Shown here: one piece after another, positions 1 through 64,000 of the stretch | Numbering within the stretch: the first letter of the stretch is position 1 | How the letters are laid out: the number at the start of each line of letters is the position of its first letter | NCBI GenBank assembly: GCA_016788665.1 | Contig: JAEUSF010000004.1 | Coordinates: 29,407-93,406 of the forward strand | DNA length: 64,000 bases | Source: Candidatus Doudnabacteria bacterium | GTDB lineage: Bacteria > Patescibacteriota > Doudnabacteria > UBA920 | Reading direction: 5' to 3' | Program-made: the position numbers and the translations under genes | The notes under the pieces: generated by a model | The model's input: the letters and a program-made list of their open reading frames with translations, nothing else | Databases searched by the model: none | What the model was told of the DNA's origin: nothing

Positions 1-120
1 GCTCACGAAGGTCACGAAGTACAGCCAGGGGCATCCTGGACTCCAATCGGGTCAATGAACCCCGACCACGACGACTTCGGGGCATTCGACATCCACCAAC
101 TCCTCCAATCTCCAGAATAA
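1..120 (+). CDS. 3' end of a CDS continuing upstream of the window (partial, hypothetical)
   Basis: Frame 1 is open from base 1 to a TAA at 118-120. The segment is GC-rich and is followed by hairpins and a T-run. Confidence 0.25.
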   Translation, partial: AHEGHEVQPGASWTPIGSMNPDHDDFGAFDIHQLLQSPE

Positions 121-156
121 CTGGAGAAAGCGGGGGTTTTTTATTTTACAAAACAA

Positions 157-195
157 GGGGAATCCTTGCTGTAAGCAAAGATTCCCCTTGAGTTT
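157..195. terminator. Hairpin GGGGAATCCTTGC-loop-GCAAAGATTCCCC between the partial CDS and the fusA 3' end (possible bidirectional terminator)
   Basis: A 13-bp stem with one mismatch, a T-run on the plus side and an A-rich tract before it. It lies downstream of fusA on the minus strand. Confidence 0.3.
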
Positions 196-205
196 TACTC
201 TCTTT

Positions 206-235
206 GGTATTCGGAATTTGGTATTTGGAATTTAC
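206..235. repeat. Intergenic copy of the GAATTTGGTATTTGGAATTT-type dispersed AT-rich repeat
   Basis: Sequence ggtattcggaatttggtatttggaatttac; family members are listed in the findings. Confidence 0.4.
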
Positions 236-252
236 TTTTGCTCGGCAAAAGT

Positions 253-2376
253 TTACATACCTTTTCTTACATTTATACCAGCTCTGCTTTCAATAATCTT
301 AGCCGCAACGTTCTTAGGAACTTCGGCGTAGTGGTCAAATTCCATTGTATAGGAAGCTTGTCCTTGAGTCATAGACCTTAAGGTTGTAGCATAACCGAAC
401 ATTTCGGAAAGCGGCACTTGCGCGTTTATAACTTTCAAATGCAAGCGATCGGTCATTTCGTTAATTTGAGCACGTTTGCTGTTTAAGTCACCAATTACAT
501 CGCCCATGTTTGCTTCCGGAGTTATAACTTCAACTTTCATAACAGGTTCCAAAATAATTGGGTCGGCTTTTTTAACTGCATCTTGCAAAGCTTTAGAACC
601 GGCAATTTTGAAAGCCATTTCCGAAGAGTCGACTTCGTGGTAGCTACCATCGTAAGCGGTAGCTTTAAAGTCTACAAGTGGGTAACCTGCTATAACACCG
701 TTAGCAGCAGACTCTTGAATACCTTTGTCTATAGGTTTTATAAATTCTTTTGGAATAACACCACCAACAATAGCATCTTCGAATTCATAACCTTTACCGC
801 GCTCGAGTGGCTCAACACGCAAGTAAACGTGTCCATACTGACCCTTACCACCAGTTTGACGAATATATTTGCTTTCAGCTTCAGCCATTTTCTTAAATGT
901 TTCTTTGTAAGCAACTTCAGGCTTACCTACATTGGCTTCTACTTTAAACTCGCGCTTCATACGATCTACAATAATTTCCAAGTGAAGTTCGCCCATACCA
1001 GCTATAATAGTTTGCTGGGTTTCTTCGTTTGTAGAAAGTTTAAACGTTGGATCTTCTTCGGCCAATTTTTGCAAAGCAATGCCCATTTTTTCTTGGTCAG
1101 CTTTGGTCTTTGGCTCAATTGCCATAGAAATAACCGGTTCTGCGAACTTTATGGATTCTAATTGAACTGGTTTTTCTACGTCGCAAAGAGTATCTCCGGT
1201 AAAAGTATTCTTAGGACCTACCAAAGCACAAATGTCTCCTGCAAAAACTTCTTTAACCTCATCACGTTGGTCAGCGCGCATACGCACTATACGACCTACG
1301 CGTTCTTTGTCGCCTGTGCGTGCATTCAATACATACGAACCTGCTTCTAACATACCTGCATACACGCGGAAGAAACATAAACGGCCTACAAAAGGATCGG
1401 TGGCGATTTTAAAAGCTAAGGCTGTAAATGGTTCGTTGTCATTTGGCTTTCGAATTATTTCAGCACCGGTTTTTAAGTCATGACCTTTGGTTTCGCCACG
1501 GTCAATTGGAGAAGGTAGAAAGTTAGTAACAGCGTCTAAAACAGTTTGCACTATAATACCACGACCGTCGCCACCCAAAACTGGAAAGAATGTAGCTGAC
1601 TGCACAGCTTTTCTTATAGCGGACAAAAATTCCTGCTCAGTAAGTTCTTGACCTGCCAAATATTTTTCCATTAAGGCATCGTCAGATTCCACAACTTTTT
1701 CAAGCAGTCTGTGCCTATACTCTTTAGCCTTTTCTAACATGTCGGCTGGCACCTCGCCAATGGTAAACTCCTTGTCCTTATAATCTTTATAGGTATAGGA
1801 CTTCATGTTTATTAAGTCAACAACACCGCAAATATCTTTTTCAAAACCAATTGGAAGCTGAATAGGAAAAGCGTTCGGGGAAAGGCGTTTGTGAATGGAG
1901 TCGAGTGATTTATAAAAATCTCCACCAGTTTGGTTGATTTTGTTTATAAAGCACATACGAGGCACGCCGTATTTGTCTGCCTGACGCCACACAGTTTCGG
2001 ACTGCGGCTCAACGCCCATCTTACCGTCAAAAACTGTAACTGCGCCGTCTAAGACACGTAAACTGCGCTCCACTTCTACAGTAAAGTCTACGTGACCCGG
2101 GGTGTCTATAATGTTGATCTTGTGCTTAACATCACCAGCTAACTTAATAAAACGAGGCTGCCAATAACATGTAACAGCGGCGGCGGTAATAGTAATTCCG
2201 CGTTCGCGTTCCTGTTCCATCCAGTCGGTAGTGGTTTCACCTTCGTGAACCGCACCTATCTTGTGGATCATTCCGGTATTGAACAAAATACCTTCAGTAA
2301 CAGTAGTCTTACCGGCGTCAATATGGGCAATAATACCTATATTTCTTGTAACCTCAATAGGATATTCTCGGGGCAT
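253..2376 (-). CDS. fusA: Elongation factor G
   Basis: 707 aa with [10 protein letters not shown]1 motif and full EF-G architecture; follows rpsL-rpsG. Confidence 0.95.
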
Positions 2377-2449
2377 AAATAATATTTTTTAATTTCTTAT
2401 GATGTCTTATCGGTCTTTATTTTGACCTATTAGACCTATTTTAGTTGAT

Positions 2450-2495
2450 GGATAAATTCCAAATTACAAATATCAAATTTCAAATAAATTTCCAA
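2450..2495. repeat. Intergenic copy or copies of the GAAATTTG dispersed repeat in the rpsG-fusA spacer
   Basis: The minus strand reads ttggaaatttatttgaaatttgatatttgtaatttggaattta, i.e. tandem GAAATTTG units. Confidence 0.4.
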
Positions 2496-2585
2496 TAACC
2501 AATCTTCAAATCTTTACTTTGCTATTCTATGGCGTCTAAATATCTGGCACAGAAGCCGGAAATCGACGGGAAGGAAGGCAAAAAT

Positions 2586-2750
2586 ATGATTTACATTTTC
2601 CAGATCTCAAATAGTCGGATAGCCTTGGTTGTCGATCATAACTGGGAAGATGCACAAGACGAGTTAGCCAGACAAGTTCCAAACCAAGAATTGCATCGGC
2701 TCGGATGTTATGAGAATGGTGGAACTTCTATTTACGACCTCAAGGCTTGA
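2586..2750 (+). CDS. Small hypothetical ORF (54 aa; an alternative upstream ATG at 2529 gives 73 aa) inside the str operon spacer
   Basis: GGAAGGAAGG Shine-Dalgarno 8 nt upstream of the ATG at 2586. An imperfect hairpin plus GGCTTTTTTG follows (2765-2808). About 45% GC by eye, against an AT-rich background. Confidence 0.3.
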   Translation: MIYIFQISNSRIALVVDHNWEDAQDELARQVPNQELHRLGCYENGGTSIYDLKA

Positions 2751-2885
2751 CCACACAGCTTTATTAGCACCGATATCAACCGCAATCGCGGTAGGGTCGG
2801 GGCTTTTTTGCCTAAATTCTGTAGGCATCTGCCAGTCCGACAGGTCATTCTGGCGGGTAGTGTAGTAAATCAGTAGTTCTGTAGC

Positions 2886-3476
2886 TTAGCGTCTTCCGAA
2901 ACGTGCAAAATGGGCAAATGCCTTGTTAGCCTCTGCCATTCTATGAGTGTCTTCACGCTTCTTTATAGCTGATCCGACTTTGTTAAAACCGTCAACTATT
3001 TCTGCAGCAAGCTTCTGTGCCATAGGGGCGCCTTTTCTGGCTCTTGCAGCGGCTATAAGCCACTTCATACCAATACTGGTTCTTCTTGGCTCGGAAACTT
3101 CCATAGGTACCTGATAGTTCGCACCACCAATTCGGCGGGACTTAAGTTCCATAATTGGAGCAATATTTTTCAAAGCAATATCAAAAACTTGTCTGCCATC
3201 TAACTTGGTGACTTTTGGCTGTTTTAAGTCTTCTTTTGCACCCGACTTGTCTTCCGAAGTCTTGGCAGGAGAAACTTTAACCGGTGCCGGAGCAGCCGGA
3301 GTTAAAGAAGCAGCTTTCTCTCCCACTATTTCTAAAGCAGAATAAAAAATCTTGCGAGCAACATTTTTCTTTCCGCGTTCCATCATATAATTTATAAATT
3401 TGGAATACTTAACAGAACCGAATTTTGGATCCGGCTCAGGAGTATGTTTGTCGTATGATCTAGATTTTCTTGGCAT
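2886..3476 (-). CDS. rpsG: 30S ribosomal protein S7 carrying a roughly 35-aa Ala/Pro/Lys-rich insertion
   Basis: N-terminus MPRK..DPKFGS and C-terminus KREDTHRMAEANKAFAHF are canonical S7. It is 196 aa rather than about 156, with the low-complexity insert AASLTPAAPAPVKVSPAKTSEDKSGAKEDLKQPK. Confidence 0.9.
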   Translation of the reverse strand: MPRKSRSYDKHTPEPDPKFGSVKYSKFINYMMERGKKNVARKIFYSALEIVGEKAASLTPAAPAPVKVSPAKTSEDKSGAKEDLKQPKVTKLDGRQVFDIALKNIAPIMELKSRRIGGANYQVPMEVSEPRRTSIGMKWLIAAARARKGAPMAQKLAAEIVDGFNKVGSAIKKREDTHRMAEANKAFAHFARFGRR

Positions 3477-3568
3477 GATAGTAAATTTAAAATGTAAATC
3501 TCAAAGTGTAAAATATAGGTGTCTCGCCCTGCGAGACTCTATAATTTTTCATTTTGATTTTTAAATTT

Positions 3569-3982
3569 TTACTTTCTCTTAGCTCCGTATTTAGAGCGAC
3601 TACCTTTTCTCCCGTCGACTCCGAGAGTATCTAACTTACCGCGAACAATATGGTAACGGACACCAGGCAAATCTTTTACCCTGCCGCCGCGTATCATAAC
3701 CACACTGTGTTCCTGAAGGTTATGCCCTATTCCAGGAATATAGGCAATAACTTCCATACCGTTTGTCAGCTTAATTTTGGCAACTTTACGCAAAGCCGAG
3801 TTTGGCTTTTTTGGTGTGGTGGTATAGACCTTAAGACACACTCCGCGCATAAAAGGAGCACCTTTCCTTAAAGGGACTTCCCTATTCTTTAAAAGGTTCA
3901 ATCTATGCTGCAAAGCCGGAGACTTGGACTTGGCTCTGAGCGGCGATCTGCCTTTTCTAACTAACTGGTTGATTGTTGGCAT
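3569..3982 (-). CDS. rpsL: 30S ribosomal protein S12
   Basis: [12 protein letters not shown]..; 137 aa; canonical S12. Confidence 0.95.
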
Positions 3983-4065
3983 TTTGCTAGCTGGTAGCTA
4001 GTAGCTAGTAGGTTTGTAACCTGTATTTCCTACAAGCTACCACCTACTTCCTACAAGCTAAATAA
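3983..4065 (-). promoter_or_regulatory. Structured leader immediately upstream of the rpsL start (long imperfect inverted repeat)
   Basis: GCTAGCTGGTAGCTAGTAGCTAGTAGG ... CCTACAAGCTACCACCTACTTCCTACAAGC; the arms are near-complementary (GGTAGCT[A/T]GTAGG) and the tract abuts the ATG. Confidence 0.3.
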
Positions 4066-4363
4066 TTATTTTCTTGAATAATTTTAAATAAACAACAAAA
4101 AAATCCCATAGCAAAGGATTATTTGCTACTTCGCATTCTTGGTAATGTCTCGAAGCCTGTGAGACTAGTAACTGTAGCTGCTCCATTTATGGAGCCGTTA
4201 ATCGGCCTAATGAATCAGGCAACTACCATTTACATCTTCCCAAATTTGCGACTTATAAATAAGTAATTCCCTTGCATTTAAAAATTTTATCTAAATGCTT
4301 CGGGGGCTTCTTATTCAATTAAGCTAATTCTACAAAAACAGACCTCTTTTGTCAAGCTAGGCA

Positions 4364-4954
4364 TTAGCCGACTATAACACTCAAAACAACTCTATACAAA
4401 GGCTCAACCAATACCGACAAAAGCCCTGTCATAACCAAAATTATTAAAACTATAAACCCATAGCTCTCCCACTTTAAAATATTTTCCTGCCAAGACCTAG
4501 GTGCTACTGACAATAAAACCTTACTTCCGTCCAAAGGCGGGATAGGAATTAAGTTAAAAACTCCAAGTGCAATATTTAAAAAGATTCCCCTGCCTAAAAC
4601 TACTGCAGCAAAATCACTCGCCAGACCTAAGCGAATTATAAACAAAAACAAAATAGCTAGCGCAAAGTTACTTAAAGGTCCGGCTAAAGCGACCATAGCC
4701 ATGCCTAGCCGCTGAGGACGCAGATTGTCAAAATTTACCGGGACCGGCCTTGCAGCTCCAATACCAACCAAAAAAGGCATTAGTATAGACCCTATGGGGT
4801 CTATATGCGGTATTGGGTTTAAAGTTATTCTACCCGCTTCCCTAGCTGTGTCGTCACCAAACTTTTCGGCCATTAGCCCATGACTCACCTCATGAACAAC
4901 AACGGAAAAAATAAGTATTATAACGTCTATAATTTTTAATGTAGTAGCGTCCAT
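4364..4954 (-). CDS. Site-2 protease family (M50) membrane zinc metalloprotease
   Basis: HEVSHG HExxH motif in a TM helix, with the LDG motif (NLIPIPPLDGSKV) downstream; polytopic membrane protein. Confidence 0.7.
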   Translation of the reverse strand: MDATTLKIIDVIILIFSVVVHEVSHGLMAEKFGDDTAREAGRITLNPIPHIDPIGSILMPFLVGIGAARPVPVNFDNLRPQRLGMAMVALAGPLSNFALAILFLFIIRLGLASDFAAVVLGRGIFLNIALGVFNLIPIPPLDGSKVLLSVAPRSWQENILKWESYGFIVLIILVMTGLLSVLVEPLYRVVLSVIVG

Positions 4955-5103
4955 AATTTTTATTCAAAAAACATAAAGGATAATTTTGGGCGAATTAACC
5001 ACCCCTATCTCTTGCCAATTATACCAAACTATGATAAACTATTGAAGTTATATTGAATCCTTTCAATTTACCAATATTATATTTTAAATTCTTCAATTAT
5101 TCT

Positions 5104-5277
5104 ATGCCAAGAATGTGCGCAATTTGCGGCAAAACTTACAGCCGTACCATAAAACGTTCCCACTCCATGAGGCCTTCTATAGTCAGGCTTTTGCCTAACT
5201 TGCAATGGTTTAAGTCCGGCGGTAAGCGCGTAAAAGCCTGTACCCGATGCATGAAAACCGAAGCTAAGGCTAAATAA
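5104..5277 (+). CDS. rpmB: 50S ribosomal protein L28 (zinc-ribbon type); true start likely the internal ATG at 5104 rather than 5053
   Basis: MPRMCAICGK...RSHSMRP...LPNLQ...CTRC matches the L28 signature C-I-GK / RSH / PNLQ, with two CxxC pairs. Confidence 0.6.
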   Translation: MPRMCAICGKTYSRTIKRSHSMRPSIVRLLPNLQWFKSGGKRVKACTRCMKTEAKAK

Positions 5278-5393
5278 GAAAATTTTTAACTCCGTCCCGA
5301 TTTATCGGGACGGAGTTTTTTGTTATTTTCATAGACTTTTGTATACTAAGCTTAAGCCTTATAAGAAGGCAATCCTGTCGTTAAGGAGGTACC

Positions 5394-5630
5394 GTGAGAC
5401 ACAAAGGTACTGTAAAGTGGTTTCGGCCCGAAAAGGGTTATGGTTTTTTGGTAGTCTCAGGCATTGGCGACGTTTTTGTCCACCACAGCGAAATAAACAT
5501 GCCGGGTTACCGATCTTTGATAGCCGGACAAAAAGTAACCTTTCTCCTCATTAATGGACCAAAAGGTCCATACGCCGAAGAAGTTGTCCTGGTGCCTCAA
5601 CGCATGTACCTCGTCGGCAGCGCCAGCTAA
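5394..5630 (+). CDS. cspA: Cold-shock protein (CspA family), GTG start
   Basis: GTVKWF..KGYGFL..VFVHHS cold-shock-domain RNP motifs. AAGGAGGT Shine-Dalgarno 5 nt upstream. Confidence 0.9.
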   Translation: MRHKGTVKWFRPEKGYGFLVVSGIGDVFVHHSEINMPGYRSLIAGQKVTFLLINGPKGPYAEEVVLVPQRMYLVGSAS

Positions 5631-5646
5631 AACAAGCCGGCGTTTT

Positions 5647-6024
5647 TTATTTGACTAAACCATTCTCGTTTTGCAGAGAACTGTTTTGCACGACCGAACC
5701 AGCAAATAGAATTGCAGATACTGCAAAATATATCCAGCTGTTAATCAGGTTCATATAAAAAAGTGAAAAAAGCCTTCCTTCGCCGAATAAAAAACCCAGA
5801 AGAGACAGTACCAAAAAAACCACGGACAGTATTCGCATTGTAAAATATATTTTGGGGTGCTTGGAAAAAAGCACTAGAACAATTCCGAAAAAAATATGGA
5901 AAAAATCGTTAAAAGCATTGGTTTGTATTAAGGCTTCGTCTCCAACCAAAGGGTTGTTCACATAGCCCAAAGCTCCCATACAGAACAACAAAACCCCCAA
6001 AAACACAGAAATTTTCCTAGCCAT
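5647..6024 (-). CDS. Hypothetical small membrane protein
   Basis: 125 aa with 3-4 predicted TM helices; no motif recognised. Confidence 0.35.
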   Translation of the reverse strand: MARKISVFLGVLLFCMGALGYVNNPLVGDEALIQTNAFNDFFHIFFGIVLVLFSKHPKIYFTMRILSVVFLVLSLLGFLFGEGRLFSLFYMNLINSWIYFAVSAILFAGSVVQNSSLQNENGLVK

Positions 6025-6027
6025 AAA

Positions 6028-6612
6028 TTATTTCTCTAAAAATTTAATTCCCAATTTCTTAAAACCTTTAAAAACCACTTCCATTGGCAACCCTATTGAA
6101 CCGGTTATACTGCCGGAAATTTTTTCTATTAAGTCAAAACCCAAACCTTGCAAAGCATATGCCCCAGCGCGTCCCAAAGGCTCTTTTGTCGCAACATACT
6201 TTTTTATTTGCTCATTCGACAATTGCTTAAATTTTACCCGTGTTTCTATAACCTCATAAAAAACTTTATTTGCTAAAGCATCTATCATAACAACAGCGGT
6301 TACAACTTTATTTGTTTTTCCACTTAATGCCTTAAGCATCTGCATTGCCTGTTTATCGTCCTTCGGTTTACCGAAAATCTTTTTTCCTAAACACACTAAA
6401 GAGTCGGCAGCTATTATAACGCCTTTTGGATGTTTTTTCAAAGCAGCTTCGGCTTTGCCCCTGGCCAAAGACAAAGCCAATTTTCGAGCGTCTAGGTTTT
6501 TTTCAAAAACCTCGTCATATTCGGGATCAACAACTTTAAACTTAATTTCAAACAGGTTTAAAATTTGTCGCCTTCTGGGCGAGGTAGAAGCTAATATAAT
6601 CTCTTTAGACAT
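6028..6612 (-). CDS. maf: Maf-like nucleoside triphosphate pyrophosphatase (septum formation protein Maf)
   Basis: IILASTSPRRRQIL N-terminus diagnostic of Maf; 194 aa. Confidence 0.85.
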   Translation of the reverse strand: MSKEIILASTSPRRRQILNLFEIKFKVVDPEYDEVFEKNLDARKLALSLARGKAEAALKKHPKGVIIAADSLVCLGKKIFGKPKDDKQAMQMLKALSGKTNKVVTAVVMIDALANKVFYEVIETRVKFKQLSNEQIKKYVATKEPLGRAGAYALQGLGFDLIEKISGSITGSIGLPMEVVFKGFKKLGIKFLEK

Positions 6613-7054
6613 TTTTTAAAGGTTTTAAGTTAGAAGCCAAGCCCAAAGCCAAAGCTATAAGTACTAAATTTTTAATAATATACTGCCCTTCTAAAGTTGG
6701 TACAAAGGCCGACTGCCAAGCGACTTCGGGTAAAAAAACCAAAGGCATTAAAGTCATACCCATATGCAAAATAAACAAGGGTACTACTAACCTTAAAGCT
6801 TTCGGAAACAAAAACAAGCAACCTATAAACATTTCAAAAATCGCAAACAAAACAATAAATGTACTAAAGCTTAAAAACGGCAAGGTTTTTTGCTGCAAGT
6901 CCATAACTAAAGGATTAGCTGGAGAAACGTCTAAAATTTTTAGCAAACCAAACCAGAAATAAACAACAAACAAACTAAATCTTGCCAAAGGAATAGAAAT
7001 CTTTCTAGAAAAATTTATGAGCTTTTCGTCAAAGTCTAATATTTTATTTTGCAT
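6605..7054 (-). CDS. DoxX-like membrane protein
   Basis: 149 aa, 4 TM, FSLFVVYFWFGLLKI-type DoxX pattern; the start overlaps the maf stop. Confidence 0.4.
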   Translation of the reverse strand: MQNKILDFDEKLINFSRKISIPLARFSLFVVYFWFGLLKILDVSPANPLVMDLQQKTLPFLSFSTFIVLFAIFEMFIGCLFLFPKALRLVVPLFILHMGMTLMPLVFLPEVAWQSAFVPTLEGQYIIKNLVLIALALGLASNLKPLKNV

Positions 7055-7088
7055 AATTTAAATTCTACTCATTACATAAATCAATTTC

Positions 7089-7162
7089 TGGTCGGGCTGC
7101 TGGGAATCGAACCCAGACTACATCCACCCCATGGACGCGTACTACCACTATACTACAGCCCG
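7089..7162 (-). tRNA. tRNA-Pro (anticodon GGG)
   Basis: Hand-folded: acceptor CGGGCTG/CAGCCCG, T-arm CTGGG-TTCGATT-CCCAG, anticodon loop ATGGGGT, 3' CCA encoded. Confidence 0.8.
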
Positions 7163-7193
7163 CGAATTCAAAAGCTTCATATATTTTAACAAA

Positions 7194-7236
7194 AGAAGCC
7201 AAAAAAAAGAAGGCTCGAGAAATTTCGAGCCTTTTA
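7194..7236. terminator. Bidirectional rho-independent terminator (GGCTCGA-gaaatt-TCGAGCC flanked by A8 and T4)
   Basis: Perfect 7-bp stem with an A-run upstream and a T-run downstream; sits between tRNA-Pro and the ORF at 7254-7574. Confidence 0.5.
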
Positions 7237-7253
7237 GGCATTCAGAGGGTCAA

Positions 7254-7574
7254 TTAGACTCCCCAGCCGTATGTCGTCTCATAGTTGGTGAGTGGCCTTT
7301 GTAGAGGCATCTGTTCCAAACGATTGACCATCTTTGGCCCATCCAGCAAAGTATCTCCCGCCAAACCATGGGACCGGTCGTTTAGGAAAACACAGCACAG
7401 CATTCTTTCGCCGCTCACTACAACCAAAACGTGCACAGTTCGATCATGAAGCTTACGTGCTTCGTATGATTCGACAATAGCCATCGCTGGATTTTCCCCG
7501 AACGTCATACAAACTTCCTGCCCTTTGCTAAAGGGTCCAACGACTTCCCTGTGAACACGCAATATACGTTCCAT
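7254..7574 (-). CDS. Hypothetical protein (106 aa) in the GC-rich island
   Basis: GGAGGAG Shine-Dalgarno 6 nt upstream of the ATG and a terminator downstream. About 50% GC by eye, against the AT-rich flanks. Confidence 0.45.
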   Translation of the reverse strand: MERILRVHREVVGPFSKGQEVCMTFGENPAMAIVESYEARKLHDRTVHVLVVVSGERMLCCVFLNDRSHGLAGDTLLDGPKMVNRLEQMPLQRPLTNYETTYGWGV

Positions 7575-7650
7575 TATACTCCTCCAACCAAAGTTTTTAC
7601 TGCCAAAAAATAGGTTTCAAAAATTTAAAAACTATTTTTTTGCAACAAAA

Positions 7651-7676
7651 GAAAAACCCCCTTTGCAGGGGGTTTT
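7651..7676. terminator. Rho-independent terminator hairpin AAAACCCCC-tttgc-AGGGGGTTTT
   Basis: Perfect G/C stem flanked by A- and T-runs. Confidence 0.6.
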
Positions 7677-7848
7677 AAGCTTAAATACTTTAAAACGCCA
7701 CCTGCTTTAGGGGGTAATAATAATTATGCTGCTGTTCTGTACGCATTTCATATATGTATATATTATCAAAACAAACTTAGTTGTCAAATAAAAAAGCCGA
7801 TAAAAGTGGCTTTATGTGCAATTGCCTAAATGGCAAAATACAAAGCAC

Positions 7849-8235
7849 TTATTCGACTTGGGAGTTGTGAGAACTTGTCCCTAAAGATGGCCTAGGCGGC
7901 GGCGAATTATAGCGGGTGCCGGTAAAGGCATCCATTCCTTTGCGCTCACACAGAAGATTCAGCTCCTCGTCACTCAATTCTTCTACTACACGAATTTCCG
8001 GCTCCTGGCTAATCACGATTTTTCCCTCTTGTTTACTGGCGTTAAGGCACATTTTCATGCGCCCAAAGCATAGCCAACTTTTTAGATACGCTTTGGGAAT
8101 ATGAAATTTTTGGGAAGAGACAGCGCCGAATGTCTCTGTGTTATGTGGTTTGGAAAAGATTAGCACACGTGCTAGAATCTTTTTTTGTACACAAACAACA
8201 CTCGGCGCCGGCAAGGTTGGGGGCAGTCCGCCCAT
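7849..8235 (-). CDS. Questionable ORF (128 aa) in the GC-rich island
   Basis: No RBS and a low-complexity product; may be non-coding. Confidence 0.15.
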   Translation of the reverse strand: MGGLPPTLPAPSVVCVQKKILARVLIFSKPHNTETFGAVSSQKFHIPKAYLKSWLCFGRMKMCLNASKQEGKIVISQEPEIRVVEELSDEELNLLCERKGMDAFTGTRYNSPPPRPSLGTSSHNSQVE

Positions 8236-8940
8236 ACATTAGTTCTGAACAAAGCAAGCCTATGTTAGCTTTTAGCTGCCGATTACTTGGTCAACTCGTT
8301 TGTCAGTTGGAGATCAATAACAGCATCGCTGAAGCTCTTGCTGAGCTTCAAACTTAGCCCGACCTGGCTTGTTACCGGTTAACCGAAGAAGTGCCTCGGT
8401 CCAGTCTCGAACTGTGTCGCTTTTAGGTTCTTGATCCCTGTTTTTCGTCGGAATAAGGTCTGGTTCCTCATTCATCGGAAACATCCTCCGGTTTGATTGC
8501 CCGCCGACAGAGGCGGGCTTGGAGACTTACAAGGCAGTCAGCGTCGGTTAACGCTTTTTTAGTTGAACTCGTTTGTGACGAGCTCAATATAGACTGCCCA
8601 AATTGGCGGGACCTACGCGGCGGTGTTCGTTTCCGCTCGATCGACACAGAATTCCTGCAGGGCAGGCTCCGTGGAAGGTAAAAAGGATAATAAGTATCAA
8701 CCTCTCCTTCTCGGTCCCTAATTGTCGGGTGGATTTCGAATCCAGATAATTGTTCTCTTTCTCTCTCCGTGCGCTTACCCAAAAGAGAACAACCTATCTG
8801 GTTCTATTGGAAGCCACTTGCTTCACCTGGCTCCAGCCAGAGGCCGCTATTTAGCGGTCACAGCCACCCATAACTTTTGTAGACTTTGCGTCCACAGGCA
8901 TACAAACTTTTAAAAATTTATACGCCTGCAAACGCATTTT

Positions 8941-8966
8941 AAAACCCCGCTTCTTGCGGGGTTTAG
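8941..8966. terminator. Terminator-like hairpin AAAACCCCGC-ttcttgc-GGGGTTT, a near-copy of the 7651 hairpin
   Basis: Same AAAACCCC..GGGGTTT architecture as 7651-7676; followed by a second stem AAGGTGT..ACACCTT. Confidence 0.45.
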
Positions 8967-9184
8967 AAGGTGTGGTTTTTAATCCGTGTTTACACCTTAC
9001 CCCGCGCGCCAAAAAGTACGGCCTTCACAAAGACCGGGCGAATGGAAATAAGATTGTATATATTCTGTATCATCTTAAAAAGAATATTATACCCAATGTT
9101 TACTGTTGTCAAGCAAGTTATCAACAAGAGACAAAATGCAAAATTAAAAATTCAGAATGCAGAAATAAAAAGCCGTTAAAATTA

Positions 9185-9556
9185 TTATAAGTTTTTTTTT
9201 GCTGAGTTACTTGAGGCAATCATAATAGCCAATATCTCATGAGCTTCTTGCAAAAGGCTTTCCATTTTATTAAACGGTAATAGAGCCAAATCAATTAACA
9301 ACTCCATCCAAAAAATTGATTCATCGCATTCTTCAATCACAATACCAATTTTCGATATAAACTCAAGCTTAGACCGCGCTCTACACGCTGCCCTATAATT
9401 TGCCCCAACAGAGGTTCCGCATCGGAATAATTGATTCCCAATAATACTTCCTTCGTAATTTTTTGGAAGAGCTCGGCAGAGCTTAACTATCCTTATTGTA
9501 AAAGACTTTGTTCGGATTTTTAAGTCTTTGTCGGGCATAACATTTTGCACTCTCAA
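9185..9556 (-). CDS. Four-helix-bundle protein (23S rRNA intervening-sequence protein family)
   Basis: GSIIGNQLFRCGTSVGANYRAA motif characteristic of the TIGR02436/PF05635 family; 123 aa. Confidence 0.65.
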   Translation of the reverse strand: MRVQNVMPDKDLKIRTKSFTIRIVKLCRALPKNYEGSIIGNQLFRCGTSVGANYRAACRARSKLEFISKIGIVIEECDESIFWMELLIDLALLPFNKMESLLQEAHEILAIMIASSNSAKKNL

Positions 9557-9574
9557 TTTTCAGTTCTTCATTTT

Positions 9575-10540
9575 CTAAACTGTTAAATATCCACCGCCCT
9601 GCTCTACTGCTTTTTCAGCCATTTTATGAACAATGTCATTTAACTCTTCTTCACTGTAAAAGTCTATAAGAATTTTACCCGCTTGGCCTTGTCTTTGAAT
9701 TTTTACCTGAGCCCCAAGCTTTATGCGCAGTTCAGATTCCATTGCCATAAGTTTTGGGTCTGGAGCTGCCGCATCCATACTCTTTTTGGCTGTAAGCTCT
9801 CTAACTTTGTTTTCCACCTGCCTTACAGTCCAGTTATCTTCCATGGCTTTCTTAGCCATTAAAATAATTTTTTCCGGATCTTGTAAACCCAAAAGTCCCC
9901 TGGCATGACCTTCGCTTAAACGGCCTTCTATAACAAACCTCTGAACCTCTGCGGGAAGGTTAAGCAAACGCACAGTATTAGCTACCGCTGGCCTAGACTT
10001 ACCAACCTTTTTAGCCACCTGCTCTTGAGTAAGGCTAAACATAGTCATAAGCTTGCTATAAGCCTGACCATCTTCTATTGGGTTTAGTTCCTGGCGCTGA
10101 ATATTTTCTATAAGTGCAACTTCAAGCTTAGTCTGGTCAACCATTTCTTCCTTAATAATGGCAGGAACCATAGTAAGTCCCGCCAACTGGCTTGCCCGAA
10201 AACGCCTTTCACCCACTACCAACTCATAACCAGTCGGGGTTTTTATAACTACCAAAGGCTGAATAACCCCATGTTCTTTTATGGAGTCGGAAAGCTCTTT
10301 TAAAGCATTTGGTTCAAAAACTTTTCTTGGCTGAAAAGGGTTAGGAACTATTTTATCTATTTCAATCTGGTCAATACGTGCCCCTTCATAAGAAACTCTT
10401 TCAGAGACTTGGGCAGACACAACCGGCACTGCGGCAACAGACGCTTCTGAAACCGGTGGTACAGGAGCAGGCAAAATTGTTTCAAAACTGTCTAACGGCT
10501 GGATAGTTACGCTTGGCTGCGAGATAGAAATTGGGTCCAT
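9575..10540 (-). CDS. parB: ParB/Spo0J-like partition protein with an N-terminal Pro/Val-rich extension
   Basis: LVVGERRFRASQLAGL ParB box, HTH and C-terminal dimerisation region; 321 aa. Confidence 0.8.
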   Translation of the reverse strand: MDPISISQPSVTIQPLDSFETILPAPVPPVSEASVAAVPVVSAQVSERVSYEGARIDQIEIDKIVPNPFQPRKVFEPNALKELSDSIKEHGVIQPLVVIKTPTGYELVVGERRFRASQLAGLTMVPAIIKEEMVDQTKLEVALIENIQRQELNPIEDGQAYSKLMTMFSLTQEQVAKKVGKSRPAVANTVRLLNLPAEVQRFVIEGRLSEGHARGLLGLQDPEKIILMAKKAMEDNWTVRQVENKVRELTAKKSMDAAAPDPKLMAMESELRIKLGAQVKIQRQGQAGKILIDFYSEEELNDIVHKMAEKAVEQGGGYLTV

Positions 10541-10596
10541 GGTTTTTGTATTTACGAAAGTTATTTTACAAGGACAAAATATGCGTCCTGCTCAAA

Positions 10597-10680
10597 TGGT
10601 GGCCGAGGAGAGAGTCGAACTCTCATGGGTTTCCCCGCGCGATTTTGAGTCGCGTGCGTCTGCCATTCCGCCACTCGGCC
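10597..10680 (-). tRNA. tRNA-Leu (anticodon CAA), class II with a long variable arm
   Basis: Hand-folded: acceptor GGCCGAG/CTCGGCC, 3-bp D stem, anticodon loop CTCAAAA, variable hairpin CGGGGAAACCCAT, T-arm GAGAG-TTCGACT-CTCTC, CCA encoded. Confidence 0.85.
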
Positions 10681-10750
10681 CCCATTTAAACAAGAATACC
10701 TTAACTTTTTCCTATTTACTTTAAACGAACCTATATATTTTAGCAAAAGA

Positions 10751-11287
10751 CTAGAAACGGGTAAAGAGCATTTCGGCTAAATAAAAATAGGCCACATATC
10801 CGGTTAAGGCACCCAAAAACCAGCCTCCTAAAACATCCGAAACATAATGATAGCCCAAAATTATTCTACCCATACCCACAAATAATGCGACTCCAAAACC
10901 TACTATGCCCAAAACAGGATTGTAAAAAAACAATACGCTGCTTATGGCGGCAGAACTAATGGCGTGGCCAGATGGAAACGAATCTGGTCTTTTGGTGCCC
11001 CAAGAGAATAACCAGGACTTAGGCTGGGAAAAGTTATAAATCTGATGCGGTCTTTGTGTTTTTATAAACAAATATAAAATTTCGGCTACAACTCCGCGAG
11101 CTAAAACAAATGCCAAAAAAGCCGTAGCCGCTAAAATCCTGCTCTCCGGCCTAACAAGCAAAAAAACTCCTACAGCCAAATAATAAACTATTCCGTACAT
11201 TCCCCAAAACTTCCATATAAACCCAAACCAACTCATGCCTTGAAGTTTTGCCTGCCAAGCAGAATAAGCGCTTTCAGAAATCTTCAT
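10751..11287 (-). CDS. PAP2-family phosphatase (PgpB/BcrC-like)
   Basis: PSGH and HYVSDV PAP2 motifs; 178 aa membrane protein. Confidence 0.7.
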   Translation of the reverse strand: MKISESAYSAWQAKLQGMSWFGFIWKFWGMYGIVYYLAVGVFLLVRPESRILAATAFLAFVLARGVVAEILYLFIKTQRPHQIYNFSQPKSWLFSWGTKRPDSFPSGHAISSAAISSVLFFYNPVLGIVGFGVALFVGMGRIILGYHYVSDVLGGWFLGALTGYVAYFYLAEMLFTRF

Positions 11288-12090
11288 CTTATTAAATAGA
11301 CAATTAAAATTAACGCTGCAACAATAAGTCTATAAAAGGCAAATACCTTAAAATCGTGACTGGCTAAAAACTTTAACAAGTATTTAATCGACAAAAACCC
11401 AAAAATAGCTGCTGAAATAAAACCTACGATTAAAGGACCGTAAGAAACCCCCGCGCCAAACTCCCCAGCCTTAACCAAACCCGCGCCAAAAATTATGGGT
11501 GCCGACATAAGAAAACTAAACCTTGCAGCATCTGCCCGTTTAAAACCTAAAAGCAAGCCCATAGCCATAGTACTTCCGCTTCTGGAGACCCCGGGCACAA
11601 TTGCCAAAGCCTGGCTCAAGCCAACCAACAAAGCATCTTTTCTGGTTATACGGTCTAAATTTTTTTGTTTTTTTCCTAAATAATCTACCGCATAAATTAT
11701 AAAACCGAAAATAGAAAGCGTAAAAGCAATTAACAAAGGATTGCGAAAAGTTTTTTCAGCATGCTCTTCCAAAAGTTTTCCTATAACCGCCCCGGGTACA
11801 CTGGCTAAAATAAGCAACCAAGAAAGTTTTTGATAAATATTATTTTCAAAATTCCTAGTACTCTTAAACAAACTATGCCAAAAACCTCTTATTAAATCTC
11901 TTATGTCAGTTCTAAAATACACCAATACGGCCAAAAGCGTACCCCAGTGTAAAGCCAAGTCAAAGCCTAAACCAGGGTCTTTCCAATTAAAAAGCCAAGG
12001 TGTAATAACTAAATGAGCAGAAGAAGAAATAGGCAAAAACTCTCCCAAACCCTGAACCATACCCAAAATAAACGCCTGGAATATATTCAT
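11284..12090 (-). CDS. uppP: Undecaprenyl-diphosphatase UppP/BacA
   Basis: N-terminus MNIFQAFILGMVQGLGEFLPISSSAHL; 268 aa. Confidence 0.85.
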   Translation of the reverse strand: MNIFQAFILGMVQGLGEFLPISSSAHLVITPWLFNWKDPGLGFDLALHWGTLLAVLVYFRTDIRDLIRGFWHSLFKSTRNFENNIYQKLSWLLILASVPGAVIGKLLEEHAEKTFRNPLLIAFTLSIFGFIIYAVDYLGKKQKNLDRITRKDALLVGLSQALAIVPGVSRSGSTMAMGLLLGFKRADAARFSFLMSAPIIFGAGLVKAGEFGAGVSYGPLIVGFISAAIFGFLSIKYLLKFLASHDFKVFAFYRLIVAALILIVYLIR

Positions 12091-12131
12091 TTATATACAA
12101 ATAATTAATAAATCGCCCAATCAGGTTCTGC

Positions 12132-13385
12132 TCAATTATTTATTCCCGGAACTGGAAATTTTAGAGCAAAAGTTTTTACCTTTTCCTTAATTTCAATAAG
12201 CTTATTATCATTGGCTCTGTTTACCAAAGCTTCGTCTATTAAATCTGCCACTGTCTGCATATCTGCCTCCTTACAACCTCTTGTTGTTAATGCAGGAGTA
12301 CCCAGCCTTATTCCAGAAGGATCTAGCGGTTTTCTCGGGTCAAAGGGAATCATGTTTTTATTTATACTGATACCCACCTTTTCCAAAGTTTTTTCAGCTT
12401 CCTTACCCGTGACTTGTTTGCTACCAAACAAGTCTATAAGCATAAGGTGGTTATCTGTCCCCCCAGAAACAATCCTATAACCTTTTACTTGCAGACATTC
12501 TGCGAGCTTTCTTGCGTTCTGTATAACTTGTTTTGAATACTCAACAAACTCCGGCTTTAAGGCTTCTTTGAAGGCAACAGCCTTGGCAGCGTTTATGTGG
12601 TCATGCGGTCCGCCCTGCACACCCGGAAAAACCGCTTTATCTACGGCACTGGCAAACTTTTCCTTACACATAATAATAGCGCCTCGAGGCCCGCGTAAAG
12701 TTTTGTGGGTAGTTGTAGAAACGACATCGCAATACGGAACCGGATTTTCTAACTGCTTACCCGCTATTAGCCCGGCTATATGAGCAATATCAGCGAATAG
12801 AAAAGCACCTACCTTATCTGCTATTTCCCTAAAGCGTTTCCAGTCTAAAGACCGCGAGTACGCGCTAAAACCTGCCAATATCATTTTTGGCTTTTCTCTT
12901 AAAGCAATTTCCTCAACTTCATCCATATCTATAACTTCCGTTTCTTTTTTTACAAAGTATGGAATTATTGAATATAACTTTCCGCTAAAATTTAAAGGAT
13001 GACCATGGGACAAATGCCCGCCCTGGTCTAACGAGAAACCCAGCACCTTGTCACCTGGGTTTAAAAGTGCCATATACACAGCCAAATTTGCAGGGCTGCC
13101 ACTTAAAGCCTGGACGTTAACATGTTCTGCGCCGAACAAATCTTTAACCCTTTGTATTGCTAAATTTTCCGCTTGGTCTATAACTTCATTACCCCCATAG
13201 TAACGCTTACCCGGATAACCTTCACTATACTTATTGGTTAATATACTACCCATAGCTTCAAGCACAGCCGGCGAAACATAATTTTCAGAAGCAATAAGTT
13301 CTATTTCTTCATTCTGCCTTTTTTCTTCTTTTTTTACTATTTCATATAAATCTGGATCTTGGGTTTGTAAATGTGGGTAATTCAT
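12132..13385 (-). CDS. glyA: Serine hydroxymethyltransferase
   Basis: SENYVSPAVLEAMGS..YSEGYPGKRYYGG; 417 aa. Confidence 0.95.
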   Translation of the reverse strand: MNYPHLQTQDPDLYEIVKKEEKRQNEEIELIASENYVSPAVLEAMGSILTNKYSEGYPGKRYYGGNEVIDQAENLAIQRVKDLFGAEHVNVQALSGSPANLAVYMALLNPGDKVLGFSLDQGGHLSHGHPLNFSGKLYSIIPYFVKKETEVIDMDEVEEIALREKPKMILAGFSAYSRSLDWKRFREIADKVGAFLFADIAHIAGLIAGKQLENPVPYCDVVSTTTHKTLRGPRGAIIMCKEKFASAVDKAVFPGVQGGPHDHINAAKAVAFKEALKPEFVEYSKQVIQNARKLAECLQVKGYRIVSGGTDNHLMLIDLFGSKQVTGKEAEKTLEKVGISINKNMIPFDPRKPLDPSGIRLGTPALTTRGCKEADMQTVADLIDEALVNRANDNKLIEIKEKVKTFALKFPVPGINN

Positions 13386-13396
13386 GAGTTTTTTTA

Positions 13397-13870
13397 TTAA
13401 TACTTACCTATGTGTTTTTCAAAATGATCTTTAAAATTTTTTAAGGCAAAAGAAAATGCACTGTGTAGCGGCGAGGGCATGTTATCCAAAGTAAACCAAT
13501 CCAACTCATCAATTTTTTCAGGTTCGTTATTTTTTGCTTCCTCAGCATTTATTTGTATAAAAAAAGGTATTGCCAACCAGTGATTCACGACTCCATCAAA
13601 TTCTCTTAACACCGAACACGGCGCTACTCTACCAATTATTTTCCCCCTCGCCCCGTACTCCTCCAAAACCTCCTTTAACACATTTTCTTCCGGTGTTAGT
13701 CCAAACTCAAGTTTACCTGCTCCACTATCCCACTTGCCATTTTCATCGCGACAATTTTTACTGCGCCTATGGAGCAATATTCTTCCCTGCCCGTCAGTAC
13801 AATAAAACGGCGTACTCACTCCAATATAATCTACCCCAATCTTCATAGTATTATTTATAATGATATGCAA
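13397..13870 (-). CDS. Nudix hydrolase
   Basis: Nudix box GKLEFGLTPEENVLKEVLEEYG. Confidence 0.65.
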   Translation of the reverse strand: MHIIINNTMKIGVDYIGVSTPFYCTDGQGRILLHRRSKNCRDENGKWDSGAGKLEFGLTPEENVLKEVLEEYGARGKIIGRVAPCSVLREFDGVVNHWLAIPFFIQINAEEAKNNEPEKIDELDWFTLDNMPSPLHSAFSFALKNFKDHFEKHIGKY

Positions 13871-13901
13871 ATTCTAGCTAATTTAGTATTCCAAGGCTTG
13901 T

Positions 13902-15050
13902 CTATATAAACATATACAATAAGGTAAAAAGCCCAGCCAATATAAATAATGCCATAAAGCTTCCAGTAAGTCCAAAAACTATAATGCCTAAAAGACAAGC
14001 CAAAAACTTACCTACCGCCAAACTTTGTTCGAAAAAAACAATGTAAGGCACAACGTGAGTATTTTCAGCTCGAATATATGTCACTGTAGATAACGGTATA
14101 AAAGCTAATTCCTTACTGGTTCGCCCAAGAGAGTCCAAAAAAAATGTGCTCCAAAAACTGACAGCCATAAACCGCATAACCCAAACTATAGAACCAAAAA
14201 ATGCACCTATCCGAATAAGAACTCTTTTAGAATATTGATCGGTAACCTTCCCAATAATTAAAGCCAAAACAGCAGCCAGTAAACTTGCCACGGTCGCCAG
14301 CGCGCCGGCTCTCTCAAAATCTTTCACAATTATATAAATAAAAATAGGCCAGATGTTTAAAGCAAGCATTTCCTCTCCAAACCCCAAATAACCTAAAAAC
14401 TTTTTGGGATAGCTTTTGTACATTTCCCAAGTTTGGCTATATTCATAAACCTTGGGTGTAAAAATCTCCCGAGCTCGAAACAAAGGCACTAAACTAAGCG
14501 TGTATATAACAGAGGTAATTATAAAAGTTATAGTAAATCCAAATCTCTGAGACATAAAGCCTGCAAACAAAGGACCTGCTATGTGAGTCAAGCTAATTAG
14601 TGAATACACAACTCCAAACTCCCTACCAACCTGATCTCGGTCAGCATATCTCGCCATTAAGGAATGAAATCCGGGCCAATAAAAAGTCTTGGACAGCCCG
14701 TATAACAACGCCCCTATAAAAGCAATCGAGTGGTCGTTCTGCGAAGCTATAAGCACCATCCAATATAAAATCTGAAACGGTACCGAAAACGCAATAGCAT
14801 GCTTATACCCATAAAAACTCGCCACCTTTCCACCCAGCGGAATAAAAATTATATAAGTTCCGTAAACCAATGCTGTAAATAACATAACCTGGTTTATAGT
14901 AAAGCCTAAAACCGCATACAAAAAAATCGGCTCGAAAAGAGCCATCATGGACATAGCCAGATTTGCTACCGAAGCATGGGCATAAACCTCACTAATTTCT
15001 TCTTTTATTTTTTTTGAAAAATACTGAGGAAACCTGAAATGCAAAAGCAT
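13902..15050 (-). CDS. MFS-type transporter
   Basis: 382 aa with about 12 TM helices and an MFS-like topology. Confidence 0.55.
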   Translation of the reverse strand: MLLHFRFPQYFSKKIKEEISEVYAHASVANLAMSMMALFEPIFLYAVLGFTINQVMLFTALVYGTYIIFIPLGGKVASFYGYKHAIAFSVPFQILYWMVLIASQNDHSIAFIGALLYGLSKTFYWPGFHSLMARYADRDQVGREFGVVYSLISLTHIAGPLFAGFMSQRFGFTITFIITSVIYTLSLVPLFRAREIFTPKVYEYSQTWEMYKSYPKKFLGYLGFGEEMLALNIWPIFIYIIVKDFERAGALATVASLLAAVLALIIGKVTDQYSKRVLIRIGAFFGSIVWVMRFMAVSFWSTFFLDSLGRTSKELAFIPLSTVTYIRAENTHVVPYIVFFEQSLAVGKFLACLLGIIVFGLTGSFMALFILAGLFTLLYMFI

Positions 15051-15070
15051 GAATATTTTAATTTATATAT

Positions 15071-15733
15071 TTATTTAAATAATATCTTTTTTATTTCTTT
15101 TTCGCTCACAGGACCTTTCCGCAAAATTTCAAAGTTATTTTTCTCCAACTTAACCAAAGTAGAAGGTTTTCTTTTTAGCAACTTACCTGCATTTATAATT
15201 ATGTCTGGTTGAAACTTTTTTACTCTGAACTGTTTATAAACATCTTCTGCCGAATAACTGTCGTAACCGCCGGACAGAAGAGCGGATGGATTTGCACTAG
15301 TTGCTGTTATGGGTCGACCTAAAGCCTTAGCCAAGCCTAAAGCGATTCGATTATTTGGCATCCTGAGCCCTAAAAATCCACTCTTTGCTGTTAATATATT
15401 TAGTATTTCATTCCTAAACTCTTTATTCTTACTTCTTAATACTAAAGTAAGCGGTCCTGGCCAAAATTTAACAGACAATTTTTCTGCCTCCTTATTCCAC
15501 CCTACTAGCCTTTTACCATATGCTTTTGAAGGCACCACGACATGTACCGCTTTCTTAAAACCTCTTTCTTTGACATTATAAAGCTTTTTTACTGCCTTAA
15601 AATTACTTGCATCTACAGCGAGCCCATAGCTGGTGTCCGTTGGGTAAGCAACCACCTTGCCGCTTTTTAAAGCCAACACGCAAGCGTGAATGATTTCTTT
15701 ATGTTGGGATTTTGAATAGTTTAAAATAATCAT
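15071..15733 (-). CDS. tsaC: L-threonylcarbamoyladenylate synthase (YrdC/Sua5 family)
   Basis: VVAYPTDTSYGLAVDA YrdC motif; 220 aa. Confidence 0.8.
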   Translation of the reverse strand: MIILNYSKSQHKEIIHACVLALKSGKVVAYPTDTSYGLAVDASNFKAVKKLYNVKERGFKKAVHVVVPSKAYGKRLVGWNKEAEKLSVKFWPGPLTLVLRSKNKEFRNEILNILTAKSGFLGLRMPNNRIALGLAKALGRPITATSANPSALLSGGYDSYSAEDVYKQFRVKKFQPDIIINAGKLLKRKPSTLVKLEKNNFEILRKGPVSEKEIKKILFK

Positions 15734-15839
15734 ACTTGATACGAATAATCATATGTATGCTAAAGATACAGATAATACTGATTAAAATACATTGGTATTA
15801 TTTGTATAATTAGTATTCAATCCGTATATTAGTATCATT

Positions 15840-18800
15840 TTATATTACTAAGTTTATTATCCTACCCTTAATAAAAATCACTCTCTTTATAGTGTCACCC
15901 ACCAAAGCCTGCTTTACCGGCTCAAGCTTTAAAGCTTCATTCTTCACAGTTTCCTCACTAGCATTTAGAGCAACCCTGAGCTTACCCCTCACCTTGCCAT
16001 TTATTTGAACCACGATTTCGCTTTCACTTTCCAAAATTTTTGACTCGTCGAACAGAGGCCAAACCGCCTGTTGCAATGAGGTAACTTTATTCTTTTTCAG
16101 CTTAAGCACTTCCGCGCTCCTTAGCGCTAATTCTTCAGTTATATAGGGCGCAAAAGGATGAAGGACTTTTATGAATTTCTGCAAAGATTCCAAAGTAATA
16201 AAATCATCTTTAATCTGATTATGAAACTCCATAAAAGCAGAAATTGACGTATTGAACCTAAAATTTTCTATATCTTCCGTAACTTTCTTTATAAGCTTGT
16301 TTAGCTCCCTTTCCACTTTTTGGGTGTCTTGTACCCCTTTTTCCCCCTTCCCTTTTCTTGCCTCATGGGGTGCTTCAATTATTTCATTTGCCCAATTCCA
16401 AACCCTATCTAAAAACCTAGAAACCCCAACCACACCTGTATCAGACCAAGCAACCATAGACTCATGAGGACCTAAAAACATTTCATACATACGCAAAACA
16501 TCGGCCCCGTATTGCTTAACAATAGTCTGCGGATCCACAACGTTACCTCGGCTCTTAGACATTTTTTCACCGTCGGGGCCTAAAATTATACCGTGCGGTT
16601 TTCTTAACACATAAGGCTCCTTTTGACTAACCAAGCCCTGGTCATATAAAAACAAATTCCAAAAGCGACTATACAACAAATGCAAAGTCGTATGCTCCAT
16701 ACCGCCAAAGTACACATCCACCGGAGACCAATATTTTTGCTTTTGTAAGTCTGAAAATTTATTCTTATTTTTTGGGTCCATGTACCGTAGCCAGTACCAA
16801 GAGCTACCTGCCCACTGGGGCATAGTATTGGTTTCTCGCCATGCGGTTTTTTTACATATAGGGCACTTGGTTTTTAGCCAGGACTTTATATCTGCGAGCG
16901 GCGACTCACCTGTTCCGGTAGGTTCATATTTTTTTACATTAGGCAATTTAACAGGTAAATCTTTTTCCGGCACCGGCACCGCACCATGATCTTCACAGTG
17001 TATAAGCGGTATAGGTTCACCCCAATAACGTTGACGACTAAAAACCCAATCACGAAGTTTATAATTAACCACCTGAGTACCAAAAATCTCTGCCATTTTA
17101 GGTATTGCAACATCAGTACCCAAACCATCAAATTGTCCTGAATTAATGACCTTACCGTAGTCGGTAAAACACAAGTCTGAACACTTTTTTGTTATAAAAA
17201 GTAAATCTTTGTACCCTGTATCTGTAGCTTTGGTTTCTAAAACGTCAAGGACTGTAAAACCCAATCCATGTAGTTCTTTACGCATTTCCCCTTCTGTCCA
17301 ATATTTAAAATACCTCTCACTTTCCATCTTTGGATCTTTACCAAACCATTCCTTTGATTTTGCAAAATCCATCACAGAGAAAGCAAAAATACCACCGCGT
17401 TTTAAACTAGCATTAATACTTTTAACAATGATTTTAAACTGATCAGAATTGAAATGCAACAAAACCTTATTTGCAAAGATCAAATCATAAGGCTTAACTT
17501 CAATTTTATCTGTTAAAAGATTAAGCTTAATTACTTCCTTGCCCTGAGATTTCTGATATTCGATAAAGCTTTGTACTCCATCTGTCCTTTGTACTTTGTA
17601 TCCTAAACTTTCTACATAATTTGCATCTAACCCACGACCACTTCCCAATTCTAAAATGCTGGAATCTTTACTCGAAATTTCTTTGAGAAATTTATCTACC
17701 CATAGCTTATATTCACCTTCGACCTGCCTTACTGTTTTTTCTACATATTTACTAGCATTATTTTCATAGGTTTCTAAAGTTGCAAGTTGCTTTGGGTCTA
17801 AAGGAACAATAGGAACAACAACAGTTTTTATAGGCAAATTATATTTTTTCGCAAACTCAAAATCGCGCTGGTCGTGCGCAGGCACAGCCATAATAGCTCC
17901 TGTACCATAACTTCCTAAAACGTAATCCGCAACAAATACCGGAACTTCTTCTTTAGTAGCCGGATTTATAGCCTTTATACCTTTAAGCTCTACTCCGGTT
18001 TTTTCCCTTCCTTCTGCTGTTCTTTCTATATCTGCCTTAGACTTAGCTTTTTCAATGTATTTATTAACTTCTTTATAATTTGAAATTTGTAACTTTAAAT
18101 TTGAAATTATTTCATGTTCTGGAGCAATAACCATATAAGTCGCACCAAAAATAGTATCTGGGCGAGTAGTAAAAACTTTTATTCTTAATTCATAATTCTT
18201 AATTCCAAATTCAATTTCCGCACCCGTGCTTTTTCCAATCCAATTTTCCTGCTGCAATTTAACCGCTTCAGGCCACTGAGGCAGCTCTTTTAAACCTTGA
18301 AGTAGTTTTTCTGCATAAGCGGTAATTCTTAAATACCACTGCCTAAGCTCTTTTTTCTCTACCACGGTTCCGCAGCGTTCACATTTGCCGTCTATAACTT
18401 CTTCATTGGCAAGTCCAGTTTTGTCTTTTGGACACCAGTTAATAAGCCCTGTAGATTCAAAAGCCAGACCTTTTTTATAAAACTGTAAAAATAACCACTG
18501 TGTCCATTTATAATACTCCGGACTTGTAGTATTTATTTCCCTGCCCCAGTCAAACGAAAGCCCCCAAGAAAGCATTTGTTTTTTGGCATTGGCTACATTT
18601 TTCTTGGTAGTAATAGAAGGATGCACACCCATTTTTATAGCATAGTTTTCTGCAGGCAAACCAAAAGCATCCCACCCCATAGGAAATAGAGTTTCAAAGC
18701 CCTTCATACGATGATACCTAGCATAAACGTCCGCAGCTACATAAGGTCTTAAATGGCCCATGTGAAGTCCGGCGCCAGAGGGATAGGGAAATTCAACCAA

Positions 18801-18908
18801 AATATATTTTTTTGGCTTTTTTTTACTCTCGGTAGCTTTAAAAGGTTTTTTTGAAAGCCACTGCTTTTGCCATTTAGCTTCTACTTTTCCTGGATTGTAC
18901 TTTTGCAT
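15840..18908 (-). CDS. leuS: Leucyl-tRNA synthetase with an in-frame class I SAM-dependent methyltransferase domain insertion (about aa 361-585)
   Basis: HMGH, the TTRPDT editing motif, KMSKS and the anticodon-binding C-terminus are all present. At 1022 aa it exceeds the usual ~800-860. The insert carries ILELGSGRGLDANY (motif I) and LKRGGIFAFSV (post-II). Confidence 0.9.
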   Translation of the reverse strand: MQKYNPGKVEAKWQKQWLSKKPFKATESKKKPKKYILVEFPYPSGAGLHMGHLRPYVAADVYARYHRMKGFETLFPMGWDAFGLPAENYAIKMGVHPSITTKKNVANAKKQMLSWGLSFDWGREINTTSPEYYKWTQWLFLQFYKKGLAFESTGLINWCPKDKTGLANEEVIDGKCERCGTVVEKKELRQWYLRITAYAEKLLQGLKELPQWPEAVKLQQENWIGKSTGAEIEFGIKNYELRIKVFTTRPDTIFGATYMVIAPEHEIISNLKLQISNYKEVNKYIEKAKSKADIERTAEGREKTGVELKGIKAINPATKEEVPVFVADYVLGSYGTGAIMAVPAHDQRDFEFAKKYNLPIKTVVVPIVPLDPKQLATLETYENNASKYVEKTVRQVEGEYKLWVDKFLKEISSKDSSILELGSGRGLDANYVESLGYKVQRTDGVQSFIEYQKSQGKEVIKLNLLTDKIEVKPYDLIFANKVLLHFNSDQFKIIVKSINASLKRGGIFAFSVMDFAKSKEWFGKDPKMESERYFKYWTEGEMRKELHGLGFTVLDVLETKATDTGYKDLLFITKKCSDLCFTDYGKVINSGQFDGLGTDVAIPKMAEIFGTQVVNYKLRDWVFSRQRYWGEPIPLIHCEDHGAVPVPEKDLPVKLPNVKKYEPTGTGESPLADIKSWLKTKCPICKKTAWRETNTMPQWAGSSWYWLRYMDPKNKNKFSDLQKQKYWSPVDVYFGGMEHTTLHLLYSRFWNLFLYDQGLVSQKEPYVLRKPHGIILGPDGEKMSKSRGNVVDPQTIVKQYGADVLRMYEMFLGPHESMVAWSDTGVVGVSRFLDRVWNWANEIIEAPHEARKGKGEKGVQDTQKVERELNKLIKKVTEDIENFRFNTSISAFMEFHNQIKDDFITLESLQKFIKVLHPFAPYITEELALRSAEVLKLKKNKVTSLQQAVWPLFDESKILESESEIVVQINGKVRGKLRVALNASEETVKNEALKLEPVKQALVGDTIKRVIFIKGRIINLVI
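18077..18109. repeat. Dispersed AT-rich repeat copy inside leuS (encodes ISNLKLQISNYK)
   Basis: aatttgaaatttgtaactttaaatttgaaatta. Confidence 0.5.
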
Positions 18909-19114
18909 ATGTAAGTTTGACTTAAAATATGGGAATTGATAAATTGTGATTCAGGAGGACCTTAAATGGTCACAGAATGGATATCTTATCCGAAAGACGT
19001 GCTCGACGAAGATTGCAGCACACAACAACCGAGGATAACTACACAGCCCGATACCCCCGTAACCCCTTCGACTGACAAACAGCTTGAATTAGACTGGGAC
19101 CGACACTGCCGGGA

Positions 19115-19966
19115 TTACGGCAACGCCAGCTGAAACAACCTCTTCGCATTCTCGGTTGTTAGTCGTTCAACCTCTTCAAACGGCAAACCCTTTACCTGAG
19201 CCAAGTACTCTGCCACGTGGCGGACGAAAGAAGGCTCATTTTTTTTGCCTCTGTGGGGAACAGGTGTTAGGTAAGGACAATCTGTTTCCAAGATTATATG
19301 ATCCACTGGAGTCATTTTAACCAACTTTTCCATGTTTCCGGTCTTATCAAAAGTTATTATACCATTAAAGGAAACATAGGCACCTCTGTCTAAAAATTGG
19401 CTTAAAGCCTCTGGGCTGCCAGTAAAACTGTGGACTTCGAAGCGTAAACCTTGCACTCCTTCTGTATCTAAAATATTTATAAGATCCGTAAACAGCTCTT
19501 CATTGCCTTTTTCTGGCCGACTATGAATAACTAAAGTTTTGTTAAGTTCCTTGGCTAATTTAAACTGCAAAGTAAACGCCGCTTTTTGCTTTTCTTTAAT
19601 CCGAGCATGGAGTGACTTATCTTCAGGTAACCGATAATAGTCGAGTCCACACTCCCCTATGCCAACCACTTTTTCGTCTTGAGCAAGCTTTTTATATTCG
19701 TCGTAGTTAAAAGTTTCTTCGCGCGACCTAAAACTAGTTTCTTCTTCATCTACATACTGCGAGTGAGTATGTTCAGGGTGAAGTCCCACTACAGCGTAGA
19801 CTCCGCTTTCAAACTGTTTGGCTAACTCTACCGCTTGTTTTGACGTGTCTATTTGGGAGCCTACGTTTATAACCTTTACGCCCGCGTCCAAAGCCCGCTG
19901 CAAAGTTTCCTTAGCGTCGTTCTCAAAACTTTTAAAATTTACATGGGCGTGAGTGTCTATGAGCAT
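19115..19966 (-). CDS. tatD: TatD-family metal-dependent hydrolase
   Basis: MLIDTHAHVNF start with conserved His/Glu/Asp ligands; 283 aa. Confidence 0.85.
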   Translation of the reverse strand: MLIDTHAHVNFKSFENDAKETLQRALDAGVKVINVGSQIDTSKQAVELAKQFESGVYAVVGLHPEHTHSQYVDEEETSFRSREETFNYDEYKKLAQDEKVVGIGECGLDYYRLPEDKSLHARIKEKQKAAFTLQFKLAKELNKTLVIHSRPEKGNEELFTDLINILDTEGVQGLRFEVHSFTGSPEALSQFLDRGAYVSFNGIITFDKTGNMEKLVKMTPVDHIILETDCPYLTPVPHRGKKNEPSFVRHVAEYLAQVKGLPFEEVERLTTENAKRLFQLALP

Positions 19967-20082
19967 GAAATTAAGAAGTAAGAATTAGGAAGTAAGAATC
20001 AAGCAAAAATCACACTTGATTTTTTAGTAAATGATAGTAAAATAACCTAAACGCCATTTTGGTGTAATAACAAGGAGCGAGC

Positions 20083-20250
20083 ATGATTACCGACGACCAG
20101 ACGATTGCAAAGGCCATCAAGGCCGGAAGACTTCCGGCCACAACTCCCGATCCGTTCAAAAAATCAGACCTTACGAACAACCCGCCGCCACCCGATCGCC
20201 CCGCACAACTTGAACCCAACCATTGGCGAACCAAAGCCAAATCGTCGTAA
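20083..20250 (+). CDS. Small Pro-rich hypothetical ORF (55 aa) with its own Shine-Dalgarno and terminator, between tatD and metG
   Basis: AAGGAG 6 nt upstream of the ATG at 20083; TAA at 20248-20250; a G/C hairpin plus T-run follows immediately. GC-rich compared with the flanks. Confidence 0.3.
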   Translation: MITDDQTIAKAIKAGRLPATTPDPFKKSDLTNNPPPPDRPAQLEPNHWRTKAKSS

Positions 20251-20255
20251 CCTCC

Positions 20256-20286
20256 GCCGCTGCCTGCAAACGCAGCGGTCTTTTTT
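20256..20286 (+). terminator. Rho-independent terminator CCGCTGC-ctgcaaac-GCAGCGG + TCTTTTTT
   Basis: Perfect 7-bp G/C stem followed by a T-run. Confidence 0.6.
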
Positions 20287-20291
20287 ATCTA

Positions 20292-20329
20292 GCATTTACT
20301 CCAATACTAGATAGTATTGGAGTAAATGC
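20292..20329. repeat. 38-bp near-perfect palindrome (18-bp arms, 2-nt spacer) abutting the metG stop
   Basis: GCATTTACTCCAATACTA-ga-TAGTATTGGAGTAAATGC. Confidence 0.6.
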
Positions 20330-20333
20330 ACTA

Positions 20334-21758
20334 TTATTGAACACGAGGGAAAAGCGGCTCGGCTTTGGTTATTTTTTCTTTTTTTAAATGTTCTAAAATC
20401 TTTCTGCTTACTTCTGGCATAAACGGTTGTAAATGAGTAGACGTAGTAACCAAACAAGAAAGAATCTGCGTAGAAATTTCTTCAAACTTTTTTACGTCAG
20501 TCTTACCAAGTTCCCATAACTTGTTTTCGTCTACAGCCTTGTTGCCCCAGGCAACCCATTCCCACATTTTTGCCAAGGCTTCATGGAATTTATAATTTTC
20601 TATCAACTCATCAATATTATCAGATGTTTTCCAAAGCTGCGCTTCACCAATGACAAGTGACGGACTGTATTTTTCCACTAAAGTTGTAATACGACTAAGC
20701 AAATTACCAAGCCCATTAGCTAAGTCGCCGCTATACCGCAATTTCAGCTTTTCCTCACTTATATCACCATCCTGTCCAAACGGAACTTCTCGGAGCAGAA
20801 AATACCTTACTACATCTGGCCCATACTTAGTTGCCCACTCAATTGGGTCTATGACATTGCCTATAGTTTTGCTAATTTTTTGGCCATCTATGGTAAAGAA
20901 GCCATGCGCAAACACTTTTTTCGGGACTTTTTCGCCAATAGCCAGCAAAAGAGCAGGCCAAATTACACAGTGGAATTTTATAATATCCTTTCCTACCAAA
21001 TGCATATCGACCGGCCAGTATTTATTAAATTTTTCAGTGTCGGTTCCGTACCCCACTGCTGTACAGTAATTAAAAAGCTCATCTAACCAAACATAAATTG
21101 TTTGGCTTTCGTCCCACGGCAGGGGCAAAGCAAACTTTGCATTTTGCCTTGATATGGCTATATCTTCCAAGCCCTGATCTATAAAAGACAGAATTTCATT
21201 TTTTCTCTCTTCAGGCGCGACTACCAACTCTAAACTTAAGATTTTTTCTTTCAAAATTGGTCCGTATTCGGACAACTTAAAGAACCAATTCTTTTCCTTA
21301 ACCATTTCCGGCTTAGTCTTGTGGTCGGGGCATACACCGTTTACTAACTCGGATTCTTTTATAAAAGCTTCATGCCCAATACAATAAAGCCCTTCGTACT
21401 CACCCTCGTAGATTTTCCCTGAGTCTTTTAGCTTTAAAAAGAATTTATTTACAGCTTCAGCATGCCTTTTCTCAGTTGTGCGAATAAAATCATTATTAGT
21501 AATTTGTAATACATCCCATGCCGTAGAAAACTTAGCAGACATTTCGTCAGCAAAGCTTTGAGGGTCTTTACCTGCCTTCTCAGCACTGGTTGCAATTTTA
21601 CTTCCATGCTCAGCGGTACCTGCCAAAAAAAATGTGTCGACACCCTTATTGCGATAATACCGCGCCAGAACATCTGCAGCTATGGTTGTATAAGCCGAAC
21701 CAATATGGGGCTTATCGTTTATATAGTAAATAGGGGTGGTAATATAAAATTTTTCCAT
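20334..21758 (-). CDS. metG: Methionyl-tRNA synthetase (short form, no C-terminal tRNA-binding extension)
   Basis: YYINDKPHIGSAYTT, then HIGH and KMSKS-class motifs; 474 aa. Confidence 0.9.
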   Translation of the reverse strand: MEKFYITTPIYYINDKPHIGSAYTTIAADVLARYYRNKGVDTFFLAGTAEHGSKIATSAEKAGKDPQSFADEMSAKFSTAWDVLQITNNDFIRTTEKRHAEAVNKFFLKLKDSGKIYEGEYEGLYCIGHEAFIKESELVNGVCPDHKTKPEMVKEKNWFFKLSEYGPILKEKILSLELVVAPEERKNEILSFIDQGLEDIAISRQNAKFALPLPWDESQTIYVWLDELFNYCTAVGYGTDTEKFNKYWPVDMHLVGKDIIKFHCVIWPALLLAIGEKVPKKVFAHGFFTIDGQKISKTIGNVIDPIEWATKYGPDVVRYFLLREVPFGQDGDISEEKLKLRYSGDLANGLGNLLSRITTLVEKYSPSLVIGEAQLWKTSDNIDELIENYKFHEALAKMWEWVAWGNKAVDENKLWELGKTDVKKFEEISTQILSCLVTTSTHLQPFMPEVSRKILEHLKKEKITKAEPLFPRVQ

Positions 21759-21819
21759 TCAGATTTTTATAAGCAAAAAAATAAAAAAGGCTATTTCTAG
21801 CCTTATTATTATACAGTTT

Positions 21820-22869
21820 TTAAGTTTTTATCTCAACTTCAGGTTTTTTGGCACTTAGAAATTCGTTTACTACCACGGTTATAGCACTCACTAAGGGAAC
21901 GGCAATAAGGAGCCCTATAATCCCTGCCAATTTATAACCAATAAGCAAGGCAAGTAAAACCGCCAGGGGCGAAGTACCGACAGTCTTTTCCATAATTTTA
22001 GGAACCAAAACAAAGCCTTCCGTTTTTTGAATAAGTAAATACATAAAGGCGACAACTATAGCCAGGGGCGGGCTATAAATAAAAGCAATAATAACCGCAG
22101 GAACGGCAGATAAAAAAGGACCGATATACGGCATTACTTCCAACAGCCCTGCCAAAAGCGCAAGCAAAAGAGCGTTCGCCAACAAAGGATTTCCACCTTC
22201 GCTTCTAAATATAAGGCCTATCGCGACAAGACCTATGAGAGTCAAAACAAAAATAAAAAAACTCAAAATTACCTGGCCCAAAACCCACAAGCCCATTTTA
22301 CGCTGAATTTTCTCGAGTAGCGCCATGGTGAATTCGTGATGATGCTCAGGCAGAAGCGTAGCAATAAACTTTTTCATACCCTGCTCTTCCGCAACCAAAT
22401 AAAATGAAATAACCAATACGGTTATAAAAGTAAAAACTCCGCTGAAAACTCCGAAAGTTCCACTAACTACGGTACTAGAACCATTATCAGAGATAAAATT
22501 CTGTATTCGTTCCGGGGAAATAAAATTTTCTACAAACCCACTGCCAAAGCGTGCGCTTAGTTGTGCTACATACTCGGGCAAATTTGCCTGCAATATCTTA
22601 AATTGCTCTACTACCGGAGGTATTACCAAATAAATAACCAATCCTGCCAACCCTAACACCAACAAATAAACAGTCAAAACACTTACAGCCCGCGGAATTT
22701 TACGCTCACTAAAATAGTCGACCATTGGGTCCATGGCGGAAGCCAAAATTAATGCTAAAAGTAAAATAACAATTATATCGCGGACAACCCACAAAAACGC
22801 CAATACAAGCACAGCAAAAACAACTTTTAAAATTACCTGGGTAGTTTTGTCTAATTCCTTAAAAGTCAT
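21820..22869 (-). CDS. AI-2E family transporter (PerM/UPF0118)
   Basis: 349 aa with 8 TM; N- and C-terminal topology typical of AI-2E. Confidence 0.55.
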   Translation of the reverse strand: MTFKELDKTTQVILKVVFAVLVLAFLWVVRDIIVILLLALILASAMDPMVDYFSERKIPRAVSVLTVYLLVLGLAGLVIYLVIPPVVEQFKILQANLPEYVAQLSARFGSGFVENFISPERIQNFISDNGSSTVVSGTFGVFSGVFTFITVLVISFYLVAEEQGMKKFIATLLPEHHHEFTMALLEKIQRKMGLWVLGQVILSFFIFVLTLIGLVAIGLIFRSEGGNPLLANALLLALLAGLLEVMPYIGPFLSAVPAVIIAFIYSPPLAIVVAFMYLLIQKTEGFVLVPKIMEKTVGTSPLAVLLALLIGYKLAGIIGLLIAVPLVSAITVVVNEFLSAKKPEVEIKT

Positions 22870-22944
22870 ATTTTACAAAAAAATTTTATTGGGCTTTTTT
22901 GCTAGTCTTATTTCTACAACCCCAGAAAACCAAAGTCGCCTCTT

Positions 22945-23169
22945 TTAAAAAGGCGACTGTTCTTCTAGAGCTAAAAGTTTCTTTGCTTCTTCTATTCTTG
23001 TATCCAATTTTTTTATTTCATCAAAACAGTAGGCTTTTATTTGTTCGCGTAAAAATTCTGTTAATCCTTCAGCCTTTAAGTCGCGGATTAAAATCTGCTT
23101 AATGGTTTCATCCAAAGCGGACTGCTCCACTAAATAAATTATATTGTCTAAATTTGCCTGATCTTGCAT
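22945..23169 (-). CDS. Hypothetical small protein (74 aa)
   Basis: Start overlaps the stop of the upstream 43-aa ORF (TAATG); AAGAGGAGG Shine-Dalgarno. Confidence 0.35.
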   Translation of the reverse strand: MQDQANLDNIIYLVEQSALDETIKQILIRDLKAEGLTEFLREQIKAYCFDEIKKLDTRIEEAKKLLALEEQSPF

Positions 23170-23300
23170 TAGTTTCCGGCCTCCTCTTTAGAGCCCAAAG
23201 CATATAAGAGCTTTTCTAGACTTTCTTTTTTTAAAGTATCTGCCTGTAACTCAGCCCTGACCGCTTCCAAACTAACTTCCGGATGTGCAATTTTTTCCAT
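23169..23300 (-). CDS. Hypothetical small protein (43 aa), 4 nt downstream of nfo
   Basis: ATG at 23298-23300 on the minus strand, translation MEKIAHPEVSLEAVRAELQ...; translationally coupled to the next ORF. Below the ORF-track size cutoff. Confidence 0.25.
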   Translation of the reverse strand: MEKIAHPEVSLEAVRAELQADTLKKESLEKLLYALGSKEEAGN

Positions 23301-23304
23301 ATTT

Positions 23305-24192
23305 TTATATTTTTTCCCGTAATTTTTTTAAAATTTTAATATCTTCTTTGACTTTATCATGCTCGGTTTCTAAAATCAAGGGAAAGCTGGATTTGTTTTG
23401 AAATTTGTAATTTGAAATTAGAAATTTCATAAAAGCAGAGAAGCCTTTCTCCCCAATCTCTCCTTCACCAATATGCTCATGCCTGTCTTTGCGGCCTCCC
23501 AACGGAACTTTCGAGTCATTTACATGAGACATTTTAAGCCATTTTAGACCAATTGCCTTGTCAAACTTTTTAAAGGTCTCAGCCGCGGTTTTAGGAGTCC
23601 TAAAGTCATACCCACCAGAAAAAGCATGCTGAGTGTCAAAACAGATACCTCCAAAAGATTTATACTTCAAAAGTGGCTCCATAAGTTCAGCCAGTTCTTC
23701 GAATGTATCACCTATAACCTCACCGGCACCTGCTGCTATTTCCAAAAGAAATTTAGTTTTTATAATTTTTGCCGAGGCTTCGTACTTATTGAGCACCGCA
23801 ATAAAACCTTTTTTCGCCTGCTCCATACCCTTTTCCTGACCCAAGTCCTTAAAACTACCCATGTGGATCATAAGTAAACTTGCCCCCAAAGAATTTGCTC
23901 GAACAAGCTCTTCTGAAACAACGGAAATAGACCCATGGAACGTTGTTTTTTTGGCAGACCCAAAATTCACAATATAGGGCGCATGAACCACAAACTCCGA
24001 AAATTTATACTTCTCCATTTCGGACTTAAACCTCTCTATATCTGCCTCTAAAATTTTAGGTGCAGGCCCTCCCATAGGAGGTCTAGTAAAAATCTGAAAA
24101 ATTTCACACTCGAGGTCTGCCGCATTTTTTGGGGCATTCCAAACCCCACCGGCAGCACTCACATGACAACCTATTTTAAACATATTCTCCAT
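23305..24192 (-). CDS. nfo: Endonuclease IV (AP endonuclease, TIM barrel)
   Basis: Conserved His/Glu/Asp metal ligands and the C-terminal PLILET motif; 295 aa. Contains a 7-aa ISNYKFQ stretch encoded by the dispersed repeat. Confidence 0.85.
   Translation of the reverse strand: MENMFKIGCHVSAAGGVWNAPKNAADLECEIFQIFTRPPMGGPAPKILEADIERFKSEMEKYKFSEFVVHAPYIVNFGSAKKTTFHGSISVVSEELVRANSLGASLLMIHMGSFKDLGQEKGMEQAKKGFIAVLNKYEASAKIIKTKFLLEIAAGAGEVIGDTFEELAELMEPLLKYKSFGGICFDTQHAFSGGYDFRTPKTAAETFKKFDKAIGLKWLKMSHVNDSKVPLGGRKDRHEHIGEGEIGEKGFSAFMKFLISNYKFQNKSSFPLILETEHDKVKEDIKILKKLREKI
23396..23427. repeat. Dispersed AT-rich repeat copy inside nfo (encodes ISNYKFQ)
   Basis: ttttgaaatttgtaatttgaaattagaaattt. 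Confidence 0.5.
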
Positions 24193-24643
24193 TTTCCAAA
24201 TATATTGAAATATTTTTTCTTATTGCATTAATACTCTTTTTAACCCTACTTTTTAAATTTGTATTCAAGTGAGCTTCTAGCTCATTTTCCTTTACAAATT
24301 TGAAACCTAAAAGTTCTGACTCTTGGATTACGATTTTCGCAATATCTTCTTCGGTTAAAGTCCCTCCATCAAAAAGAAATTGCACTGCTTCACCCTCTTT
24401 TGAACTGCAGTAGTCTACACAAATCAGCCTAAAACTAGAAATTATAAGGCCAATCTCTTCCTCCACCTCCCGCCTGCAGGCTGTTTTAGGCGACTCGTGG
24501 TCTTCCACACTCCCGCCGGGCAATATCCAGCCTTCTTTATAACTTGGCTTAACCAACAAAATCTCTCCGCGAACGTTAAAAAACAACGCGCCCGCTCCCA
24601 TTCTTTTTTTTGCCAACGAGTCCAAATAAGCTTGTCTGTCCAT
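24176..24643 (-). CDS. Nudix hydrolase
   Basis: Nudix box GGSVEDHESPKTACRREVEEEIGL. Confidence 0.7.
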   Translation of the reverse strand: MDRQAYLDSLAKKRMGAGALFFNVRGEILLVKPSYKEGWILPGGSVEDHESPKTACRREVEEEIGLIISSFRLICVDYCSSKEGEAVQFLFDGGTLTEEDIAKIVIQESELLGFKFVKENELEAHLNTNLKSRVKKSINAIRKNISIYLENGEYV

Positions 24644-24649
24644 ATATTC

Positions 24650-25918
24650 TTACCGCTTCAAAAGCTTTTTAAATATTTCGCTATTTTTATACGGTCCAAT
24701 AACTGCTAAAGACATTTTATTTTCCGTAAACAACTCATTTGCCACCTCTTGTATGTCTTTTGCCGTTACCTTGTCTATGCGCCTAAATACTTCTTCAGGA
24801 TTTTCGACTTTAGGAAAGAAAGCATTTCTTTCCAAATACCAATCAAGTCTAACCTGGTTGTCTTCCAACGCCAAAGTTGTCTTGCCTTTTATGTATTCCT
24901 TTGCTTTTTTTATTTCCTTCGCTTCTACAGGCATTGTTTTAATTTTTTCCAGTTCTTGCTTTATTATTTTTATAGCTTCCTCAATTTTTATTGTCTGCAC
25001 TCCTGCCCTTATAGAAAAGACACCTGTGTCCTGATAGTTACTGTTTGAAGCACTAACATAGTATGCAAGCCCCCTTCTTTCCCTAACTTCCAAAAACAAC
25101 CTGCTCGACATTCCACCGCCCAATATTGCGGACAACACAGAAATAGCGGCGTTCTTTTTGTGGCCATACCCAAAAGATTTAAACCCAAAAGACAAATGAG
25201 CCTGTTCCGTAGCTTTATATTTAACTTCCAACCTGGGAGTTTCTTGTCTGTCTGTCACCTTTGCCCATTTCTGGTGGTTTTTATAAGGATAGTTTAGCCA
25301 ATACTTTTTTACCAATCGCTCAAACAACTTTTTGTCATATTTACCAGAGATCCCCAAAATCATGTTGGGTGTTTGGTAGTTTCGGTCAATGTAGTCCAAA
25401 AACATGTCCCGGGTAAAAGCAGTCACAGTTTCTTTACTACCTGCAATGTCACAGCCCAAGGCGTCTTTTGGCCACATAAGTTTTTCCAAAATATTTTCCA
25501 CCTCATACATAGGGGTGTCCTTGTACATATTTATTTCTTCAACAATTACGCCCTTTTCCCGTTCCAATTCATCCGGGTCTAAAAGAGGGTGCTGAACCAT
25601 GTCGGTAAGCACCTCAAAAATTAGTTCCAGATGCTTACTAGCTGCTTTAATAAAATATTGCGTATGCTCTTTGCCTGTATTGGCATTCATTTCACCGCCT
25701 ATAGAGTCTATAAGCGAGGAAATAGAAAGAGCGGACGGATATTTAGTCGTCCCTTTAAATAAAAAGTGCTCCAAAAAATGACTTATACCATTTTCTTTTT
25801 GCGACTCGCTTCGAGATCCAGTTTTAACAAAAAAATCCACCACCACGCTTTCAGAATCCGAAGAAGGGACTTCTACTATTATCAGCTTATTTTTTAAAAC
25901 TCTTTTTGTATGTTTCAT
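24650..25918 (-). CDS. M16-family zinc peptidase (insulinase-like)
   Basis: Inverted zinc motif HFLEH...E; 422 aa. Confidence 0.8.
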   Translation of the reverse strand: MKHTKRVLKNKLIIVEVPSSDSESVVVDFFVKTGSRSESQKENGISHFLEHFLFKGTTKYPSALSISSLIDSIGGEMNANTGKEHTQYFIKAASKHLELIFEVLTDMVQHPLLDPDELEREKGVIVEEINMYKDTPMYEVENILEKLMWPKDALGCDIAGSKETVTAFTRDMFLDYIDRNYQTPNMILGISGKYDKKLFERLVKKYWLNYPYKNHQKWAKVTDRQETPRLEVKYKATEQAHLSFGFKSFGYGHKKNAAISVLSAILGGGMSSRLFLEVRERRGLAYYVSASNSNYQDTGVFSIRAGVQTIKIEEAIKIIKQELEKIKTMPVEAKEIKKAKEYIKGKTTLALEDNQVRLDWYLERNAFFPKVENPEEVFRRIDKVTAKDIQEVANELFTENKMSLAVIGPYKNSEIFKKLLKR

Positions 25919-25930
25919 TACTTTCCTTTC

Positions 25931-27010
25931 TTAAAGAATATTATACTTTATTTCTGTCGGCACTTGAATAAATTTATTAACCTTGTTATTTTCCAAATAA
26001 ACCAAATCCTCAATCCGCACACCGCCTTTTTTTGGCATATATACACCGGGTTCAATACTAAATACCATACCATTTTCCAACAAATCTTTTGAATTCGGGG
26101 AAAGGTTGGGAAGCTCATGAATCTCAAGTCCTGTTCCATGCCCTAAACTGTGAATAAAAAATTGGTCTAACTTTTTTTCGGCCAAAATTTCCACAGACTT
26201 TTTATACACTCGGTCACCGGTAACAATATGAGTCTTACCGCCACCCTGCGACATCCCCCTGTCAATATAACGAATAGACTCCGAGTAAGCTCTTTCAACC
26301 TGATTATAAGCCTCTTCCATTTTCCTATTGGCTTTTTTTATAAAGACAGTCCGAGTAAAATCACTGCAATAATTTTTATATTTAAAACCAAAATCCAGTA
26401 TTATAGTTTCCCCTGCTTTTAACTCTTTATTGTCGGGCACATGATGTGGAATTGCGGCGTTAACTCCGCTTGCAACAATGGGCGGGAAAGAAACACTTTC
26501 GGCTCCAAGTCTCAAACCTGCATTTTTAATAAAGTGCGCGAGTTTAATTTCAGTCATGCCTGGCTTCACAATTTCTCTTTTTACGAGAATAAAGACCTTT
26601 TCTACAATTTGCATAGACTTTTTTACAAGTCTTATCTCGCCTAGCTCTTTTACCTGTCTCATTTCGTCGGCCTTGCTCCTTGCTGGCAGAATTTTGCATT
26701 TGAAATTTGATATTTGAAATTTACTCTTCAAATACTCTCCTTCTCCATACGTGAAGTCATAGCCGATATAAAGCTCCTTACAACCCTTTAAGTATTGTGC
26801 AATATTTTTTAAGCGGTCAACTTTTTTCACCCAAGTAATTTTTTCAAGACCGCCTCCAAAAGCGACGATATTATTTTTTGTGACCAATAAAAAATCATCT
26901 CCCTGCAAAGCCAAAGGCCTGCCTGTCAAATAAAACAGGCTCTCTTTTTTCTTTATAAGAATAGGGTTTGAAAGGGATTTTTGAAGGTTTTTAAGACGAT
27001 TTGAATACAT
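25931..27010 (-). CDS. pepP: M24-family Xaa-Pro aminopeptidase/prolidase
   Basis: HSLGHGTGLEIHE, ...IEPGVY..., GGVRIEDLV metal-ligand motifs; 359 aa. Confidence 0.8.
   Translation of the reverse strand: MYSNRLKNLQKSLSNPILIKKKESLFYLTGRPLALQGDDFLLVTKNNIVAFGGGLEKITWVKKVDRLKNIAQYLKGCKELYIGYDFTYGEGEYLKSKFQISNFKCKILPARSKADEMRQVKELGEIRLVKKSMQIVEKVFILVKREIVKPGMTEIKLAHFIKNAGLRLGAESVSFPPIVASGVNAAIPHHVPDNKELKAGETIILDFGFKYKNYCSDFTRTVFIKKANRKMEEAYNQVERAYSESIRYIDRGMSQGGGKTHIVTGDRVYKKSVEILAEKKLDQFFIHSLGHGTGLEIHELPNLSPNSKDLLENGMVFSIEPGVYMPKKGGVRIEDLVYLENNKVNKFIQVPTEIKYNIL
26698..26722. repeat. Dispersed AT-rich repeat copy inside pepP (encodes KFQISNFK)
   Basis: atttgaaatttgatatttgaaattt. Confidence 0.5.
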
Positions 27011-27066
27011 ATTCTGTTTTTACTGAAAATCAGTGCTTAGCAGATCAATATTTATATACTACATTA

Positions 27067-27210
27067 CACCTCCCATCGCGTATGCGACGGACTCCTCCTA
27101 AGTGGAGGGGAATCCCTATGCATCCAGTAACCTCGGCAGTACTCTCCTCCTTATAGGAGGAGAGTACTCTACGTAAGGAGAGGGAGGTGGTTCAAACTTA
27201 AACAATATAC
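27067..27210. repeat. Composite hairpin-array module, left copy (A cgcgtatgcgacg; B CCTCCtaagtGGAGG; C palindrome AGTACTCTCCTCC-ttatagg-AGGAGAGTACT; D GGGAGGTGGT..CAAACTTA)
   Basis: B-C-D recur in the same order at 27591-27706, and A recurs inverted at 27663-27685. Confidence 0.7.
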
Positions 27211-27551
27211 TTTTTAATCTCTTCCACGACTCCATTTAAATTATTTAAAACTTCCACATTCTGAAAACGAATAATTTTTATATTTTGATTAAAAATATAT
27301 TCAGTTCTTGTTTTGTCGTACTCCTGTGCTTTTGAGTTATTATGGGTTTCTCCATCTAATTCTATTCCCAAACTGTTACCGTGACAATAAAAATCAATAA
27401 TATAAGCCCCGACTCCATACTGCCTGCGAAATTTCACCCCCAACTTGCTATTCTTTAGCTGATTCCATAATAGTATTTCTGGCAAACCTAAATTATTCCG
27501 AAGTTCTTTCCTTCTTCGTTTATATTTCGGATTGTTGAAAATGTAATCCAT
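27198..27551 (-). CDS. DUF559 (Vsr/restriction-endonuclease-like fold) domain protein
   Basis: LLWNQLKN..LGVKFRRQY.VGAYIIDFYC....LGIELDGETH matches the DUF559 signature; 117 aa, flanked by repeat modules. Confidence 0.75.
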   Translation of the reverse strand: MDYIFNNPKYKRRRKELRNNLGLPEILLWNQLKNSKLGVKFRRQYGVGAYIIDFYCHGNSLGIELDGETHNNSKAQEYDKTRTEYIFNQNIKIIRFQNVEVLNNLNGVVEEIKKYIV

Positions 27552-27564
27552 AAATATATTATTA

Positions 27565-27706
27565 CCGCCCCACGATGCTGTTGCATCGCACCCCTCCTAA
27601 AAGGAGGGGAATACTACGGTCGTCCCACCAAAGGTGGGACTCTCCTCCTTATAGGAGGAGTACGTCGCATACGCGACGGGAGGTGGTATACAAACTTACA
27701 TCAACT
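27565..27706. repeat. Composite hairpin-array module, right copy (four tandem G/C hairpins: CGATGC-tgtt-GCATCG; CCCCTCC-taaaa-GGAGGGG; GTCCCACC-aaa-GGTGGGAC; CTCCTCC-ttatagg-AGGAGG; then CGTCGC-atac-GCGACG and GGGAGGTGGT..CAAACTTA)
   Basis: Direct repeat of the 27091-27210 module; it forms the 3' UTR of glyQS. Confidence 0.7.
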
Positions 27707-29087
27707 GATTCATAATATACCCCCTTACCTCTTCTATTTTTATTCTTTCCTGTTGTTTGGTGTCACGGTTTCTAATAGTCACCGCACCGTCTTCCAAACT
27801 ATCAAAATCCACTGTTATACAAAAAGGCGTACCAATTTCGTCTTGACTATAATAGCGCTTGCCTACATTTCCCCTGTCATCCCACGCCACCATAAAATCT
27901 TTTCTCAAATTTTCATAAATTTCTCTTGCTTTAGAAACCAATTCAGGCTTGTTTTTCAAAAGCGGAAAAACTGCAGCTTTGTAAGGCGCCAGTTTGTAGG
28001 GTAACTTTAAGGTAATATTTTCCGGATCACTGTCGTCATATGCCGAAGTAAGGACAGCTAAGAAAGTACGACTAACTCCCCATGTTGGTTCTATACAGTG
28101 TGGCAAAACTTTTTCGCCTGTTTGCGGGTCAGTATATTCCAAAGATTGTCCTGATTTTTCCTGATGATTCTTTAAGTCATAGTCAGTTCTATACGCCAAG
28201 CCATATAACTCTTTTTGGCCAAATGGAAATTTAAATTCAGTATCTATACTACGCTTACTATAGTGTGCCCTATCGGCTTCCGGTATTTCTATAAAAACCG
28301 CCTGGTCAAAAATTCCAATTTCCTTACACCACTCTTTTTGCTGGTCCAGCCAATATTCAAACCACTTTTCCCATTCTTCCGGTCTTACAAAGTATTCTAT
28401 CTCCATTTGCTCAAACTCCCGGGTTCTAAAAATAAAGTTACCAGGAGTAATTTCATTCCTAAAAGCCGGACCTATTTGGGCAATGCCAAAAGGCAGCTGC
28501 TTACGGCTGGTACCCAATATATTTTTAAAATTTACAAACATACCTTGTGCCGTTTCGGGCCTCAAATATACTTTAGAGTCTTCGTCATCCACTGGCCCCA
28601 AGTTTGTCTTAAACATCATATTAAACTTTTTCGGCTCGGTAAGCTCGTTACCTTTTGGAGACCTTAGGCCCATTTTTTTTAATGTCTCAACCATTTGTTC
28701 AAATGTCATACCTGCGACCTGGACTCCATTTTCTTCCAAAAAATGATCAAGCCTAAAACGTTCATGAGTTTCTTTGTCCTCAACCAGAGGATCATTAAAA
28801 GTCGCTACATGCCCCGAAGCCTGCCAAACTTTTGGGTTCATTATTAATGCAGCGTCCACACCCACAACGTCATCCCTTTGCTGAACAAACTTTTTCCACC
28901 ACAACTGTTTAATGTTGTTTTTTAGCTCTGTGCCCAAAGGCCCATAATCCCACGAATTAGCCAGCCCGCCGTATATTTCGCTGCCCGGAAAAACAAATCC
29001 TCTTCTTTTGCAAAGACTTACAATTTTATCCATTTTGTCAGACTTGTTTGTTGCAGATAGAATAGGGCCGTTTTCTAATGTTGTCAT
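27696..29087 (-). CDS. glyQS: Glycyl-tRNA synthetase (alpha2 homodimeric type)
   Basis: IVSLCKRRGFVFPGSEIYGGLANSWDYGPLG N-terminus and class II motifs FRNEITPGNFIFRTREFEQMEIEYF; 463 aa. Confidence 0.9.
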   Translation of the reverse strand: MTTLENGPILSATNKSDKMDKIVSLCKRRGFVFPGSEIYGGLANSWDYGPLGTELKNNIKQLWWKKFVQQRDDVVGVDAALIMNPKVWQASGHVATFNDPLVEDKETHERFRLDHFLEENGVQVAGMTFEQMVETLKKMGLRSPKGNELTEPKKFNMMFKTNLGPVDDEDSKVYLRPETAQGMFVNFKNILGTSRKQLPFGIAQIGPAFRNEITPGNFIFRTREFEQMEIEYFVRPEEWEKWFEYWLDQQKEWCKEIGIFDQAVFIEIPEADRAHYSKRSIDTEFKFPFGQKELYGLAYRTDYDLKNHQEKSGQSLEYTDPQTGEKVLPHCIEPTWGVSRTFLAVLTSAYDDSDPENITLKLPYKLAPYKAAVFPLLKNKPELVSKAREIYENLRKDFMVAWDDRGNVGKRYYSQDEIGTPFCITVDFDSLEDGAVTIRNRDTKQQERIKIEEVRGYIMNQLM

Positions 29088-29283
29088 AATTTACCGCTTT
29101 TAATATAAGAAATAATTCATTTAAAGTATAACAAAAACGGGTTATTTTGGCTAAATTTGCCCTCTACAACAATTCACATAAAATTAATACTCAATAATAT
29201 ATCATGTAGACAGTTGAAAATTATAGACAACTGAACAAATGGAGTAAAACAAACAAAGGCGTTCAAACTAAGGAGGAGTTTCA

Positions 29284-30114
29284 ATGAAACTCAGCGTGTT
29301 AGGGTGCGGAGCTCCGGTGTCTCACTTGCCAAACGTAAACACTCAAAGCCCCTCTGCCTATATTTTGGAATGGGGCCATGGCGGAAAACTTCTGCTTGAA
29401 TGTAGCACAGGCATTCAGGACAGGCTTAAAAAGAAAGGATTCGATATAGCAGAAATTCAGCACATATTCCTGTCGCATATTCATACAGACCACGTAGGAG
29501 GATTCCCAAGTTTATACCAAGACCTCTGGCTCAATACATTATGGGAGAAATCGGACGAAAGACGGCTAAAGGCATCATCCACCCGGACCATTTACTGTTC
29601 CAGGCAAACATCCACTAACCTGCTAAAAATTTTACGGCTGCTTATGCCGGAAAGCAAAGGCAGGCTCTACCCCTACCCCGAACTCAACTTTGTGGACATT
29701 CAAAACAAAGCCCGCTTGGAATTGAATGGGGCCAAACTTACAACAGTACCAACCTTCCATGGATCCGGCATGGTTAGAAGCTTGGCTATTCGGGTAGAAA
29801 ACTACGAGGGCGTATTTGTATACTCGGGCGACACCGGAATATGCCAGGGCATTGAAGACATCTGTCGGGGTGCCGACCTGTTTTTATGCGAAGCCTGCGC
29901 AATAACCGACGCAGAAATGCGTGCCCGCGGCCACCTCACACCAAAACAAGCCGGTCTCCTAGCAAAAAATGGCGGGGTCAAAAAACTTGTCCTCACCCAT
30001 CTAGCCGCCCCCCGCCTGCATGATTTGGAGCCTGTAATCCAAGAGGCTCTCAGCTCCGGATTTGCAGGTAAAATCCAAATTGCCCAAGACGGAGACGTTA
30101 TTAACCTGCCCTAA
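29284..30114 (+). CDS. MBL-fold metallo-hydrolase (RNase Z/ElaC-like short form)
   Basis: HIHTDHVGG HxHxDH motif, AAGGAGG Shine-Dalgarno, terminator downstream; noticeably GC-richer than neighbours. Confidence 0.65.
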   Translation: MKLSVLGCGAPVSHLPNVNTQSPSAYILEWGHGGKLLLECSTGIQDRLKKKGFDIAEIQHIFLSHIHTDHVGGFPSLYQDLWLNTLWEKSDERRLKASSTRTIYCSRQTSTNLLKILRLLMPESKGRLYPYPELNFVDIQNKARLELNGAKLTTVPTFHGSGMVRSLAIRVENYEGVFVYSGDTGICQGIEDICRGADLFLCEACAITDAEMRARGHLTPKQAGLLAKNGGVKKLVLTHLAAPRLHDLEPVIQEALSSGFAGKIQIAQDGDVINLP

Positions 30115-30126
30115 ATACGCATTCCT

Positions 30127-30158
30127 ACCCACATAGCAAAACTATGTGGGTATTTTTA
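30127..30158. terminator. Rho-independent terminator ACCCACATAG-caaaa-CTATGTGGGT + TTTTT
   Basis: Perfect 10-bp stem followed by a T-run; lies between the MBL gene and the convergent tgt. Confidence 0.6.
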
Positions 30159-31364
30159 AATTTTTACTTCTTTATAAGTCTCAAGCATGTCGCCAAAAAA
30201 ACCGTAAGTAATAGCGTTACGAATTTTGGCCATAAAATTTAAATAAAACTTTAAATTGTGCATGGTAGCAAACCTGGTTGCCAAAGGTTCGCCAGTAGCA
30301 AACAAGTGTCTTAAATAAGCTTTAGTATGGTTTAAGCACAAATAACAATCGCAAGTATTGTCTATGGGCGAAAAATCTTCTTTATATTTTTCAAGTCTAA
30401 TATCGATTGTCGAATACCCTTCTTGTTTTTTAAATTCCTCATTCTTCGTTCCGAATTTTGCATTTACATAAAGTCTTCCGTGCCTAGCCTCTCTAGTTGG
30501 AATAACACAGTCAAATGTGTCACAACCTCTAGCCACTGCTTGAATTATGTCATAAGGTGTTCCCACGCCAAGTAAATGCTTGGGAGCATTTTCCGGCAGA
30601 TAAGGTATAGCGGACTCGACCGCTCGCATCATTTCTTCATGAGGCTCGCCCACCGCAACACCGCCTATGGCAAAACCTTCAAACCCCATTTGCACCATAG
30701 CCTTTGCCGATTTTTCCCGCAAATCTGGAAACGAGGCGCCTTGCACTATACCCCAAAGCTTTTGCCCTGGGTTAATTGGATCGCCGTCTAAAACTATTTT
30801 CTGATGCTCTCTAATTGCCCGCTCCGCCCAACGATTCGTTAACTCTATGGACTCAAGACTTCGCTCGTGCGTAAATGGATAGCCTGGAAAATCGTCCAAA
30901 ATAAGACACACGTCGCTGCCCAAATTTGCCTGAATATCTACGGACTTTTCCGGACTTAAAACCTCCTGTCTTCCGTCCAGGTCGAACTGAAATAACACGC
31001 CCACCTCCATAACTTTGCGCATTTTAGACAAAGAAAAAACCTGAAAACCTCCGCTGTCGGTAAATATTGGCCCTTTCCAATTCATGAATTTATGAAGCCC
31101 TCCAGCTTTGTATATAAGCGCATCGCCCGGTCTTTGCCACAAATGGTAAGTGTTTGCCAGTATCATATCTGCACCCCAAAACTTGAGTTCCTCTGAAGTA
31201 ACGGTCTTTACCGCGCCTTTTGTACCAATAGGTAAAAACGTCGGCGTATTTACGTCTCCATGGGCAGTATGTATTACACCAGTCCTCGCCCGTATTAAGC
31301 CTTCCCCCATATTAGCCAAAGAATTAGGCGAAGATGCTTTTTGTATTACTTCGAAATATTGCAT
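30156..31364 (-). CDS. tgt: Queuine tRNA-ribosyltransferase
   Basis: LANTYHL, FTDSGGFQV, and zinc site CDCYLC..H; 402 aa. Confidence 0.9.
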   Translation of the reverse strand: MQYFEVIQKASSPNSLANMGEGLIRARTGVIHTAHGDVNTPTFLPIGTKGAVKTVTSEELKFWGADMILANTYHLWQRPGDALIYKAGGLHKFMNWKGPIFTDSGGFQVFSLSKMRKVMEVGVLFQFDLDGRQEVLSPEKSVDIQANLGSDVCLILDDFPGYPFTHERSLESIELTNRWAERAIREHQKIVLDGDPINPGQKLWGIVQGASFPDLREKSAKAMVQMGFEGFAIGGVAVGEPHEEMMRAVESAIPYLPENAPKHLLGVGTPYDIIQAVARGCDTFDCVIPTREARHGRLYVNAKFGTKNEEFKKQEGYSTIDIRLEKYKEDFSPIDNTCDCYLCLNHTKAYLRHLFATGEPLATRFATMHNLKFYLNFMAKIRNAITYGFFGDMLETYKEVKI

Positions 31365-31473
31365 GCTAATAAACCAACGCTTGTCTTAATTTTTCCTACA
31401 CTGAAATACTACTTTACCATATTATACAAAACAGCGTTGCAAAATGCCATATGGCCCCGCAACGCTGCATAAA

Positions 31474-31812
31474 TTATTGTATTTTATTTTCCGGAATAAT
31501 TTTCCGAACTTCTTGCAAAGCCTCTTTAGGATCTCCGCTATGCTTCAAATGGTCTACAATTTCCTTACGTATCTGAATTTCACGTTCTATTCTTTCAATA
31601 GCTTCCTCGGGAGTTTCTCCGGACAGTCTTATTTCCCTAGCCAAAACAATTTTTGAATGTTCAGGTAACTTGTCAAAAAGTTCACGAAGCCTGTTTAGTA
31701 ATTCAGTTTGAATAGTCCCCTTTTTTTCGTGAAACTTATGCTCTCCACTTTTTCCTTTAAGAGAGCTAGGCACTGATTCAGGTAAACCAAATCTTTCTAC
31801 GTTGTTTGGCAT
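31474..31812 (-). CDS. Hypothetical protein (112 aa)
   Basis: Charged, helical; no recognised motif. Confidence 0.35.
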   Translation of the reverse strand: MPNNVERFGLPESVPSSLKGKSGEHKFHEKKGTIQTELLNRLRELFDKLPEHSKIVLAREIRLSGETPEEAIERIEREIQIRKEIVDHLKHSGDPKEALQEVRKIIPENKIQ

Positions 31813-31847
31813 AAATTTTATTTTAGTTTGAAAATTATTAATTATTT

Positions 31848-32972
31848 TTACTTATGTTTTTTTATGTTTCGCCTTCCTTCTTCAGTCTTATATTTGGGTT
31901 TTTTGCCTCTATTGCTGTGAGTTGAATAAGTTACTTCCGCATTTGTTCTTTTTGTAGACGCGTCTGTATCGTGCCTTTGCCTATAAGCCAAATGTCCTAC
32001 TTTACTAGATTGTTGCTTATTTTTTAATGCCAACACTTCTTTAGGTGTTAAGGTTTTTCTGTCTCTCAATTCTTCAACGGGATCAGGTTTAACATTACTC
32101 CAACCAAACATGTTATTTAATTGGCCTGGATCCTTTATTTGAGCAGATAAGGACTCTTGCACATACTCAGTATTATTACTCTCTTCAATTTTGGGCCGCA
32201 AATTCCTTAAGTCATTCGTTGATACTTGCCGAACCGGTTTTAACTTAGCTAATTCTAACCTTTCAACCTCCCTTTTCATTCCCGCAACACTCATACGAGA
32301 AATGTCTAAAAGTGCAAAAGCGGAAGAAGACAGCCTGGGTTTCCGGTCAACAAATAAATGTAAAAAAATTTCATCCAGCAAACCTTTTTTAATTTCTGGT
32401 GCAACAGGGTAGTCGAGCTTTGCCTTTTCTCTCAATAAAATTTTGACATCACTATCTGGCTTTTCTAAATAACCTTCTATTCGCTCATAAGCAAACACGG
32501 AACGACTGATTTCTATCGAAATTTCTTTTAATCCCTCTAAATCTATTATGGTCAAATCTTTTGGCAAAGCAAAAACCTTAATAAAATTTTCCAGCTCAGG
32601 CTCCATAGTAACTTTTTGAGTTTGGACAATTTCTGTTTTCTGTTCCAGAAGCTTTCTTTCCTGTTCTTCTAACCGCTGTCTTTTTTCAACCTGCCAATCC
32701 TCAAGCTCATCATCATCCAAACCAGTTAAGTCAGGAAGAGAATTTTTAACTCTTAGGATCTCCGCATCAACCTCATTAAGACGATCGGAAAATTTGTAAT
32801 TCAAGTCTAGCAGTGAATTAAGTTGCTTTACTGCATTTTTAAAAACAGAAAAAGAATGAAACAAGTTTTCTACAAGAATTTTTTTTAACTCCTGCTCACT
32901 CTTACACTTAGAAAGCTCCACTTTACCTAAATCTTGACTTGGCTCAAAATATGAACCATATTCTTTTATCAT
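31848..32972 (-). CDS. Hypothetical coiled-coil protein (374 aa) with a very basic C-terminus
   Basis: E/K/L-rich heptad-like regions and a C-terminal ...KKPKYKTEEGRRNIKKHK. Confidence 0.4.
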   Translation of the reverse strand: MIKEYGSYFEPSQDLGKVELSKCKSEQELKKILVENLFHSFSVFKNAVKQLNSLLDLNYKFSDRLNEVDAEILRVKNSLPDLTGLDDDELEDWQVEKRQRLEEQERKLLEQKTEIVQTQKVTMEPELENFIKVFALPKDLTIIDLEGLKEISIEISRSVFAYERIEGYLEKPDSDVKILLREKAKLDYPVAPEIKKGLLDEIFLHLFVDRKPRLSSSAFALLDISRMSVAGMKREVERLELAKLKPVRQVSTNDLRNLRPKIEESNNTEYVQESLSAQIKDPGQLNNMFGWSNVKPDPVEELRDRKTLTPKEVLALKNKQQSSKVGHLAYRQRHDTDASTKRTNAEVTYSTHSNRGKKPKYKTEEGRRNIKKHK

Positions 32973-33038
32973 AAAAATTGATTTCTTTTATAATAACATA
33001 AACTAAAAGCCCAAGGCTAAACCTTGGGCTTTTTCTAA

Positions 33039-35288
33039 CTATCTATCAAAACTTCTTCTCGGACCTCGACTGTGTCCACCATGACCACCACCATGACCAG
33101 CGCTGCGGGGACCGCGGGGTCTGAAATCGTCATGCCCAGCAGAAGCAGCAAGCTGCTCAGGAGTCGCAGCTGGCGCAAAAGGCTTATGAGTCAAATTGAT
33201 CCTACCTTGGTCATCTATTTCACTTACCTGAACTTTTATAGCATCGCCTATTTTTACCACATCTTCCACTCTACCCACGCGATAGTTGGCAAGCTGAGAA
33301 ATATGTACCAAACCTTCTTTGCCTGGCAAAACTTCCACAAAGGCACCAAAATCCATAAGTCTGGTTACCTTACCGTCGTAAACCTCACCGGCTTCTACTT
33401 CTTTAACAATATTTTGAATCCACTCGACAGCCTTCTTTGCGCTTTCGGCATCTGAAGAAGTTACCATAACAAGCCCGTCATCTTCAATGTCAATTTTAAC
33501 ACCCGGACAATTAGCAATAATTTCGTTAATGGTTTTGCCACCGCTGCCAATAACCTCTCTTATTTTGTCAGGCTTTATCTTGAAAGAAGTAATTCTTGGA
33601 GCATATGGTGACATTTCAGCTCTTGGAGCAGAAATTGCTTCTTTCATTTTGGAAATAATATGTATGCGAGCTGGCTTAGCCTGGTTTAAGGCTTGTTCTA
33701 AAATTTCTGCAGTCAAACCTTTTACCTTTATATCAAGCTGCAAAGCCGTCACACCTTCTTCGCTTCCGGTAACTTTAAAGTCCATATGACCGTTAAAATC
33801 TTCTATACCAGCAATGTCAGTTAAAACTTTAAACTTAGAAGTATCTGACTCGTCCATAACAAGCCCCATAGCACAACCACCAATAATATGCTTAATGGGT
33901 ACACCAGCGTCCATTAAAGCCAAAGTACTGCCGCAAGTTGAAGCCATACTAGTAGAGCCATTGGAAGACATAATTTCACTTACCAACCTCAAAGTGTAAG
34001 GGAATTCCTCCTTACCCGGCACCACCACTTCTACTGCGCGCTCTGCCAAAGCACCATGGCCAATTTCACGCCTGCCTGGACCACGAATAGGCGAAACTTC
34101 TCCAACTGAATATCCTGGGAAATTGTAGTGGTGAATATAACGCTTTGTCCTGCCATCAAGCGGATCTTCCATACCATCTAGCATCTGCTCGTCACCAGGA
34201 CTACCCAAAGTAACAGTTGTTAAAGCCTGAGTTTCTCCGCGTGTAAACAAGGCACTACCATGGGTACGAGGCAAAATTCCAACTTCACAAGTTATGGGCC
34301 TTGTTTCGTTTAATGCGCGCCCATCGACACGCTTGTCCTTTTCCAAGATTTGTTTCTGCTGATATTTCTTTAAAACTTTATCTACAGCATCTTCTGCTTC
34401 GTCTTTCACTTTAACCCCTTCAATATCGCCCAAAGCAGAAACAGCAAACATGACAGCCTCGTCTGTAAGCTTTTCAATATTTTCTTCCCTCAACTCCTTG
34501 CTCTTTACATATACAGCGGAGTCAATTTTTTCTGAGGTTAAAAATTCCTTTACCTTTACCAAAACCTGCTCGTTAAGTTTTTTTATAATAGGTTCTGTCT
34601 TTGCCTTACCAATTTGTTTTGCAAAGTCTTTTTGGCAGTCTACCAAATTACCCAAATGCTTCTGAGCAACCTTAACAGCTTCGACTATTTCATTTTCCGT
34701 AACAAGCTTAGCTCCCATTTCCACCATAATAACATGCTCGCCAGTTCCACAAACTACTAAATCCATTGTAGATTTGTCCTGCTGTTCATGAGTAGGATTT
34801 ACCACATACTGACCCTCAACTTTGCCTACACGCACACCGGCTACAGGACCGTCGTAAGGAATATTGGAAATTGCCAGCGCCATAGAAGCAGCATTCACAG
34901 CTAAAATATCAGGCTCGTTTACGCCGTCAATAGAAAGAACCGTTGCAACTATTTGCACATCGTTTCGCATGCCTTCAGGAAACATGGGTCTTAAAGTTCT
35001 ATCTATAACCCTGCCTTTTAAAATTGCGTCGTCGGTCGCCCTGCCCTCACGCTTTATCCACCGACTACCCTTTATTTTACCAGCAGCGTAAAGCCTTTCC
35101 TCGTAGTCCACCAATAAAGGGAAAAAATCTATTCCCTCGCGAGCTTTGTTACTCATTACTGCCGTAGCTAATACTACGGTGTCACCAAGCCTGGCAATAA
35201 CACTACCGTTTGCCTGAGTATGAAGTTTTCCATACTCAAAAACAATTTGGCTTTCACCAACTTGGCAAGAAATTTTTTTCGAATCCAT
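33039..35288 (-). CDS. pnp: Polynucleotide phosphorylase with a Gly/His/Arg-rich C-terminal tail
   Basis: Two RNase PH domains, KH and S1 domains; 749 aa, ending AGHDDFRPRGPRSAGHGGGHGGHSRGPRRSFDR. Confidence 0.95.
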   Translation of the reverse strand: MDSKKISCQVGESQIVFEYGKLHTQANGSVIARLGDTVVLATAVMSNKAREGIDFFPLLVDYEERLYAAGKIKGSRWIKREGRATDDAILKGRVIDRTLRPMFPEGMRNDVQIVATVLSIDGVNEPDILAVNAASMALAISNIPYDGPVAGVRVGKVEGQYVVNPTHEQQDKSTMDLVVCGTGEHVIMVEMGAKLVTENEIVEAVKVAQKHLGNLVDCQKDFAKQIGKAKTEPIIKKLNEQVLVKVKEFLTSEKIDSAVYVKSKELREENIEKLTDEAVMFAVSALGDIEGVKVKDEAEDAVDKVLKKYQQKQILEKDKRVDGRALNETRPITCEVGILPRTHGSALFTRGETQALTTVTLGSPGDEQMLDGMEDPLDGRTKRYIHHYNFPGYSVGEVSPIRGPGRREIGHGALAERAVEVVVPGKEEFPYTLRLVSEIMSSNGSTSMASTCGSTLALMDAGVPIKHIIGGCAMGLVMDESDTSKFKVLTDIAGIEDFNGHMDFKVTGSEEGVTALQLDIKVKGLTAEILEQALNQAKPARIHIISKMKEAISAPRAEMSPYAPRITSFKIKPDKIREVIGSGGKTINEIIANCPGVKIDIEDDGLVMVTSSDAESAKKAVEWIQNIVKEVEAGEVYDGKVTRLMDFGAFVEVLPGKEGLVHISQLANYRVGRVEDVVKIGDAIKVQVSEIDDQGRINLTHKPFAPAATPEQLAASAGHDDFRPRGPRSAGHGGGHGGHSRGPRRSFDR

Positions 35289-35424
35289 TTTAATTTCCTT
35301 TTTCAGAATGACATCCAGATTAACGACGACTTACAAAAAGTCTTCGCAATATCCAGCTGCCATACTGACACTTAATTTTAAAACTTGAAGCCCGAATCCC
35401 AAAATCCGAAAATTCTTAACTTTT

Positions 35425-35454
35425 TTCGAATTTCGTATTTCGTGCTTCAAATTT
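35425..35454. repeat. Intergenic relative of the dispersed AT-rich repeat
   Basis: ttcgaatttcgtatttcgtgcttcaaattt; compare 206-235. Confidence 0.3.
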
Positions 35455-35455
35455 A

Positions 35456-35857
35456 TTATTCAGATTTCATACTACCCAACATTTCATGTTCAAAATGCAT
35501 TAAAAATTCCGCGGGATCTGGAGTTGATCCGAAAAGAACATGGTCAACGCTATTTCTCTGACTACGATCTTTTTGGCTCTCCACGCCTTTTGCCTGAAAC
35601 CAGTTCTTCCACGCCTCGCTAAAAGCTTTATAGCTTTCACTCCCTTCCTGCCCATACTTACTATAAATAATTTCGTATTTAGTACTGTCAACAATTTCAA
35701 TAAACCTACTTTTTTCCTCCAAAGACAAAAACCCATTACCAAGCAAGGCCTGCTTAATTTTTTGGGTCTCCGGCTTTGTATATACAGCTTGGCAAATCTC
35801 CCTCGCGTCTTGCGTCCACTGCTTTTCAAAATTTTCTATATCAAGCCAATTATGCAT
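35456..35857 (-). CDS. Hypothetical protein (133 aa) inserted between rpsO and pnp
   Basis: No motif recognised; it interrupts the usually adjacent rpsO-pnp pair. Confidence 0.4.
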   Translation of the reverse strand: MHNWLDIENFEKQWTQDAREICQAVYTKPETQKIKQALLGNGFLSLEEKSRFIEIVDSTKYEIIYSKYGQEGSESYKAFSEAWKNWFQAKGVESQKDRSQRNSVDHVLFGSTPDPAEFLMHFEHEMLGSMKSE

Positions 35858-35936
35858 AGATTTTACCTAATTTACCGCAACTCGGACTTTAGTACAATAA
35901 CCAAAGCCCGAGCAACGTGTCTACTTTAGCCCCCGA

Positions 35937-36218
35937 TTATTCTTCTATTGAAGTTATTTTTATCTTTAGTTTCTCAGCAATTTTCTTCCAGCGCTTTTCA
36001 TCTTCACCCTTTAAATAGCGAAGTAAACGGCGTCTGTTGCCAACCATTTTTAAAAGACCCCGTCTAGAATGGTTATCTTTCTTGTGAGTTTTTAAGTGCT
36101 CTGAAACCTGAGCTATTTCTTCGGTAAGAATAGCTATTTGAACCTCAGGACTTCCAGTATCATCTTTGTGGACTCGATACTTTTTTATAAGATCCTGTTT
36201 TTGCTTAGGGCTTAACAT
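35937..36218 (-). CDS. rpsO: 30S ribosomal protein S15
   Basis: [14 protein letters not shown]...[20 protein letters not shown]; 93 aa. Confidence 0.9.
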
Positions 36219-36362
36219 TTACACCTTTCTTCTTTAAAAAATAGCCTAAAGACTATTTTTTAAATGCTCTGCACGAAATGAATTGCGAAAGCCTTTGTAT
36301 AGTTTCGCATTACGTATTCAATCGTGGATTAATAAATACAGACTAATTATACTTAATATTGC

Positions 36363-37211
36363 CTATTTTTGCAAGTATCTTACAAACTCTTTCGCCACGT
36401 TAAATTTACTTATTTTTTCGAAGCTGCTAAAACCGGGGTTTCTATTAACTTCCAACACAAAGCACTGCCCTTGCCTTTCTAAAATATCTACCTTAGAAAG
36501 CTCCCTGCCCAAGACTGCCGCGGCCTTTTCGGCTAACTCAATTATGTGGGGATTAATATCTTTGGCATCTAAAGCTTTTCCCGATTTATAGTCTATTTTA
36601 AACTTATTTTGCCCACAGGCAGAAGAAATATCAAATCTAATAACTTTGGGCAGTGCCTTGTATCCAACAGTAATAACTTTGTATTCATAATCAGCCGGAA
36701 TATATTGTTGTAAAAGTAGCTCACCCTTTGGATACTTTGCATATATTTTTTTCAACTGAGCAAGGTCATGAACCAAATATACATGCCTTGCCTTCATACC
36801 ATAAACCCATTTCAAAACCCACGGAGTTTTGTTTAGGTTTTCAAAAATAGCGTCGTCTAAAATGACCCGTGTCTCCGGCATTAAAATACCAGCAGCTTTT
36901 AGCTTTTTATAATCCTCCCACTTACCTAAAGCCAAAAATCCAACGGCGATATTTTCGTCCACTACCTTCTTTCCGTCTTTTATAAAACTTTTTGCCAGCT
37001 CAACAACTTGAGGTAAATATTGAGGACTTTGGTTACAAAATACATTCCGAACATATAAAACACTAAACTTGCGAATGTCTAATTTATTTTTTGACTCAAA
37101 TAATTCGTTCACTGAAAAAGCCACGGCTTTACAACCTGCATTTTGCAATTCTTCAAGCAATCTTTGGCTTGCGTAACTTTCTTTGTTAGATATAAGCAAA
37201 ATCATGACCAA
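36363..37211 (-). CDS. ATP-grasp fold ligase (RimK/glutathione-synthetase-like)
   Basis: LEVNRNPGF ATP-grasp C-terminal motif; 282 aa. Confidence 0.55.
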   Translation of the reverse strand: MVMILLISNKESYASQRLLEELQNAGCKAVAFSVNELFESKNKLDIRKFSVLYVRNVFCNQSPQYLPQVVELAKSFIKDGKKVVDENIAVGFLALGKWEDYKKLKAAGILMPETRVILDDAIFENLNKTPWVLKWVYGMKARHVYLVHDLAQLKKIYAKYPKGELLLQQYIPADYEYKVITVGYKALPKVIRFDISSACGQNKFKIDYKSGKALDAKDINPHIIELAEKAAAVLGRELSKVDILERQGQCFVLEVNRNPGFSSFEKISKFNVAKEFVRYLQK

Positions 37212-37250
37212 TAAATTATCTCATTTTAAAACACGTCTGTCATTATATAC

Positions 37251-37339
37251 CATGTCGCATAATGTGATATAATATATTTGTATTTAATGATGTCGTCATA
37301 ACAGCTGTGTATACTGTGGATAAACAACATGTCGCATAA
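37251..37339. promoter_or_regulatory. Two direct copies of CATGTCGCATAAT (37251-37263, 37327-37339) plus a degenerate copy (37289-37302) in the divergent promoter region upstream of the xer gene
   Basis: The 13-mer is repeated exactly; GCGCATAATGT-like core; TATAAT-like -10 boxes overlap. Confidence 0.4.
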
Positions 37340-37393
37340 TACTAATAACTTTTAGCTGGTAGCCTAAATTTCTCCAAGCCACTATCTACAATA

Positions 37394-38449
37394 ATGGAAA
37401 CAAAACCTCAAAAAAATACTACTACCCCTCTTGGCCTGCAAGTTCAGGAATTTTTGGAGTACTGCGAAATCGGCAAAAACCAAAGCCAAAATACTTTGTC
37501 CGCCTACGAGCGTTACTTAAGAAAATTTATACACTTCGGTGAAAGCATTGGTATAACCGTACCGGAAAAAATTGACCTTACCACAATAAAAAAGTACAGG
37601 CTATACTTAAACCGACTCGAAGACGAAAACGGCAAGCAACTTAAACTCATAACCCAAAACTACCACCTTATAGCTTTAAGAACGTTTTTAAAGTTCTTGC
37701 ACAAAAACGACGTTAAGACGCTCTCACCCGAAAAAATAGAACTACCAAAAAACCCCCAACGCCAAGTTGAGTTTTTGGAAAAAGAAGAACTCAAAAGACT
37801 CTTTGAAGCGGTCAAAGAGGAAAAGGAGGAGCTGGTAAGTTTGCGGGACACTGCCATACTTACTACCCTATTTTCAACCGGCTTACGCGTGAGCGAACTG
37901 GCTTCCCTAAAGCGCGAAGGCTTAAACTTGGACAGACGGGAATTTACCGTCAGGGGCAAAGGTGGAAAGCTAAGGCTTGTATTTCTAAGTGACGAAGCAG
38001 CCAACGCTATAAAAAACTACCTAAAAAAGCGAACCGATAATAATAAAGCTCTGTTTATGGGCCATTCAAAAATCGGACACGCTTCTTCTGAAAATAAAGA
38101 AACAAATAAAGAGCAAAAACGAATTGAAAAAGAAATAGAAAGCATGGGACAAGACACCGGTGAAAGAACCGGCAATACTGGCAGAAAAGCATACGGTCTG
38201 ACGGTCAGACAAATTCAAAGAATTATAAAAAAATATTGCATGTTGGCTGGTATTATTAAAAAAGTCACCCCTCACACGTTAAGACATTCATTTGCCACAG
38301 ATCTTTTACAAAATGGTGCCGATATCCGCTCTGTTCAAACCCTGCTAGGCCATTCCAGCATTACCACTACCCAAATTTATACCCATATAACAAACCAAGG
38401 TCTACGAGACATTCATAAGAAATTTCATAATGCCGACGACAAAAAATAG
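37394..38449 (+). CDS. Tyrosine site-specific recombinase (XerC/XerD/XerS-like) with a K/E-rich insertion
   Basis: N-terminal SAM-like core-binding domain. Catalytic region HTLRHSFATDLLQNGADIRSVQTLLGHSSITTTQIYTH with the R...HxxR...Y residues present; 351 aa. Confidence 0.85.
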   Translation: METKPQKNTTTPLGLQVQEFLEYCEIGKNQSQNTLSAYERYLRKFIHFGESIGITVPEKIDLTTIKKYRLYLNRLEDENGKQLKLITQNYHLIALRTFLKFLHKNDVKTLSPEKIELPKNPQRQVEFLEKEELKRLFEAVKEEKEELVSLRDTAILTTLFSTGLRVSELASLKREGLNLDRREFTVRGKGGKLRLVFLSDEAANAIKNYLKKRTDNNKALFMGHSKIGHASSENKETNKEQKRIEKEIESMGQDTGERTGNTGRKAYGLTVRQIQRIIKKYCMLAGIIKKVTPHTLRHSFATDLLQNGADIRSVQTLLGHSSITTTQIYTHITNQGLRDIHKKFHNADDKK

Positions 38450-38549
38450 ACCAATTATAAAACCCGTACCATTTCCTAGTACGGGTTTTATGTATTACCG
38501 TTAAACATCTGTTTCTGTTAGTATTAATTGTTAATTATTCTGTTGTCGC

Positions 38550-38735
38550 CTATACATACCACTTGTATTCACTCATAGTACGCATAGCTTCTTCCAGGTT
38601 AACCTGATATTCCCTCTGCGTATCCTTACTATAAATTGTCAAAGGAACCTCGCAATAAGGGCAGACTCCTGCCTTTTCCCTCCCAAAACCACAAGTATCG
38701 CACATAAACATGTAGAGGCCGTTCATTTTATTCAC
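38550..38735 (-). CDS. Small zinc-ribbon protein (61 aa)
   Basis: CDTCGF...CPYCEV gives two CxxC pairs. Confidence 0.3.
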   Translation of the reverse strand: MNKMNGLYMFMCDTCGFGREKAGVCPYCEVPLTIYSKDTQREYQVNLEEAMRTMSEYKWYV

Positions 38736-38980
38736 CTCCCCTCGTGAAATTAATGGTTTCTAAGTTTGTCTCCTTTCTTTTAAATTATTTGTCTCCTACT
38801 TATGGTTTATTCCTATTTTTACACATTGTCAAGTCCGTAGAATAATTAACTTATTTAAGTACCACAAAAAAATAATAAAGCTTGTTTACACGGTTGCTAA
38901 TTTGCAGAATACTTGAATTTTTTTGGTATTTTTGGTATAGTTTATGAGAAATTTAAAATCCGTCCTCCCGACTATGGCAT

Positions 38981-39057
38981 GGTCTCGTAGCTCAGCTGGA
39001 TAGAGCGCAAGCTTGCGGAGCTTGAGGTCGCAGGTTCGACTCCTGCCGAGATCACCA
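38981..39057 (+). tRNA. tRNA-Arg, apparent anticodon GCG
   Basis: Hand-folded: acceptor GGTCTCG/CGAGATC (G2:U71), Arg-like D-arm TAGCTCAGCTGGATAGAGC, anticodon stem CAAGC/GCTTG with loop TTGCGGA, T-arm GCAGG-TTCGACT-CCTGC, CCA encoded. Confidence 0.75.
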
Positions 39058-39122
39058 TAGTTGGACGGATGGCTAGTTTTTCCCCTTCACACATCAGGCA
39101 TATATATAACAAGCCTGTAAAC

Positions 39123-39197
39123 GGCCTCGTAGCTCAATGGATAGAGCAGTGCTCTTCTAAGGCATTGATGTTGGTTCGATTCCAACCGAGGCCACCA
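39123..39197 (+). tRNA. tRNA-Arg (anticodon TCT)
   Basis: Hand-folded: acceptor GGCCTCG/CGAGGCC, D-arm AGCTCAATGGATAGAGC, anticodon loop CTTCTAA, T-arm GTTGG-TTCGATT-CCAAC, CCA encoded. Confidence 0.8.
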
Positions 39198-39340
39198 CTT
39201 CTTCGCCAAGGCTTCGCAGTGCAAGCATTATTCTTGCACAACCCTACCTTGTCGATGAAATTGTAAAATTCAATACATGCGAAGAAGTGTCCTACGAAGC
39301 TTTAGCGAAGTAGGACATTTGCATTATAATAAATACACAT

Positions 39341-40027
39341 ATGCAAGAACGAATTCAAAAATTTTTAAGTTCCGCCGGATTAGCCAGCCGCAGAAAAGCG
39401 GAAGAGTTTATTAAGTCCGGGCAAGTTACAGTGAACGGTAAAAAAGCTAAACTAGGAGATAAAATAGATCCTTCAAAAGACAGCGTAAAAGTATACGGCA
39501 AAGCGGTTAAACCTGCTGAAGAAAAAATTTATCTCATGCTCAACAAACCCAAAGGCTACATGGTAAGCAAAAGCGATCCGCGCGGCAGAAAAACTGTATT
39601 TAGCCTTTTACCTGAAGAATTAAGAAATAAGCTGTGGAATGTAGGCCGACTAGACTTTGCAACAGAAGGACTTTTAATCATGACTAACGACGGCGACTTA
39701 ACCCAAGAACTTTCTCACCCTAAATACGAGCACGAGAAAGAATATGAGGTAGAAACCTACGAACAACCAAACGAATCCCAACTCGAGCACTTAAGGCACG
39801 GAGTAGAAATTCCAACCGGCCTAACCAGCGAAGCGCAGGTTAAACTTAAAAACAACAAAGTTTATATTACGTTGCATGAAGGCAAAAAACGTCAAATCCG
39901 AAGAATGTTTGACGCAGTAGGGCTAAGCGTAACTGCCTTAAGACGCATACGAATGAACAAATTAAAACTCCCCCCAGATTTACCGCCAGGGCAGTTTAGA
40001 ATGGTTTCAAAAGAAAGTATACTTTAA
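39341..40027 (+). CDS. S4-domain pseudouridine synthase (RsuA/RluB family)
   Basis: N-terminal S4 domain RIQKFLSSAGLASRRKAEEFIKSG; catalytic region GRLDFATEGLLIMTNDGDL; 228 aa. Confidence 0.85.
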   Translation: MQERIQKFLSSAGLASRRKAEEFIKSGQVTVNGKKAKLGDKIDPSKDSVKVYGKAVKPAEEKIYLMLNKPKGYMVSKSDPRGRKTVFSLLPEELRNKLWNVGRLDFATEGLLIMTNDGDLTQELSHPKYEHEKEYEVETYEQPNESQLEHLRHGVEIPTGLTSEAQVKLKNNKVYITLHEGKKRQIRRMFDAVGLSVTALRRIRMNKLKLPPDLPPGQFRMVSKESIL

Positions 40028-40099
40028 TTAGTTTGTCACATTTGTTGTACTAAAATAAAGATTATACGCACAACTATAAATATTTTAGTCACGCGACAA

Positions 40100-40870
40100 A
40101 TGCGATACAAACTCATGTTCTTAATAATTCTAATAATCTTAACTAGCTCAATATTGGGCTGGTTTGCCTATGTACAAAACTATTCCAAACCCATAGAGAC
40201 AGCTTATAACAGCCAAGACCATGTCCTAATTGCACCACCCGAACAAAACCCCACCCCCAAAGCCCAAATACAAGCCGCAGAAATTTTACCCAAAGTCTTT
40301 TTAAACAAAGCGCCGTTTACTGTTCAGGCTCCGACTGCCAACTGGAATGACAAAATGTACGCCGAAGGCTGCGAAGAAGCTAGTATGCTTATGGCCGCAG
40401 AATACTTTTCAGGCAACACCGAAAGTATGCTTAATACCAGCTATGCGCTGGAGAAAATTAAAGAATTAGCGGAATGGGAACAAGAAAAATTTGGCTACCA
40501 CCTAGATATAAATGCCGAAAAAATGGCAATAACTTTAAAAGAATACTTAGGGCTTAATGCGGAGATAATCCACAGCATGACAGAAGATCACATGAAAAGT
40601 GAACTCTTAAAAAACCGCCTGATTATCTGGATAGTAAACGGGCAGGAACTAAATAACCCTAACTTTAGAACCCCCGGGCCACCTTTTCATGTCTTGCTTA
40701 TAAAAGGCTATGACAGCGAAGGTTTTGTAACCAACGATCCTGGAACCAGAAAGGGCATGAACTATCCATACACTTACGAAACGCTTTTTAACGCCGGAGG
40801 CGACTGGGACCATACCATAAACGCTGTAAACAAAGGCAGTAAAACCGCAATTGTGGTATGGAAAAATTAG
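40100..40870 (+). CDS. Secreted or membrane-anchored C39-like (papain-fold) peptidase domain protein
   Basis: N-terminal TM or signal sequence; candidate catalytic Cys in AEGCEEASMLMAAEYF with His and Asp downstream (WIVNGQ..FHVLLIKGYD). Confidence 0.45.
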   Translation: MRYKLMFLIILIILTSSILGWFAYVQNYSKPIETAYNSQDHVLIAPPEQNPTPKAQIQAAEILPKVFLNKAPFTVQAPTANWNDKMYAEGCEEASMLMAAEYFSGNTESMLNTSYALEKIKELAEWEQEKFGYHLDINAEKMAITLKEYLGLNAEIIHSMTEDHMKSELLKNRLIIWIVNGQELNNPNFRTPGPPFHVLLIKGYDSEGFVTNDPGTRKGMNYPYTYETLFNAGGDWDHTINAVNKGSKTAIVVWKN

Positions 40871-40895
40871 TGCAAAATAAAAAAGCCCAAGCGCA

Positions 40896-41180
40896 TTAAC
40901 GTTTTGGACTATTGATCGAACGGACATTGGTGGACAGTGCTTGCATACGATTACCCGCATCGACAAGCCGCTCCAACTCGGCAGTGTGATCATTGACGAT
41001 TCTGCCATCTGGCAGCTTCACAATGACGAAAGCCCCTCGACTATCGCGTTGTGCCGGGCGGGCACCGGCAAGTTTTGCATCACCCGCCTGACGCTGGTAA
41101 TCTACAAAGGTAACCATGCAGCCATCAAGCCTTATGAGTCTTTCACCTTTCTGAAGGGTGAAACATGTTTGAAATTCCAT
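40896..41180 (-). CDS. Hypothetical protein (94 aa), GC-rich
   Basis: AGGAGGAG Shine-Dalgarno 5 nt upstream of the ATG; preferred over the overlapping plus-strand ORF, which lacks an RBS. Confidence 0.35.
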   Translation of the reverse strand: MEFQTCFTLQKGERLIRLDGCMVTFVDYQRQAGDAKLAGARPAQRDSRGAFVIVKLPDGRIVNDHTAELERLVDAGNRMQALSTNVRSINSPKR

Positions 41181-41240
41181 TGCGCTCCTCCTAGCTAAAG
41201 GATAGTATCATACTTACGAACTTTATTCAACGCCATGTTT

Positions 41241-41285
41241 AAATTTTCAAACAACCAAAGGTCATATTTGCGCTACGCAAAGATG
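41241..41285. terminator. 45-nt near-perfect palindrome (14-bp outer stem plus 6-bp inner stem), likely bidirectional terminator downstream of the ABC exporter
   Basis: CAACCAAAGGTCAT-a-TTTGCG-cta-CGCAAA-g-ATGACCTTTGGTTG flanked by AT-rich runs. Confidence 0.5.
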
Positions 41286-41346
41286 ACCTTTGGTTGTTTA
41301 ATACTTTATAAAATTTTACATTTTAAATTTTTAATTTTGCTTTCCC

Positions 41347-43086
41347 CTACCTTTCTCCAATCTGCTGTCTCCACATAGCAAAATACAGACCCTTTAGGGC
41401 AAGCAAGTCCTCGTGCCTGCCATGCTCAACAACCTGGCCCTTTTCTAAAACATAAATTTTATCGGCGTGCATTATAGTCGACAACCTATGGGCAATAAGC
41501 ACGGTAATTTGGTGGCTGTTTTTACTTAGCTCTTTTATAGTTGAAGTAATTTGTTCTTCGGTTAAAGAGTCCAATGCAGAAGTAGCTTCGTCAAACACCA
41601 AAAGCTTAGGGTTTCTTAAAAGTGCTCGCGCAATAGAAAGCCTTTGTTTTTCCCCACCCGAAACCTTAACCCCACCTTCGCCTATTACAGTCTCCAAACC
41701 CCTGTCAGCTCTCTGCATAAGACTGTCGGCAGAAGATTTTTTCAGCACATCCCAAAGCTCTGAGTCTGAACTTCCAGGCTTGGCAAATTTTAAATTTTCA
41801 CCAATTGTACCGGCGAAAAGCTGCGTATCTTGTGTCACCAACCCTATTTGGCTCCTTAAGGTTTCCAAATCTGCCTCTTCCATTTTTATACCGTTATAAA
41901 AAACCACGCCGTCATTTGGCCTGTACAAGCCCACCAAAAGTTTAACCAAAGTCGTCTTACCGCTACCCGAAGGCCCCACAAAAGCCACGGTCTCCCCTGC
42001 TTTAGCCGCAAAACTTACACCATCTAAAGCCGGGCGATTACCCGTCTGATGTTTAAAAACAACTTTCTCAAATTCAATCTGCTTTAACACACCAACCTCT
42101 TTAGCACTCACAGGCTTTGGTTCTTTAGGAGTATTCAGTATTTCTTTATAATTTTCCAAAGATGTCTGCGCTTCCCTATATGCATTGACCACATTACCCA
42201 ATTCCTGCAAAGGATTAAACAAAAAGAAAGAATAAATCCACAAAGAAAAGAATTCGCCCAAAGTTAACTCGCGGCTAAAAACCAAATACACCATTACAAA
42301 CAAAATTATTGTCCGCAAAAAATTTACCGCTGTACCCTGAATAAAACTTAATGTTCGCAAATACTTAACCTTTTCCAATTCCAGCTTAAGTATTTCTCCC
42401 GTGGTACGGTTAAGCCGGTTTATTTCTGAGTCGGACAAACCCAAAGACTTTACCAATTCTATATTACGCAGGCTTTCCGTAGTCGAACCAGCCAAAGCAT
42501 TGGTCTGCGAAACTATTTTTGCCTGCACAATCTTTATTTTTTTACTCAGCACTGCCGACAAAATGCCCAAAATAGGCACTATGGCTAAATACACAGCAGC
42601 AATAATCCAGCTGACTAAAAAAGCATAAATAACAACAAAAACAAACCCTATGAGTGTAAAAAATAAAACATTTACAAAAGCTGTAATAAGCTTTTCTACA
42701 TCTGTTCGTACTCTCTGAAGCTTTTCTAACGTTTCACCGCTCCTTTGGTCTTCGAATACTTGGTATGGTAACTGTAGTGAATGCGCCAATCCGTCCGTAT
42801 ACATTTTTGCGCCCAGCTTTTGAGTAACTGTATTAACAAAATAATCCTGAAAGTTTTTGGCCACTCGCGAAACAAAAGCCGTACCCATAGACAACAAAAG
42901 CAAAAAACCAACCCCCCTGAAAAAATCACTGCGGCTTAACTCTTCAAATTTCGTAACATAATTATCAAGAACCAACCGGAATAAATATGGGTCAATAAGT
43001 GAGAAAATCTGGTTTATGGCCGCTAAAAACAAAGCTAAGGCCAAAATTTTCCAAAACGGTTTTATGTATTTGAATAAAATTTGCAT
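41347..43086 (-). CDS. ABC transporter, fused permease/ATPase (MsbA-like exporter)
   Basis: Six TM helices; Walker A GPSGSGKTT, signature VSGGEKQRLSIARAL, Walker B LLVFDEATSALD; 579 aa. Confidence 0.9.
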   Translation of the reverse strand: MQILFKYIKPFWKILALALFLAAINQIFSLIDPYLFRLVLDNYVTKFEELSRSDFFRGVGFLLLLSMGTAFVSRVAKNFQDYFVNTVTQKLGAKMYTDGLAHSLQLPYQVFEDQRSGETLEKLQRVRTDVEKLITAFVNVLFFTLIGFVFVVIYAFLVSWIIAAVYLAIVPILGILSAVLSKKIKIVQAKIVSQTNALAGSTTESLRNIELVKSLGLSDSEINRLNRTTGEILKLELEKVKYLRTLSFIQGTAVNFLRTIILFVMVYLVFSRELTLGEFFSLWIYSFFLFNPLQELGNVVNAYREAQTSLENYKEILNTPKEPKPVSAKEVGVLKQIEFEKVVFKHQTGNRPALDGVSFAAKAGETVAFVGPSGSGKTTLVKLLVGLYRPNDGVVFYNGIKMEEADLETLRSQIGLVTQDTQLFAGTIGENLKFAKPGSSDSELWDVLKKSSADSLMQRADRGLETVIGEGGVKVSGGEKQRLSIARALLRNPKLLVFDEATSALDSLTEEQITSTIKELSKNSHQITVLIAHRLSTIMHADKIYVLEKGQVVEHGRHEDLLALKGLYFAMWRQQIGER

Positions 43087-43114
43087 AAGTTATAATGCGT
43101 AATAAATATTAAAG

Positions 43115-44392
43115 CTAGCTTAACACCGACATTGCCACAGCCGCAACCCCACACACAGCTATAACCACTGTTGAAGCCACAGCAAAAATATTTTGTCCGC
43201 GACTGTTTACATACTTACCCATTAATTCTTTGTCATTTAATATTTTAATTAAGAAATAGAAAAACAGCGGCAAAAGTATACCGTTTAACGACTGAGTATA
43301 TAGTACTATTTTAAAAAGAGGGAAAAAAGGCGTCAGCACACAAAACGCCGCACCTATAAGATTTATTAAAAATAAAGAATAGAAGATTGGCCCCCGCTTA
43401 AACGGTTCATCTAAAGACCCGGTAAAACCAAAAAACTCAGTAAATGCATACGCTGATGTTAAACTCACTATTACAATACCAATTAAGGCGGCATTTATAA
43501 GCCCCAAGGCAAAAAGAAAACTAGCCAAGGAACCCGCAAAAGGCCTAATTGCAATAGCAGCCTGCTCTCCCGACTCCAGAGGCATACCAAAGGCATACAA
43601 AGTAGCAGCTGTGGCTGCAATGATAAAGAAAGTAAAGAAGTTTGAAATAAAAGCTCCCAAATATGATTCAAGCTTAGCATAAGACAAACGAGAAACCGGT
43701 ACATTTTTATCTTTCATATAGCTCTGAATAAAAAACTGCCCCCAAGGTGTTATGGTGGTTCCAAGCACTGCAACCGCTATTATAAGATAATTTGGGCTAA
43801 AAATATTTGAAGGCGGTATAAACAAAGACTGCACAGCCACTGTCCAATCGGGGTGAATTTTATAAGCCGAAAATACATAGGCTAAATAAAATACAATTCC
43901 TGTTAAAAATATCTTTTGGCTTTTTTCGTACCTTGTAAAGGTAACCAAACTAAAGCAGAACAAAATTGTAACAACCAAAAATGCCGTCGGCGGTATATTG
44001 AGCATTGCCCCCGCAGTCTTTAGTGCCGCAAAATTCGTTAGCAAAGTACCAAAGTTAGCAACTAAAAGGGCCGCGAAAGCAAAAAAAGCCACCTTAATAC
44101 CAAACCTTTCTCTAATAATATCGCCAAGGCCCTTGCCTGTCACGATTGCAGCTCTTGAACCCATCTCCTGGCTAATACCGTAAAGAATGGTCAATATTGG
44201 GAGCAAAAAAAGCGCGCCGTATCCCAAGTGTGCGCCCGCATATGAATAAGTTATAACCCCAGCCCCATCGTTCCCCGCCATGGTAGTAATCACCGAAGGA
44301 CCCAAAACCGCCAAAAACAAAAAAATATGCCGCCTGTAGCGGGTAAGAGGGTTTTGGTTATTTTCTTTCATCTCCACTGTCTGTTCTGCCAT
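43115..44392 (-). CDS. mntH: Nramp-family divalent metal transporter (MntH-like)
   Basis: GPSVITTMAGNDGAGVITYSYAGA resembles the Nramp DPGN/MPxH region; 11 TM; 425 aa. Confidence 0.75.
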   Translation of the reverse strand: MAEQTVEMKENNQNPLTRYRRHIFLFLAVLGPSVITTMAGNDGAGVITYSYAGAHLGYGALFLLPILTILYGISQEMGSRAAIVTGKGLGDIIRERFGIKVAFFAFAALLVANFGTLLTNFAALKTAGAMLNIPPTAFLVVTILFCFSLVTFTRYEKSQKIFLTGIVFYLAYVFSAYKIHPDWTVAVQSLFIPPSNIFSPNYLIIAVAVLGTTITPWGQFFIQSYMKDKNVPVSRLSYAKLESYLGAFISNFFTFFIIAATAATLYAFGMPLESGEQAAIAIRPFAGSLASFLFALGLINAALIGIVIVSLTSAYAFTEFFGFTGSLDEPFKRGPIFYSLFLINLIGAAFCVLTPFFPLFKIVLYTQSLNGILLPLFFYFLIKILNDKELMGKYVNSRGQNIFAVASTVVIAVCGVAAVAMSVLS

Positions 44393-44401
44393 TTTTATAT
44401 A

Positions 44402-45616
44402 TTAAGCATGAGGAAATAATTGCCTAAGTACGTCGTCTATAGTAACCACGCCTAAAAGCTTCTTGTTTTTGTCTAGCACCGCAGCCGCATTTAGGTTATA
44501 CCTTGTCATAAGTTTAATAATTTTCTTAAGCTTATCTGTAGCTTTTAAACTCCCTGTGTTCACGGACTTGCTTAAATTTTTTACTATATCGTCAGGCTTC
44601 GCAAGCAGTATGCGCCTCAAAGAAACCACCCCGTGGAATTTACCATCTTCAGAAGTTACATATACATATACCAAAGACCGTAATCCGGGTGATGCTTTTT
44701 TTACCTCTTCCACAACCTGCTCCACCTTCCAATCAGGTCTGGCGCTTACAAAGTCAGGAGTCATAAGCCCACCTGCAGTATTGTTGGCGTACTTTAAAAG
44801 CTTCTGAACTCGCTGAACCTTATTACCACTTACCTTAGACAAAAACCTGCCCGCGTCTTCACTGGAAAATGTTTTAATTAAGTCCACTACTTCGTCACTA
44901 GACATTTGACTTAAAATTTTACCAGCTTTCTCCGGGCCCAAATATTTTACCAGCAAATTTTGTAAATGAGGCTCGACTTCTTCCAGCACCTTTGCAGCCT
45001 GAGAATCGCCCAAGGAAGTCAGAAGAGTTGAACCTTGTTTAACATCCAGTTCTTCTACTATATTTGCCAAGTCTGCCGGATGCAACCTTCTCATCTCTTC
45101 CGACAAAGTCTTTAGCTTTAAAGGACCGCTATCCAAAAGCTGTGCCTGCCTCCAATCTATAAGCGAGGGTTTAATCCAACGCGTAAAAATATTGTCACTA
45201 AAATCCATTCGCCTTAAAAAGCCTTTAAAACTTGCATCTATAGCTAGAACACACATTCTGCTTTTAAAATCCCCTATCCTCAAATCGTTGACCCTTACAA
45301 GCCGGGTGCCGGTAATGTCTACAATCTGCCTGTCCAGCACCTCTTTCTTAAGAGGAATAAAGTGTCTGTTGTCAGGCAAATTCTCAAAGGAAATTTTTGA
45401 AAACGAGCTTTTTAAGGAAATTTCTTTGCTGGTAAAATTTTCAACGTATTCATAAGGCACATATAAAATTTTCTTTTCGTACGTTAACACAGCTAAAAAC
45501 TCCAAAGGCGCAAAAAAACCTTCTTTCAAACTTATTAAAACATCGTCAAGCCTTCCCACCACATTGTCGGAACTGTCCGTAACGGTGTTGTTTAACAGTT
45601 GGCTAATATATGGCAT
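44402..45616 (-). CDS. Soluble MgtE_N-like plus tandem CBS domain protein (no TM domain)
   Basis: The helical region (LHPADLANIVEELD...) resembles the MgtE N-domain. Two CBS motifs follow (GLMTPDFVSARPDWKV..., VVTIDDVLRQL). 404 aa with no hydrophobic segments. Confidence 0.55.
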   Translation of the reverse strand: MPYISQLLNNTVTDSSDNVVGRLDDVLISLKEGFFAPLEFLAVLTYEKKILYVPYEYVENFTSKEISLKSSFSKISFENLPDNRHFIPLKKEVLDRQIVDITGTRLVRVNDLRIGDFKSRMCVLAIDASFKGFLRRMDFSDNIFTRWIKPSLIDWRQAQLLDSGPLKLKTLSEEMRRLHPADLANIVEELDVKQGSTLLTSLGDSQAAKVLEEVEPHLQNLLVKYLGPEKAGKILSQMSSDEVVDLIKTFSSEDAGRFLSKVSGNKVQRVQKLLKYANNTAGGLMTPDFVSARPDWKVEQVVEEVKKASPGLRSLVYVYVTSEDGKFHGVVSLRRILLAKPDDIVKNLSKSVNTGSLKATDKLKKIIKLMTRYNLNAAAVLDKNKKLLGVVTIDDVLRQLFPHA

Positions 45617-45944
45617 AGAAAATAGCGTAAAAAGAAAAGCGAAAAATTTAAATTATATTATCTACTTCGCTCTACACTCTACGCATAAAAAAATTATACC
45701 ACTTTTATGAAAGATTGCACAAACAAAACACTATAAAACCCCTCTATTAAATACTCTCTAACTATAAAATTGAGTCTTTTTCGTGTTCACGTTATTTATA
45801 TGAAATGAAACCATTAAATCTTAAGCTGTAAAATAGAAGCTTAAACGGAACGGCCTTAAGGCCGATTCAATTTAAAAGAAAAACTAAGCAATACAAAACA
45901 AACCCGCGACAAAGTAATTTAACAGGCCAATGTTTTTTTTAAAA

Positions 45945-46277
45945 CTATTTCAAAATAGCCTTCCCAACCAAAGAAACAAGAGTAACTATAATGCTTCCAA
46001 AGAATGCCGGCCAAAAACCCACAACCTCAAAGCCTTTTACGAAGGTCGCCATTTTAAACAACAGCGTATTTATAACCAGCAAAAAGAAACCTAAAGTCAC
46101 CAAAGTCAAAGGCAAGGTAAGTATCCTTAATGGCCAACCTATCAAAATATTAAGTATAGACAGAACCAGAGCAACCAACAAAGCCGTACCGAAACCATTT
46201 ACATAAATTCCCGGTACTAAGTTAGCAGCCAGCATGACTCCAAAAGCATTTATAACAAGTCTCAAAATTATATTCAT
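45945..46277 (-). CDS. Phage-holin family 4 / DUF360-like small membrane protein
   Basis: 110 aa, 3-4 TM; NGFGTALLVALVLSILNILIGWPLRILTLPLTLVTLGFF pattern. Confidence 0.55.
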   Translation of the reverse strand: MNIILRLVINAFGVMLAANLVPGIYVNGFGTALLVALVLSILNILIGWPLRILTLPLTLVTLGFFLLVINTLLFKMATFVKGFEVVGFWPAFFGSIIVTLVSLVGKAILK

Positions 46278-46353
46278 ACATACAATATAGCAATAAATAA
46301 CTTATTTGCAAATAAAAAACATAACTGATAAATTGGCATAGAAAGGAGGTACC

Positions 46354-46668
46354 ATGCTTCAAAAAGGCACAAGGCTCATGTTCCGTACCGTGCAAGGAAA
46401 AAAAGAGCTGGTATCCTTGAGCGGTTCGTCAATTGAACTTACAGACGGCCAGCTTTTTGCGCTGAAAAACATCCCGACCAGACTACAAAGAGCTTGGAAT
46501 GTTGCAGCTACTCACGATATAGTCTACAAAAACGGCCAATTCAACTTCACAAATGGCACGATTGTGAAATCAGAACATATGCCGGAGTTCTTAGTCGCAG
46601 AATTTGTAGGCTGTGAACAACGCGACTACCCAACTAGCAACCAGCTGCCATCACAGCCGCCATGCTAG
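46354..46668 (+). CDS. Hypothetical protein (104 aa)
   Basis: GAAAGGAGGTACC Shine-Dalgarno immediately upstream of the ATG (same motif as csp); no family recognised. Confidence 0.4.
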   Translation: MLQKGTRLMFRTVQGKKELVSLSGSSIELTDGQLFALKNIPTRLQRAWNVAATHDIVYKNGQFNFTNGTIVKSEHMPEFLVAEFVGCEQRDYPTSNQLPSQPPC

Positions 46669-46783
46669 TATACCCGGTCTTCCTTGCCGAACTCTACAAC
46701 TTGTGTTCAAGTAACAAAACCAACACCCTTTTCAACCAAACTAGAAAGGAGGTCTTGGTTTTTTTTTATGATATTATTAGCAT

Positions 46784-47527
46784 ATGAAAATAAGTTTTGT
46801 TATTCCTGCCTATAACGAGGAAAGGTATTTACCCAAGTGCCTGGAAAGTATTATAAAAGAAACCAACAAACATTCTGACATACAGTCAGAAATAATTGTT
46901 GTAAACAATGCCTCAACAGACAGAACCAAAGACATTGCTCTAAACTTTACCACAGTAAAGGTCGTAGACGAACCAAAAAAGGGTTTAGTATTTGCCAGGG
47001 CAGCAGGGGCAGAAAAAGCTACCGGCGACCTTATAGCCCACATAGATGCTGACTGCATGCTACCGCCGGGCTGGTTAGAAAAAGCCACAAAAAACTTTAC
47101 AGAAAATAAAAGCCTGGTCGCTTTAAGCGGACCTTATGTTTACTACGACTTTTCACCATTTCAAAATTTATTGGTAAAAACATACTACTCGCTGGCTACT
47201 CTGCCTAATTTCGCTATAAAAATATTCTCCAAAAATAGCTCCATTCTCCAGGGCGGAAACATTGTTGTTAAAACCCAAGCCTGGAAGAAAATGGCTCCCC
47301 CGTCACCCGGCATAAATTTTTATGGCGAAGACACCGACTTAGCCTCGAGGCTTAGCAAGATTGGCGAAATAAAATTCGACCCCAATTTTACTAACACCAC
47401 TTCTGGTCGAAGGCTTTTAAACGAAGGCATTCTAAAAACCGCCTACAAATACATAATGAATTTTTTATTTGTGCTTTTTTTAAAACGGCCTTTCACAAAA
47501 AAGTACACCGACATACGTCCACATTAA
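46784..47527 (+). CDS. Family 2 glycosyltransferase
   Basis: ISFVIPAYNEE start; the DxD-like HIDAD; 247 aa. Confidence 0.8.
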   Translation: MKISFVIPAYNEERYLPKCLESIIKETNKHSDIQSEIIVVNNASTDRTKDIALNFTTVKVVDEPKKGLVFARAAGAEKATGDLIAHIDADCMLPPGWLEKATKNFTENKSLVALSGPYVYYDFSPFQNLLVKTYYSLATLPNFAIKIFSKNSSILQGGNIVVKTQAWKKMAPPSPGINFYGEDTDLASRLSKIGEIKFDPNFTNTTSGRRLLNEGILKTAYKYIMNFLFVLFLKRPFTKKYTDIRPH

Positions 47528-47590
47528 AACCAATTATTTGCAAACAAAAAACCCTTGCACAAGCGTAAGGGTTTTTTGTTTAGAATCAAA

Positions 47591-47854
47591 TTAACCGAGC
47601 GGGCTTGTTGCATACACCAATTTTTTTCTAACAACCAGAATTTCAAAGGCAACAAAGGTTAAATATAACAGCCCGCTTACACATGTGTGCAAAATTGAAG
47701 CGTTGGTAAACAACATTAAAGCAATACCGCTTGTCAAAGTAAACGCAAACAAAGCATAGCTTAAATTCAACCCTGGCTTGGACGGCTTAAAAAGCAAAAA
47801 ACTTGTAAAACCCAAACTTACTAAAGCTGAAATAATATGAAAAGCTAATATCAT
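47591..47854 (-). CDS. Hypothetical small membrane protein (87 aa)
   Basis: 3 TM; start overlaps the cyoE stop. Confidence 0.3.
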   Translation of the reverse strand: MILAFHIISALVSLGFTSFLLFKPSKPGLNLSYALFAFTLTSGIALMLFTNASILHTCVSGLLYLTFVAFEILVVRKKLVYATSPLG

Positions 47855-48738
47855 AGCAATAATTTATTTAAATATTTATCTATAGGAATTATAACACACA
47901 ACCCTAAGAGGACAATTAAGGAAAATAAAAATACCTGTTTAGCCCAAACTGTTTCGTTAACGTTTTTATACAAACCTTTTAAAGCAAGCAGAAGCCAAGC
48001 AAAAGAAAGAAAAAGCATAAGTAGCATGTAAAAAATTCCAGTATACCCAAACACATACAAAGACCAAGTGGCAGGTATAAACAAGAAAATATAAGCCAAA
48101 ATTTGAAGCTTAGTTGCCTCACTCCCGCTTTTTACCGGCAACACAGGCAATCCCGCAGACGCATAATCCTTAAGCCTAAAAATTCCAATGGCGTAAAAAT
48201 GAGGCATCTGCCATAAAACTAAAATTGCAAAAATAATTAAAGCGCCCATATCTAAACTTAGAGAGGCAGCCGCATATCCCACAACGGGCGGCACAGCACC
48301 GGCTATGGCGCCCACTAAAGTGGAATGGGAAGAAAGTTTCTTTAAAGGCGTATAAAAAGCCACATAAAAAACAACTCCTACCCAAGCTACCCAAAAGGCC
48401 AAGTGTCCGGCTATAAAATACAAAACCGTACTGCCCAAAAAGAGCAAAGTACTAGCAAACAAAAACGCTTTATACTTTGTTATTTTACCCAAAACCAAGG
48501 CTCGCTTACTCGTTCTTTCCATTTTTGCATCTATTTCTACATCCCAAATATTATTCAGCACACAAGCCCCAGCCATAACAAGCCCTAAACCAACCACGCA
48601 AAACACAAATCTAATAACAGAAAATTCGTTATAGTCAGACCCTAAAAAGAAACCAGCCACGACACTCAAGGAATTTCCATATACTATGCCTGGTTTGGAA
48701 AGATAATAATAGAGCTTAAATTTTTCTTGTAAGTTCAT
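47851..48738 (-). CDS. cyoE: Protoheme IX farnesyltransferase (heme O synthase, UbiA family)
   Basis: NNIWDVEIDAKMERTSKR UbiA/CyoE Asp-rich motif; 295 aa, polytopic; sits at the end of the cyo operon. Confidence 0.8.
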   Translation of the reverse strand: MNLQEKFKLYYYLSKPGIVYGNSLSVVAGFFLGSDYNEFSVIRFVFCVVGLGLVMAGACVLNNIWDVEIDAKMERTSKRALVLGKITKYKAFLFASTLLFLGSTVLYFIAGHLAFWVAWVGVVFYVAFYTPLKKLSSHSTLVGAIAGAVPPVVGYAAASLSLDMGALIIFAILVLWQMPHFYAIGIFRLKDYASAGLPVLPVKSGSEATKLQILAYIFLFIPATWSLYVFGYTGIFYMLLMLFLSFAWLLLALKGLYKNVNETVWAKQVFLFSLIVLLGLCVIIPIDKYLNKLLL

Positions 48739-49082
48739 TTATGTATTGCTTCCTTCTCCATTATTTCGTGATCTGTTTTCATACCCGAAGACATCATGTT
48801 GTAATTTAAATGCCCCATAATCCACAAACACCCCGCCACTACAATAATAACAACTCCCATAGTAGAAATAAAAAACAAATTATTCCACTTTTGCGAAGAT
48901 TCTGCTCTCATATGCAAAAAAAATATAACCTGGGCCATTACCTGCAAAATCGCCAGAACAAATATAAACAACCCTGCACTAGGCATGCCTTTTACCACCC
49001 AAAAAAAAGCAACAAGGGTCAGTAAAAGAGAAAACAAAAACCCTAACAAAATATGTTTAAATGTGGGCATACAAATATACAA
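48735..49082 (-). CDS. cyoD: Cytochrome bo3 quinol oxidase subunit IV
   Basis: 115 aa, 3 TM, in the operon position of cyoD. Confidence 0.55.
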   Translation of the reverse strand: MYICMPTFKHILLGFLFSLLLTLVAFFWVVKGMPSAGLFIFVLAILQVMAQVIFFLHMRAESSQKWNNLFFISTMGVVIIVVAGCLWIMGHLNYNMMSSGMKTDHEIMEKEAIHK

Positions 49083-49635
49083 TGGTAAAAATAAAAATCC
49101 AGACTACGTCTAGAAAATGCCAAAACAAAAACAATCTTCTAAGCTTAGAAGCCACAAAATCAGACAGCCCAAAAGACCTTAGTTGGAAAAACGAAACGGT
49201 AATCCACAAAATTCCAGCAGCTATATGCAGTCCGTGCAAAATAATTAAGGAAAAAAATGCAGACAAAAAAGCATTGGTCTGCCAGGAATATCCTTCCAAA
49301 ACTAGGTTATTCAGCTCCTTATAACCCAGAAACAAAAAAAATGAACCTAAAATTAAAGTCAGCAACAGCCAAAAACTTGTAGCGCGTACATTTCTTTTCT
49401 CTACGTACAAACCAGCTAAACCGCATGTAAAACTGCTCGTAAGTAAAACTATTGTCGAGAACAAAACCAAAGACAGATTAAACAGCTCTTCGCCCCCTGG
49501 ACTATTAAAATTGTTATTTTTCAAAACTATGTAAGAAGCAAACAACGCGGCAAACATTATTAAGTCTGTCATTAAATACAGCCAAAAACCTAAAAAACTG
49601 TTTTCCTGCTGATGCTGGTGAAAAATTTCTGTCAT
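49057..49635 (-). CDS. cyoC: Heme-copper oxidase subunit III
   Basis: 192 aa, 5 TM; conserved subunit III helices (GLHIAAGILW). Confidence 0.75.
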   Translation of the reverse strand: MTEIFHQHQQENSFLGFWLYLMTDLIMFAALFASYIVLKNNNFNSPGGEELFNLSLVLFSTIVLLTSSFTCGLAGLYVEKRNVRATSFWLLLTLILGSFFLFLGYKELNNLVLEGYSWQTNAFLSAFFSLIILHGLHIAAGILWITVSFFQLRSFGLSDFVASKLRRLFLFWHFLDVVWIFIFTIVYLYAHI

Positions 49636-49638
49636 AAT

Positions 49639-51642
49639 TTATTGTTTTAACTGCCAAATTTCCTTTAGTCCCCTGCTTTCCATTTTAGCTACGTCTTCGG
49701 ACTTTATTGTAAACTCGGTGTGATGATCAAACGACCTAAAAATTACACAGGTAACTGCTCCAACAAAACCTACTGCCCCAAGCCAGACAATATGCCAGAC
49801 AAAAGCAAAACCAACTAAAAATAAAAATGCAGAAATATAAATTCCTACCGCTGTGTTTTTAGGCATTACAATATCTTCGTACTGTTTATTAGCCTGCCCA
49901 CTTACTAGCTTATCAACCTGCCCACTAACTTTCATATCCCAAAAAGCATCTCTGTTCTTTATTTCTGGAATAACCGCAAAATTATAAACCGGAGGCGGAG
50001 AAGAAGTTGACCATTCTAAAGTTCGTCCGTCCCACGGATCACCACTCTGGTCTTGGTTCTGTTTTCTTTCTTTTATACTAACTATTATTTGCCATATTTG
50101 AGCACAGACCGCCACACAAATAATAATAAATCCCAATCCTGCCACCATAAACAACCCTTGCCAACCTCTCGACGCATCGTAGTGATCAAGCCTTCTGGTT
50201 ACCCCCATAAGCCCTAAAATATACAAAGGAGTAAAGGAAACCAAAAAACCAGCTATCCAAAGCCAAAATGCTCTCTTACCCCATTTTTCGTTTAGCAAGA
50301 AGCCAGTTACCTTGGGGAACCAATAAGTAATAGCGGCAAATATTCCAAACAAAGCTCCTCCAATAACCATGGTATGGAAATGTGCAACTAAAAATAAGCT
50401 GTTATGAAGCTGAAAGTCCAAGCCTGGGATTCCAAGCATTACTCCGGCCATGCCTCCTAAAGTAAAAGTAAAAACAAAACCAAAAAACCAATGCATAGCA
50501 GAAGTAAAACGCGGATCGCCTTTATAAAGAGTAGCCAGCCAATTAAAAATTTGCACTCCTGTTGGTATGGCAATAAGGCCAGTCATAATACCAAAAAACG
50601 CATTTACGTTGGCCCCAGCTCCCATAGTAAAAAAATGATGCAGCCAAACCAGCATGGAAAGTCCGGAAATAAGCAATGCGTCAGCTACTAAAGAACCATA
50701 TCCAAACAATCTCCTTCGACTGAAGGTTGCCACAATTTCCGAATAAATTCCAAAGGCAGGTAGCATAAGTATATAAACCTCCGGATGCCCCCATGACCAA
50801 ATAAGGTTCACGTAAAGCATGGGGTTACCTCCCAAGTTGGAAGTAAAGAAGTGCATACCAAAAGCTCTGTCTAAAGAAAGCATAAGCAGAGTCATGGTCA
50901 AAATTGGAAAAGTGGAAACCACCAACAATAAACTGCCCAGGCAAGTCCAGACAAACATTGGCATTTTCATTAGAGTCATCCCAGGCGCCCGCATTTTTAA
51001 AATTGTAACCAAAAGATTTACGCCTGAAAGCAAACTGCCAAGCCCCGAAATTTGTAGACTCCAAATCCAATAATCCACCCCAACGCCCGGACTAAACTCA
51101 AGCTCAGACAAAGGCGGCATAGCAAGCCAGCCTGTCGCAGCAAATTCACCACCGAAGAAAAAAAATAAATTTATAAATAACGCACCGGCAGCATATAGCC
51201 AAAAACTTAAAGTGTTTAAAAGTGGAAAAGCTACATCCCGAGCCCCAATCTGCAAAGGCAATATATAATTCATAAGCCCAAACAAAAATCCAGTGGTCAC
51301 AAAGAAAATCATAATAGTGCCGTGCGCGGTAAAAATTTGTTGGAAATGATCCGCGGTCAAATACCCTCCCGAACCACTTGCCAAAGATTGCTGAAGCCAA
51401 ATCATACCAGCATCTAAGCCTCCCCTTACTAACATTAAGGCCGCGACCACAAAATACATAATACCTATTTTTTTAGGGTCAGTAGACGTCAACCATTCCT
51501 GCCATAGCCATTTCCACTTTTTTGTATATGTTAAATATACAAAAATTCCCAGTCCCGCCAAAACCATAGACAAAGCACCGCCAATTGTAAACCATTCGTG
51601 AGGCAACGAAGCCCAAGTTAGTTTTCCAAACCAAAATTTCAT
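49639..51642 (-). CDS. cyoB: Heme-copper oxidase subunit I (quinol oxidase type)
   Basis: [23 protein letters not shown] and the His ligands of heme/CuB; 667 aa. Confidence 0.9.
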   Translation of the reverse strand: [667 protein letters not shown]

Positions 51643-51643
51643 A

Positions 51644-52591
51644 TTAGTAACTAAAAGAAGGATTATTATTATCTAAACTATCCACATTATGACTTGGCAT
51701 ACCAGGCATGTACCCCCCATCAGGCATAAATTTTTCCATTATTTTTTCGTATAAACTGTCCTCAACAAATGAAAAGACTTCTGGTTCATGTTTTTTTTCC
51801 TCCTCGCTCAATCTCTCGTATTCTTTTAGCGTAAGTTTTAAACTTTTGCTTTTAACATTTTTTAACCAATTCCCGTAATCTGTTTCCGAGACTGAATGTA
51901 GAACAAAATTCATGTCAGCAAAACCACGCCCGTTAATTTCTGCTGCAAAACCTTCAAAATCACCTTTCTGATCCGCTTGTAAATGAAGCTTTGTTGTCAT
52001 TCCCGCCATAGAATACATTTGCCCACCCAAACGAGGTATCCAAAAAGAATTCATAGGCGCGTCTGCAGTTAAATTAAATTCAATAGGAGTTTGTTCGGGC
52101 ACCTGCAAAAAATTTATTGTAGCGATGCGCTCGTTTGGATAAATAAACAACCACTTCCAATTTAAAGCCACCACCTGTATGACGATAGGTTCCTTTTTAA
52201 GGCTTAGGGGCTTGTATGGATCTAAATCATGCGTACTTTTCCAATTAATTACAGAAATGGAAAAAATTAAAATAACGGGCACTAACCATACAAAAATCTG
52301 CCACAAACCTTCGTGTGATTTATTTTTTTCGAATAAAGAAATTTTTTCGTGTTTTCTACGTTTTAAAATAAATACGGCAAAACAAAACAGTGGTATTGCC
52401 ACCACAAGCATTAAAAACAACACCAGCTTAAACAACATATACTCTTTTATAGCAACTTCCCCTGCCGGCTGAAGCAAGGCAAAGTTTACCAGCCTAATTT
52501 TAGGCCAGACAAAAAACCACAAAGCCAAGCCCAGCAAAAATACGTCTATTACCACTAAATACAGTATAATAATTTTTTGTTTCTTCGACAT
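51644..52591 (-). CDS. cyoA: Quinol oxidase subunit II
   Basis: Two N-terminal TM helices plus a cupredoxin-fold domain; NSFWIPRLGGQMYSMAGMTTKLHL resembles CyoA with no CuA Cys/His cluster evident. Confidence 0.75.
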   Translation of the reverse strand: MSKKQKIIILYLVVIDVFLLGLALWFFVWPKIRLVNFALLQPAGEVAIKEYMLFKLVLFLMLVVAIPLFCFAVFILKRRKHEKISLFEKNKSHEGLWQIFVWLVPVILIFSISVINWKSTHDLDPYKPLSLKKEPIVIQVVALNWKWLFIYPNERIATINFLQVPEQTPIEFNLTADAPMNSFWIPRLGGQMYSMAGMTTKLHLQADQKGDFEGFAAEINGRGFADMNFVLHSVSETDYGNWLKNVKSKSLKLTLKEYERLSEEEKKHEPEVFSFVEDSLYEKIMEKFMPDGGYMPGMPSHNVDSLDNNNPSFSY

Positions 52592-52781
52592 GCTTATTTT
52601 AGATAATTATATCATAGTTATTGACTACTTTAATCTTTTTTTGTATAATTGTACTAATTTATAGAACTCCCCGGCTGACACAGCAACCGGCATTGTACTC
52701 TTACCAATACTGTGTAAGAGTTTTATTGTTTTTAGGTTCTCCAAATTTTTCATTTTGATTTTTCATTTCAATTTGAAACAT

Positions 52782-52857
52782 GGCGACTATGGTATAATGG
52801 TTATTACGCTGCTCTGTGGAAGCGGAAATACGGGTTCAATTCCCGTTAGTCGCCCCA
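52782..52857 (+). tRNA. tRNA-His (anticodon GTG) with genomically encoded G-1
   Basis: Hand-folded: G-1 opposite C73, acceptor GCGACTA/TAGTCGC, anticodon loop CTGTGGA, T-arm ACGGG-TTCAATT-CCCGT, CCA encoded. Confidence 0.85.
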
Positions 52858-52959
52858 AAAATAATAAGCCTTACTTGTTAAAGTAGGGCTTATTATTTTG
52901 AGAATTTATTAATTTAGTTGCTATAATATAGTAGAATAGACTTAAATAACATTACAACC

Positions 52960-53343
52960 ATGGACTTAAACGAAGAAGAATTAAAAACCAAACTCACCCC
53001 GGAGCAATATCATATTTTGCGTGAAAAAGGTACCGAGGCACCTTTTTCAAGCCCCCTTTTGGAAGTGCATGACAAAAACATGGACTTCGCATGTGTTGTA
53101 TGTGGCAACATTCTATTTAAAGGCGATGCTAAATTTGAAAGCGGTACAGGCTGGCCATCTTTTGATCAAGCGTTGCCGGGAAGTGTTAAAATAAGCAATG
53201 ATAATTCTCATGGTATGAGCAGAACCGAGGTAACTTGTTCAAAATGCGGTAGCCATTTAGGTCACGTTTTTAACGACGGCCCAGCCACAACCGGCCAACG
53301 CTACTGCATAAATGGAGCTTGTTTATTAACCAAAAAAATTTAA
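52960..53343 (+). CDS. msrB: Peptide-methionine (R)-S-oxide reductase
   Basis: Zinc sites CVVCG..CSKCG, catalytic region HLGHVFNDGP; 127 aa. Confidence 0.9.
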   Translation: MDLNEEELKTKLTPEQYHILREKGTEAPFSSPLLEVHDKNMDFACVVCGNILFKGDAKFESGTGWPSFDQALPGSVKISNDNSHGMSRTEVTCSKCGSHLGHVFNDGPATTGQRYCINGACLLTKKI

Positions 53344-53392
53344 TTGATTAAGCAATACAGAAGCTATCGTTCTTATTTTTTAAGATGCAAAA

Positions 53393-54190
53393 ATGCCAAA
53401 TTCATATCCCCCACCTGTTATAGCCTTAGGGCAACAACCAAACGGCTTTTTTCCAAAAAGATATTTAGTTTCCAAACTAGAAACTGCTCGAAATCTCCAA
53501 AAGGAAATTGGCGGAAAAATAATCTTTTTTTACCACGACTCAGACTCCGACTATAGGGAAACCATAACAGTATTAAAAGACAAAAATACACAAAGTGAAT
53601 TCCGTTTAAACTTCACGCAAGAAAATAAAATCCAAAAGAACTTTTCGCCCCTTTACTTAAAAAGAATCCCAGAAAATTGGAAAGCGGAAATTTTAAAACA
53701 ACTACCTCGCGCACTAGAAGAAAACCAAATTAAATTATTTTCTTCGATTGGAGCCAAAAATACAGCTGATTTTTGTTTAGAAATGTATAAAAAACTCGGG
53801 CTACTCGAAGGCGTAGAAATCATAAGGTCGAGCAATCAAGATTTTCGCCAAAAAGCTCCAAACCTAACAAACGATTACTACGCTGACGTAAAATACGAAA
53901 ACGAAATAGTTAGGGCAAAAGTATTAGCAAAAGACAATAAAAAATTTGGACTACTTCACCACGGAGGGGGTAAAAACACAGAATTTGAAATCTCAGAGGA
54001 GATACCCAAAAATCAAATTACTCCGGGGAGAGACGAAAGATTTGGTTGGATGAACTCTGTTATAAAAAGCACACACTACATTTGCGGAAATTCTGAATTT
54101 GAATATTTAAAAAAAGAAAAATTCCCAGAAGTTAAATTTCTAAAAAGAGATCAGGTAGAAGACGAAAGCCTTGCCTGGTTACCCTCTTAA
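53393..54190 (+). CDS. Hypothetical protein (265 aa), first gene of the bshB/bshA-like cluster
   Basis: No family placed with confidence; it occupies the slot where a third thiol-pathway enzyme would be expected. Confidence 0.45.
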   Translation: MPNSYPPPVIALGQQPNGFFPKRYLVSKLETARNLQKEIGGKIIFFYHDSDSDYRETITVLKDKNTQSEFRLNFTQENKIQKNFSPLYLKRIPENWKAEILKQLPRALEENQIKLFSSIGAKNTADFCLEMYKKLGLLEGVEIIRSSNQDFRQKAPNLTNDYYADVKYENEIVRAKVLAKDNKKFGLLHHGGGKNTEFEISEEIPKNQITPGRDERFGWMNSVIKSTHYICGNSEFEYLKKEKFPEVKFLKRDQVEDESLAWLPS

Positions 54191-54238
54191 ATCTTAAATC
54201 CCCGCTTACCCACAGGCGGGTATAATCTTAAGTAAACT

Positions 54239-54976
54239 ATGAATAAAATTATGTCCCGCGGAGCGGGATCCGGCTTCGCCGGAAAAATACTATGTGTTGG
54301 TGCACACCCCGATGACATTGAATTCGGTATTGGTGCCTTAATAATAAAAGAGACTTCACAAAACACCGATGTAAAATATATTATCGGTTCTTTAGGCGAA
54401 GCTGGTTCAAATGGCACCCCGGAAGAAAGAGAACAGGAAGCAATAGCAGCTGCTTCAATTTGCGGAGTAAATGACGTTGAATTTTTAAACTTGGGGGGCG
54501 ACTGCCATATTGAAGATTCTGCTATAAACGCAATTACCTTAGCTAAAAAAATTCGTGAATTTAAACCCGACATTGTTTTAGCTCCTGAAATGCACTTCAA
54601 CCAGCACCCCGACCATTACAATATTTCAAAACTCACTCATTCTGCTTGCAGACTAGCTCGTTATGGCGGTTTAAGTGAAATAAAAGAACTTCCTGTACAC
54701 AAAATTAATTCACTATTTTTTTACCCTTCTCGCGCTGAATGGGGCAATTCACCCGACGTGTTAATAGACGTTTCGGAGAACTTTGAAATCTGGATAAAGG
54801 CCATGGAAGCGCATACTTCCCAAATGAAAACACGAAACTATATAAATCTGGTATCGACAAAAGCTGCAGCATGGGGAGCTTCAATAGGAGTCAACTATGC
54901 TGTAGGGCTTTGGACAAACGACCCAATCCGCGTAAATACTATTTCAGACTTAAACCTGTCTTCACGAAAGTACTAA
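54239..54976 (+). CDS. PIG-L/LmbE-family N-acetylglucosaminyl deacetylase (BshB/MshB-like)
   Basis: VGAHPDDIEFG and HPDH motifs; 245 aa. Confidence 0.75.
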   Translation: MNKIMSRGAGSGFAGKILCVGAHPDDIEFGIGALIIKETSQNTDVKYIIGSLGEAGSNGTPEEREQEAIAAASICGVNDVEFLNLGGDCHIEDSAINAITLAKKIREFKPDIVLAPEMHFNQHPDHYNISKLTHSACRLARYGGLSEIKELPVHKINSLFFYPSRAEWGNSPDVLIDVSENFEIWIKAMEAHTSQMKTRNYINLVSTKAAAWGASIGVNYAVGLWTNDPIRVNTISDLNLSSRKY

Positions 54977-54977
54977 C

Positions 54978-56108
54978 ATGAATAAAAAGCTTAATATTGG
55001 AATTGTTTGCTATCCTAGCGTAGGCGGCAGCGGAATTGTCGCCACTAACTTAGGCAACTCTTTGGCCGAACTTGGGCACAGCGTACATTTTATTGCTTAC
55101 GAGAAGCCTTTTAGGCTAAACGAAAAACAAAAAAATGTACACTTTCATAAAGTTTATATAAACAAATACGAACTATTCAAATACCCCGATTACACCCTCC
55201 CCCTCTCAGTTGCAATTGGTTCCATACATAAAAAATATAAATTAGATATTTTACATGTCCATTATGCGGTGCCACACGCAACCGCAGCGCTGCTTGCTGA
55301 ACAAATGCTTACACACAGCGGGATAAAACCGCCCCATTTGGTCACCACCCTTCACGGCACAGATATTACTTTGCTTGCAAAAAATAAACATCTCTACGAA
55401 ATTATAAAATACTCTATAGAAAACTCTTGCTGCGTTACAGCAGTTTCGGACTATTTAGCACAGCAAACAAAAAAAATCCTGCAAACAACAAAGCCTATAA
55501 AAGTCATACACAACTTTTATAGCCCGAAGGAAGTTACCAAATCTAAAGAGAAAGTAAGAAAAAGCTTAAATCTCAAGCCGACCGACTTTGTTGCCTTACA
55601 CATGTCTAACCTGCGGGAAGTTAAACGCATACCAGACTTACTAAAAATAGTTTCAAATTTTAAAAGCCAAGAAAACTTTAAACTCCTTATACTTTCTGGC
55701 GGAAGCTTTCAGCAGTACAAGCCGCTTGTCAAAAAACTTGGCATAGAGGAAAAAGTTGTTTTAGTAGAAAATGCTCAAGACATAGAAAATTATATAAACG
55801 CAGCAGACTTTGGCCTTTATACTTCTGGCGAAGAAAGCTTTGGTCTTTCCATTTTAGAAACCATGAGCCTTGGAAAACCGGTTGTAGCCAGCCGTGCCGG
55901 CGGTGTACCGGAAGTCATAACCGACAAACAAAATGGGTTCCTGTGCAAAGTCGGTGACATAAAAAGCTTTGTCAGCAAAATAAAGCTGCTAGAAAAAGAC
56001 CAAGACCTGCTTACATCTTTGGGAGAAAACGCAAGACAAACTGCCGAACAAGAGTTTTCCTCCAAAAAAATTATAAATGAATACCTTAATTACTACAGGC
56101 ACATATAA
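54978..56108 (+). CDS. GT4 glycosyltransferase resembling BshA (N-acetyl-alpha-D-glucosaminyl L-malate synthase)
   Basis: N-terminus LNIGIVCYPSVGGSGIVATNLGNSLAELGH is typical of BshA-like GT4 enzymes; ...HGTDITLL... and the C-terminal E..G.PVVASRAGG donor-binding motifs are present; 376 aa. Confidence 0.75.
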   Translation: MNKKLNIGIVCYPSVGGSGIVATNLGNSLAELGHSVHFIAYEKPFRLNEKQKNVHFHKVYINKYELFKYPDYTLPLSVAIGSIHKKYKLDILHVHYAVPHATAALLAEQMLTHSGIKPPHLVTTLHGTDITLLAKNKHLYEIIKYSIENSCCVTAVSDYLAQQTKKILQTTKPIKVIHNFYSPKEVTKSKEKVRKSLNLKPTDFVALHMSNLREVKRIPDLLKIVSNFKSQENFKLLILSGGSFQQYKPLVKKLGIEEKVVLVENAQDIENYINAADFGLYTSGEESFGLSILETMSLGKPVVASRAGGVPEVITDKQNGFLCKVGDIKSFVSKIKLLEKDQDLLTSLGENARQTAEQEFSSKKIINEYLNYYRHI

Positions 56109-56247
56109 AACAAACAGCTCCCTAAAAACGGGAGTTGTTTTTAGTTTTAATGAACCCTTGTAAATTTCAAGCATTTGGTTTAATATAAACAAACCTTCAG
56201 TCTAGGCAACCCCTCGGCTGAATATCTCTTCTTAGTTTGGAGGAACA

Positions 56248-56991
56248 ATGACAAGAACGCTAACGGCGCTCTTTTTATTTGTATGTCTGGTCGCCCAGGC
56301 ATACGGAGTTACCATGACGGTATCGCCGGGCAACATGAACGGCTGGGCATTTATCACCGAAAGCGGGACACCTACAGGCACCCTAGTTAATGGACCCGGA
56401 TCCCCGCCTGCGGGTACCGGAAGTGCAGAATTCACCGTATTGACTTCCGGCGACCGCTTACTGCTTTCCACGCTCAACCACAACGGGCTCGGGCTGTCCG
56501 AAATTACTACCCTGTCTTATAGCACATACCGTCAAGCCGGCGGAAGCGCCCTTGCGGTATCCCTTCAGTTCGACATCGACACCGATTCGACGGATGCAAA
56601 CACCAGCTGGATGGGACGTCTCGTATACGAGGCATACTATACCCAGACTGTACTGGACAACACCTGGCAGACCTGGAACACGATGACCACCGGGGCCAAC
56701 TGGTGGTTCTCAGGCGCTCCTGGGAACGCAACTTGTTCTATCGGTTCACCCTGCACGTGGGCTCAAGTCCTCACCGCCTTTCCAAATGCCGCCATAAACG
56801 GCAATACGAACCTTAAGGGCGGAGGCGGGTGGAGTGGCTTCATTGGTAATGTGGATAATCTACGCCTCGCTACTCAGAGGTTTGATACAACCTACGACTT
56901 TGAAGCTCAAAATCAGGTACCCGAACCATCGACGCTTCTGCTTATGAGCATAGGGCTCGCAGGTCTCTGGGCAAAACGCAGGCGGTCATAA
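56248..56991 (+). CDS. Secreted PEP-CTERM sorting-signal protein, GC-rich
   Basis: Signal peptide MTRTLTALFLFVCLVAQAYG. C-terminal VPEPSTLLLMSIGLAGLWAKRRRS is PEP + hydrophobic helix + Arg cluster. Roughly 55% GC by eye. Confidence 0.6.
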   Translation: MTRTLTALFLFVCLVAQAYGVTMTVSPGNMNGWAFITESGTPTGTLVNGPGSPPAGTGSAEFTVLTSGDRLLLSTLNHNGLGLSEITTLSYSTYRQAGGSALAVSLQFDIDTDSTDANTSWMGRLVYEAYYTQTVLDNTWQTWNTMTTGANWWFSGAPGNATCSIGSPCTWAQVLTAFPNAAINGNTNLKGGGGWSGFIGNVDNLRLATQRFDTTYDFEAQNQVPEPSTLLLMSIGLAGLWAKRRRS

Positions 56992-57006
56992 CTGACCCGC
57001 CCTTTA

Positions 57007-57043
57007 ACAGTCGACACCTATTTGGTGAAGACTGTCTTTTTTT
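57007..57043 (+). terminator. Weak terminator-like hairpin plus T8 after the PEP-CTERM gene
   Basis: ACAGTC..GACTGT stem with a long loop, followed by CTTTTTTT. Confidence 0.3.
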
Positions 57044-57665
57044 ATTTATATTCAACAATTTTACCAGCCTGAATTTCCACCCTGTCAGCCAGCCTTAAAT
57101 TTTTTACCTGCTCTTTGCTCAATATTTTAAAATGTTTTATTTTGTCCAAAGCTTTAGGGACTGCAAATAAATTTTTTTCAGTCGTTCTCCAGTCAAGAAA
57201 GTTAAAAGTTCTTAAGTCGCATAAACTACTATACTCTCTTAAATTCTTTCTTCCCCGCTCGTCAAAATACTCATGAAAAAAAGAAAGTGCCAGCTCCCTT
57301 ATATTTTTATAAATAGGCTCGCGGTACCTTAAAACCGCGTGGTTGGTTTTACTTAACGCACCCAAGCTGCCATATTTTTCAAATACGCAAACCACATGGT
57401 CAAAATCATCCTTGTTAGCTCTTAAGTCCATAACCAAAGGCTTGTGGCCGCAAAATTCCAAAGCAGCCGCGGCAAACATAGCCCCTTCCATGCAATGGGC
57501 TTTTTTAGTTTGCATAACAAAACGCGGCGACATACAAGTTTCCCCGCCTTTTTCAAAGTTAAACTTTAAAGAATTCAAATAATCTTGAATTTTCTGGGGT
57601 GTACTTAAACGCTTAAATACCTCGAGCTCGCTTTTCGTGTATAAATTCTTAATTCCTAATTCCAT
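57042..57665 (-). CDS. Hypothetical protein with a transglutaminase-like Cys-His-Asp core (putative)
   Basis: AHCMEGAMFAAAALEFCGHKP resembles the G-C-x-x-F-A TGase-core pattern, with His/Asp downstream; 207 aa. Confidence 0.35.
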   Translation of the reverse strand: MELGIKNLYTKSELEVFKRLSTPQKIQDYLNSLKFNFEKGGETCMSPRFVMQTKKAHCMEGAMFAAAALEFCGHKPLVMDLRANKDDFDHVVCVFEKYGSLGALSKTNHAVLRYREPIYKNIRELALSFFHEYFDERGRKNLREYSSLCDLRTFNFLDWRTTEKNLFAVPKALDKIKHFKILSKEQVKNLRLADRVEIQAGKIVEYK

Positions 57666-57675
57666 ATTCCAAGTT

Positions 57676-58620
57676 CTATTTTTTTACCCCATGTCCGCCA
57701 AATTGCTTTCTTAAAAGCGCTACAATTTTGTTTGAAAACTTTTGCTGATTCTTTTCCTCTACCGACTCCTTCCTTACATTCACCGAGTCCTCTATAACCC
57801 TTGCGTCTATACCCAGCTCTTTAGCAGCCTCCACAGTCCATTCGCCCTCCCCGAGCATAGCAATTTGACCCTTGGTACCTTCTATATCTTCCTGCTCAAA
57901 AATATTTCGCGTTAAATCTATTAGCCAACTTCTTATAACCGTACCTTGTTGGTAAATTTTGGTAACTTGAAGCAGATCTAAATCCAATTTTGAAGCTTTC
58001 ATTATACCGTAGCCCTCAGCTATTGCTTCCATCATGCCATACTCAATACCGTTATGGACCATTTTAACAAAATGCCCCGCCCCGTTTTTCCCCACCAATC
58101 CAAAATTTTCACCCGCCGAAAGCGCCTTAAAAACCCCATCAACTTCCTTCCATTTTTCCTTTTCACCCCCCACCATAAGAGCAAAACCATTTTTTTCTCC
58201 CCACACGCCCCCGCTCGTGCCACAATCATAAAAAGCTATACCTTTTTGCTTAAGCTCTTTTGCGGTTTGTATAGAATCTTTATAAAAACTATTTCCCCCG
58301 TCTATAACAACATCGCCCTTTTTTAAAAGCCCGCCCAATAAACTCTTGTTAAAAATAAAGTCTTTTACCAACTCATGAGGCAGCATAATCCAAAAAACTC
58401 TTGGCCCTTCGCCCATATCCCCAACCAAATCGTCTATGCTGGAGTATGCCTTGCTTTTGACTTTCGACTTGTCATTTGTCCCTGAAAAAAAATCTCCAAT
58501 TTCTTTCCGTGGACCTTCGCTCCTGTTCCAGGCTAACACCTCAAAGCCGTTTTTACTAAGGCGCTTTGCTATTTGCATACCCATCTTACCCAAACCAAAC
58601 ACAGCAATTGTCTTTTTCAT
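57676..58620 (-). CDS. gnd: 6-phosphogluconate dehydrogenase-like NAD(P)-dependent dehydrogenase (short, YqeC/Gnd-like)
   Basis: N-terminal Rossmann IAVFGLGKMGMQIAKRL; 6PGDH C-terminal domain; 314 aa. Confidence 0.75.
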   Translation of the reverse strand: MKKTIAVFGLGKMGMQIAKRLSKNGFEVLAWNRSEGPRKEIGDFFSGTNDKSKVKSKAYSSIDDLVGDMGEGPRVFWIMLPHELVKDFIFNKSLLGGLLKKGDVVIDGGNSFYKDSIQTAKELKQKGIAFYDCGTSGGVWGEKNGFALMVGGEKEKWKEVDGVFKALSAGENFGLVGKNGAGHFVKMVHNGIEYGMMEAIAEGYGIMKASKLDLDLLQVTKIYQQGTVIRSWLIDLTRNIFEQEDIEGTKGQIAMLGEGEWTVEAAKELGIDARVIEDSVNVRKESVEEKNQQKFSNKIVALLRKQFGGHGVKK

Positions 58621-58908
58621 ACTTATTTTTAAAGGTTTATTAAGATAATATTAACTTTTAACTATTTACAAAACTCTCATTTTATGGTATTATATCATCC
58701 GATGCACAATCAAGACTATATTGAGCTTTTCACGGCGGGACAAATCCCGCCAGAGGCAGCCATCATGGCTGCAAAAAAAGATAGAGCGAATCAAAGACTC
58801 GGATCCCCCCGAAGGGGATACGAAAAGCTGCAGGAGGAAAACAACGAGCGCTGATTACTTCAATCAGCAGCAAACTTCTTTAGCCGTCTGCTTTACAAAG
58901 ACGGCTTT

Positions 58909-59466
58909 TTATTTTGGCTTCATTAAACTTACAAATTTCTTTTTAAATTTTTCTAATTTAGGGTTTATAATCACCATGCAATACGGATTATTTCTATTTC
59001 TTTCAAAATAGTTCTTATGATAGCCTTCCGCCTCATAAAACTTCTGAAAAGGTGTAATTTCTGTAACTATAGGCGAATTAAATACCTTGTCGTTCTCCAA
59101 TTCATTCACAAACTCTTCTGTTTCTTTTTTTTGCTCTTCGTTAGTATAAAACACAACACTCCTATATTGCTCACCAACGTCGTTCCCCTGTTTGTTTAAA
59201 GTGGTAGGATCATGCGTAGAAAAGAAAACCTCAAGCAAATCACGATAATTTATTTCTTCTGGGTCAAATTCCACTTTTATTGCCTCAGCGTGTCCCGTGT
59301 TACCTAACGACACCTGTTCATAGGTCGGGTCTTCCACCCTGCCTCCGCTATAACCTGGCATAACCGACTGTACACCCCTTAACCCTAAAAAAATAGCCTC
59401 CGTGCACCAAAAACATCCTCCCCCAAAAACCGCTGACTGCAATAAATTGTTTTTTTCTATATTCAT
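58909..59466 (-). CDS. msrA: Peptide-methionine (S)-S-oxide reductase
   Basis: GGGCFWCTEA active-site motif; 185 aa. Confidence 0.9.
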   Translation of the reverse strand: MNIEKNNLLQSAVFGGGCFWCTEAIFLGLRGVQSVMPGYSGGRVEDPTYEQVSLGNTGHAEAIKVEFDPEEINYRDLLEVFFSTHDPTTLNKQGNDVGEQYRSVVFYTNEEQKKETEEFVNELENDKVFNSPIVTEITPFQKFYEAEGYHKNYFERNRNNPYCMVIINPKLEKFKKKFVSLMKPK

Positions 59467-60029
59467 CGGATAATTCTTATTTCTAAAAGGCTTTTTCTTA
59501 ACTTTTTATAATTAGGCTGAGTTTTAAAAACCAGCTGCCAAAAATTACTACCGTGGTTCAATTCTTTTAAATGACAAAGCTCATGAACCACCAAGTAGTC
59601 TGCCAGTTCTTCTGGCAAGTCCAAAATTTTATAGTGAAAGCTTAAATTCCCTTTCCGACTACAACTTCCCCACCGAGTTTTTTGGTTCTTTATGCTTATG
59701 CGATTATAACCAAACCCGTAAAATGCATTCCACTTTCTAACCTTCTCTTCCGCATATTTTTTTGCCGTCTCTTTCTTTAACAAAAATTCACCTGCTGTGA
59801 CCCTTAGGCTTGGCGCCAATTTAACTTTCTCAAAATACTTTAGCTTTTTTAAAACCCAACTCGCTTTTAACCTTAAAAAGTTTTCAAAAACACTTTCCTG
59901 AGCAAAATAAGGCAAAGTCACAACTAGCCCGGTCTCGCAGCTCACCGAAATACTCACCCTCCTTGCTTTAATACTTTTATAAAGCTTATAGCTGACTTTT
60001 TGATTTTGGAGCTCTATTTCTTTTTCCAT
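59463..60029 (-). CDS. DUF45/YgjP-like zinc metallohydrolase (M48-related)
   Basis: YLVVHELCHLKELNHGSNFW has HExxH plus a downstream H; 188 aa. Confidence 0.6.
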   Translation of the reverse strand: MEKEIELQNQKVSYKLYKSIKARRVSISVSCETGLVVTLPYFAQESVFENFLRLKASWVLKKLKYFEKVKLAPSLRVTAGEFLLKKETAKKYAEEKVRKWNAFYGFGYNRISIKNQKTRWGSCSRKGNLSFHYKILDLPEELADYLVVHELCHLKELNHGSNFWQLVFKTQPNYKKLRKSLLEIRIIR

Positions 60030-60328
60030 CTATATTTTTCCATTTCTATACTAAAATTAGCCGTAACTTCCACACCTTCTTCTTCCAATAAAATTTTTTG
60101 CAAACTTTTTGTGGCAGAAAAATTCCCTTTTATGCTTATATTCCCTTGGCTGTTTAAAACCCGCCACCAAGGAAGCGAACCCAAGTCCTGTACACTTTTT
60201 AGAATTGCCCCCACCTGCCTTGCTGCCCTTATATTTCCGCATATTGCTGCAATTTGTCCATAACTAGCCACACGCCCTTTCGGAATCTGTCCAACTGCCA
60301 AAATTACCTTTTCTTTAAAACTTCTCAT
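60014..60328 (-). CDS. Alkyltransferase-like protein (MGMT DNA-binding domain with Trp replacing the acceptor Cys)
   Basis: VASYGQIAAICG..AARQVGAIL is the MGMT helix-turn-helix. The active-site motif reads PWWRV instead of PCHRV. 104 aa; overlaps the upstream gene by 16 nt. Confidence 0.6.
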   Translation of the reverse strand: MRSFKEKVILAVGQIPKGRVASYGQIAAICGNIRAARQVGAILKSVQDLGSLPWWRVLNSQGNISIKGNFSATKSLQKILLEEEGVEVTANFSIEMEKYRWKKK

Positions 60329-60392
60329 ATTTAATTGTACTATATATAATCTTATTTGACAAAAATTGCCCTATGTGACATAATTAATCACT

Positions 60393-61718
60393 ATGAATTC
60401 AAACATCTCAACACAATCTTTCAATGGATTAAGTATTGCACCAAAACTTTTAGAAATACTTGATAAAAACAGTTTTAAGATTCCAACACCTATCCAATTA
60501 CAATCTATACCAACCGCACTGGAAGGTAAAGATATTATGGGAATTGCTCAAACCGGCACCGGCAAAACCTTGGCTTTTGGCATACCCATGCTGCAAAGGC
60601 TGGCAATAAATAAAGGCAAAGGTCTTGTATTACTCCCCACCAGAGAGCTAGCAGTTCAGGTAGATGAATCTTTAAACAAAATTGGCAGGCCTTTAGGGCT
60701 TAAGACCGCAATTCTGATAGGCGGTGAAAGTATGGGCAAACAACTCAGGCAAATTAGAAACAATCCCCACCTAATTATTGCAACCCCTGGCAGGCTTATA
60801 GACCACCTAGAACAGAAAAGCATAAAACTCGACGCAGTGAACATTTTAGTCTTAGACGAAGCAGACAGAATGCTAGACATGGGTTTTGCTCCGCAAATAA
60901 AGAAAATTCTAAACTTGGTTCCCAAAGACAGGCAGACCATGCTCTTTTCAGCAACCATGCCGACAGGAATTGTCGACATTGCCAAAAATTATCTCAAGTT
61001 GCCAGTACGTATAGAAGTAGCACCTCAAGGCTCCTCTTCTAAAAATATAACTCAGGAACTATTCGTTGTCAGAAAAGAACAAAAAATTCACTTGCTGGAA
61101 AGCCTCTTAAAAGAATATTCGGGCAGCGTTTTAATTTTCAGCCGAACCAAATTTGGGGCAAAAAAAATTGCTGCGCAAATTAGACGCATGGGCCACAGCT
61201 CCACCGAAATTCATTCCAACAGATCTTTAAGCCAACGCCTAGAGGCTTTAAACGGCTTTAAGCTTGGAAAATATAAGATTATGGTCGCAACAGACATAGC
61301 CGCTCGAGGTATAGACGTAACAGGAATAGAAGTTGTCATAAACTTTGACCTCCCCCAACAAGCTGAAGACTATGTGCACAGAATTGGCCGTACCGGCCGA
61401 GCGAGCCACTTGGGACATGCCATTACTTTTGCAACACCTGACCAAAGATTAGACGTACGAGCAATTGAAAGATTAATAAAAAAAGAACTTCCGGTTTCAA
61501 AACTACCTCCTGCCCTACCTTCAGAAACCCCTGAAGCCAGGCCGCAGAGAGATTTCAAGCACACTGAATACCCGGCCAGAAATTCACCTTACAAAGCGAA
61601 GAAAAACTTTAAAGATGCAGAGCTAAAACCTGCTTATGCCCAAAAACGAGGGGAAAGCGGACAAGGCTACTTCATTCAAAAACCTCAATATAAAAGTCGT
61701 TTCGGAAAACGCCGATAA
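60393..61718 (+). CDS. DEAD-box ATP-dependent RNA helicase
   Basis: Q motif, AQTGTGKT, DEAD (VLDEADRML), SAT, HRIGRTGRAG; 441 aa. Confidence 0.9.
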   Translation: MNSNISTQSFNGLSIAPKLLEILDKNSFKIPTPIQLQSIPTALEGKDIMGIAQTGTGKTLAFGIPMLQRLAINKGKGLVLLPTRELAVQVDESLNKIGRPLGLKTAILIGGESMGKQLRQIRNNPHLIIATPGRLIDHLEQKSIKLDAVNILVLDEADRMLDMGFAPQIKKILNLVPKDRQTMLFSATMPTGIVDIAKNYLKLPVRIEVAPQGSSSKNITQELFVVRKEQKIHLLESLLKEYSGSVLIFSRTKFGAKKIAAQIRRMGHSSTEIHSNRSLSQRLEALNGFKLGKYKIMVATDIAARGIDVTGIEVVINFDLPQQAEDYVHRIGRTGRASHLGHAITFATPDQRLDVRAIERLIKKELPVSKLPPALPSETPEARPQRDFKHTEYPARNSPYKAKKNFKDAELKPAYAQKRGESGQGYFIQKPQYKSRFGKRR

Positions 61719-61734
61719 CCTTCTTTAAAAAAAA

Positions 61735-61762
61735 CCGCTCTCTAAAGAGAGCGGTTTTTTTT
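61735..61762. terminator. Rho-independent terminator CCGCTCTC-taaa-GAGAGCGG + T8 (A-run upstream; bidirectional)
   Basis: Perfect 8-bp stem flanked by A7 and T8. Confidence 0.65.
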
Positions 61763-61999
61763 ATACCACATTTTTTTTACAAGACCCAATGACCATGTTG
61801 AAATAAAGTAACCAAATACTGGAACTATCGCCTTTAATACAGCCAAAGACTCATTGATAACTAAAAGCCAACCAAAAGAAATAAAATAAGTTAAAGTAAC
61901 AATAAGCAGCCTTCTCGTCAGGCTTGTCTCCCAAGCCTTGTCCGCTTCCACTCTTGTATTCCGCTCCTTAATTTCTAATATTTCTTTTTCTAAATTCAT
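61742..61999 (-). CDS. Hypothetical 2-TM membrane protein (85 aa)
   Basis: Two hydrophobic helices; no motif. Confidence 0.3.
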   Translation of the reverse strand: MNLEKEILEIKERNTRVEADKAWETSLTRRLLIVTLTYFISFGWLLVINESLAVLKAIVPVFGYFISTWSLGLVKKMWYKKNRSL

Positions 62000-62768
62000 A
62001 TTTTACAAGTTCAATTGCCATAAAAAGTGGAAACTCTTTCCTAGCAATATTTTCTGCTTTGGCCCGAGGGCCCGAGTCACTCTTTTTAAGAGAAACCCAC
62101 TCTTCTAAATTTTCTACTACTAACTGATTTTTGTAAAAGGCCTTAAAGTAAGCCTGGAGAGGCCGGTGAAAAGAATATGTGGTGTTAAAAACCTTTTTAC
62201 CCGGATGCATATCCATTACCTTGCTGCTCTCAGTTAAATAAGAATCAACTCGCCTATACTGCACATTTTGTTTACTGTCGTACTCCCAACTAGACTTTCC
62301 TGGTACCCTGAAAGCGGGATGATTTAGCACAACAACACAGCGTCCGCCGGGTTTTAGAATACGAGATATTTCACTTACAGTATTTTGATAATTTTTTATA
62401 TTTTGTAAAGCCAAAATTATTACCGCAGCATCATATGTGGAAGATTTTATATTTTCCATCTTCTCAGCATTGGCAACTAAATACACACCCTTTGGGTCTT
62501 GCTGTTTCGCAATTTTTATTAGCTCCTGGCCAATATCTACACCCGTAACCTTAGCTCCAATACACCCAAATTCTCTGGCAAAAAACCCGCTGCCGCAGGC
62601 GACGTCTAAAACAAGTTCCCCTGCCTTTAAATTAAGCATGCGGAGCAAGTTAGGTTTTATGACCGTGTTTTGATAACTCGCATCGTCGCTAACAACCTTT
62701 TCGTACCAATTTGCCACATTTCCCCACGATGTATTTTGCTTTTTTAATTTTTGCATGTTTTTGGGCAA
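61968..62768 (-). CDS. Class I SAM-dependent methyltransferase
   Basis: Motif I LVLDVACGSGFFAREF; 266 aa. Confidence 0.7.
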   Translation of the reverse strand: MPKNMQKLKKQNTSWGNVANWYEKVVSDDASYQNTVIKPNLLRMLNLKAGELVLDVACGSGFFAREFGCIGAKVTGVDIGQELIKIAKQQDPKGVYLVANAEKMENIKSSTYDAAVIILALQNIKNYQNTVSEISRILKPGGRCVVVLNHPAFRVPGKSSWEYDSKQNVQYRRVDSYLTESSKVMDMHPGKKVFNTTYSFHRPLQAYFKAFYKNQLVVENLEEWVSLKKSDSGPRAKAENIARKEFPLFMAIELVKYEFRKRNIRN

Positions 62769-62783
62769 TCAAATTTAACCCAT

Positions 62784-64000
62784 TTACTTTGTCCACCAAT
62801 TTTTTAAATCTTTGGCAATCCAAGCTTCCGCCTCTTTCGGACCGTTCGTCCCCTGTTCATAAACATAAGTAGGCGCCTTAGTAAACTGACTACTTTCTGT
62901 TATGGAGTCAACAAACTTCCATGAAGCCTCAATTTCGTCGCTCCTTATGAAGAGACGTTGATCCCCCTCCATAAAATCCAACAAAAGTCTTTCGTATGCA
63001 GATGGAATTTCACCTTTGAAAACTGACTTGTACCCAAACTCCAAATTAGCCTGGTAAAGCTCTATCCCAAATCCAGGTATTTTGTTGTTAATTTGCAAAT
63101 AAACAGATTCGTCAGGCTGAATCTTAAAGGTTAGCACGTTAGAATCACAACCTTTAAAAAGACACCTTACCGGTTCCTTAAAATGAACAGATATTTCAGT
63201 CGTTTTTTTAGAAAGCTTTTTTCCCGACCTTAAATAAAACGGGACTCCGGCCCATCTAGGTAAATTAACAAAGGTTTTAAGAGCAAAATACGTCTCTGTT
63301 GTTGTTTTTCCTCCAACCTCTTTTTCATAACTTTTGTACTGCCCTTTAACTAGCTGATTTTTTATTTTTTCTGCATCAAAGGTATCTAGTGCCTTAAGAA
63401 CCCTTAACTTTTCGTCTCGTATCATTTCCGCAGTCAAATTATAAGGTTCGTCCATTGCTATAAGCGCGAGCATTTGCAAAATGTGGTTTTGTAGAAAATC
63501 TTTAATGGCGCCCGTTTCGTTATAGTAAGCCGTCCTGTCTTCTACGCCACCTTTTTCCAACACGGAAATTTCTACGTGGTCTATATACTTATTATTCCAT
63601 AATGGTTCAAACAAACTATTAGCAAACCTCACAACCATAAGGTTCTGAACGGTCTCTTTACCAGCGTAATGATCTATTCTATAAATTTGGTCTTCTTTAA
63701 AGTACTTAAGCAAAAGCTTGTTCAAACTTTGGGCGGATTTCAAGTTAAAGCCGAACGGTTTTTCCACCAAAACTCTCGCCTGCCGTTTGTGAGCAGTACA
63801 AGATACTAACAAACCTTGGTCTTTAAGGATTTGTGCCAAACTCGAAAACTGCTGGGGTTTTGTTGCAAAATAAAAAAGCCGATTGTAGCACTCGTGCTCT
63901 GCCTGGTCGTGATCAGACAACAATTTAGCCAACGCACCAAAACTTTCCGGCCTGTCAAAGTCGCCTTGGAAGTAAACAAGTTTCTTTAAAAATTCAGACC
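62784..64000 (-). CDS. zwf: Glucose-6-phosphate dehydrogenase, 5'-truncated by the window edge
   Basis: RIDHYAGKE active-site motif. The frame stays open beyond the called TTG at 63932: upstream in-frame codons read ...LVYFQGDFDRPESFGA, G6PD-like. The N-terminal NADP domain is outside the window. Confidence 0.85.
   Translation of the reverse strand, partial: SEFLKKLVYFQGDFDRPESFGALAKLLSDHDQAEHECYNRLFYFATKPQQFSSLAQILKDQGLLVSCTAHKRQARVLVEKPFGFNLKSAQSLNKLLLKYFKEDQIYRIDHYAGKETVQNLMVVRFANSLFEPLWNNKYIDHVEISVLEKGGVEDRTAYYNETGAIKDFLQNHILQMLALIAMDEPYNLTAEMIRDEKLRVLKALDTFDAEKIKNQLVKGQYKSYEKEVGGKTTTETYFALKTFVNLPRWAGVPFYLRSGKKLSKKTTEISVHFKEPVRCLFKGCDSNVLTFKIQPDESVYLQINNKIPGFGIELYQANLEFGYKSVFKGEIPSAYERLLLDFMEGDQRLFIRSDEIEASWKFVDSITESSQFTKAPTYVYEQGTNGPKEAEAWIAKDLKNWWTK

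Follow-up and report, generated by a model that had tools for sequence, protein, structure and literature searches.

What kind of locus is the short interval between glyQS and an M24 peptidase gene (pepP) in this 64,000-nt stretch of Candidatus Doudnabacteria DNA (the window), where a DUF559 gene is surrounded by dense G/C hairpins? The hairpins could be signals of the local transcript, scars of an insertion, or parts of an element to which the gene itself belongs. We consider it probable that the locus is a long-resident cassette, in which a nuclease gene of the YcjD-type DUF559 family lies between inverted copies of its cognate repeat and persists with them in a RAYT-REP-like manner.

The minus-strand ORF at 27198-27551 (117 aa) matches Pfam DUF559 (PF04480, E = 1e-27), which agrees with the gene call of the earlier note for the interval between pepP and glyQS. 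Its neighbours, the M24 peptidase gene (25931-27010) and glyQS (27696-29087), are both on the minus strand as well, and no terminators separate the three genes. Residues D53, E64, D66 and H70, conserved in the DUF559 family and forming invariant alignment columns, are all kept in the window protein. Its closest solved structures are 3HRL (1.4e-27) and 3R3P (7e-4), the latter being the I-Bth0305I homing endonuclease domain. The only Pfam matches of the protein are DUF559 and MTES_1575, and an identity as a Y1 HUH transposase (TnpA_REP) is not borne out by either Pfam or PDB matches. PADLOC gave weak nuclease-domain matches only, which leaves a defence-system role without support. DUF559/YcjD is a very widespread domain without an assigned function.

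Anatomy of the two flanks

Dense short G/C hairpins occur in the 64-kb window only at the DUF559 flanks, and their anatomy can be observed directly. The 21-mer CTCTCCTCCTTATAGGAGGAG has exactly two copies in the window (27142 and 27640; chance expectation 0), the flanks together hold four copies of the pattern CCTCC-N3-8-GGAGG and the rest of the 64 kb only one (expected 0.11), and a mirror-aware finder places triplex-type units in the 64 kb only at 27142-27686, with 0 in 20 shuffles. One unit is about 45 nt long and consists of a CCTCC/GGAGG pyrimidine/purine hairpin, a small covarying G/C hairpin and a G/T arm, the mirror image of the purine strand. In each flank two inverted units form a doublet, closed by pairing of ACCACCTCC / GGAGGTGG-type arms:

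27642..27687, plus strand: triplex-type unit RE1, with Y-stem CTCCTCC (27642-27648), loop TTATA, R-stem GGAGGAG (27654-27660), hairpin P CGTCGC-ATAC-GCGACG (27663-27678) and arm GGAGGTGGT (27679-27687), a mirror of the R-stem with 0 mismatches
27622..27640, no strand assigned: central hairpin H3, GTCCCACC-AAA-GGTGGGAC, the spacer of the upstream doublet
27564..27609, minus (gene) strand: triplex-type unit LE1, with hairpin H1 CCCCTCC-TTTTA-GGAGGGG (27591-27609; also written CCCCTCC-TAAAA-GGAGGGG), hairpin P2 CGATGC-AACA-GCATCG (27573-27588) and arm GGGGCGGT (27564-27571), with 1 mismatch to the mirror
27198..27551, minus strand: YcjD-type DUF559 gene (Vsr-fold PD-(D/E)xK nuclease), 117 aa, assigned by Pfam, PDB, invariant columns and dN/dS
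27193..27200, no strand assigned: 8-nt tract CAAACTTA (TAAGTTTG on the gene strand, stop codon included), common to 27691-27698 after glyQS
27138..27191, plus strand: unit RE2, with the long hairpin AGTACTCTCCTCCT-TAT-AGGAGGAGAGTACT (27138-27168), a degenerate P region (27165-27181) and arm GGGAGGTGGT (27182-27191)
27067..27110, minus strand: unit LE2, with arm CACCTCCC as read on the plus strand (27067-27074), hairpin P' (27075-27090) and hairpin H1' CTCCTCC-TAAGT-GGAGGGG (27092-27110) with one G.T / C.A mismatch

RE1 lies 8 nt past the glyQS stop codon, LE1 ends 12 nt ahead of the DUF559 ATG, and RE2, 6 nt past the DUF559 stop codon, forms with LE2 the downstream doublet, which is closed by an 8-bp long-range stem. 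After the stop codons of both DUF559 and glyQS, the tract CAAACTTA adjoins GGGAGGTGGT. The mirroring of the purine strand by the G/T arm had been missed by the earlier note.

Direct repetition of the flanks, in the order B-C-D, had been proposed before. A direct alignment of the left (27060-27200) and right (27560-27700) flanks indeed gives 69% identity (score 92), but an inverted one gives 64% (score 76), shuffled controls scoring -15 +/- 8.6, and paired inverted units fit better. The gene is bracketed by an imperfect inverted repeat of 50 nt (27067-27116 against 27636-27685, 86% complementary). The palindrome CGTCGC-atac-GCGACG, described in the earlier note as present at both ends, is exact at 27663-27678, but its copy at 27075-27090 is imperfect.

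Both intergenic regions fold on the gene strand much better than shuffled sequences (z = -8.4 and -5.0). This bears out the expected folding of the arrays, but not as terminators: no terminator-like site (G/C hairpin followed by a T run) is found in 27011-27197 or 27552-27695 on either strand and, since the flank hairpins are without T runs, they are not canonical terminators. Their confinement to this gene within the 64 kb also speaks against the generic-terminator reading that had been raised for them.

Conservation and presence or absence in relatives

Two relatives (L001 and L002) have the gene order and units of the window, with DUF559 at the same site at 79-80% identity (dN 0.13-0.14, dS saturated). 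RE1 is present in both, with compensatory changes in hairpin P, and H3 is kept with altered stem bases in L002 (TCCCGC/GCGGGA) and in L001. Over 22 CPR units, both partners have changed in a compensatory way at 5-6 pairs of hairpin P, a directly observed covariation; MAFFT/RNAalifold misregistered the main hairpin of these 22 units and, therefore, only the covariation of hairpin P is used. LE2 is absent from L001 and L002 and was thus gained locally in the lineage of the window. The 8-nt tract is not common to these two relatives either, so it is probably a product of local conversion between RE1 and RE2, or of chance.

Compact cassettes are found in other relatives (L085, L086, L088 and L090), with one inverted unit per end and no duplication of host DNA. 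Their two ends differ consistently, CTCCTCC going with GAGGTGG and CCCCTCC with GGGGTGG, each matched to its own arm, and the GGAGGTGG arm is placed 3-8 nt ahead of the ATG. A presence/absence polymorphism is seen directly at three conserved sites. At rpe-tkt, the cassette is carried by L085 and L090, and L088 is empty and repeat-free; at htrA-ruvX, it is carried by L085 and L088 and is absent, with no repeat there, in L090; at glyQS, it is carried by the window, L001, L002 and L086, and the site is empty in L292-L295. Such a pattern in CPR relatives fits a selfish or once-mobile unit, as the earlier note had suggested, but not a recent one: the cassette at the glyQS site is old and patchily distributed, with no recent insertion.

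The expected empty allele, with pepP and glyQS adjacent, was not found. The glyQS-M24 interval is variable in relatives (GGDEF gene, alr or small ORFs), and four cassette-free relatives hold other small ORFs or a GGDEF gene in it; no abutting junction being found, the exact insertion borders are not definable. No consistent target-site duplication is seen at five cassette borders, where the inverted ends measure about 45-50 nt; empty and occupied sites have diverged too far for alignment, and no known transposase family is present at the cassette. In L293-L295, the reading frames of the M24 peptidase and TGT genes run on through inserted ORF-less units and doublets.

It had also been proposed that the flanks are duplication scars of one insertion, in which the glyQS terminator module of the host was duplicated. 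The direct identity of 69% and the 8-nt TAAGTTTG after both stop codons would be natural outcomes of such an event. We regard it as very improbable, and in fact contradicted, given that the shared 8-mer is absent from L001 and L002, that the inverted alignment of the flanks is almost as good as the direct one, that L085, L086, L088 and L090 have single inverted units without duplicated host DNA, that the empty site is free of repeats, and that DUF559 genes are flanked by such units in unrelated genomic contexts too.

Relation to the BoxC/PIT/TM class

By their mirroring G/T arm, the units belong to the known BoxC / PIT / TM intrastrand-triplex class. Earlier accounts of the class are those of Bergler (1992), Hoyne and Maher (2000) and Holder et al. 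(2015; PMC4666352). At 27642-27660, 27591-27609 and 27138-27168, a pyrimidine stem is joined by a loop of 3-6 nt to its Watson-Crick purine complement, and the mirror G/T(A) third block (G·G, T·A or A·A) follows as GAGGTGG (27680-27686) with 0 mismatches and as GGGGCGG with 1. As in BoxC/PIT/TM, a C/T-rich stem, a short loop and a purine stem are thus succeeded by a mirroring G/T block; the repeats are also alike in being intergenic, often arranged as inverted doublets of two non-identical types and widespread across phyla.

The window units are nonetheless a variant and not the canonical form. Their second loop, of 19 nt including hairpin P, exceeds both the 3 nt of TMECO and the 1-6 nt of the ITxF definition (PMC4666352), which leaves triplex folding of the window units putative. 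The window shares with many CPR, Nitrospirota and Betaproteobacteria loci an extra hairpin of 14-20 nt between purine stem and arm, in contrast to the 3-nt loop of the published consensus, and a second loop of 7-30 nt is seen in 112 of 275 units near DUF559 genes. Stems here are 7-9 nt, of the CTCCTCC or CCCCTCC type, the published BoxC/TM stem being CCCTCNCCC. Unlike published BoxC/TM, the units of the window are all found beside one gene, a nuclease gene that they bracket: the 64-kb window has no dispersed intergenic copies, which do occur in other genomes (L035 and L083). By gathering score and E-value, Rfam searches found only tRNAs reaching the gathering score in the window, with chance-level hits in the DUF559 region, and nothing relevant at ten related loci. 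An architecture of this kind can form an intrastrand purine-motif triplex in single-stranded DNA; in vitro, by CD/NMR, such a triplex is on record for the E. coli TMECO oligonucleotide only (PMC4666352). TMECO is reportedly absent from Salmonella.

The arm and the hairpin show mirror covariation, observed directly. An exact own mirror arm stands beside 37% of hairpins, versus 1.8% for cross-locus flanks, and arm and purine stem change together: GGAGGGG with GGGGTGG, GGAGGAG with GAGGTGG, GGAGAGG with GGAGTGG, AGGGGAGGG with GGGTGGGGT and GGGGGAGG with GGAGGGG. Repeat variants are named by type as GGAGGGG, GGAGGAG, GGGGAGGG and GGGGGAGG.

This covariation weighs on another explanation, in which the hairpins act in cis as RNA structures of a glyQS-DUF559-pepP transcript (3′ stabilisers, attenuators or Shine-Dalgarno-sequestering structures) unrelated to the nuclease. 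It draws on the terminator-free run of three genes along one strand, on the very stable gene-strand folds, on covariation in the stems and on the Shine-Dalgarno-like placement of the GGAGGTGG arm ahead of the ATG in compact cassettes. Watson-Crick pairing in RNA, on the other hand, does not explain mirror, non-complementary covariation, and RNA does not form purine-motif triplexes (PMC4666352). The inverted ends would give differing RNA (CCACC versus GGTGG arms), which is the logic of terminal inverted repeats at the DNA level, and the LE2 hairpin has its C.A mismatch on the transcript strand and G.T on the other. In E. coli, PIT/BoxC elements acted neither as promoters nor as terminators (PMC4666352, citing Maher et al.), and such units are also found with no DUF559 gene anywhere near and within coding sequences. 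This RNA reading is, in our judgement, improbable.

Co-occurrence of DUF559 genes and repeats

The pairing of gene and repeat is observed directly across phyla. Of 84 DUF559 loci from many phyla, 72 (about 85%) have a unit within 300 nt of the gene, and 184 of 274 units fall within 150 nt of DUF559 gene ends. Gaps beside DUF559 carry a unit in 115 of 159 cases (72%) versus 10 of 198 (5%) for other gaps (odds ratio 49, p = 9e-44). The counts come from the mirror-aware finder, used instead of a simple arm-plus-hairpin regex that was too loose for statistics. An arms-inward inverted layout is seen at 35 of 83 DUF559 genes, and the unit-gene layout is kept down to 32-38% protein identity; 10 of 83 genes have no unit by the criteria of the finder, and more distant homologues are without units. 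The view that these are REP/BIME-like arrays linked to DUF559, and not ordinary intergenic DNA, with other copies flanking other DUF559 genes, is thereby upheld.

The converse is different. When repeats were searched first, in metagenomes, a DUF559 gene was nearby for just 4 of the 84 repeats whose flanks were long enough, and ORF-less doublets are exemplified by L083 and L035. This asymmetry, a gene nearly always with repeats and most repeats without the gene, matches that of REP repeats and RAYT.

In E. coli, a BoxC/TM copy lies downstream of ycjD. Taking the ycjD-adjacent copy as a proxy over a spread of 60 records, genomes that keep it have 13-29 repeat places versus 1-8 in B2-like genomes, a correlation that is suggestive and confounded by phylogroup. 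The gene itself is found in 3378 of 5426 genomes. As a point against the link, it is missing in ST11, the O157:H7 lineage (distribution from PMC12817139), and about 12 repeat copies are kept in O157 genomes.

Could the repeats be mere hitch-hikers? An ordinary Vsr-like mismatch-repair nuclease, acting with a cytosine methyltransferase encoded elsewhere in the genome, might sit in a recombination-prone hot spot with repeats unrelated to it. In Caulobacter, the DUF559-domain protein VsrA has a functional link with a solitary C5-methyltransferase that is not its genetic neighbour (PMC12907096); the glyQS-M24 interval varies among relatives, and TM loci of E. coli tend to rearrange (PMC4666352). 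We find this improbable: the Pfam Vsr model does not match the window protein, a crude regex motif scan found no C5 or N6/N4 methyltransferase signatures in window ORFs of at least 150 aa (64 kb), and hitch-hiking leaves both the 49-fold cross-phylum enrichment and the fixed inverted layout unexplained.

A free-standing homing-type selfish nuclease gene, targeting or landing beside pre-existing BoxC/TM repeats, is unlikely too; for such a gene the repeats would be a landing site and neither partner nor cargo. The relation to the I-Bth0305I domain is weak but significant (3R3P, E = 7e-4), most repeats are without a DUF559 gene, and at L020, L022, L033 and L055 the ORF is inside a doublet, in the order arm-hairpin-ORF-hairpin-arm, which is the outcome expected of insertion into a doublet. 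REPs are targets of several IS elements (PMC8450116). The repeat-free rpe-tkt site of L088 and the htrA-ruvX site of L090, both Doudnabacteria-type relatives, argue otherwise: these empty sites have no repeat, and so the units come and go with the ORF. Moreover, repeats in the window exist around the gene only, and random landing would not give ends that differ consistently, each paired to its own arm.

A candidate nuclease partner and comparison with known systems

At the functional level, the link between nuclease and repeat is, as far as sequences indicate, an association. Within the long-resident cassette that we favour, the chemistry of binding, cleavage and mobilisation by the putative partner nuclease is what we infer: the small nuclease would recognise the folded repeat, not a long linear sequence, and would nick at or near it. 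Nicking could keep repeat and gene together, as with REP and RAYT, and could allow the local gain of extra units, as in the lineage of the window. Formerly, it may have let the unit-ORF-unit cassette of about 0.45 kb, as well as ORF-less units and doublets, reach new intergenic and even in-frame coding sites. To our knowledge, PD-(D/E)xK nucleases are not known to carry out transposition alone. Whether the gene was captured by the repeat or is its partner is not told apart by the evidence, which fits either.

More broadly, and only tentatively, we hypothesize that the cognate proteins so far missing for BoxC/PIT/TM repeats are the YcjD-type DUF559 nucleases, which would recognise and nick the folded hairpin-plus-mirror-arm. 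This would be a second, independent REP-RAYT-like replicator, ranging from E. coli to CPR, in which a PD-(D/E)xK nuclease takes the place of the HUH transposase, and a triplex-forming DNA end that of the simple hairpin. Known since 1992, the BoxC/PIT/TM repeats form triplexes in vitro and lie at unstable E. coli loci; the link would supply a candidate partner protein for them. The cross-phylum pairing makes the function of both DUF559/YcjD and the repeats directly testable; if true, a second nuclease would persist together with a short structured repeat in a way mechanistically unlike RAYT-REP. For annotation, it would account for recurrent hairpin arrays beside small endonuclease genes in CPR and other genomes. 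A survey of TM repeats found no mobility-related genes or associated protein near them (PMC4666352), and our literature searches found no paper linking the DUF559/YcjD family to BoxC/PIT/TM repeats.

The likeness to REP/REPIN-RAYT systems lies in a single- or low-copy nuclease-type gene flanked by inverted short palindromic repeats, in ORF-less singles and inverted doublets (here in other genomes) and in long vertical inheritance of the gene. The differences are a PD-(D/E)xK Vsr-fold nuclease in place of the Y1 HUH transposase of RAYT, and a repeat without a GTAG or CGTC tag and with a mirror G/T arm rather than a simple hairpin. There is also no dispersed repeat population in the 64-kb window; its repeats are found only around the gene, so that any REP-like population in this genome would be hypothetical.

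With nucleases of the I-Bth0305I type (EDxHD, Vsr-fold), the gene shares a related catalytic fold, a small and selfish-looking form, and presence/absence polymorphism at conserved sites. Unlike them, it is not in an intron or intein, has no extra DNA-binding domain in its 117 aa, and ends on both sides in structured inverted repeats, a feature absent from classical homing endonuclease genes.

Rickettsia palindromic elements (RPEs) insert in frame in coding regions. The present repeats are of another sequence family, with no target-site duplication seen and no coding-region copies in the window, but the units inserted in frame in L293-L295 are alike to RPEs and other MITE-like palindromes in this respect.

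Anatomy of the repeat units around the DUF559 gene

The 117-aa ORF between glyQS and the M24 peptidase gene belongs to DUF559 (Pfam PF04480, E = 1e-27) and carries the invariant residues of that family. The nearest solved structure is 3HRL, an uncharacterised Neisseria "endonuclease-like protein" (E = 1.4e-27), and a weak structural-database match was obtained to 3R3P, the I-Bth0305I homing endonuclease domain.

25931-27010, minus strand, M24 peptidase gene
27198-27551, minus strand, DUF559 ORF, 117 aa
27696-29087, minus strand, glyQS

The hairpin arrays that the earlier note described around this gene are real: 27060-27700 is the sole dense array of perfect G/C hairpins in 64 kb, and the 21-mer singled out there occurs exactly twice (0 expected). 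Four CCTCC/GGAGG hairpins lie in the two flanks and one elsewhere in the window; the remaining hairpins found in a scan for perfect G/C hairpins are isolated and terminator-like. No T run follows the hairpins of either flank, and the arrays match no Rfam family. The proposed RNA folding bore out structured arrays, both intergenic regions being predicted on the gene strand as multi-branch folds (z = -8.4 and -5.0) closed by a long-range stem. The flanks had also been read as a direct repeat, and they do align directly at 69% identity; an inverted alignment is nearly as good (64%), and both are far above shuffles. A simple direct repeat is not an adequate description of the flanks. An inverted repeat of 50 nt, 86% complementary, brackets the gene, and we rank lower the suggestion that the flanks are scars of a duplication.

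Other features of the window were noticed in passing. The gap of about 290 nt at 58620-58909, between convergent/divergent ORFs, holds three successive short G/C hairpins (58734-58751, 58756-58772, 58803-58819), all of them below Rfam gathering scores; this gap may represent a small RNA or a leader. Two perfect hairpins of unusual length (stems of 16-17 bp) are found at 20292-20329 and 61726-61763, the latter having A/T-run shoulders and resembling a bidirectional terminator. Adjoining glyQS, a 276-aa metallo-beta-lactamase-fold gene (29284-30114, plus strand) is conserved in position, and its orthologues in two related loci, L001 and L002, have precomputed Pfam matches to Anti-Pycsar_Apyc1 and Lactamase_B.

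On the gene strand the order is glyQS stop, RE1, central hairpin H3, LE1, the DUF559 ORF from ATG to stop, RE2, a spacer, LE2 and the M24 peptidase gene. An RE unit consists of ACCACCTCC, a small hairpin P and a CTCCTCC/GGAGGAG hairpin; an LE unit is its inverse, i.e., a CCCCTCC/GGAGGGG hairpin, P, and then GG(G/A)G(G/C)(T/G)GG(T). Two inverted units thus form a doublet in each flank, the outer arms of the doublet pairing with one another. Rather than complementing the hairpin, the arm mirrors its purine strand, G facing G and T or A facing A; at 27654-27686, GGAGGAG is mirrored by GAGGTGG with 0 mismatches.

This three-block design (Y-stem, R-stem, mirror G/T block) is the defining design of E. 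coli BoxC, first described in a paper on the envM (fabI) gene (PMC4666352, its reference 46) and later named PIT elements and "TM/TMECO" intrastrand purine-motif triplex repeats, with the published consensus CCCTCNCCC-N3-6-GGGNGAGGG-N3-GGGNGAGGG (PMC4666352). TM repeats number 3610 copies in 262 proteobacterial genomes, with many more in cyanobacteria; they are always intergenic, frequently form inverted pairs of two types, are associated with rearranged loci, and the motif forms triplexes in vitro (PMC4666352). The window units differ in carrying a 14-20 nt hairpin (P) inside the second loop, a variant common beyond the window (112/275 units near DUF559 genes). Given this long second loop and the lack of visible dispersal within the window, the locus belongs to the TM class only as a variant. 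The REP/BIME-like identity proposed earlier does not extend to REP-RAYT membership, since the protein family differs.

Pairing of gene and repeat across phyla

We took from GTDB the 80 best loci that encode proteins related to that of the window (42-58% identity), representing Geobacter/Desulfuromonadales, Thiothrix, Marinomonas, Methylococcus, Betaproteobacteria, Bacteroidota, Acidobacteriota, Cyanobacteria, Planctomycetota, Nitrospirota, Saccharibacteria, Nomurabacteria and others, and found units of the window type flanking the DUF559 gene. With a mirror-aware finder, at least one unit lies within 300 nt of DUF559 in 72/84 loci, and 184 of the 274 units in the 586 kb scanned are within 150 nt of DUF559 gene ends. 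Intergenic location was controlled for by comparing gap by gap within the same loci: 115/159 DUF559-adjacent gaps hold a unit, versus 10/198 other gaps (odds ratio 49, p = 9e-44). The commonest layout, with LE upstream, RE downstream and arms facing the ORF, is seen in 35/83 genes; in 6 of the 83 the gene sits, oppositely, inside a doublet. Homologues at 32-38% identity on IMG/VR contigs keep the unit layout with a covarying variant (GGGGGAGG with GGAGGGG), and units are absent around the most distant DUF559 homologues examined. The pairing of a Vsr-fold nuclease gene with inverted BoxC/TM-type units is thus conserved, specific and cross-phylum. Ordinary Vsr repair accompanied by hitch-hiking repeats is ranked lower.

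Among IMG/VR loci L213-L250, many 6-9 kb "viral" contigs stop about 350 nt past a repeat-flanked DUF559 gene, which suggests either that assemblies break at repeats or that cassettes lie at element borders. In Pedobacter alluvionis (L041), two tandem DUF559 genes (3001-3342 and 3652-3990, each about 47% identical to the window protein) are accompanied by repeated units and 5′ leader sequence.

The units covary in structure. Across lineages the arm tracks the hairpin: GGAGGGG occurs with GGGGTGG, GGAGGAG with GAGGTGG, GGAGAGG with GGAGTGG (L002), AGGGGAGGG with GGGTGGGGT in gammaproteobacteria, and AGGGAAAGG with GGAAAGGGTGG in Ulvibacterium. A hairpin is followed by its own exact mirror arm in 37% of cases, versus 1.8% with flanks from loci of different stems; 37% is near the maximum because about half of the cases examine the wrong side of a palindrome. 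Within a single cassette, the two ends are unlike and each arm is matched to its own hairpin, and the pairing of P is maintained through many double changes. The mirror relation has no Watson-Crick explanation, and the ends, being inverted, suggest DNA-level recognition; we rank lower the alternative that the units are RNA-level cis elements, in spite of the predicted folds of the gene strand.

A search starting from the repeat, in which metagenomes were scanned with the commonest unit (120 loci returned), found a DUF559 ORF within 300 nt in only 4 of the 84 matches having enough flank. Most units are therefore ORF-less, as expected of a dispersed repeat, an asymmetry like that of REP repeats and the RAYT gene. 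One ORF-less doublet lies in a Doudnabacteria contig (L083, 2728-2854), and in a Thermodesulfovibrio contig (L035) such doublets occupy three intergenic regions in a row. Homing of DUF559 into pre-existing repeats is an alternative that we also rank lower.

In E. coli K-12, the DUF559 gene ycjD (117 aa) adjoins fabI. A degenerate unit overlaps its stop codon, a canonical BoxC/TM copy lies about 170 nt downstream, and a partial duplicate (about 40 nt) of the ycjD 3′ end is found between them.

L084 (NC_000913.3 1349000-1353000), about 2330-2372 and 2195-2262, minus strand, ycjD 3′-end duplicate and BoxC/TM copy

The gene is present in 3378/5426 complete E. coli genomes, and eefRABCD takes its place in phylogroup B2 and in the majority of D, E and F (PMC12817139). 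The BoxC/TM repeat of which one copy lies beside ycjD occurs at 1-31 places per E. coli genome (median 17). In a spread of 60 records, with the ycjD-adjacent copy as proxy, there are 13-29 places where that copy is kept, 1-8 in B2-like genomes and 12 in O157; these counts, proxy-based and confounded by phylogeny, fit a repeat population dependent on ycjD.

Cassette history and a possible mode of action

L001 and L002 keep the gene order of the window and its RE1-H3-LE1-ORF-RE2 units, with compensatory changes, at identities of 79-80% (DUF559), 91-93% (GlyRS) and 73-75% (M24). With synonymous sites saturated and a dN of 0.13-0.14, the DUF559 protein is under purifying selection; on sequence comparison, the intergenic units at this site are conserved well beyond neutral expectation. 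LE2, present in the window and absent from both relatives, was gained locally. L086, which is more distantly related (GlyRS 67.5%), carries a compact LE-ORF-RE cassette following glyQS. In L292-L295 (GlyRS 84, 80, 79 and 75%), the glyQS-M24 interval has neither DUF559 nor units and is occupied by other small ORFs or a GGDEF gene. The cassette is therefore patchy at the glyQS site, by repeated gain or repeated loss.

Elsewhere, conserved gene strings of related genomes either contain or lack the compact cassette (about 0.45 kb): at rpe-tkt it is found in L085 and L090, L088 having a repeat-free gap of 42 nt, and at htrA-ruvX it is found in L085 and L088 and missing in L090. At 63-68% identity, the window protein is as close to the rpe-tkt copies as it is to the glyQS-site copy of L086, and to judge from such identities copies at different sites are related. 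Two DUF559 copies lie 5 kb apart in L085 and two are adjacent in L041. No target-site duplication was seen at cassette borders.

A 117-aa protein is too small for reading a long sequence; therefore, the folded unit is probably the target. We hypothesize that the DUF559 protein recognises hairpin and arm and then nicks there. Such nicking would maintain or multiply units, and the same activity would formerly have moved the cassette; by analogy, the system would operate like RAYT-REP with a different chemistry. DUF559 and BoxC/TM repeats are each already known; we found no report of their association in the searchable literature and no such gene association in the main TM paper, according to which a transposase, integrase or other mobility function was never found near TM repeats (PMC4666352). 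A repeat with its associated nuclease would give a 30-year-old orphan repeat a testable partner and a large DUF a candidate function.

Relatives without the glyQS-site cassette carry in-frame triplex-type units or doublets in coding regions of the M24 peptidase (L293 6325-6358, L294 6223-6265, L295 5928-6017) and TGT (L294 2631-2676, L295 2965-3055). These add 12-31 residues at loops where the window proteins are shorter and resemble Rickettsia palindromic elements. Doudnabacteria-like housekeeping gene strings are also peppered with other small intergenic ORFs of nuclease or selfish type: GIY-YIG (L085 10875-11171, L090 10886-11128), PDDEXK_3 fused to RuvX (L090 1240-2061), 23S_rRNA_IVP/bAvd (L088 8272-8631) and Bro-N (L089 and L090). 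The htrA-ruvX site holds DUF559 in one genome and a PDDEXK_3 domain in another.

What the first reader, a model, noticed from the sequence alone, without database searches (positions are those of the whole stretch)
52960..56108. msrB-linked BshA/BshB-type cluster with an unidentified third gene (candidate compact low-molecular-weight-thiol pathway)
Four co-directional, tightly spaced genes: msrB, a 265-aa protein of unknown family, a PIG-L/LmbE deacetylase (AHPDDIEFG) and a GT4 transferase. The GT4 N-terminus (IGIVCYPSVGGSGIVATNLG..LGH) closely resembles BshA, the GlcNAc-malate synthase. BshA and BshB are the first two steps of bacillithiol synthesis; the third enzyme, BshC, is about 540 aa and is not evident in this window. 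The 265-aa ORF sits exactly where a cysteine-adding or other finishing enzyme would be expected. Linkage to msrB, which needs a thiol reductant, supports a redox-thiol theme. The 265-aa protein may be a novel functional replacement for BshC, or the pathway may stop at GlcN-malate or make a different conjugate.
Basis: inference. Interest (0 to 1): 0.62.

Follow-up and report, generated by a model that had tools for sequence, protein, structure and literature searches.

The report
Miniature BshC completes a bacillithiol operon
The "unknown" 265-aa gene is a stripped-down, previously unannotated relative of BshC, the cysteine-adding enzyme of bacillithiol synthesis. It sits in a conserved operon with bshB and bshA in CPR bacteria, Verrucomicrobia and some spirochaete-like genomes, lineages not previously predicted to make a small-molecule thiol.

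Summary
The four co-directional genes are real, at exactly the stated coordinates: msrB, a 265-aa ORF, a BshB1-like PIG-L deacetylase and a bona fide BshA (TIGR03999, 422 bits against a cutoff of 274).

Profile-profile alignment (E 0.002) places it colinearly on BshC residues 81-390, with 21 family-invariant residues shared in register. It lacks BshC's N-terminal ~80 residues and its C-terminal coiled-coil domain.

The family has more than 6,400 sequence clusters, all named "hypothetical". In 60 of 64 informative species-level genomes the gene lies directly upstream of bshB and bshA. These are mostly Patescibacteria, plus cultured Pelagicoccus and other Verrucomicrobiota. No canonical bshC occurs in the window or in 73 related loci.

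Best reading: a minimal BshC that completes bacillithiol (or a close derivative) synthesis. The chemistry is inferred, not shown. The msrB linkage is only locally conserved.

The parts
52898..52927 (+). Sigma-70-like promoter candidate (TTGAGA, 18-nt spacer, TG-TATAAT) between tRNA-His and msrB
   Evidence: 11 of 12 consensus matches. This is a consensus match only, not shown to be functional.
52960..53343 (+). msrB, peptide-methionine (R)-S-oxide reductase
   Evidence: PF01641 E 1.6e-44; TIGR00357 149.7 bits, above the 113 cutoff.
53393..54190 (+). Mini-BshC: a 265-aa BshC-like Rossmann (class I aaRS-like) catalytic core, proposed cysteine-adding enzyme
54239..54976 (+). BshB1-like PIG-L/LmbE N-deacetylase (GlcNAc-malate to GlcN-malate, inferred)
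   Evidence: PF02585 E 5.8e-22. TIGR04001 is the best hit at 139.5 bits, below the 182.5 cutoff. HPDD (H23, D26) and HPDH (H123, H126) motifs are present.
54978..56108 (+). bshA, N-acetyl-alpha-D-glucosaminyl L-malate synthase (GT4)
   Evidence: TIGR03999 equivalog model, 422.5 bits against cutoff 273.7, full length 6-375.
56112..56140 (+). Terminator-like hairpin (11 bp stem) followed by a T-run, immediately after bshA
   Evidence: Pattern match only.

Best explanation
The locus is a compact bacillithiol-type biosynthetic operon, msrB - mini-bshC - bshB - bshA, in a Candidatus Doudnabacteria (CPR/Patescibacteria) genome. BshA condenses UDP-GlcNAc with L-malate, and the BshB1-like deacetylase yields GlcN-malate; both functions are inferred from family membership. 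The 265-aa protein is a minimal form of BshC. It keeps only the Rossmann-type, class I aaRS-like catalytic core, equivalent to B. subtilis BshC residues ~81-390. It lacks the N-terminal ~80 residues and the C-terminal coiled-coil dimerisation domain. The proposed function, which is inferred and not shown, is the last step: attaching cysteine to the amine of GlcN-malate to give bacillithiol or a close derivative. The thiol would serve redox buffering in an oxygen-exposed setting. Nearby genes include the cytochrome bo3 oxidase operon, msrA, msrB, G6PD and 6PGD. The same three-gene module occurs in many Patescibacteria, in Verrucomicrobiota (Pelagicoccus, DG1235, Opitutaceae, Chthoniobacterales) and, in variant form, in Leptospirales-labelled MAGs. 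This would supply the 'missing' BshC in lineages reported to lack a complete pathway.

For: Sequence register: hhalign with enlarged alignments gives E 0.002 over 244 colinear columns, mini 5-257 onto BshC 81-390. Twenty-one positions are >=85% conserved in both families and identical in register, against 0-6 in shifted controls. They include the GQQ/G motif, D51/D53/E56 = D134/D136/E139, W96 = W179, G232/E235/Y238 = G350/E353/Y356 and R252 = R385. A BshC HMM run against 5,778 ORFs returned 45 weak hits, of which 28 are the mini-BshC ORFs.

Context: 60 of 64 informative species-level loci have mini-bshC, bshB and bshA colinear, and 4 more have mini-bshC followed directly by bshA. BshA is above the equivalog cutoff both here (422.5 bits) and in Verrucomicrobium DG1235 (379.9 bits). 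Where the bshB/bshA arrangement differs (L056), a true BshB1 (222.8 bits) is still adjacent. No canonical BshC is found in the window or in 73 loci.

Literature: surveys requiring a full-length BshC found no complete pathway in Verrucomicrobiota or Spirochaetota (PMC12719100 supplement; PMC6282198).
Against: No sequence model recognises the protein as BshC. The first hhalign run gave only E 0.11, and BLASTP gave E 2.4. Homology therefore rests mainly on a predicted structure plus motif register.

The biochemical reaction of canonical BshC itself has never been reconstituted (PMC5790435), so 'cysteine ligase' is an inference two steps removed.

The coiled-coil and N-terminal regions are missing, so the protein may need a partner or may do something different.

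The associated deacetylase scores below the BshB1 cutoff in both the window and DG1235 (139.5 and 120.2 bits against 182.5).

Genome-wide absence of a canonical bshC could not be checked. No bacilliredoxin, YpdA or other BSH-dependent gene was seen in the window, though only 64 kb is visible.
Confidence: 0.7

Rival explanations
1. The protein is a BshC-fold ligase with a different specificity. It would attach another amino acid or acyl group to GlcN-malate or to a related amino-sugar scaffold, so the product is a different conjugate, possibly a different thiol, rather than bacillithiol.
For: Identity to BshC is only ~14-17%. There are many family-specific invariant residues with no BshC counterpart, such as R71-LNF and ENKxQK 77-82. 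The partner deacetylase is a divergent BshB1-like clade that scores below the cutoff. In L056, L061 and L067 a GT2 gene lies nearby and no GT4 bshA was found in the sequence held.
Against: The partner glycosyltransferase scores well above the BshA equivalog cutoff in both CPR and Verrucomicrobia, which argues for the GlcNAc-malate scaffold. Residues shared with BshC fall in the motif positions conserved across all BshC sequences.
Confidence: 0.17
2. The cluster is not a soluble-thiol pathway. It would make, remodel or salvage an amino-sugar glycoconjugate, with the 265-aa protein acting as a nucleotidyltransferase-like or other HUP-class enzyme in that process.
For: The fold belongs to the broad HUP / class I aaRS nucleotidyltransferase class. 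In Verrucomicrobia the module sits directly behind a sodium:solute symporter and an 842-aa PIG-L protein, which could suggest uptake or catabolism. A GT2 polyprenyl-phosphate sugar synthase-like gene neighbours it in L056.
Against: BshC is by far the closest structure, 5 Z-units above the next hit and more than 10 above generic nucleotidyltransferases. BshA meets the equivalog-level model. The 842-aa PIG-L protein resembles mycothiol-conjugate amidase Mca (59.8 bits), which fits thiol-conjugate metabolism as well as it fits catabolism.
Confidence: 0.08
3. The 265-aa protein is a degenerate, non-catalytic remnant of BshC, for example a regulator or scaffold, and a canonical BshC elsewhere in the genome does the chemistry.
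For: It has lost about half of BshC. Genome-wide absence of a canonical bshC was not testable here.
Against: Conservation is extreme: 57 invariant columns among 50 sequences, about 50% identity between CPR and Verrucomicrobia, and more than 6,400 clusters. The motifs retained are the ones invariant in BshC. Very small CPR genomes are unlikely to keep a redundant relic in a tight operon. RefSeq surveys found no complete canonical pathway in Verrucomicrobiota.
Confidence: 0.05

Closest known systems
BshC, bacillithiol biosynthesis cysteine-adding enzyme (B. subtilis YllA, PDB 4WBD; TIGR03998; Pfam PF10079 + PF24850)
   Different: It is half the size (255-265 aa against ~540 aa). It has no N-terminal ~80-aa region and no C-terminal coiled-coil dimerisation domain. 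Identity is only 14-17%, and it is invisible to Pfam, NCBIfam and PDB sequence searches. It is encoded immediately upstream of bshB-bshA as one operon, whereas B. subtilis bshC is unlinked (PMC5790435). Its taxonomic range differs: Patescibacteria, Verrucomicrobiota and Leptospirales-labelled MAGs.
MshC, mycothiol cysteine ligase (a CysRS paralogue, PDB 3C8Z)
   Same: It catalyses the analogous pathway step, adding Cys to a GlcN-glycoside, and both belong to the class I aaRS-type HUP fold class.
Class I lysyl-tRNA synthetase catalytic domain (PDB 1IRX)
   Different: No sequence match to tRNA-synthetase families, including their anticodon-binding domains, was found. The genomic context is thiol biosynthesis, not translation.

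Membership tests
BshC (TIGR03998 / PF10079 + PF24850) | Scores above the curated cutoff of the family's sequence models | tested here: not met
   No BshC model appears for the 265-aa protein even at E<=1 in Pfam or NCBIfam. The DG1235 homologue also has no hit. A profile search against PDB sequences finds nothing.
BshC (TIGR03998 / PF10079 + PF24850) | BshC-type Rossmann catalytic domain fold | tested here: met
BshC (TIGR03998 / PF10079 + PF24850) | Family-invariant motif residues conserved in register | tested here: met
   Twenty-one positions are conserved >=85% in both families and identical in the hhalign register, against 0-6 in shifted controls. Whether these residues line the citrate/glycerol or ADP sites of 4WBD could not be checked.
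BshC (TIGR03998 / PF10079 + PF24850) | C-terminal alpha-helical coiled-coil dimerisation domain (PF24850) | tested here: not met
   The protein ends at the position equivalent to about BshC residue 390. No PF24850 hit. The model has no long C-terminal helices.
BshC (TIGR03998 / PF10079 + PF24850) | Co-occurrence and co-localisation with bshA and bshB | tested here: met
   60 of 64 informative species-level loci are colinear with bshB and bshA, and 4 more with bshA only.
BshC (TIGR03998 / PF10079 + PF24850) | Required for BSH synthesis; the mutant accumulates GlcN-malate | not testable with these tools
   This needs genetics or thiol analysis. Cultured Pelagicoccus species carry the gene.
BshA (TIGR03999) | Score above the equivalog cutoff over the full length | tested here: met
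   422.5 bits against cutoff 273.7, residues 6-375 matching profile positions 2-372 of 375. The DG1235 orthologue scores 379.9 bits.
BshB1 (TIGR04001) | Score above the equivalog cutoff; PIG-L zinc-binding motifs | tested here: inconclusive
   BshB1 is the best hit, but at 139.5 bits it is below the 182.5 cutoff; DG1235 scores 120.2 bits. The PIG-L domain is present (79 bits), and HPDD and HPDH motifs are present. This is a divergent BshB1-like clade.
MsrB (TIGR00357) | Score above the cutoff | tested here: met
   149.7 bits against cutoff 113.05.
MshC / CysRS-type cysteine ligase | CysRS-like catalytic domain recognisable by sequence or as the closest structure | tested here: not met
   No ATP-grasp Pfam hit. 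The best structural matches are BshC and other Rossmann-type HUP-class enzymes, mostly class I aaRS; no ATP-grasp-fold ligase family ranks near the top.

The most novel reading that the evidence does not exclude
A previously unrecognised, very widespread family (more than 6,400 sequence clusters) of 255-265-aa 'mini-BshC' enzymes is the true last enzyme of bacillithiol synthesis in Patescibacteria/CPR, Verrucomicrobiota and some Leptospirales-like bacteria. That would make BSH-type thiols the redox buffer of lineages thought to have none. It would also define the minimal catalytic core of an enzyme whose reaction has resisted reconstitution for over a decade. Because the coiled-coil and N-terminal parts are dispensable, this small monomer-sized protein could be the tractable system in which the unknown activated-cysteine donor is finally identified.
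Probability: 0.55. Interest if true: 0.75.

Novelty: new variant of a known kind. Interest (0 to 1): 0.66.

Why it matters
First, it closes an apparent gap. Genomes with bshA and bshB but no recognisable bshC look like partial pathways. Published surveys that demanded a full-length BshC reported no complete pathway in Verrucomicrobiota or Spirochaetota and did not cover CPR (PMC6282198; PMC12719100). If the mini-BshC works, bacillithiol-type thiols extend to these lineages, including ultra-small CPR bacteria that also carry a cytochrome bo3 oxidase and Msr enzymes.

Second, the reaction catalysed by canonical BshC is still unknown (PMC5790435). A natural half-size version shows which part is indispensable and offers a simpler protein for biochemistry.

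Third, it is immediately testable, because cultured Pelagicoccus species carry the operon.

Fourth, in practical terms, a new HMM for this family would correct thousands of 'hypothetical protein' annotations.

Tried and rejected
**Sequence-level searches on the 265-aa protein.** None was significant:
- Pfam and NCBIfam.
- phmmer and profile hmmsearch against PDB sequences.
- BLASTP against B. subtilis BshC gave E 2.4, although it aligned the GQQ...DxD region.
- PADLOC.
- The first hhalign, with narrow alignments, gave E 0.11. After adding 69 locus-derived family members and about 75 metagenomic BshC sequences it improved to E 0.002.

**Exhaustive profile search.** A search of 1.84 billion representatives found only 238 hits, mostly fragments, and no ~540-aa protein among the top 150. 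It gave no sequence bridge to canonical BshC.

**Unavailable resources.**
- The afdb50 fold library was not available.
- The BshC structure paper (PMC4303302) is not held, so ligand-contact residues of 4WBD could not be mapped.
A profile search against PDB sequences identified it instead, as CPR-C4. The single-sequence AF2 job for it was not collected, because that hit made it unnecessary.

**Hypotheses considered and rejected.**
- An ATP-grasp or MshC-type identity for the 265-aa protein.
- The idea that it is a fragment of a split bshC: its length is constant across thousands of members, and bshB follows tightly.
- The nearby SAM methyltransferase (61968-62768) as an NmbA orthologue: its match to CtNmbA 9RI2 is only E 6e-5, and other methyltransferases score far better.

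**Not testable.** Genome-wide absence of a canonical bshC could not be tested.
Full report
**1. Observation**

The four ORFs are exactly as described. All lie on the + strand, and the gaps between them are 49, 48 and 1 nt.

| Gene | Coordinates | Length |
|---|---|---|
| msrB | 52960-53343 | 127 aa |
| unknown ORF | 53393-54190 | 265 aa |
| PIG-L deacetylase | 54239-54976 | 245 aa |
| GT4 transferase | 54978-56108 | 376 aa |

- Pfam and NCBIfam confirm MsrB (TIGR00357, 149.7 bits).
- The GT4 is a bona fide BshA: TIGR03999 scores 422.5 bits against a cutoff of 273.7, over the full length.
- The deacetylase's best family is BshB1 (TIGR04001), but at 139.5 bits it falls below the 182.5 cutoff. 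It carries the HPDD and HPDH metal-site motifs.
- The 265-aa ORF matches nothing in Pfam or NCBIfam.
- A strong sigma-70-like site (52898-52927) lies between a tRNA-His gene (52783-52857) and msrB. A hairpin followed by a T-run (56112-56140) follows bshA. These are consistent with one transcription unit, but they are pattern matches only.

**2. Source organism**

The 265-aa protein is 100% identical to an NCBI 'hypothetical protein' of a Candidatus Doudnabacteria MAG, a member of the CPR/Patescibacteria. The rest of the window is typical small-genome housekeeping, with one oxygen-related neighbourhood:
- cyoABCD and cyoE at 47851-52591 on the minus strand. This operon has already been described in Doudnabacteria (PMC8407418).
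- msrA, a 6PGD-like gene and G6PD.

**3. What the 265-aa protein is**

By eye, three motifs resembled BshC motifs: GQQPNGFFPK...K, FFYHDSDSDYRE and HYICGNSEFEY. I confirmed that the B. subtilis BshC sequence I used is identical to PDB 4WBD chain A.

Sequence methods do not detect the relationship:
- BLASTP gives E 2.4, although it aligns exactly the GQQ...DxD region.
- A family profile against PDB sequences finds nothing.
- An exhaustive profile search of 1.84 billion representatives finds only a tight family of 238 representatives, with no ~540-aa protein among the best 150.

Structure does detect it:
- An AlphaFold2 model built from a 50-sequence alignment is very confident, with pLDDT 94.1 and pTM 0.90.
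- Its top Foldseek hit in the PDB is 4WBD (BshC), with E 8.9e-11 and probability 1.0.

With enlarged alignments (119 family members and about 100 BshC sequences), hhalign gives E 0.002 over 244 colinear columns, placing mini residues 5-257 on BshC 81-390.
- In that register, 21 positions are >=85% conserved in both families and identical. Register-shifted controls give 0-6.
- A BshC HMM searched against all 5,778 six-frame ORFs of the window and 73 related loci finds no canonical BshC. Of its 45 weak hits, 28 are the mini ORFs. These ORFs are homologous to one another, so this counts as one replicated observation rather than 28 independent ones.

Conclusion: the protein is a remote homologue of the BshC catalytic domain. 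It lacks BshC's first ~80 residues and its C-terminal coiled-coil domain (PF24850).

**4. Conservation and context**

The family is large: at least 3,234 clusters match the window protein and 6,437 match the DG1235 homologue. Every source name is 'hypothetical' or 'uncharacterized'.

A scan of one genome per species returned 69 loci.
- Most are Patescibacteria, labelled Doudnabacteria, Nomurabacteria, Paceibacterota or 'Saccharibacteria'.
- Seven are Verrucomicrobiota: Pelagicoccus mobilis KCTC 13126, Pelagicoccus sp., strain DG1235, Opitutaceae MAGs and one uncultured Verrucomicrobiae MAG.
- Two are Leptospirales MAGs, and one is labelled 'Wirthbacteria'.

Synteny across these loci:

| Arrangement | Loci |
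|---|---|
| mini gene, bshB-like and bshA-like on the same strand | 60 of 64 informative loci (about 50 with under 150 nt between the mini gene and bshB) |
| mini gene followed directly by bshA | 4 |

- In L056 the gene is convergent with a true BshB1 (222.8 bits) and a GT2 gene.
- In DG1235 the BshA orthologue is above the equivalog cutoff (379.9 bits). The module there is preceded by an 842-aa PIG-L protein with Mca-like similarity and by a sodium:solute symporter.
- msrB is immediately upstream only in the window and in L005. It lies 4-5 kb away in about nine more loci and was not found in the others. The msrB link is therefore a local feature, not a defining one.

**5. Mechanism**

Shown:
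- the gene order and operon-like spacing;
- BshA family membership;
- a BshB1-like deacetylase;
- a BshC-type fold and shared motifs for the 265-aa protein;
- tight co-conservation of the three genes.

Inferred:
- BshA makes GlcNAc-malate, and the deacetylase makes GlcN-malate;
- the mini-BshC adds cysteine, giving bacillithiol or a close derivative;
- the thiol serves redox buffering in an oxygen-exposed CPR cell.

The reaction of canonical BshC has never been reconstituted, and its activated cysteine donor is unknown (PMC5790435). The chemistry of the mini form is therefore inferred by homology and context only.

**6. Comparison with what is known**

- Functionally and structurally the closest relative is BshC.
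- The protein fails two membership criteria of the curated family: its sequence-model score and the coiled-coil domain.
- It meets the criteria for fold, motifs and gene association.
- It is therefore best described as a new compact variant of BshC, not as a standard member and not as an unrelated analogue.
- It is not MshC-like and not an ATP-grasp enzyme.

On prior knowledge:
- Hiras et al. [quoted passage not shown]
- The 2025 RefSeq survey required similar length and more than 80% coverage to BshC. It lists Verrucomicrobiota and Spirochaetota among phyla with no complete BSH pathway (PMC12719100 supplement).
- Full-text searches combining bacillithiol with CPR, Patescibacteria, Doudnabacteria or Pelagicoccus found no description of such a gene.

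**7. Caveats**

- Homology rests on a predicted structure.
- Genome-wide absence of canonical bshC was not testable here.
- The deacetylase clade is divergent.
- No BSH-dependent enzymes were seen in the 64 kb visible.

**8. Verdict**

This is a new variant of a known kind, of moderately high interest, and directly testable in cultured Pelagicoccus.

Noticed in passing
window 56248-56991 (+): A PEP-CTERM-sorted protein gene (PF07589, TIGR02595) has 54.7% GC in a 39.5% GC genome. It is wedged between bshA and the CPR-C4 gene and is absent from all 73 related loci. It looks like a recent foreign insertion or an assembly chimera, and it is odd for a CPR genome.
   Followed up: partly
window 57042-57665 (-): The 207-aa neighbour is an orthologue of CPR-C4, the vasohibin-like cysteine protease with solved structures 7OB6 and 7PJO (profile E 1.1e-75; PMC9108980). 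Together with a 6PGD-like gene, it lies a short distance downstream of bshA on the opposite strand in about half of the related loci, the Doudnabacteria-type ones. The CPR-C4 paper did not report this context.
   Followed up: partly
window 47851-52591 (-): A cytochrome bo3 ubiquinol oxidase operon (cyoABCD) plus heme O synthase (UbiA family) lies divergent from msrB. Such operons are already reported in soil Doudnabacteria (PMC8407418).
   Followed up: partly
window 57676-58620 (-), 58909-59466 (-), 62784-63932 (-): A 6PGD-like gene, msrA and G6PD cluster near the operon. This forms an NADPH-supply and oxidative-damage-repair neighbourhood.
   Followed up: no
window 61968-62768 (-): A 266-aa SAM-dependent methyltransferase has the same length as the bacillithiol N-methyltransferase NmbA, but matches CtNmbA (9RI2) only weakly (E 6e-5). 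Other methyltransferases score much better, for example 3BKW at 2.4e-13. It is probably not NmbA.
   Followed up: partly
L063 3614-7992 (Verrucomicrobiae bacterium DG1235); a similar gene arrangement (842/815/852-aa ORF followed by a 568/598-aa ORF) precedes the module in L064, L060 and L059: In Verrucomicrobia the mini-bshC/bshB/bshA module is preceded, on the same strand, by an 842-aa PIG-L protein with mycothiol-conjugate-amidase (Mca)-like similarity and by a sodium:solute symporter whose stop overlaps the mini-bshC start. This may be a thiol-conjugate amidase and transporter extension of the operon.
   Followed up: partly
L056 7986-10157; L061 7989-9333; L067: A variant context occurs in 'Wirthbacteria' and in Leptospirales MAGs. 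In L056 the mini-BshC gene is convergent with a true BshB1 (222.8 bits) followed by a GT2 polyprenyl-phosphate sugar synthase-like gene; in L061 it is convergent with a GT2 gene; in L067 with a PIG-L-like gene. No GT4 bshA was found in these loci.
   Followed up: partly
window 53393-54190, residues 11 and 17: The window's protein has Ala11 and Asn17, where the family consensus has Cys: 'PIICFGQQPCGFFPK' in the consensus against 'PVIALGQQPNGFFPK' here. Cys11 is conserved in 110 of the 120 closest homologues, so these cysteines are not essential to the family's function.
   Followed up: no
window 54200-54220: A GC-rich hairpin (CCCGC...GCGGG) followed by TATAAT lies in the 48-nt gap between mini-bshC and bshB. 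It could be an internal stem-loop or a promoter.
   Followed up: no
window 37394-38449 (+) and 38981-39197 (+): A tyrosine recombinase (phage integrase family) gene lies next to two tRNA-Arg genes. This may be the edge of an integrated element.
   Followed up: no
window 9185-9556 (-): An ORF matching the '23S rRNA-intervening sequence protein' family (PF05635, E 1.2e-15) sits next to parB.
   Followed up: no

Follow-up and report, generated by a model that had tools for sequence, protein, structure and literature searches.

Proteins sorted by the PEP-CTERM/exosortase (EpsH, Xrt) system are small proteins that carry a signal peptide and, at the C-terminus, a PEP motif followed by a hydrophobic helix and a basic cluster (PMC1569441). 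A gene coding for a protein of the same size and layout, with paralogues likewise clustered in related genomes, was analyzed here within a 64-kb stretch of DNA, which is referred to in its entirety as the window. The gene differs from known PEP-CTERM substrates in its host, which belongs to the Candidate Phyla Radiation (CPR), in the lack of an exosortase or EPS locus in the window, and in its N-terminal domain, which scored below the cut-offs of the named subfamilies. Hosts of PEP-CTERM proteins are described as diderm exopolysaccharide producers, and the CPR host does not correspond to this description.

The genome was marked as CPR by the gene adjoining the target, a member of the CPR-C4 family, for which strong conservation among CPR bacteria has been described (PMC9108980). 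The window also carries the cyoABCDE operon, matching a report on soil Doudnabacteria, in which the cyo operon was described as laterally acquired (PMC8407418). It is quite probable that the target is a real gene, passed on by vertical descent in a CPR/Patescibacteria bacterium from soil (Doudnabacteria), that it codes for a secreted, CBM-like PEP-CTERM surface protein, and that its high GC content is old and common to its class.

Structure of the Gene and Its Product

The features of the target gene and its immediate surroundings are listed in Table 1.

Table 1. Features of the PEP-CTERM gene and its surroundings (positions in the window).
Feature	Position	Strand	Remarks
Complete ORF, PEP-CTERM surface protein and GC-rich island	56248..56991	+	247 aa and stop codon
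Shine-Dalgarno sequence GGAGG	56239..56243	+	4 nt 5' of ATG at 56248; from reading the sequence
Sec-type signal peptide, residues 1-20, MTRTLTALFLFVCLVAQAYG	56248..56307	+	sequence features and alignment of homologue N-termini
Mature domain, residues 21-222, beta-sandwich, CBM-like	56308..56913	+	conserved Cys163/Cys169, many conserved Trp/Tyr
PEP-CTERM sorting signal, residues 224-247	56917..56988	+	VPEP motif, hydrophobic helix, KRRRS; above curated cut-offs
Terminator-like hairpin ending upstream bshA	56112..56140	+	11-bp stem, then T-rich tail
Probable terminator hairpin, joint with convergent CPR-C4 gene	57007..57043	+	ACAGTC...GACTGT, inner CACC/GGTG stem, then T run
CPR-C4 family cysteine protease, convergent neighbour	57042..57665	-	PDB 7OB6, E 3.6e-56; anchors conserved synteny

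An identical protein is recorded at NCBI (P0001) with a length of 225 aa, starting at Met23 (56314) and lacking the signal peptide. The 247-aa start was favoured over it because of the position of the Shine-Dalgarno sequence and the alignment with homologues. The N-terminus displays a basic residue, a hydrophobic core and A-x-G, with a putative cleavage point between MTRTLTALFLFVCLVAQAYG and V, and pLDDT was low over this region, as expected for a signal peptide. The call was based on visual inspection and on how the N-terminus aligned with those of homologues, and the Sec signal peptide proposed earlier was borne out by both.

Comparison with the orthologue in locus L005 yielded a dN of 0.107 against saturated dS, which indicated purifying selection on the frame. 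ORFs on the opposite strand, previously described as long, were present but short, measuring 83 and 74 aa. The upstream hairpin sets the target apart from the preceding genes. The downstream hairpin was spotted by eye; a consensus terminator scan missed it, as its loop exceeded the scan rule.

Residues 21-222 had no match in Pfam or NCBIfam. The AlphaFold2 model, based on 113 sequences, reached a pLDDT of 92.3 and consisted of a beta-sandwich over residues 20-218 and a C-terminal helix over residues 228-246, and the best Foldseek matches were CBM11 (E 4e-5). Residues W33, W140, R124, D203, C169 and three others were invariant in the 113 sequences, and C163 together with several further Trp/Tyr residues was nearly so.

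The domain family comprised 3177 cluster representatives at E ≤ 1e-3, many of them inside giant surface proteins of 1000-4700 aa, and is not covered by a Pfam model. Its C-termini proved interchangeable, with PEP-CTERM signals, the Cys-rich 'CKNGGW...FKNQGxCVS' ending, dockerin, TSP3 and membrane anchors all represented. Many members (P0009, P0011, P0015 and others) end in a two-Cys motif of about 35 residues, 'PxSKDxCKNGGWxxFxNPxFKNQGxCVS', instead of PEP-CTERM. This motif occupies columns 432-490 of alignment A1, has no Pfam annotation, and may represent an undescribed C-terminal module.

Conserved Gene Order and Divergence

The order tRNA-His-msrB ... target-CPR-C4-gnd was common to the window and loci L001 and L165, and the genes of L005 corresponded one by one to those of the window over the stretch that begins with the target and extends to zwf. 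The nearest homologues of the target were located on contigs of low GC that come from other samples. These three loci originate from independent assemblies, namely Logan SRR27197497 (L001), a SPIRE MAG (L005), and Logan SRR30710957 (L165). The tRNA-His gene, located 3.4 kb upstream of the target, is part of the conserved synteny. The only variable part was the stretch from msrB to the target, with three genes in the window, none in L001, and three others in L165.

Protein identities to the window copy decreased in the same order of loci for the target and its neighbours. For the target, values of 0.83, 0.65, 0.57, and 0.46 were obtained in L005, L001, L165, and L019, respectively, compared to 0.84, 0.75, 0.63, and 0.50 for CPR-C4. 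Gnd yielded 0.88, 0.79, and 0.69 in L005, L001, and L165, respectively, the L019 locus being without Gnd. Relative to L005, pS was 0.73-0.74 for the target (saturated) and 0.60-0.83 for the flanking genes. Dating was blocked by the saturation of synonymous sites.

Several further observations were made in this neighbourhood. The three genes between msrB and the target, missing from this position in L001, are bshA, a BshB1-like deacetylase gene (below cut-off) and an unassigned 265-aa ORF (53393-56108, plus strand), and bshA passed the equivalog cut-off of TIGR03999 with 422 bits vs 274. When msrA, msrB, zwf, gnd and the cyo operon are added to the bshA group, this part of the CPR genome presents itself as a neighbourhood of thiol/redox defence. 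L005 is titled 'Candidatus Saccharibacteria' and the window protein 'Candidatus Doudnabacteria', despite protein identities of about 60-88% and full synteny; at least one of the two labels is too coarse or wrong.

The CPR-C4 gene adjoined PEP-CTERM genes in three arrangements, represented by the window (57042-57665, minus strand), L019 (12708-13340), and L166 (8616-9263). It was convergent with the PEP-CTERM gene in the window, L005, L001, and L165. In L019 and L166, it was located on the same strand just upstream of the PEP-CTERM cluster, with a conserved membrane-anchored ORF of 172 aa in between. The adjacency could be inherited synteny or could reflect a functional link; in a published study, the gene neighbourhood of CPR-C4 was judged uninformative (PMC9108980).

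An inverted repeat of 50 nt (86% complementary; 27067-27116 and 27636-27685) was also observed in the window. It brackets a very AT-rich ORF of 117 aa (27198-27551), of which L019 contains a 46%-identical homologue (12280-12639). This arrangement resembles a mobile element of small size or one flanked by hairpins.

Base Composition of the Gene

The GC content of the target was 0.547, with 0.51, 0.54, and 0.59 at codon positions 1, 2, and 3, respectively (GC3 0.589), compared to 0.395 for the window. Among 744-nt windows (mean 0.395, sd 0.031), the maximum of the whole stretch fell on the target, about 4.9 sd above the mean. From the amino acids of the target and the codon usage of the window, a GC of 0.470 and a GC3 of 0.408 were expected; observed-minus-expected GC3 was thus +0.18, corresponding to z = 4.8 against the 46 other genes in the window. 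About half of the GC excess came from amino-acid composition (rich in Gly, Ala, Thr, Pro, and Trp) and about half from synonymous choice. The excess in GC3 extended over the whole ORF, from signal peptide through domain to tail, and disappeared no more than 120 nt from either end. The GC deviation claimed in the earlier note was therefore confirmed by direct calculation of GC and codon usage.

Third positions showed a strand asymmetry throughout the window, with C3 of about 0.25 and G3 of about 0.12 in plus-strand genes vs about 0.13 and 0.23 in minus-strand genes, and cumulative GC skew dropped steadily along the window. Because of this strong asymmetry, comparisons of codon usage in this genome must stay within one strand.

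Two other places in the window were also compositionally distinct. A gene of the metallo-beta-lactamase fold (29284-30114, plus strand; GC 0.493, observed-minus-expected GC3 +0.14) was the second outlier and is a lone plus-strand gene amid minus-strand genes. A GC-rich stretch (0.47-0.51) at 7200-9100 adjoins tRNA-Pro (7089-7162) and contained only short ORFs without Pfam match; a comparison with Rfam was likewise negative at a threshold as permissive as E ≤ 1.

Composition Across Orthologues and Relatives

Copies of the CPR PEP-CTERM clade (window, L001-L005, L019, L164, and L165) had GC values of 0.55-0.60 and GC3 values of 0.59-0.75. The GC of their flanks was 0.35-0.42, except for the short contig L003 with 0.51, and flank GC3 was about 0.2-0.45 vs about 0.6-0.7 in the target copies. 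Elsewhere in the wider domain family, for which 160 loci were compared, the GC of the gene tracked that of its flanks.

The difference between gene and flank GC was also evaluated according to the C-terminus, with only contigs below 45% GC compared. The mean gene-minus-flank GC was +0.184 for the PEP-CTERM ending (n=5; GC3 0.61-0.68), +0.062 for the Cys-motif ending (n=5; GC3 0.19-0.40), and +0.036 for other endings (n=13; GC3 0.15-0.50). In low-GC contigs, family members without the PEP tail were AT-rich, with GC3 of 0.15-0.50 and mostly 0.15-0.40, which indicates that the domain itself can be encoded by AT-rich sequence.

Comparable values were obtained for further PEP-CTERM genes. L019 contains four PEP-CTERM genes within 7 kb, with GC of 0.54-0.585. 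An unrelated gene coding for DUF4114 and a PEP-CTERM tail, present in L019 and as a syntenic orthologue in L166, had GC3 of 0.66-0.69; in L166, a contig with 35% GC, its GC3 was 0.66 vs 0.2-0.3 in the neighbours.

The cyoABCDE operon in the window displayed native composition (GC 0.35-0.41). Since this operon is reportedly derived from transfer and is compositionally native here, the genome evidently ameliorates foreign genes. The high GC is a stable trait of PEP-CTERM genes in this CPR clade and not a scar of transfer; it was kept through saturating synonymous divergence while the target co-diverged with its neighbours.

Another GC-rich ORF (0.565) was observed in L165 (17-793, plus strand), in a CPR contig with 43% GC. 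The encoded protein carries a signal peptide, lacks a PEP-CTERM tail and is without a match in Pfam. In this clade, islands of high GC may be a more general mark of secreted proteins.

Several mechanisms were considered for the high GC of the target, and none of tRNA-type codon bias, conserved RNA structure, and repeats or cassettes accounted for it. Conserved RNA structure evaluated by RNAalifold was weak (-25.5 kcal/mol over 801 columns, with a covariation term of -0.4). In codon-shuffle tests of mRNA folding, z ranged from -0.6 to -3.6 for targets and from -0.3 to -2.1 for controls, a marginal excess. No repeats, silent cassettes, or DGR template were found in the window. The candidate forces that remain are recombination-linked GC-biased conversion, selection for GC-rich mRNA, and repeated replacement from GC-rich hosts, the last of which is disfavoured because the target co-diverges with its neighbours.

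Origin of the Gene and Alternative Explanations

Neighbour-joining analysis of the domain grouped the CPR PEP-CTERM copies in a clade with 77% bootstrap, which joined a Solibacteraceae PEP-CTERM protein with 92%; the domain trees were distance-based. The Solibacteraceae gene has a GC of 0.57 vs 0.58 for its own genome and a GC3 of 0.59. The positional orthologue in L165 fell outside the group of the CPR clade and Solibacteraceae, which implies at least one inter-phylum transfer, in either direction, or strongly uneven branch rates. The simplest origin is an ancient entry of the clade into CPR, the probable source being a GC-rich bacterium bearing PEP-CTERM proteins.

The earlier note had attributed the deviating composition to recent horizontal acquisition or to a contig chimera, and neither withstood comparison with other assemblies. 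An assembly or binning chimera, in which the CPR contig would have received a piece of DNA from a GC-rich organism, has the abrupt change in composition as its sole supporting point. It was ruled out because both junctions recur in L001, L005, and L165, three independent assemblies from other samples; moreover, the target has its own Shine-Dalgarno sequence and the terminators fit the flanks, which leaves this explanation a practically negligible probability. Recent acquisition from a GC-rich donor, with the composition not yet ameliorated, agrees with the real deviation in GC and GC3, with its sharp edges at the gene boundaries, with the nearest non-CPR relative being the Solibacteraceae gene, whose GC matches its own genome, and with the tRNA genes close by in two contexts (tRNA-His in the window and tRNA-Ile/Ala in L004). 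Nevertheless, the three other assemblies contain positional orthologues at 83%, 65%, and 57% identity between the same neighbours; they are equally GC-rich, and their synonymous sites are saturated with GC3 unchanged. Recent transfer was ruled out on the basis of this saturation and of the co-divergence with the neighbours, and we regard it as very improbable. No repeat touched the gene and no mobility genes flanked it, the nearest integrase-like ORF being 18 kb off; no plasmid or viral relatives of the target were found, and a metagenome scan yielded only relatives at ≤54% identity. Among the properties by which genomic islands are recognized, atypical composition was present, and absence or different placement in relatives and low synonymous divergence were not.

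The grouping of the Solibacteraceae homologue with the CPR clade (92%), with the positional orthologue L165 outside, and the resemblance of GC3 in the CPR copies (0.59-0.75) to that of the Solibacteraceae gene would also be expected if the locus were old and its copies young, i.e., if alleles were repeatedly replaced in place by DNA from GC-rich hosts such as Acidobacteria. Against this, when the five genomes are ordered by identity of the target, the order is exactly that given by CPR-C4 and Gnd; replacement would need flanking homology, which the genome of a GC-rich host lacks, and unrelated PEP-CTERM genes share the composition; such replacement therefore appears distinctly unlikely. Translational selection on the codons of a surface protein expressed at very high levels is rated slightly higher, as unlikely. 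An abundant surface protein is plausible, and when compared to all window genes, the target was strongly enriched in codons with a final C for Phe, Ile, Tyr, Asn, Thr, and Leu. However, this preference was rejected as a sign of translational selection, since it mostly reflected strand asymmetry: relative to co-oriented genes, the target had both C3 (0.35 vs about 0.25) and G3 (0.23 vs about 0.12) raised and A3 reduced, whereas EF-G and S12 had more C3 with G3 lower or unchanged. Old acquisition followed by vertical inheritance, with the GC content retained, is accordingly the reading preferred here.

PEP-CTERM Signal and the Question of Sorting

The C-terminus of the target, VPEPSTLLLMSIGLAGLWAKRRRS, scored 34.3 bits against PF07589 (cut-off 20.7, E 2.2e-8) and 29.8 bits against TIGR02595 (cut-off 16, E 6.1e-7). 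The PEP-CTERM signal recognized earlier from the sequence was thus upheld by both curated models. In a six-frame translation of the window, it was the sole PEP-CTERM tail, with E 2.8e-13 and the next best at 0.17. The gene, called a lone copy in the earlier note, is therefore alone inside the window, but related genomes contain clusters of up to four PEP-CTERM genes, adjacent copies numbering 2-4 per locus in the related CPR loci L002, L003, L019, and L166.

The P-E-P-x-T core was invariant in all 15 complete CPR tails, with V, or in two cases I, as the first residue. The hydrophobic segment was freely variable among the same tails, overall identity being 45-83%. An invariant core combined with a variable hydrophobic segment suggests recognition by an enzyme rather than a mere anchor.

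An exosortase was found neither in the window nor in any fetched locus. Pfam searches of membrane ORFs of the window and of the L019 and L005 neighbours did not detect it, nor did a guessed Cys/Arg motif applied to 43 polytopic ORFs. In a Pfam search of 34 polytopic ORFs from all loci, none was present among the matches listed (25 of 30 families). It was likewise not found among small ORFs adjoining the PEP-CTERM clusters or in the gene contexts of P0118, P0262, and P0263. There was no EPS locus in the window, the adjacent GT4 gene being bshA.

CPR bacteria are not known to have an outer membrane, and the canonical destination of PEP-CTERM proteins would for this reason be missing in the host. 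Export of the product would proceed through Sec, as suggested by the features of the signal peptide, and the exported protein would fold into a CBM-type beta-sandwich of about 200 residues, possibly binding glycans. The PEP-CTERM signal would then hold it at the cell surface. It seems somewhat favoured that the invariant P-E-P-x-T core is recognized by an enzyme of the exosortase family, the gene for which would lie in another part of the genome; otherwise, the tail would act as a plain membrane anchor. The latter possibility, namely that these CPR genomes have no exosortase and that the tail came from the donor and simply anchors the C-terminus in the membrane, is the less likely one, although it carries appreciable weight. 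It is consistent with the lack of an exosortase in the window and around the PEP-CTERM clusters of L019 and L166, and with the literature searched, which contained no link of exosortase or PEP-CTERM to CPR; on the other hand, a plain anchor does not need the core that is invariant in the 15 tails.

Discussion

The best-supported reading is that the target may be a surface-anchored lectin or adhesin. Its likely role would be to attach the cell to a polysaccharide, either of a host cell or of a matrix, in keeping with the life of an episymbiont. A broader proposal is put forward tentatively, as one that may well prove wrong: this CPR clade would run working sorting of the PEP-CTERM/exosortase type, and lectin-like cargo genes of several unrelated families would be kept by a force specific for the gene class, e.g., recombination-linked GC-biased conversion or selection on mRNA, at an equilibrium of base composition of their own (GC3 0.6-0.75, as opposed to 0.2-0.4 for the genomes). 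If this is true, GC islands would mark the host-contact proteins of episymbionts.

Islands with sharp compositional edges are commonly attributed to recent transfer. In the present case, this reading is wrong, as the orthologues are saturated and yet compositionally foreign, and the locus provides a clean test case of what, besides mutation bias, sets local GC. Surface sorting of the PEP-CTERM type is indicated in CPR bacteria, a link that was not found in the literature searched. The combination of high GC, a signal peptide, a PEP tail and a lectin-like fold makes candidate host-attachment factors of uncultured episymbionts recognizable.

Comparison with Known Systems

The beta-sandwich (jelly-roll) fold is common to the target domain and to CBM4, CBM11, CBM16, CBM22, and CBM30. 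The target differs from these modules in that identity is only 10-15%, it belongs to no named CBM family, and it has no attached enzyme. Glycan binding by the domain is suggested from similarity of the modelled fold at this level of identity. The flocculation-associated PEP-CTERM protein PepA (NF033554) corresponds to the target in length and layout, with residues 5-247 matching positions 7-260 of 261 in the profile; at 25.8 bits vs a cut-off of 80, the target is not a PepA member.

In archaea, the PGF-CTERM/archaeosortase A system employs an enzyme of the exosortase family, which processes the tripartite C-terminal signal of S-layer glycoproteins in a cell without an outer membrane. By analogy, anchoring by archaeosortase A is a plausible model for sorting in CPR. 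The two differ in motif, PGF in the archaeal system and PEP in the target, and no archaeosortase homologue was identified here.

Surface-protein genes with GC well above that of the genome are represented by Borrelia vls and the MgPa repeats of Mycoplasma genitalium, both of which rely on silent cassettes and gene conversion. The target shares with them the position of a GC-rich surface gene in an AT-rich genome; unlike them, it lies in a window without repeats or cassettes. The cyoABCDE operon of soil CPR (PMC8407418), a trait of foreign origin located in the same window, has native GC, unlike the PEP-CTERM gene. Within the PEP-CTERM class, the target is an unremarkable representative, what is unusual being its host, and its compositional stasis is real.
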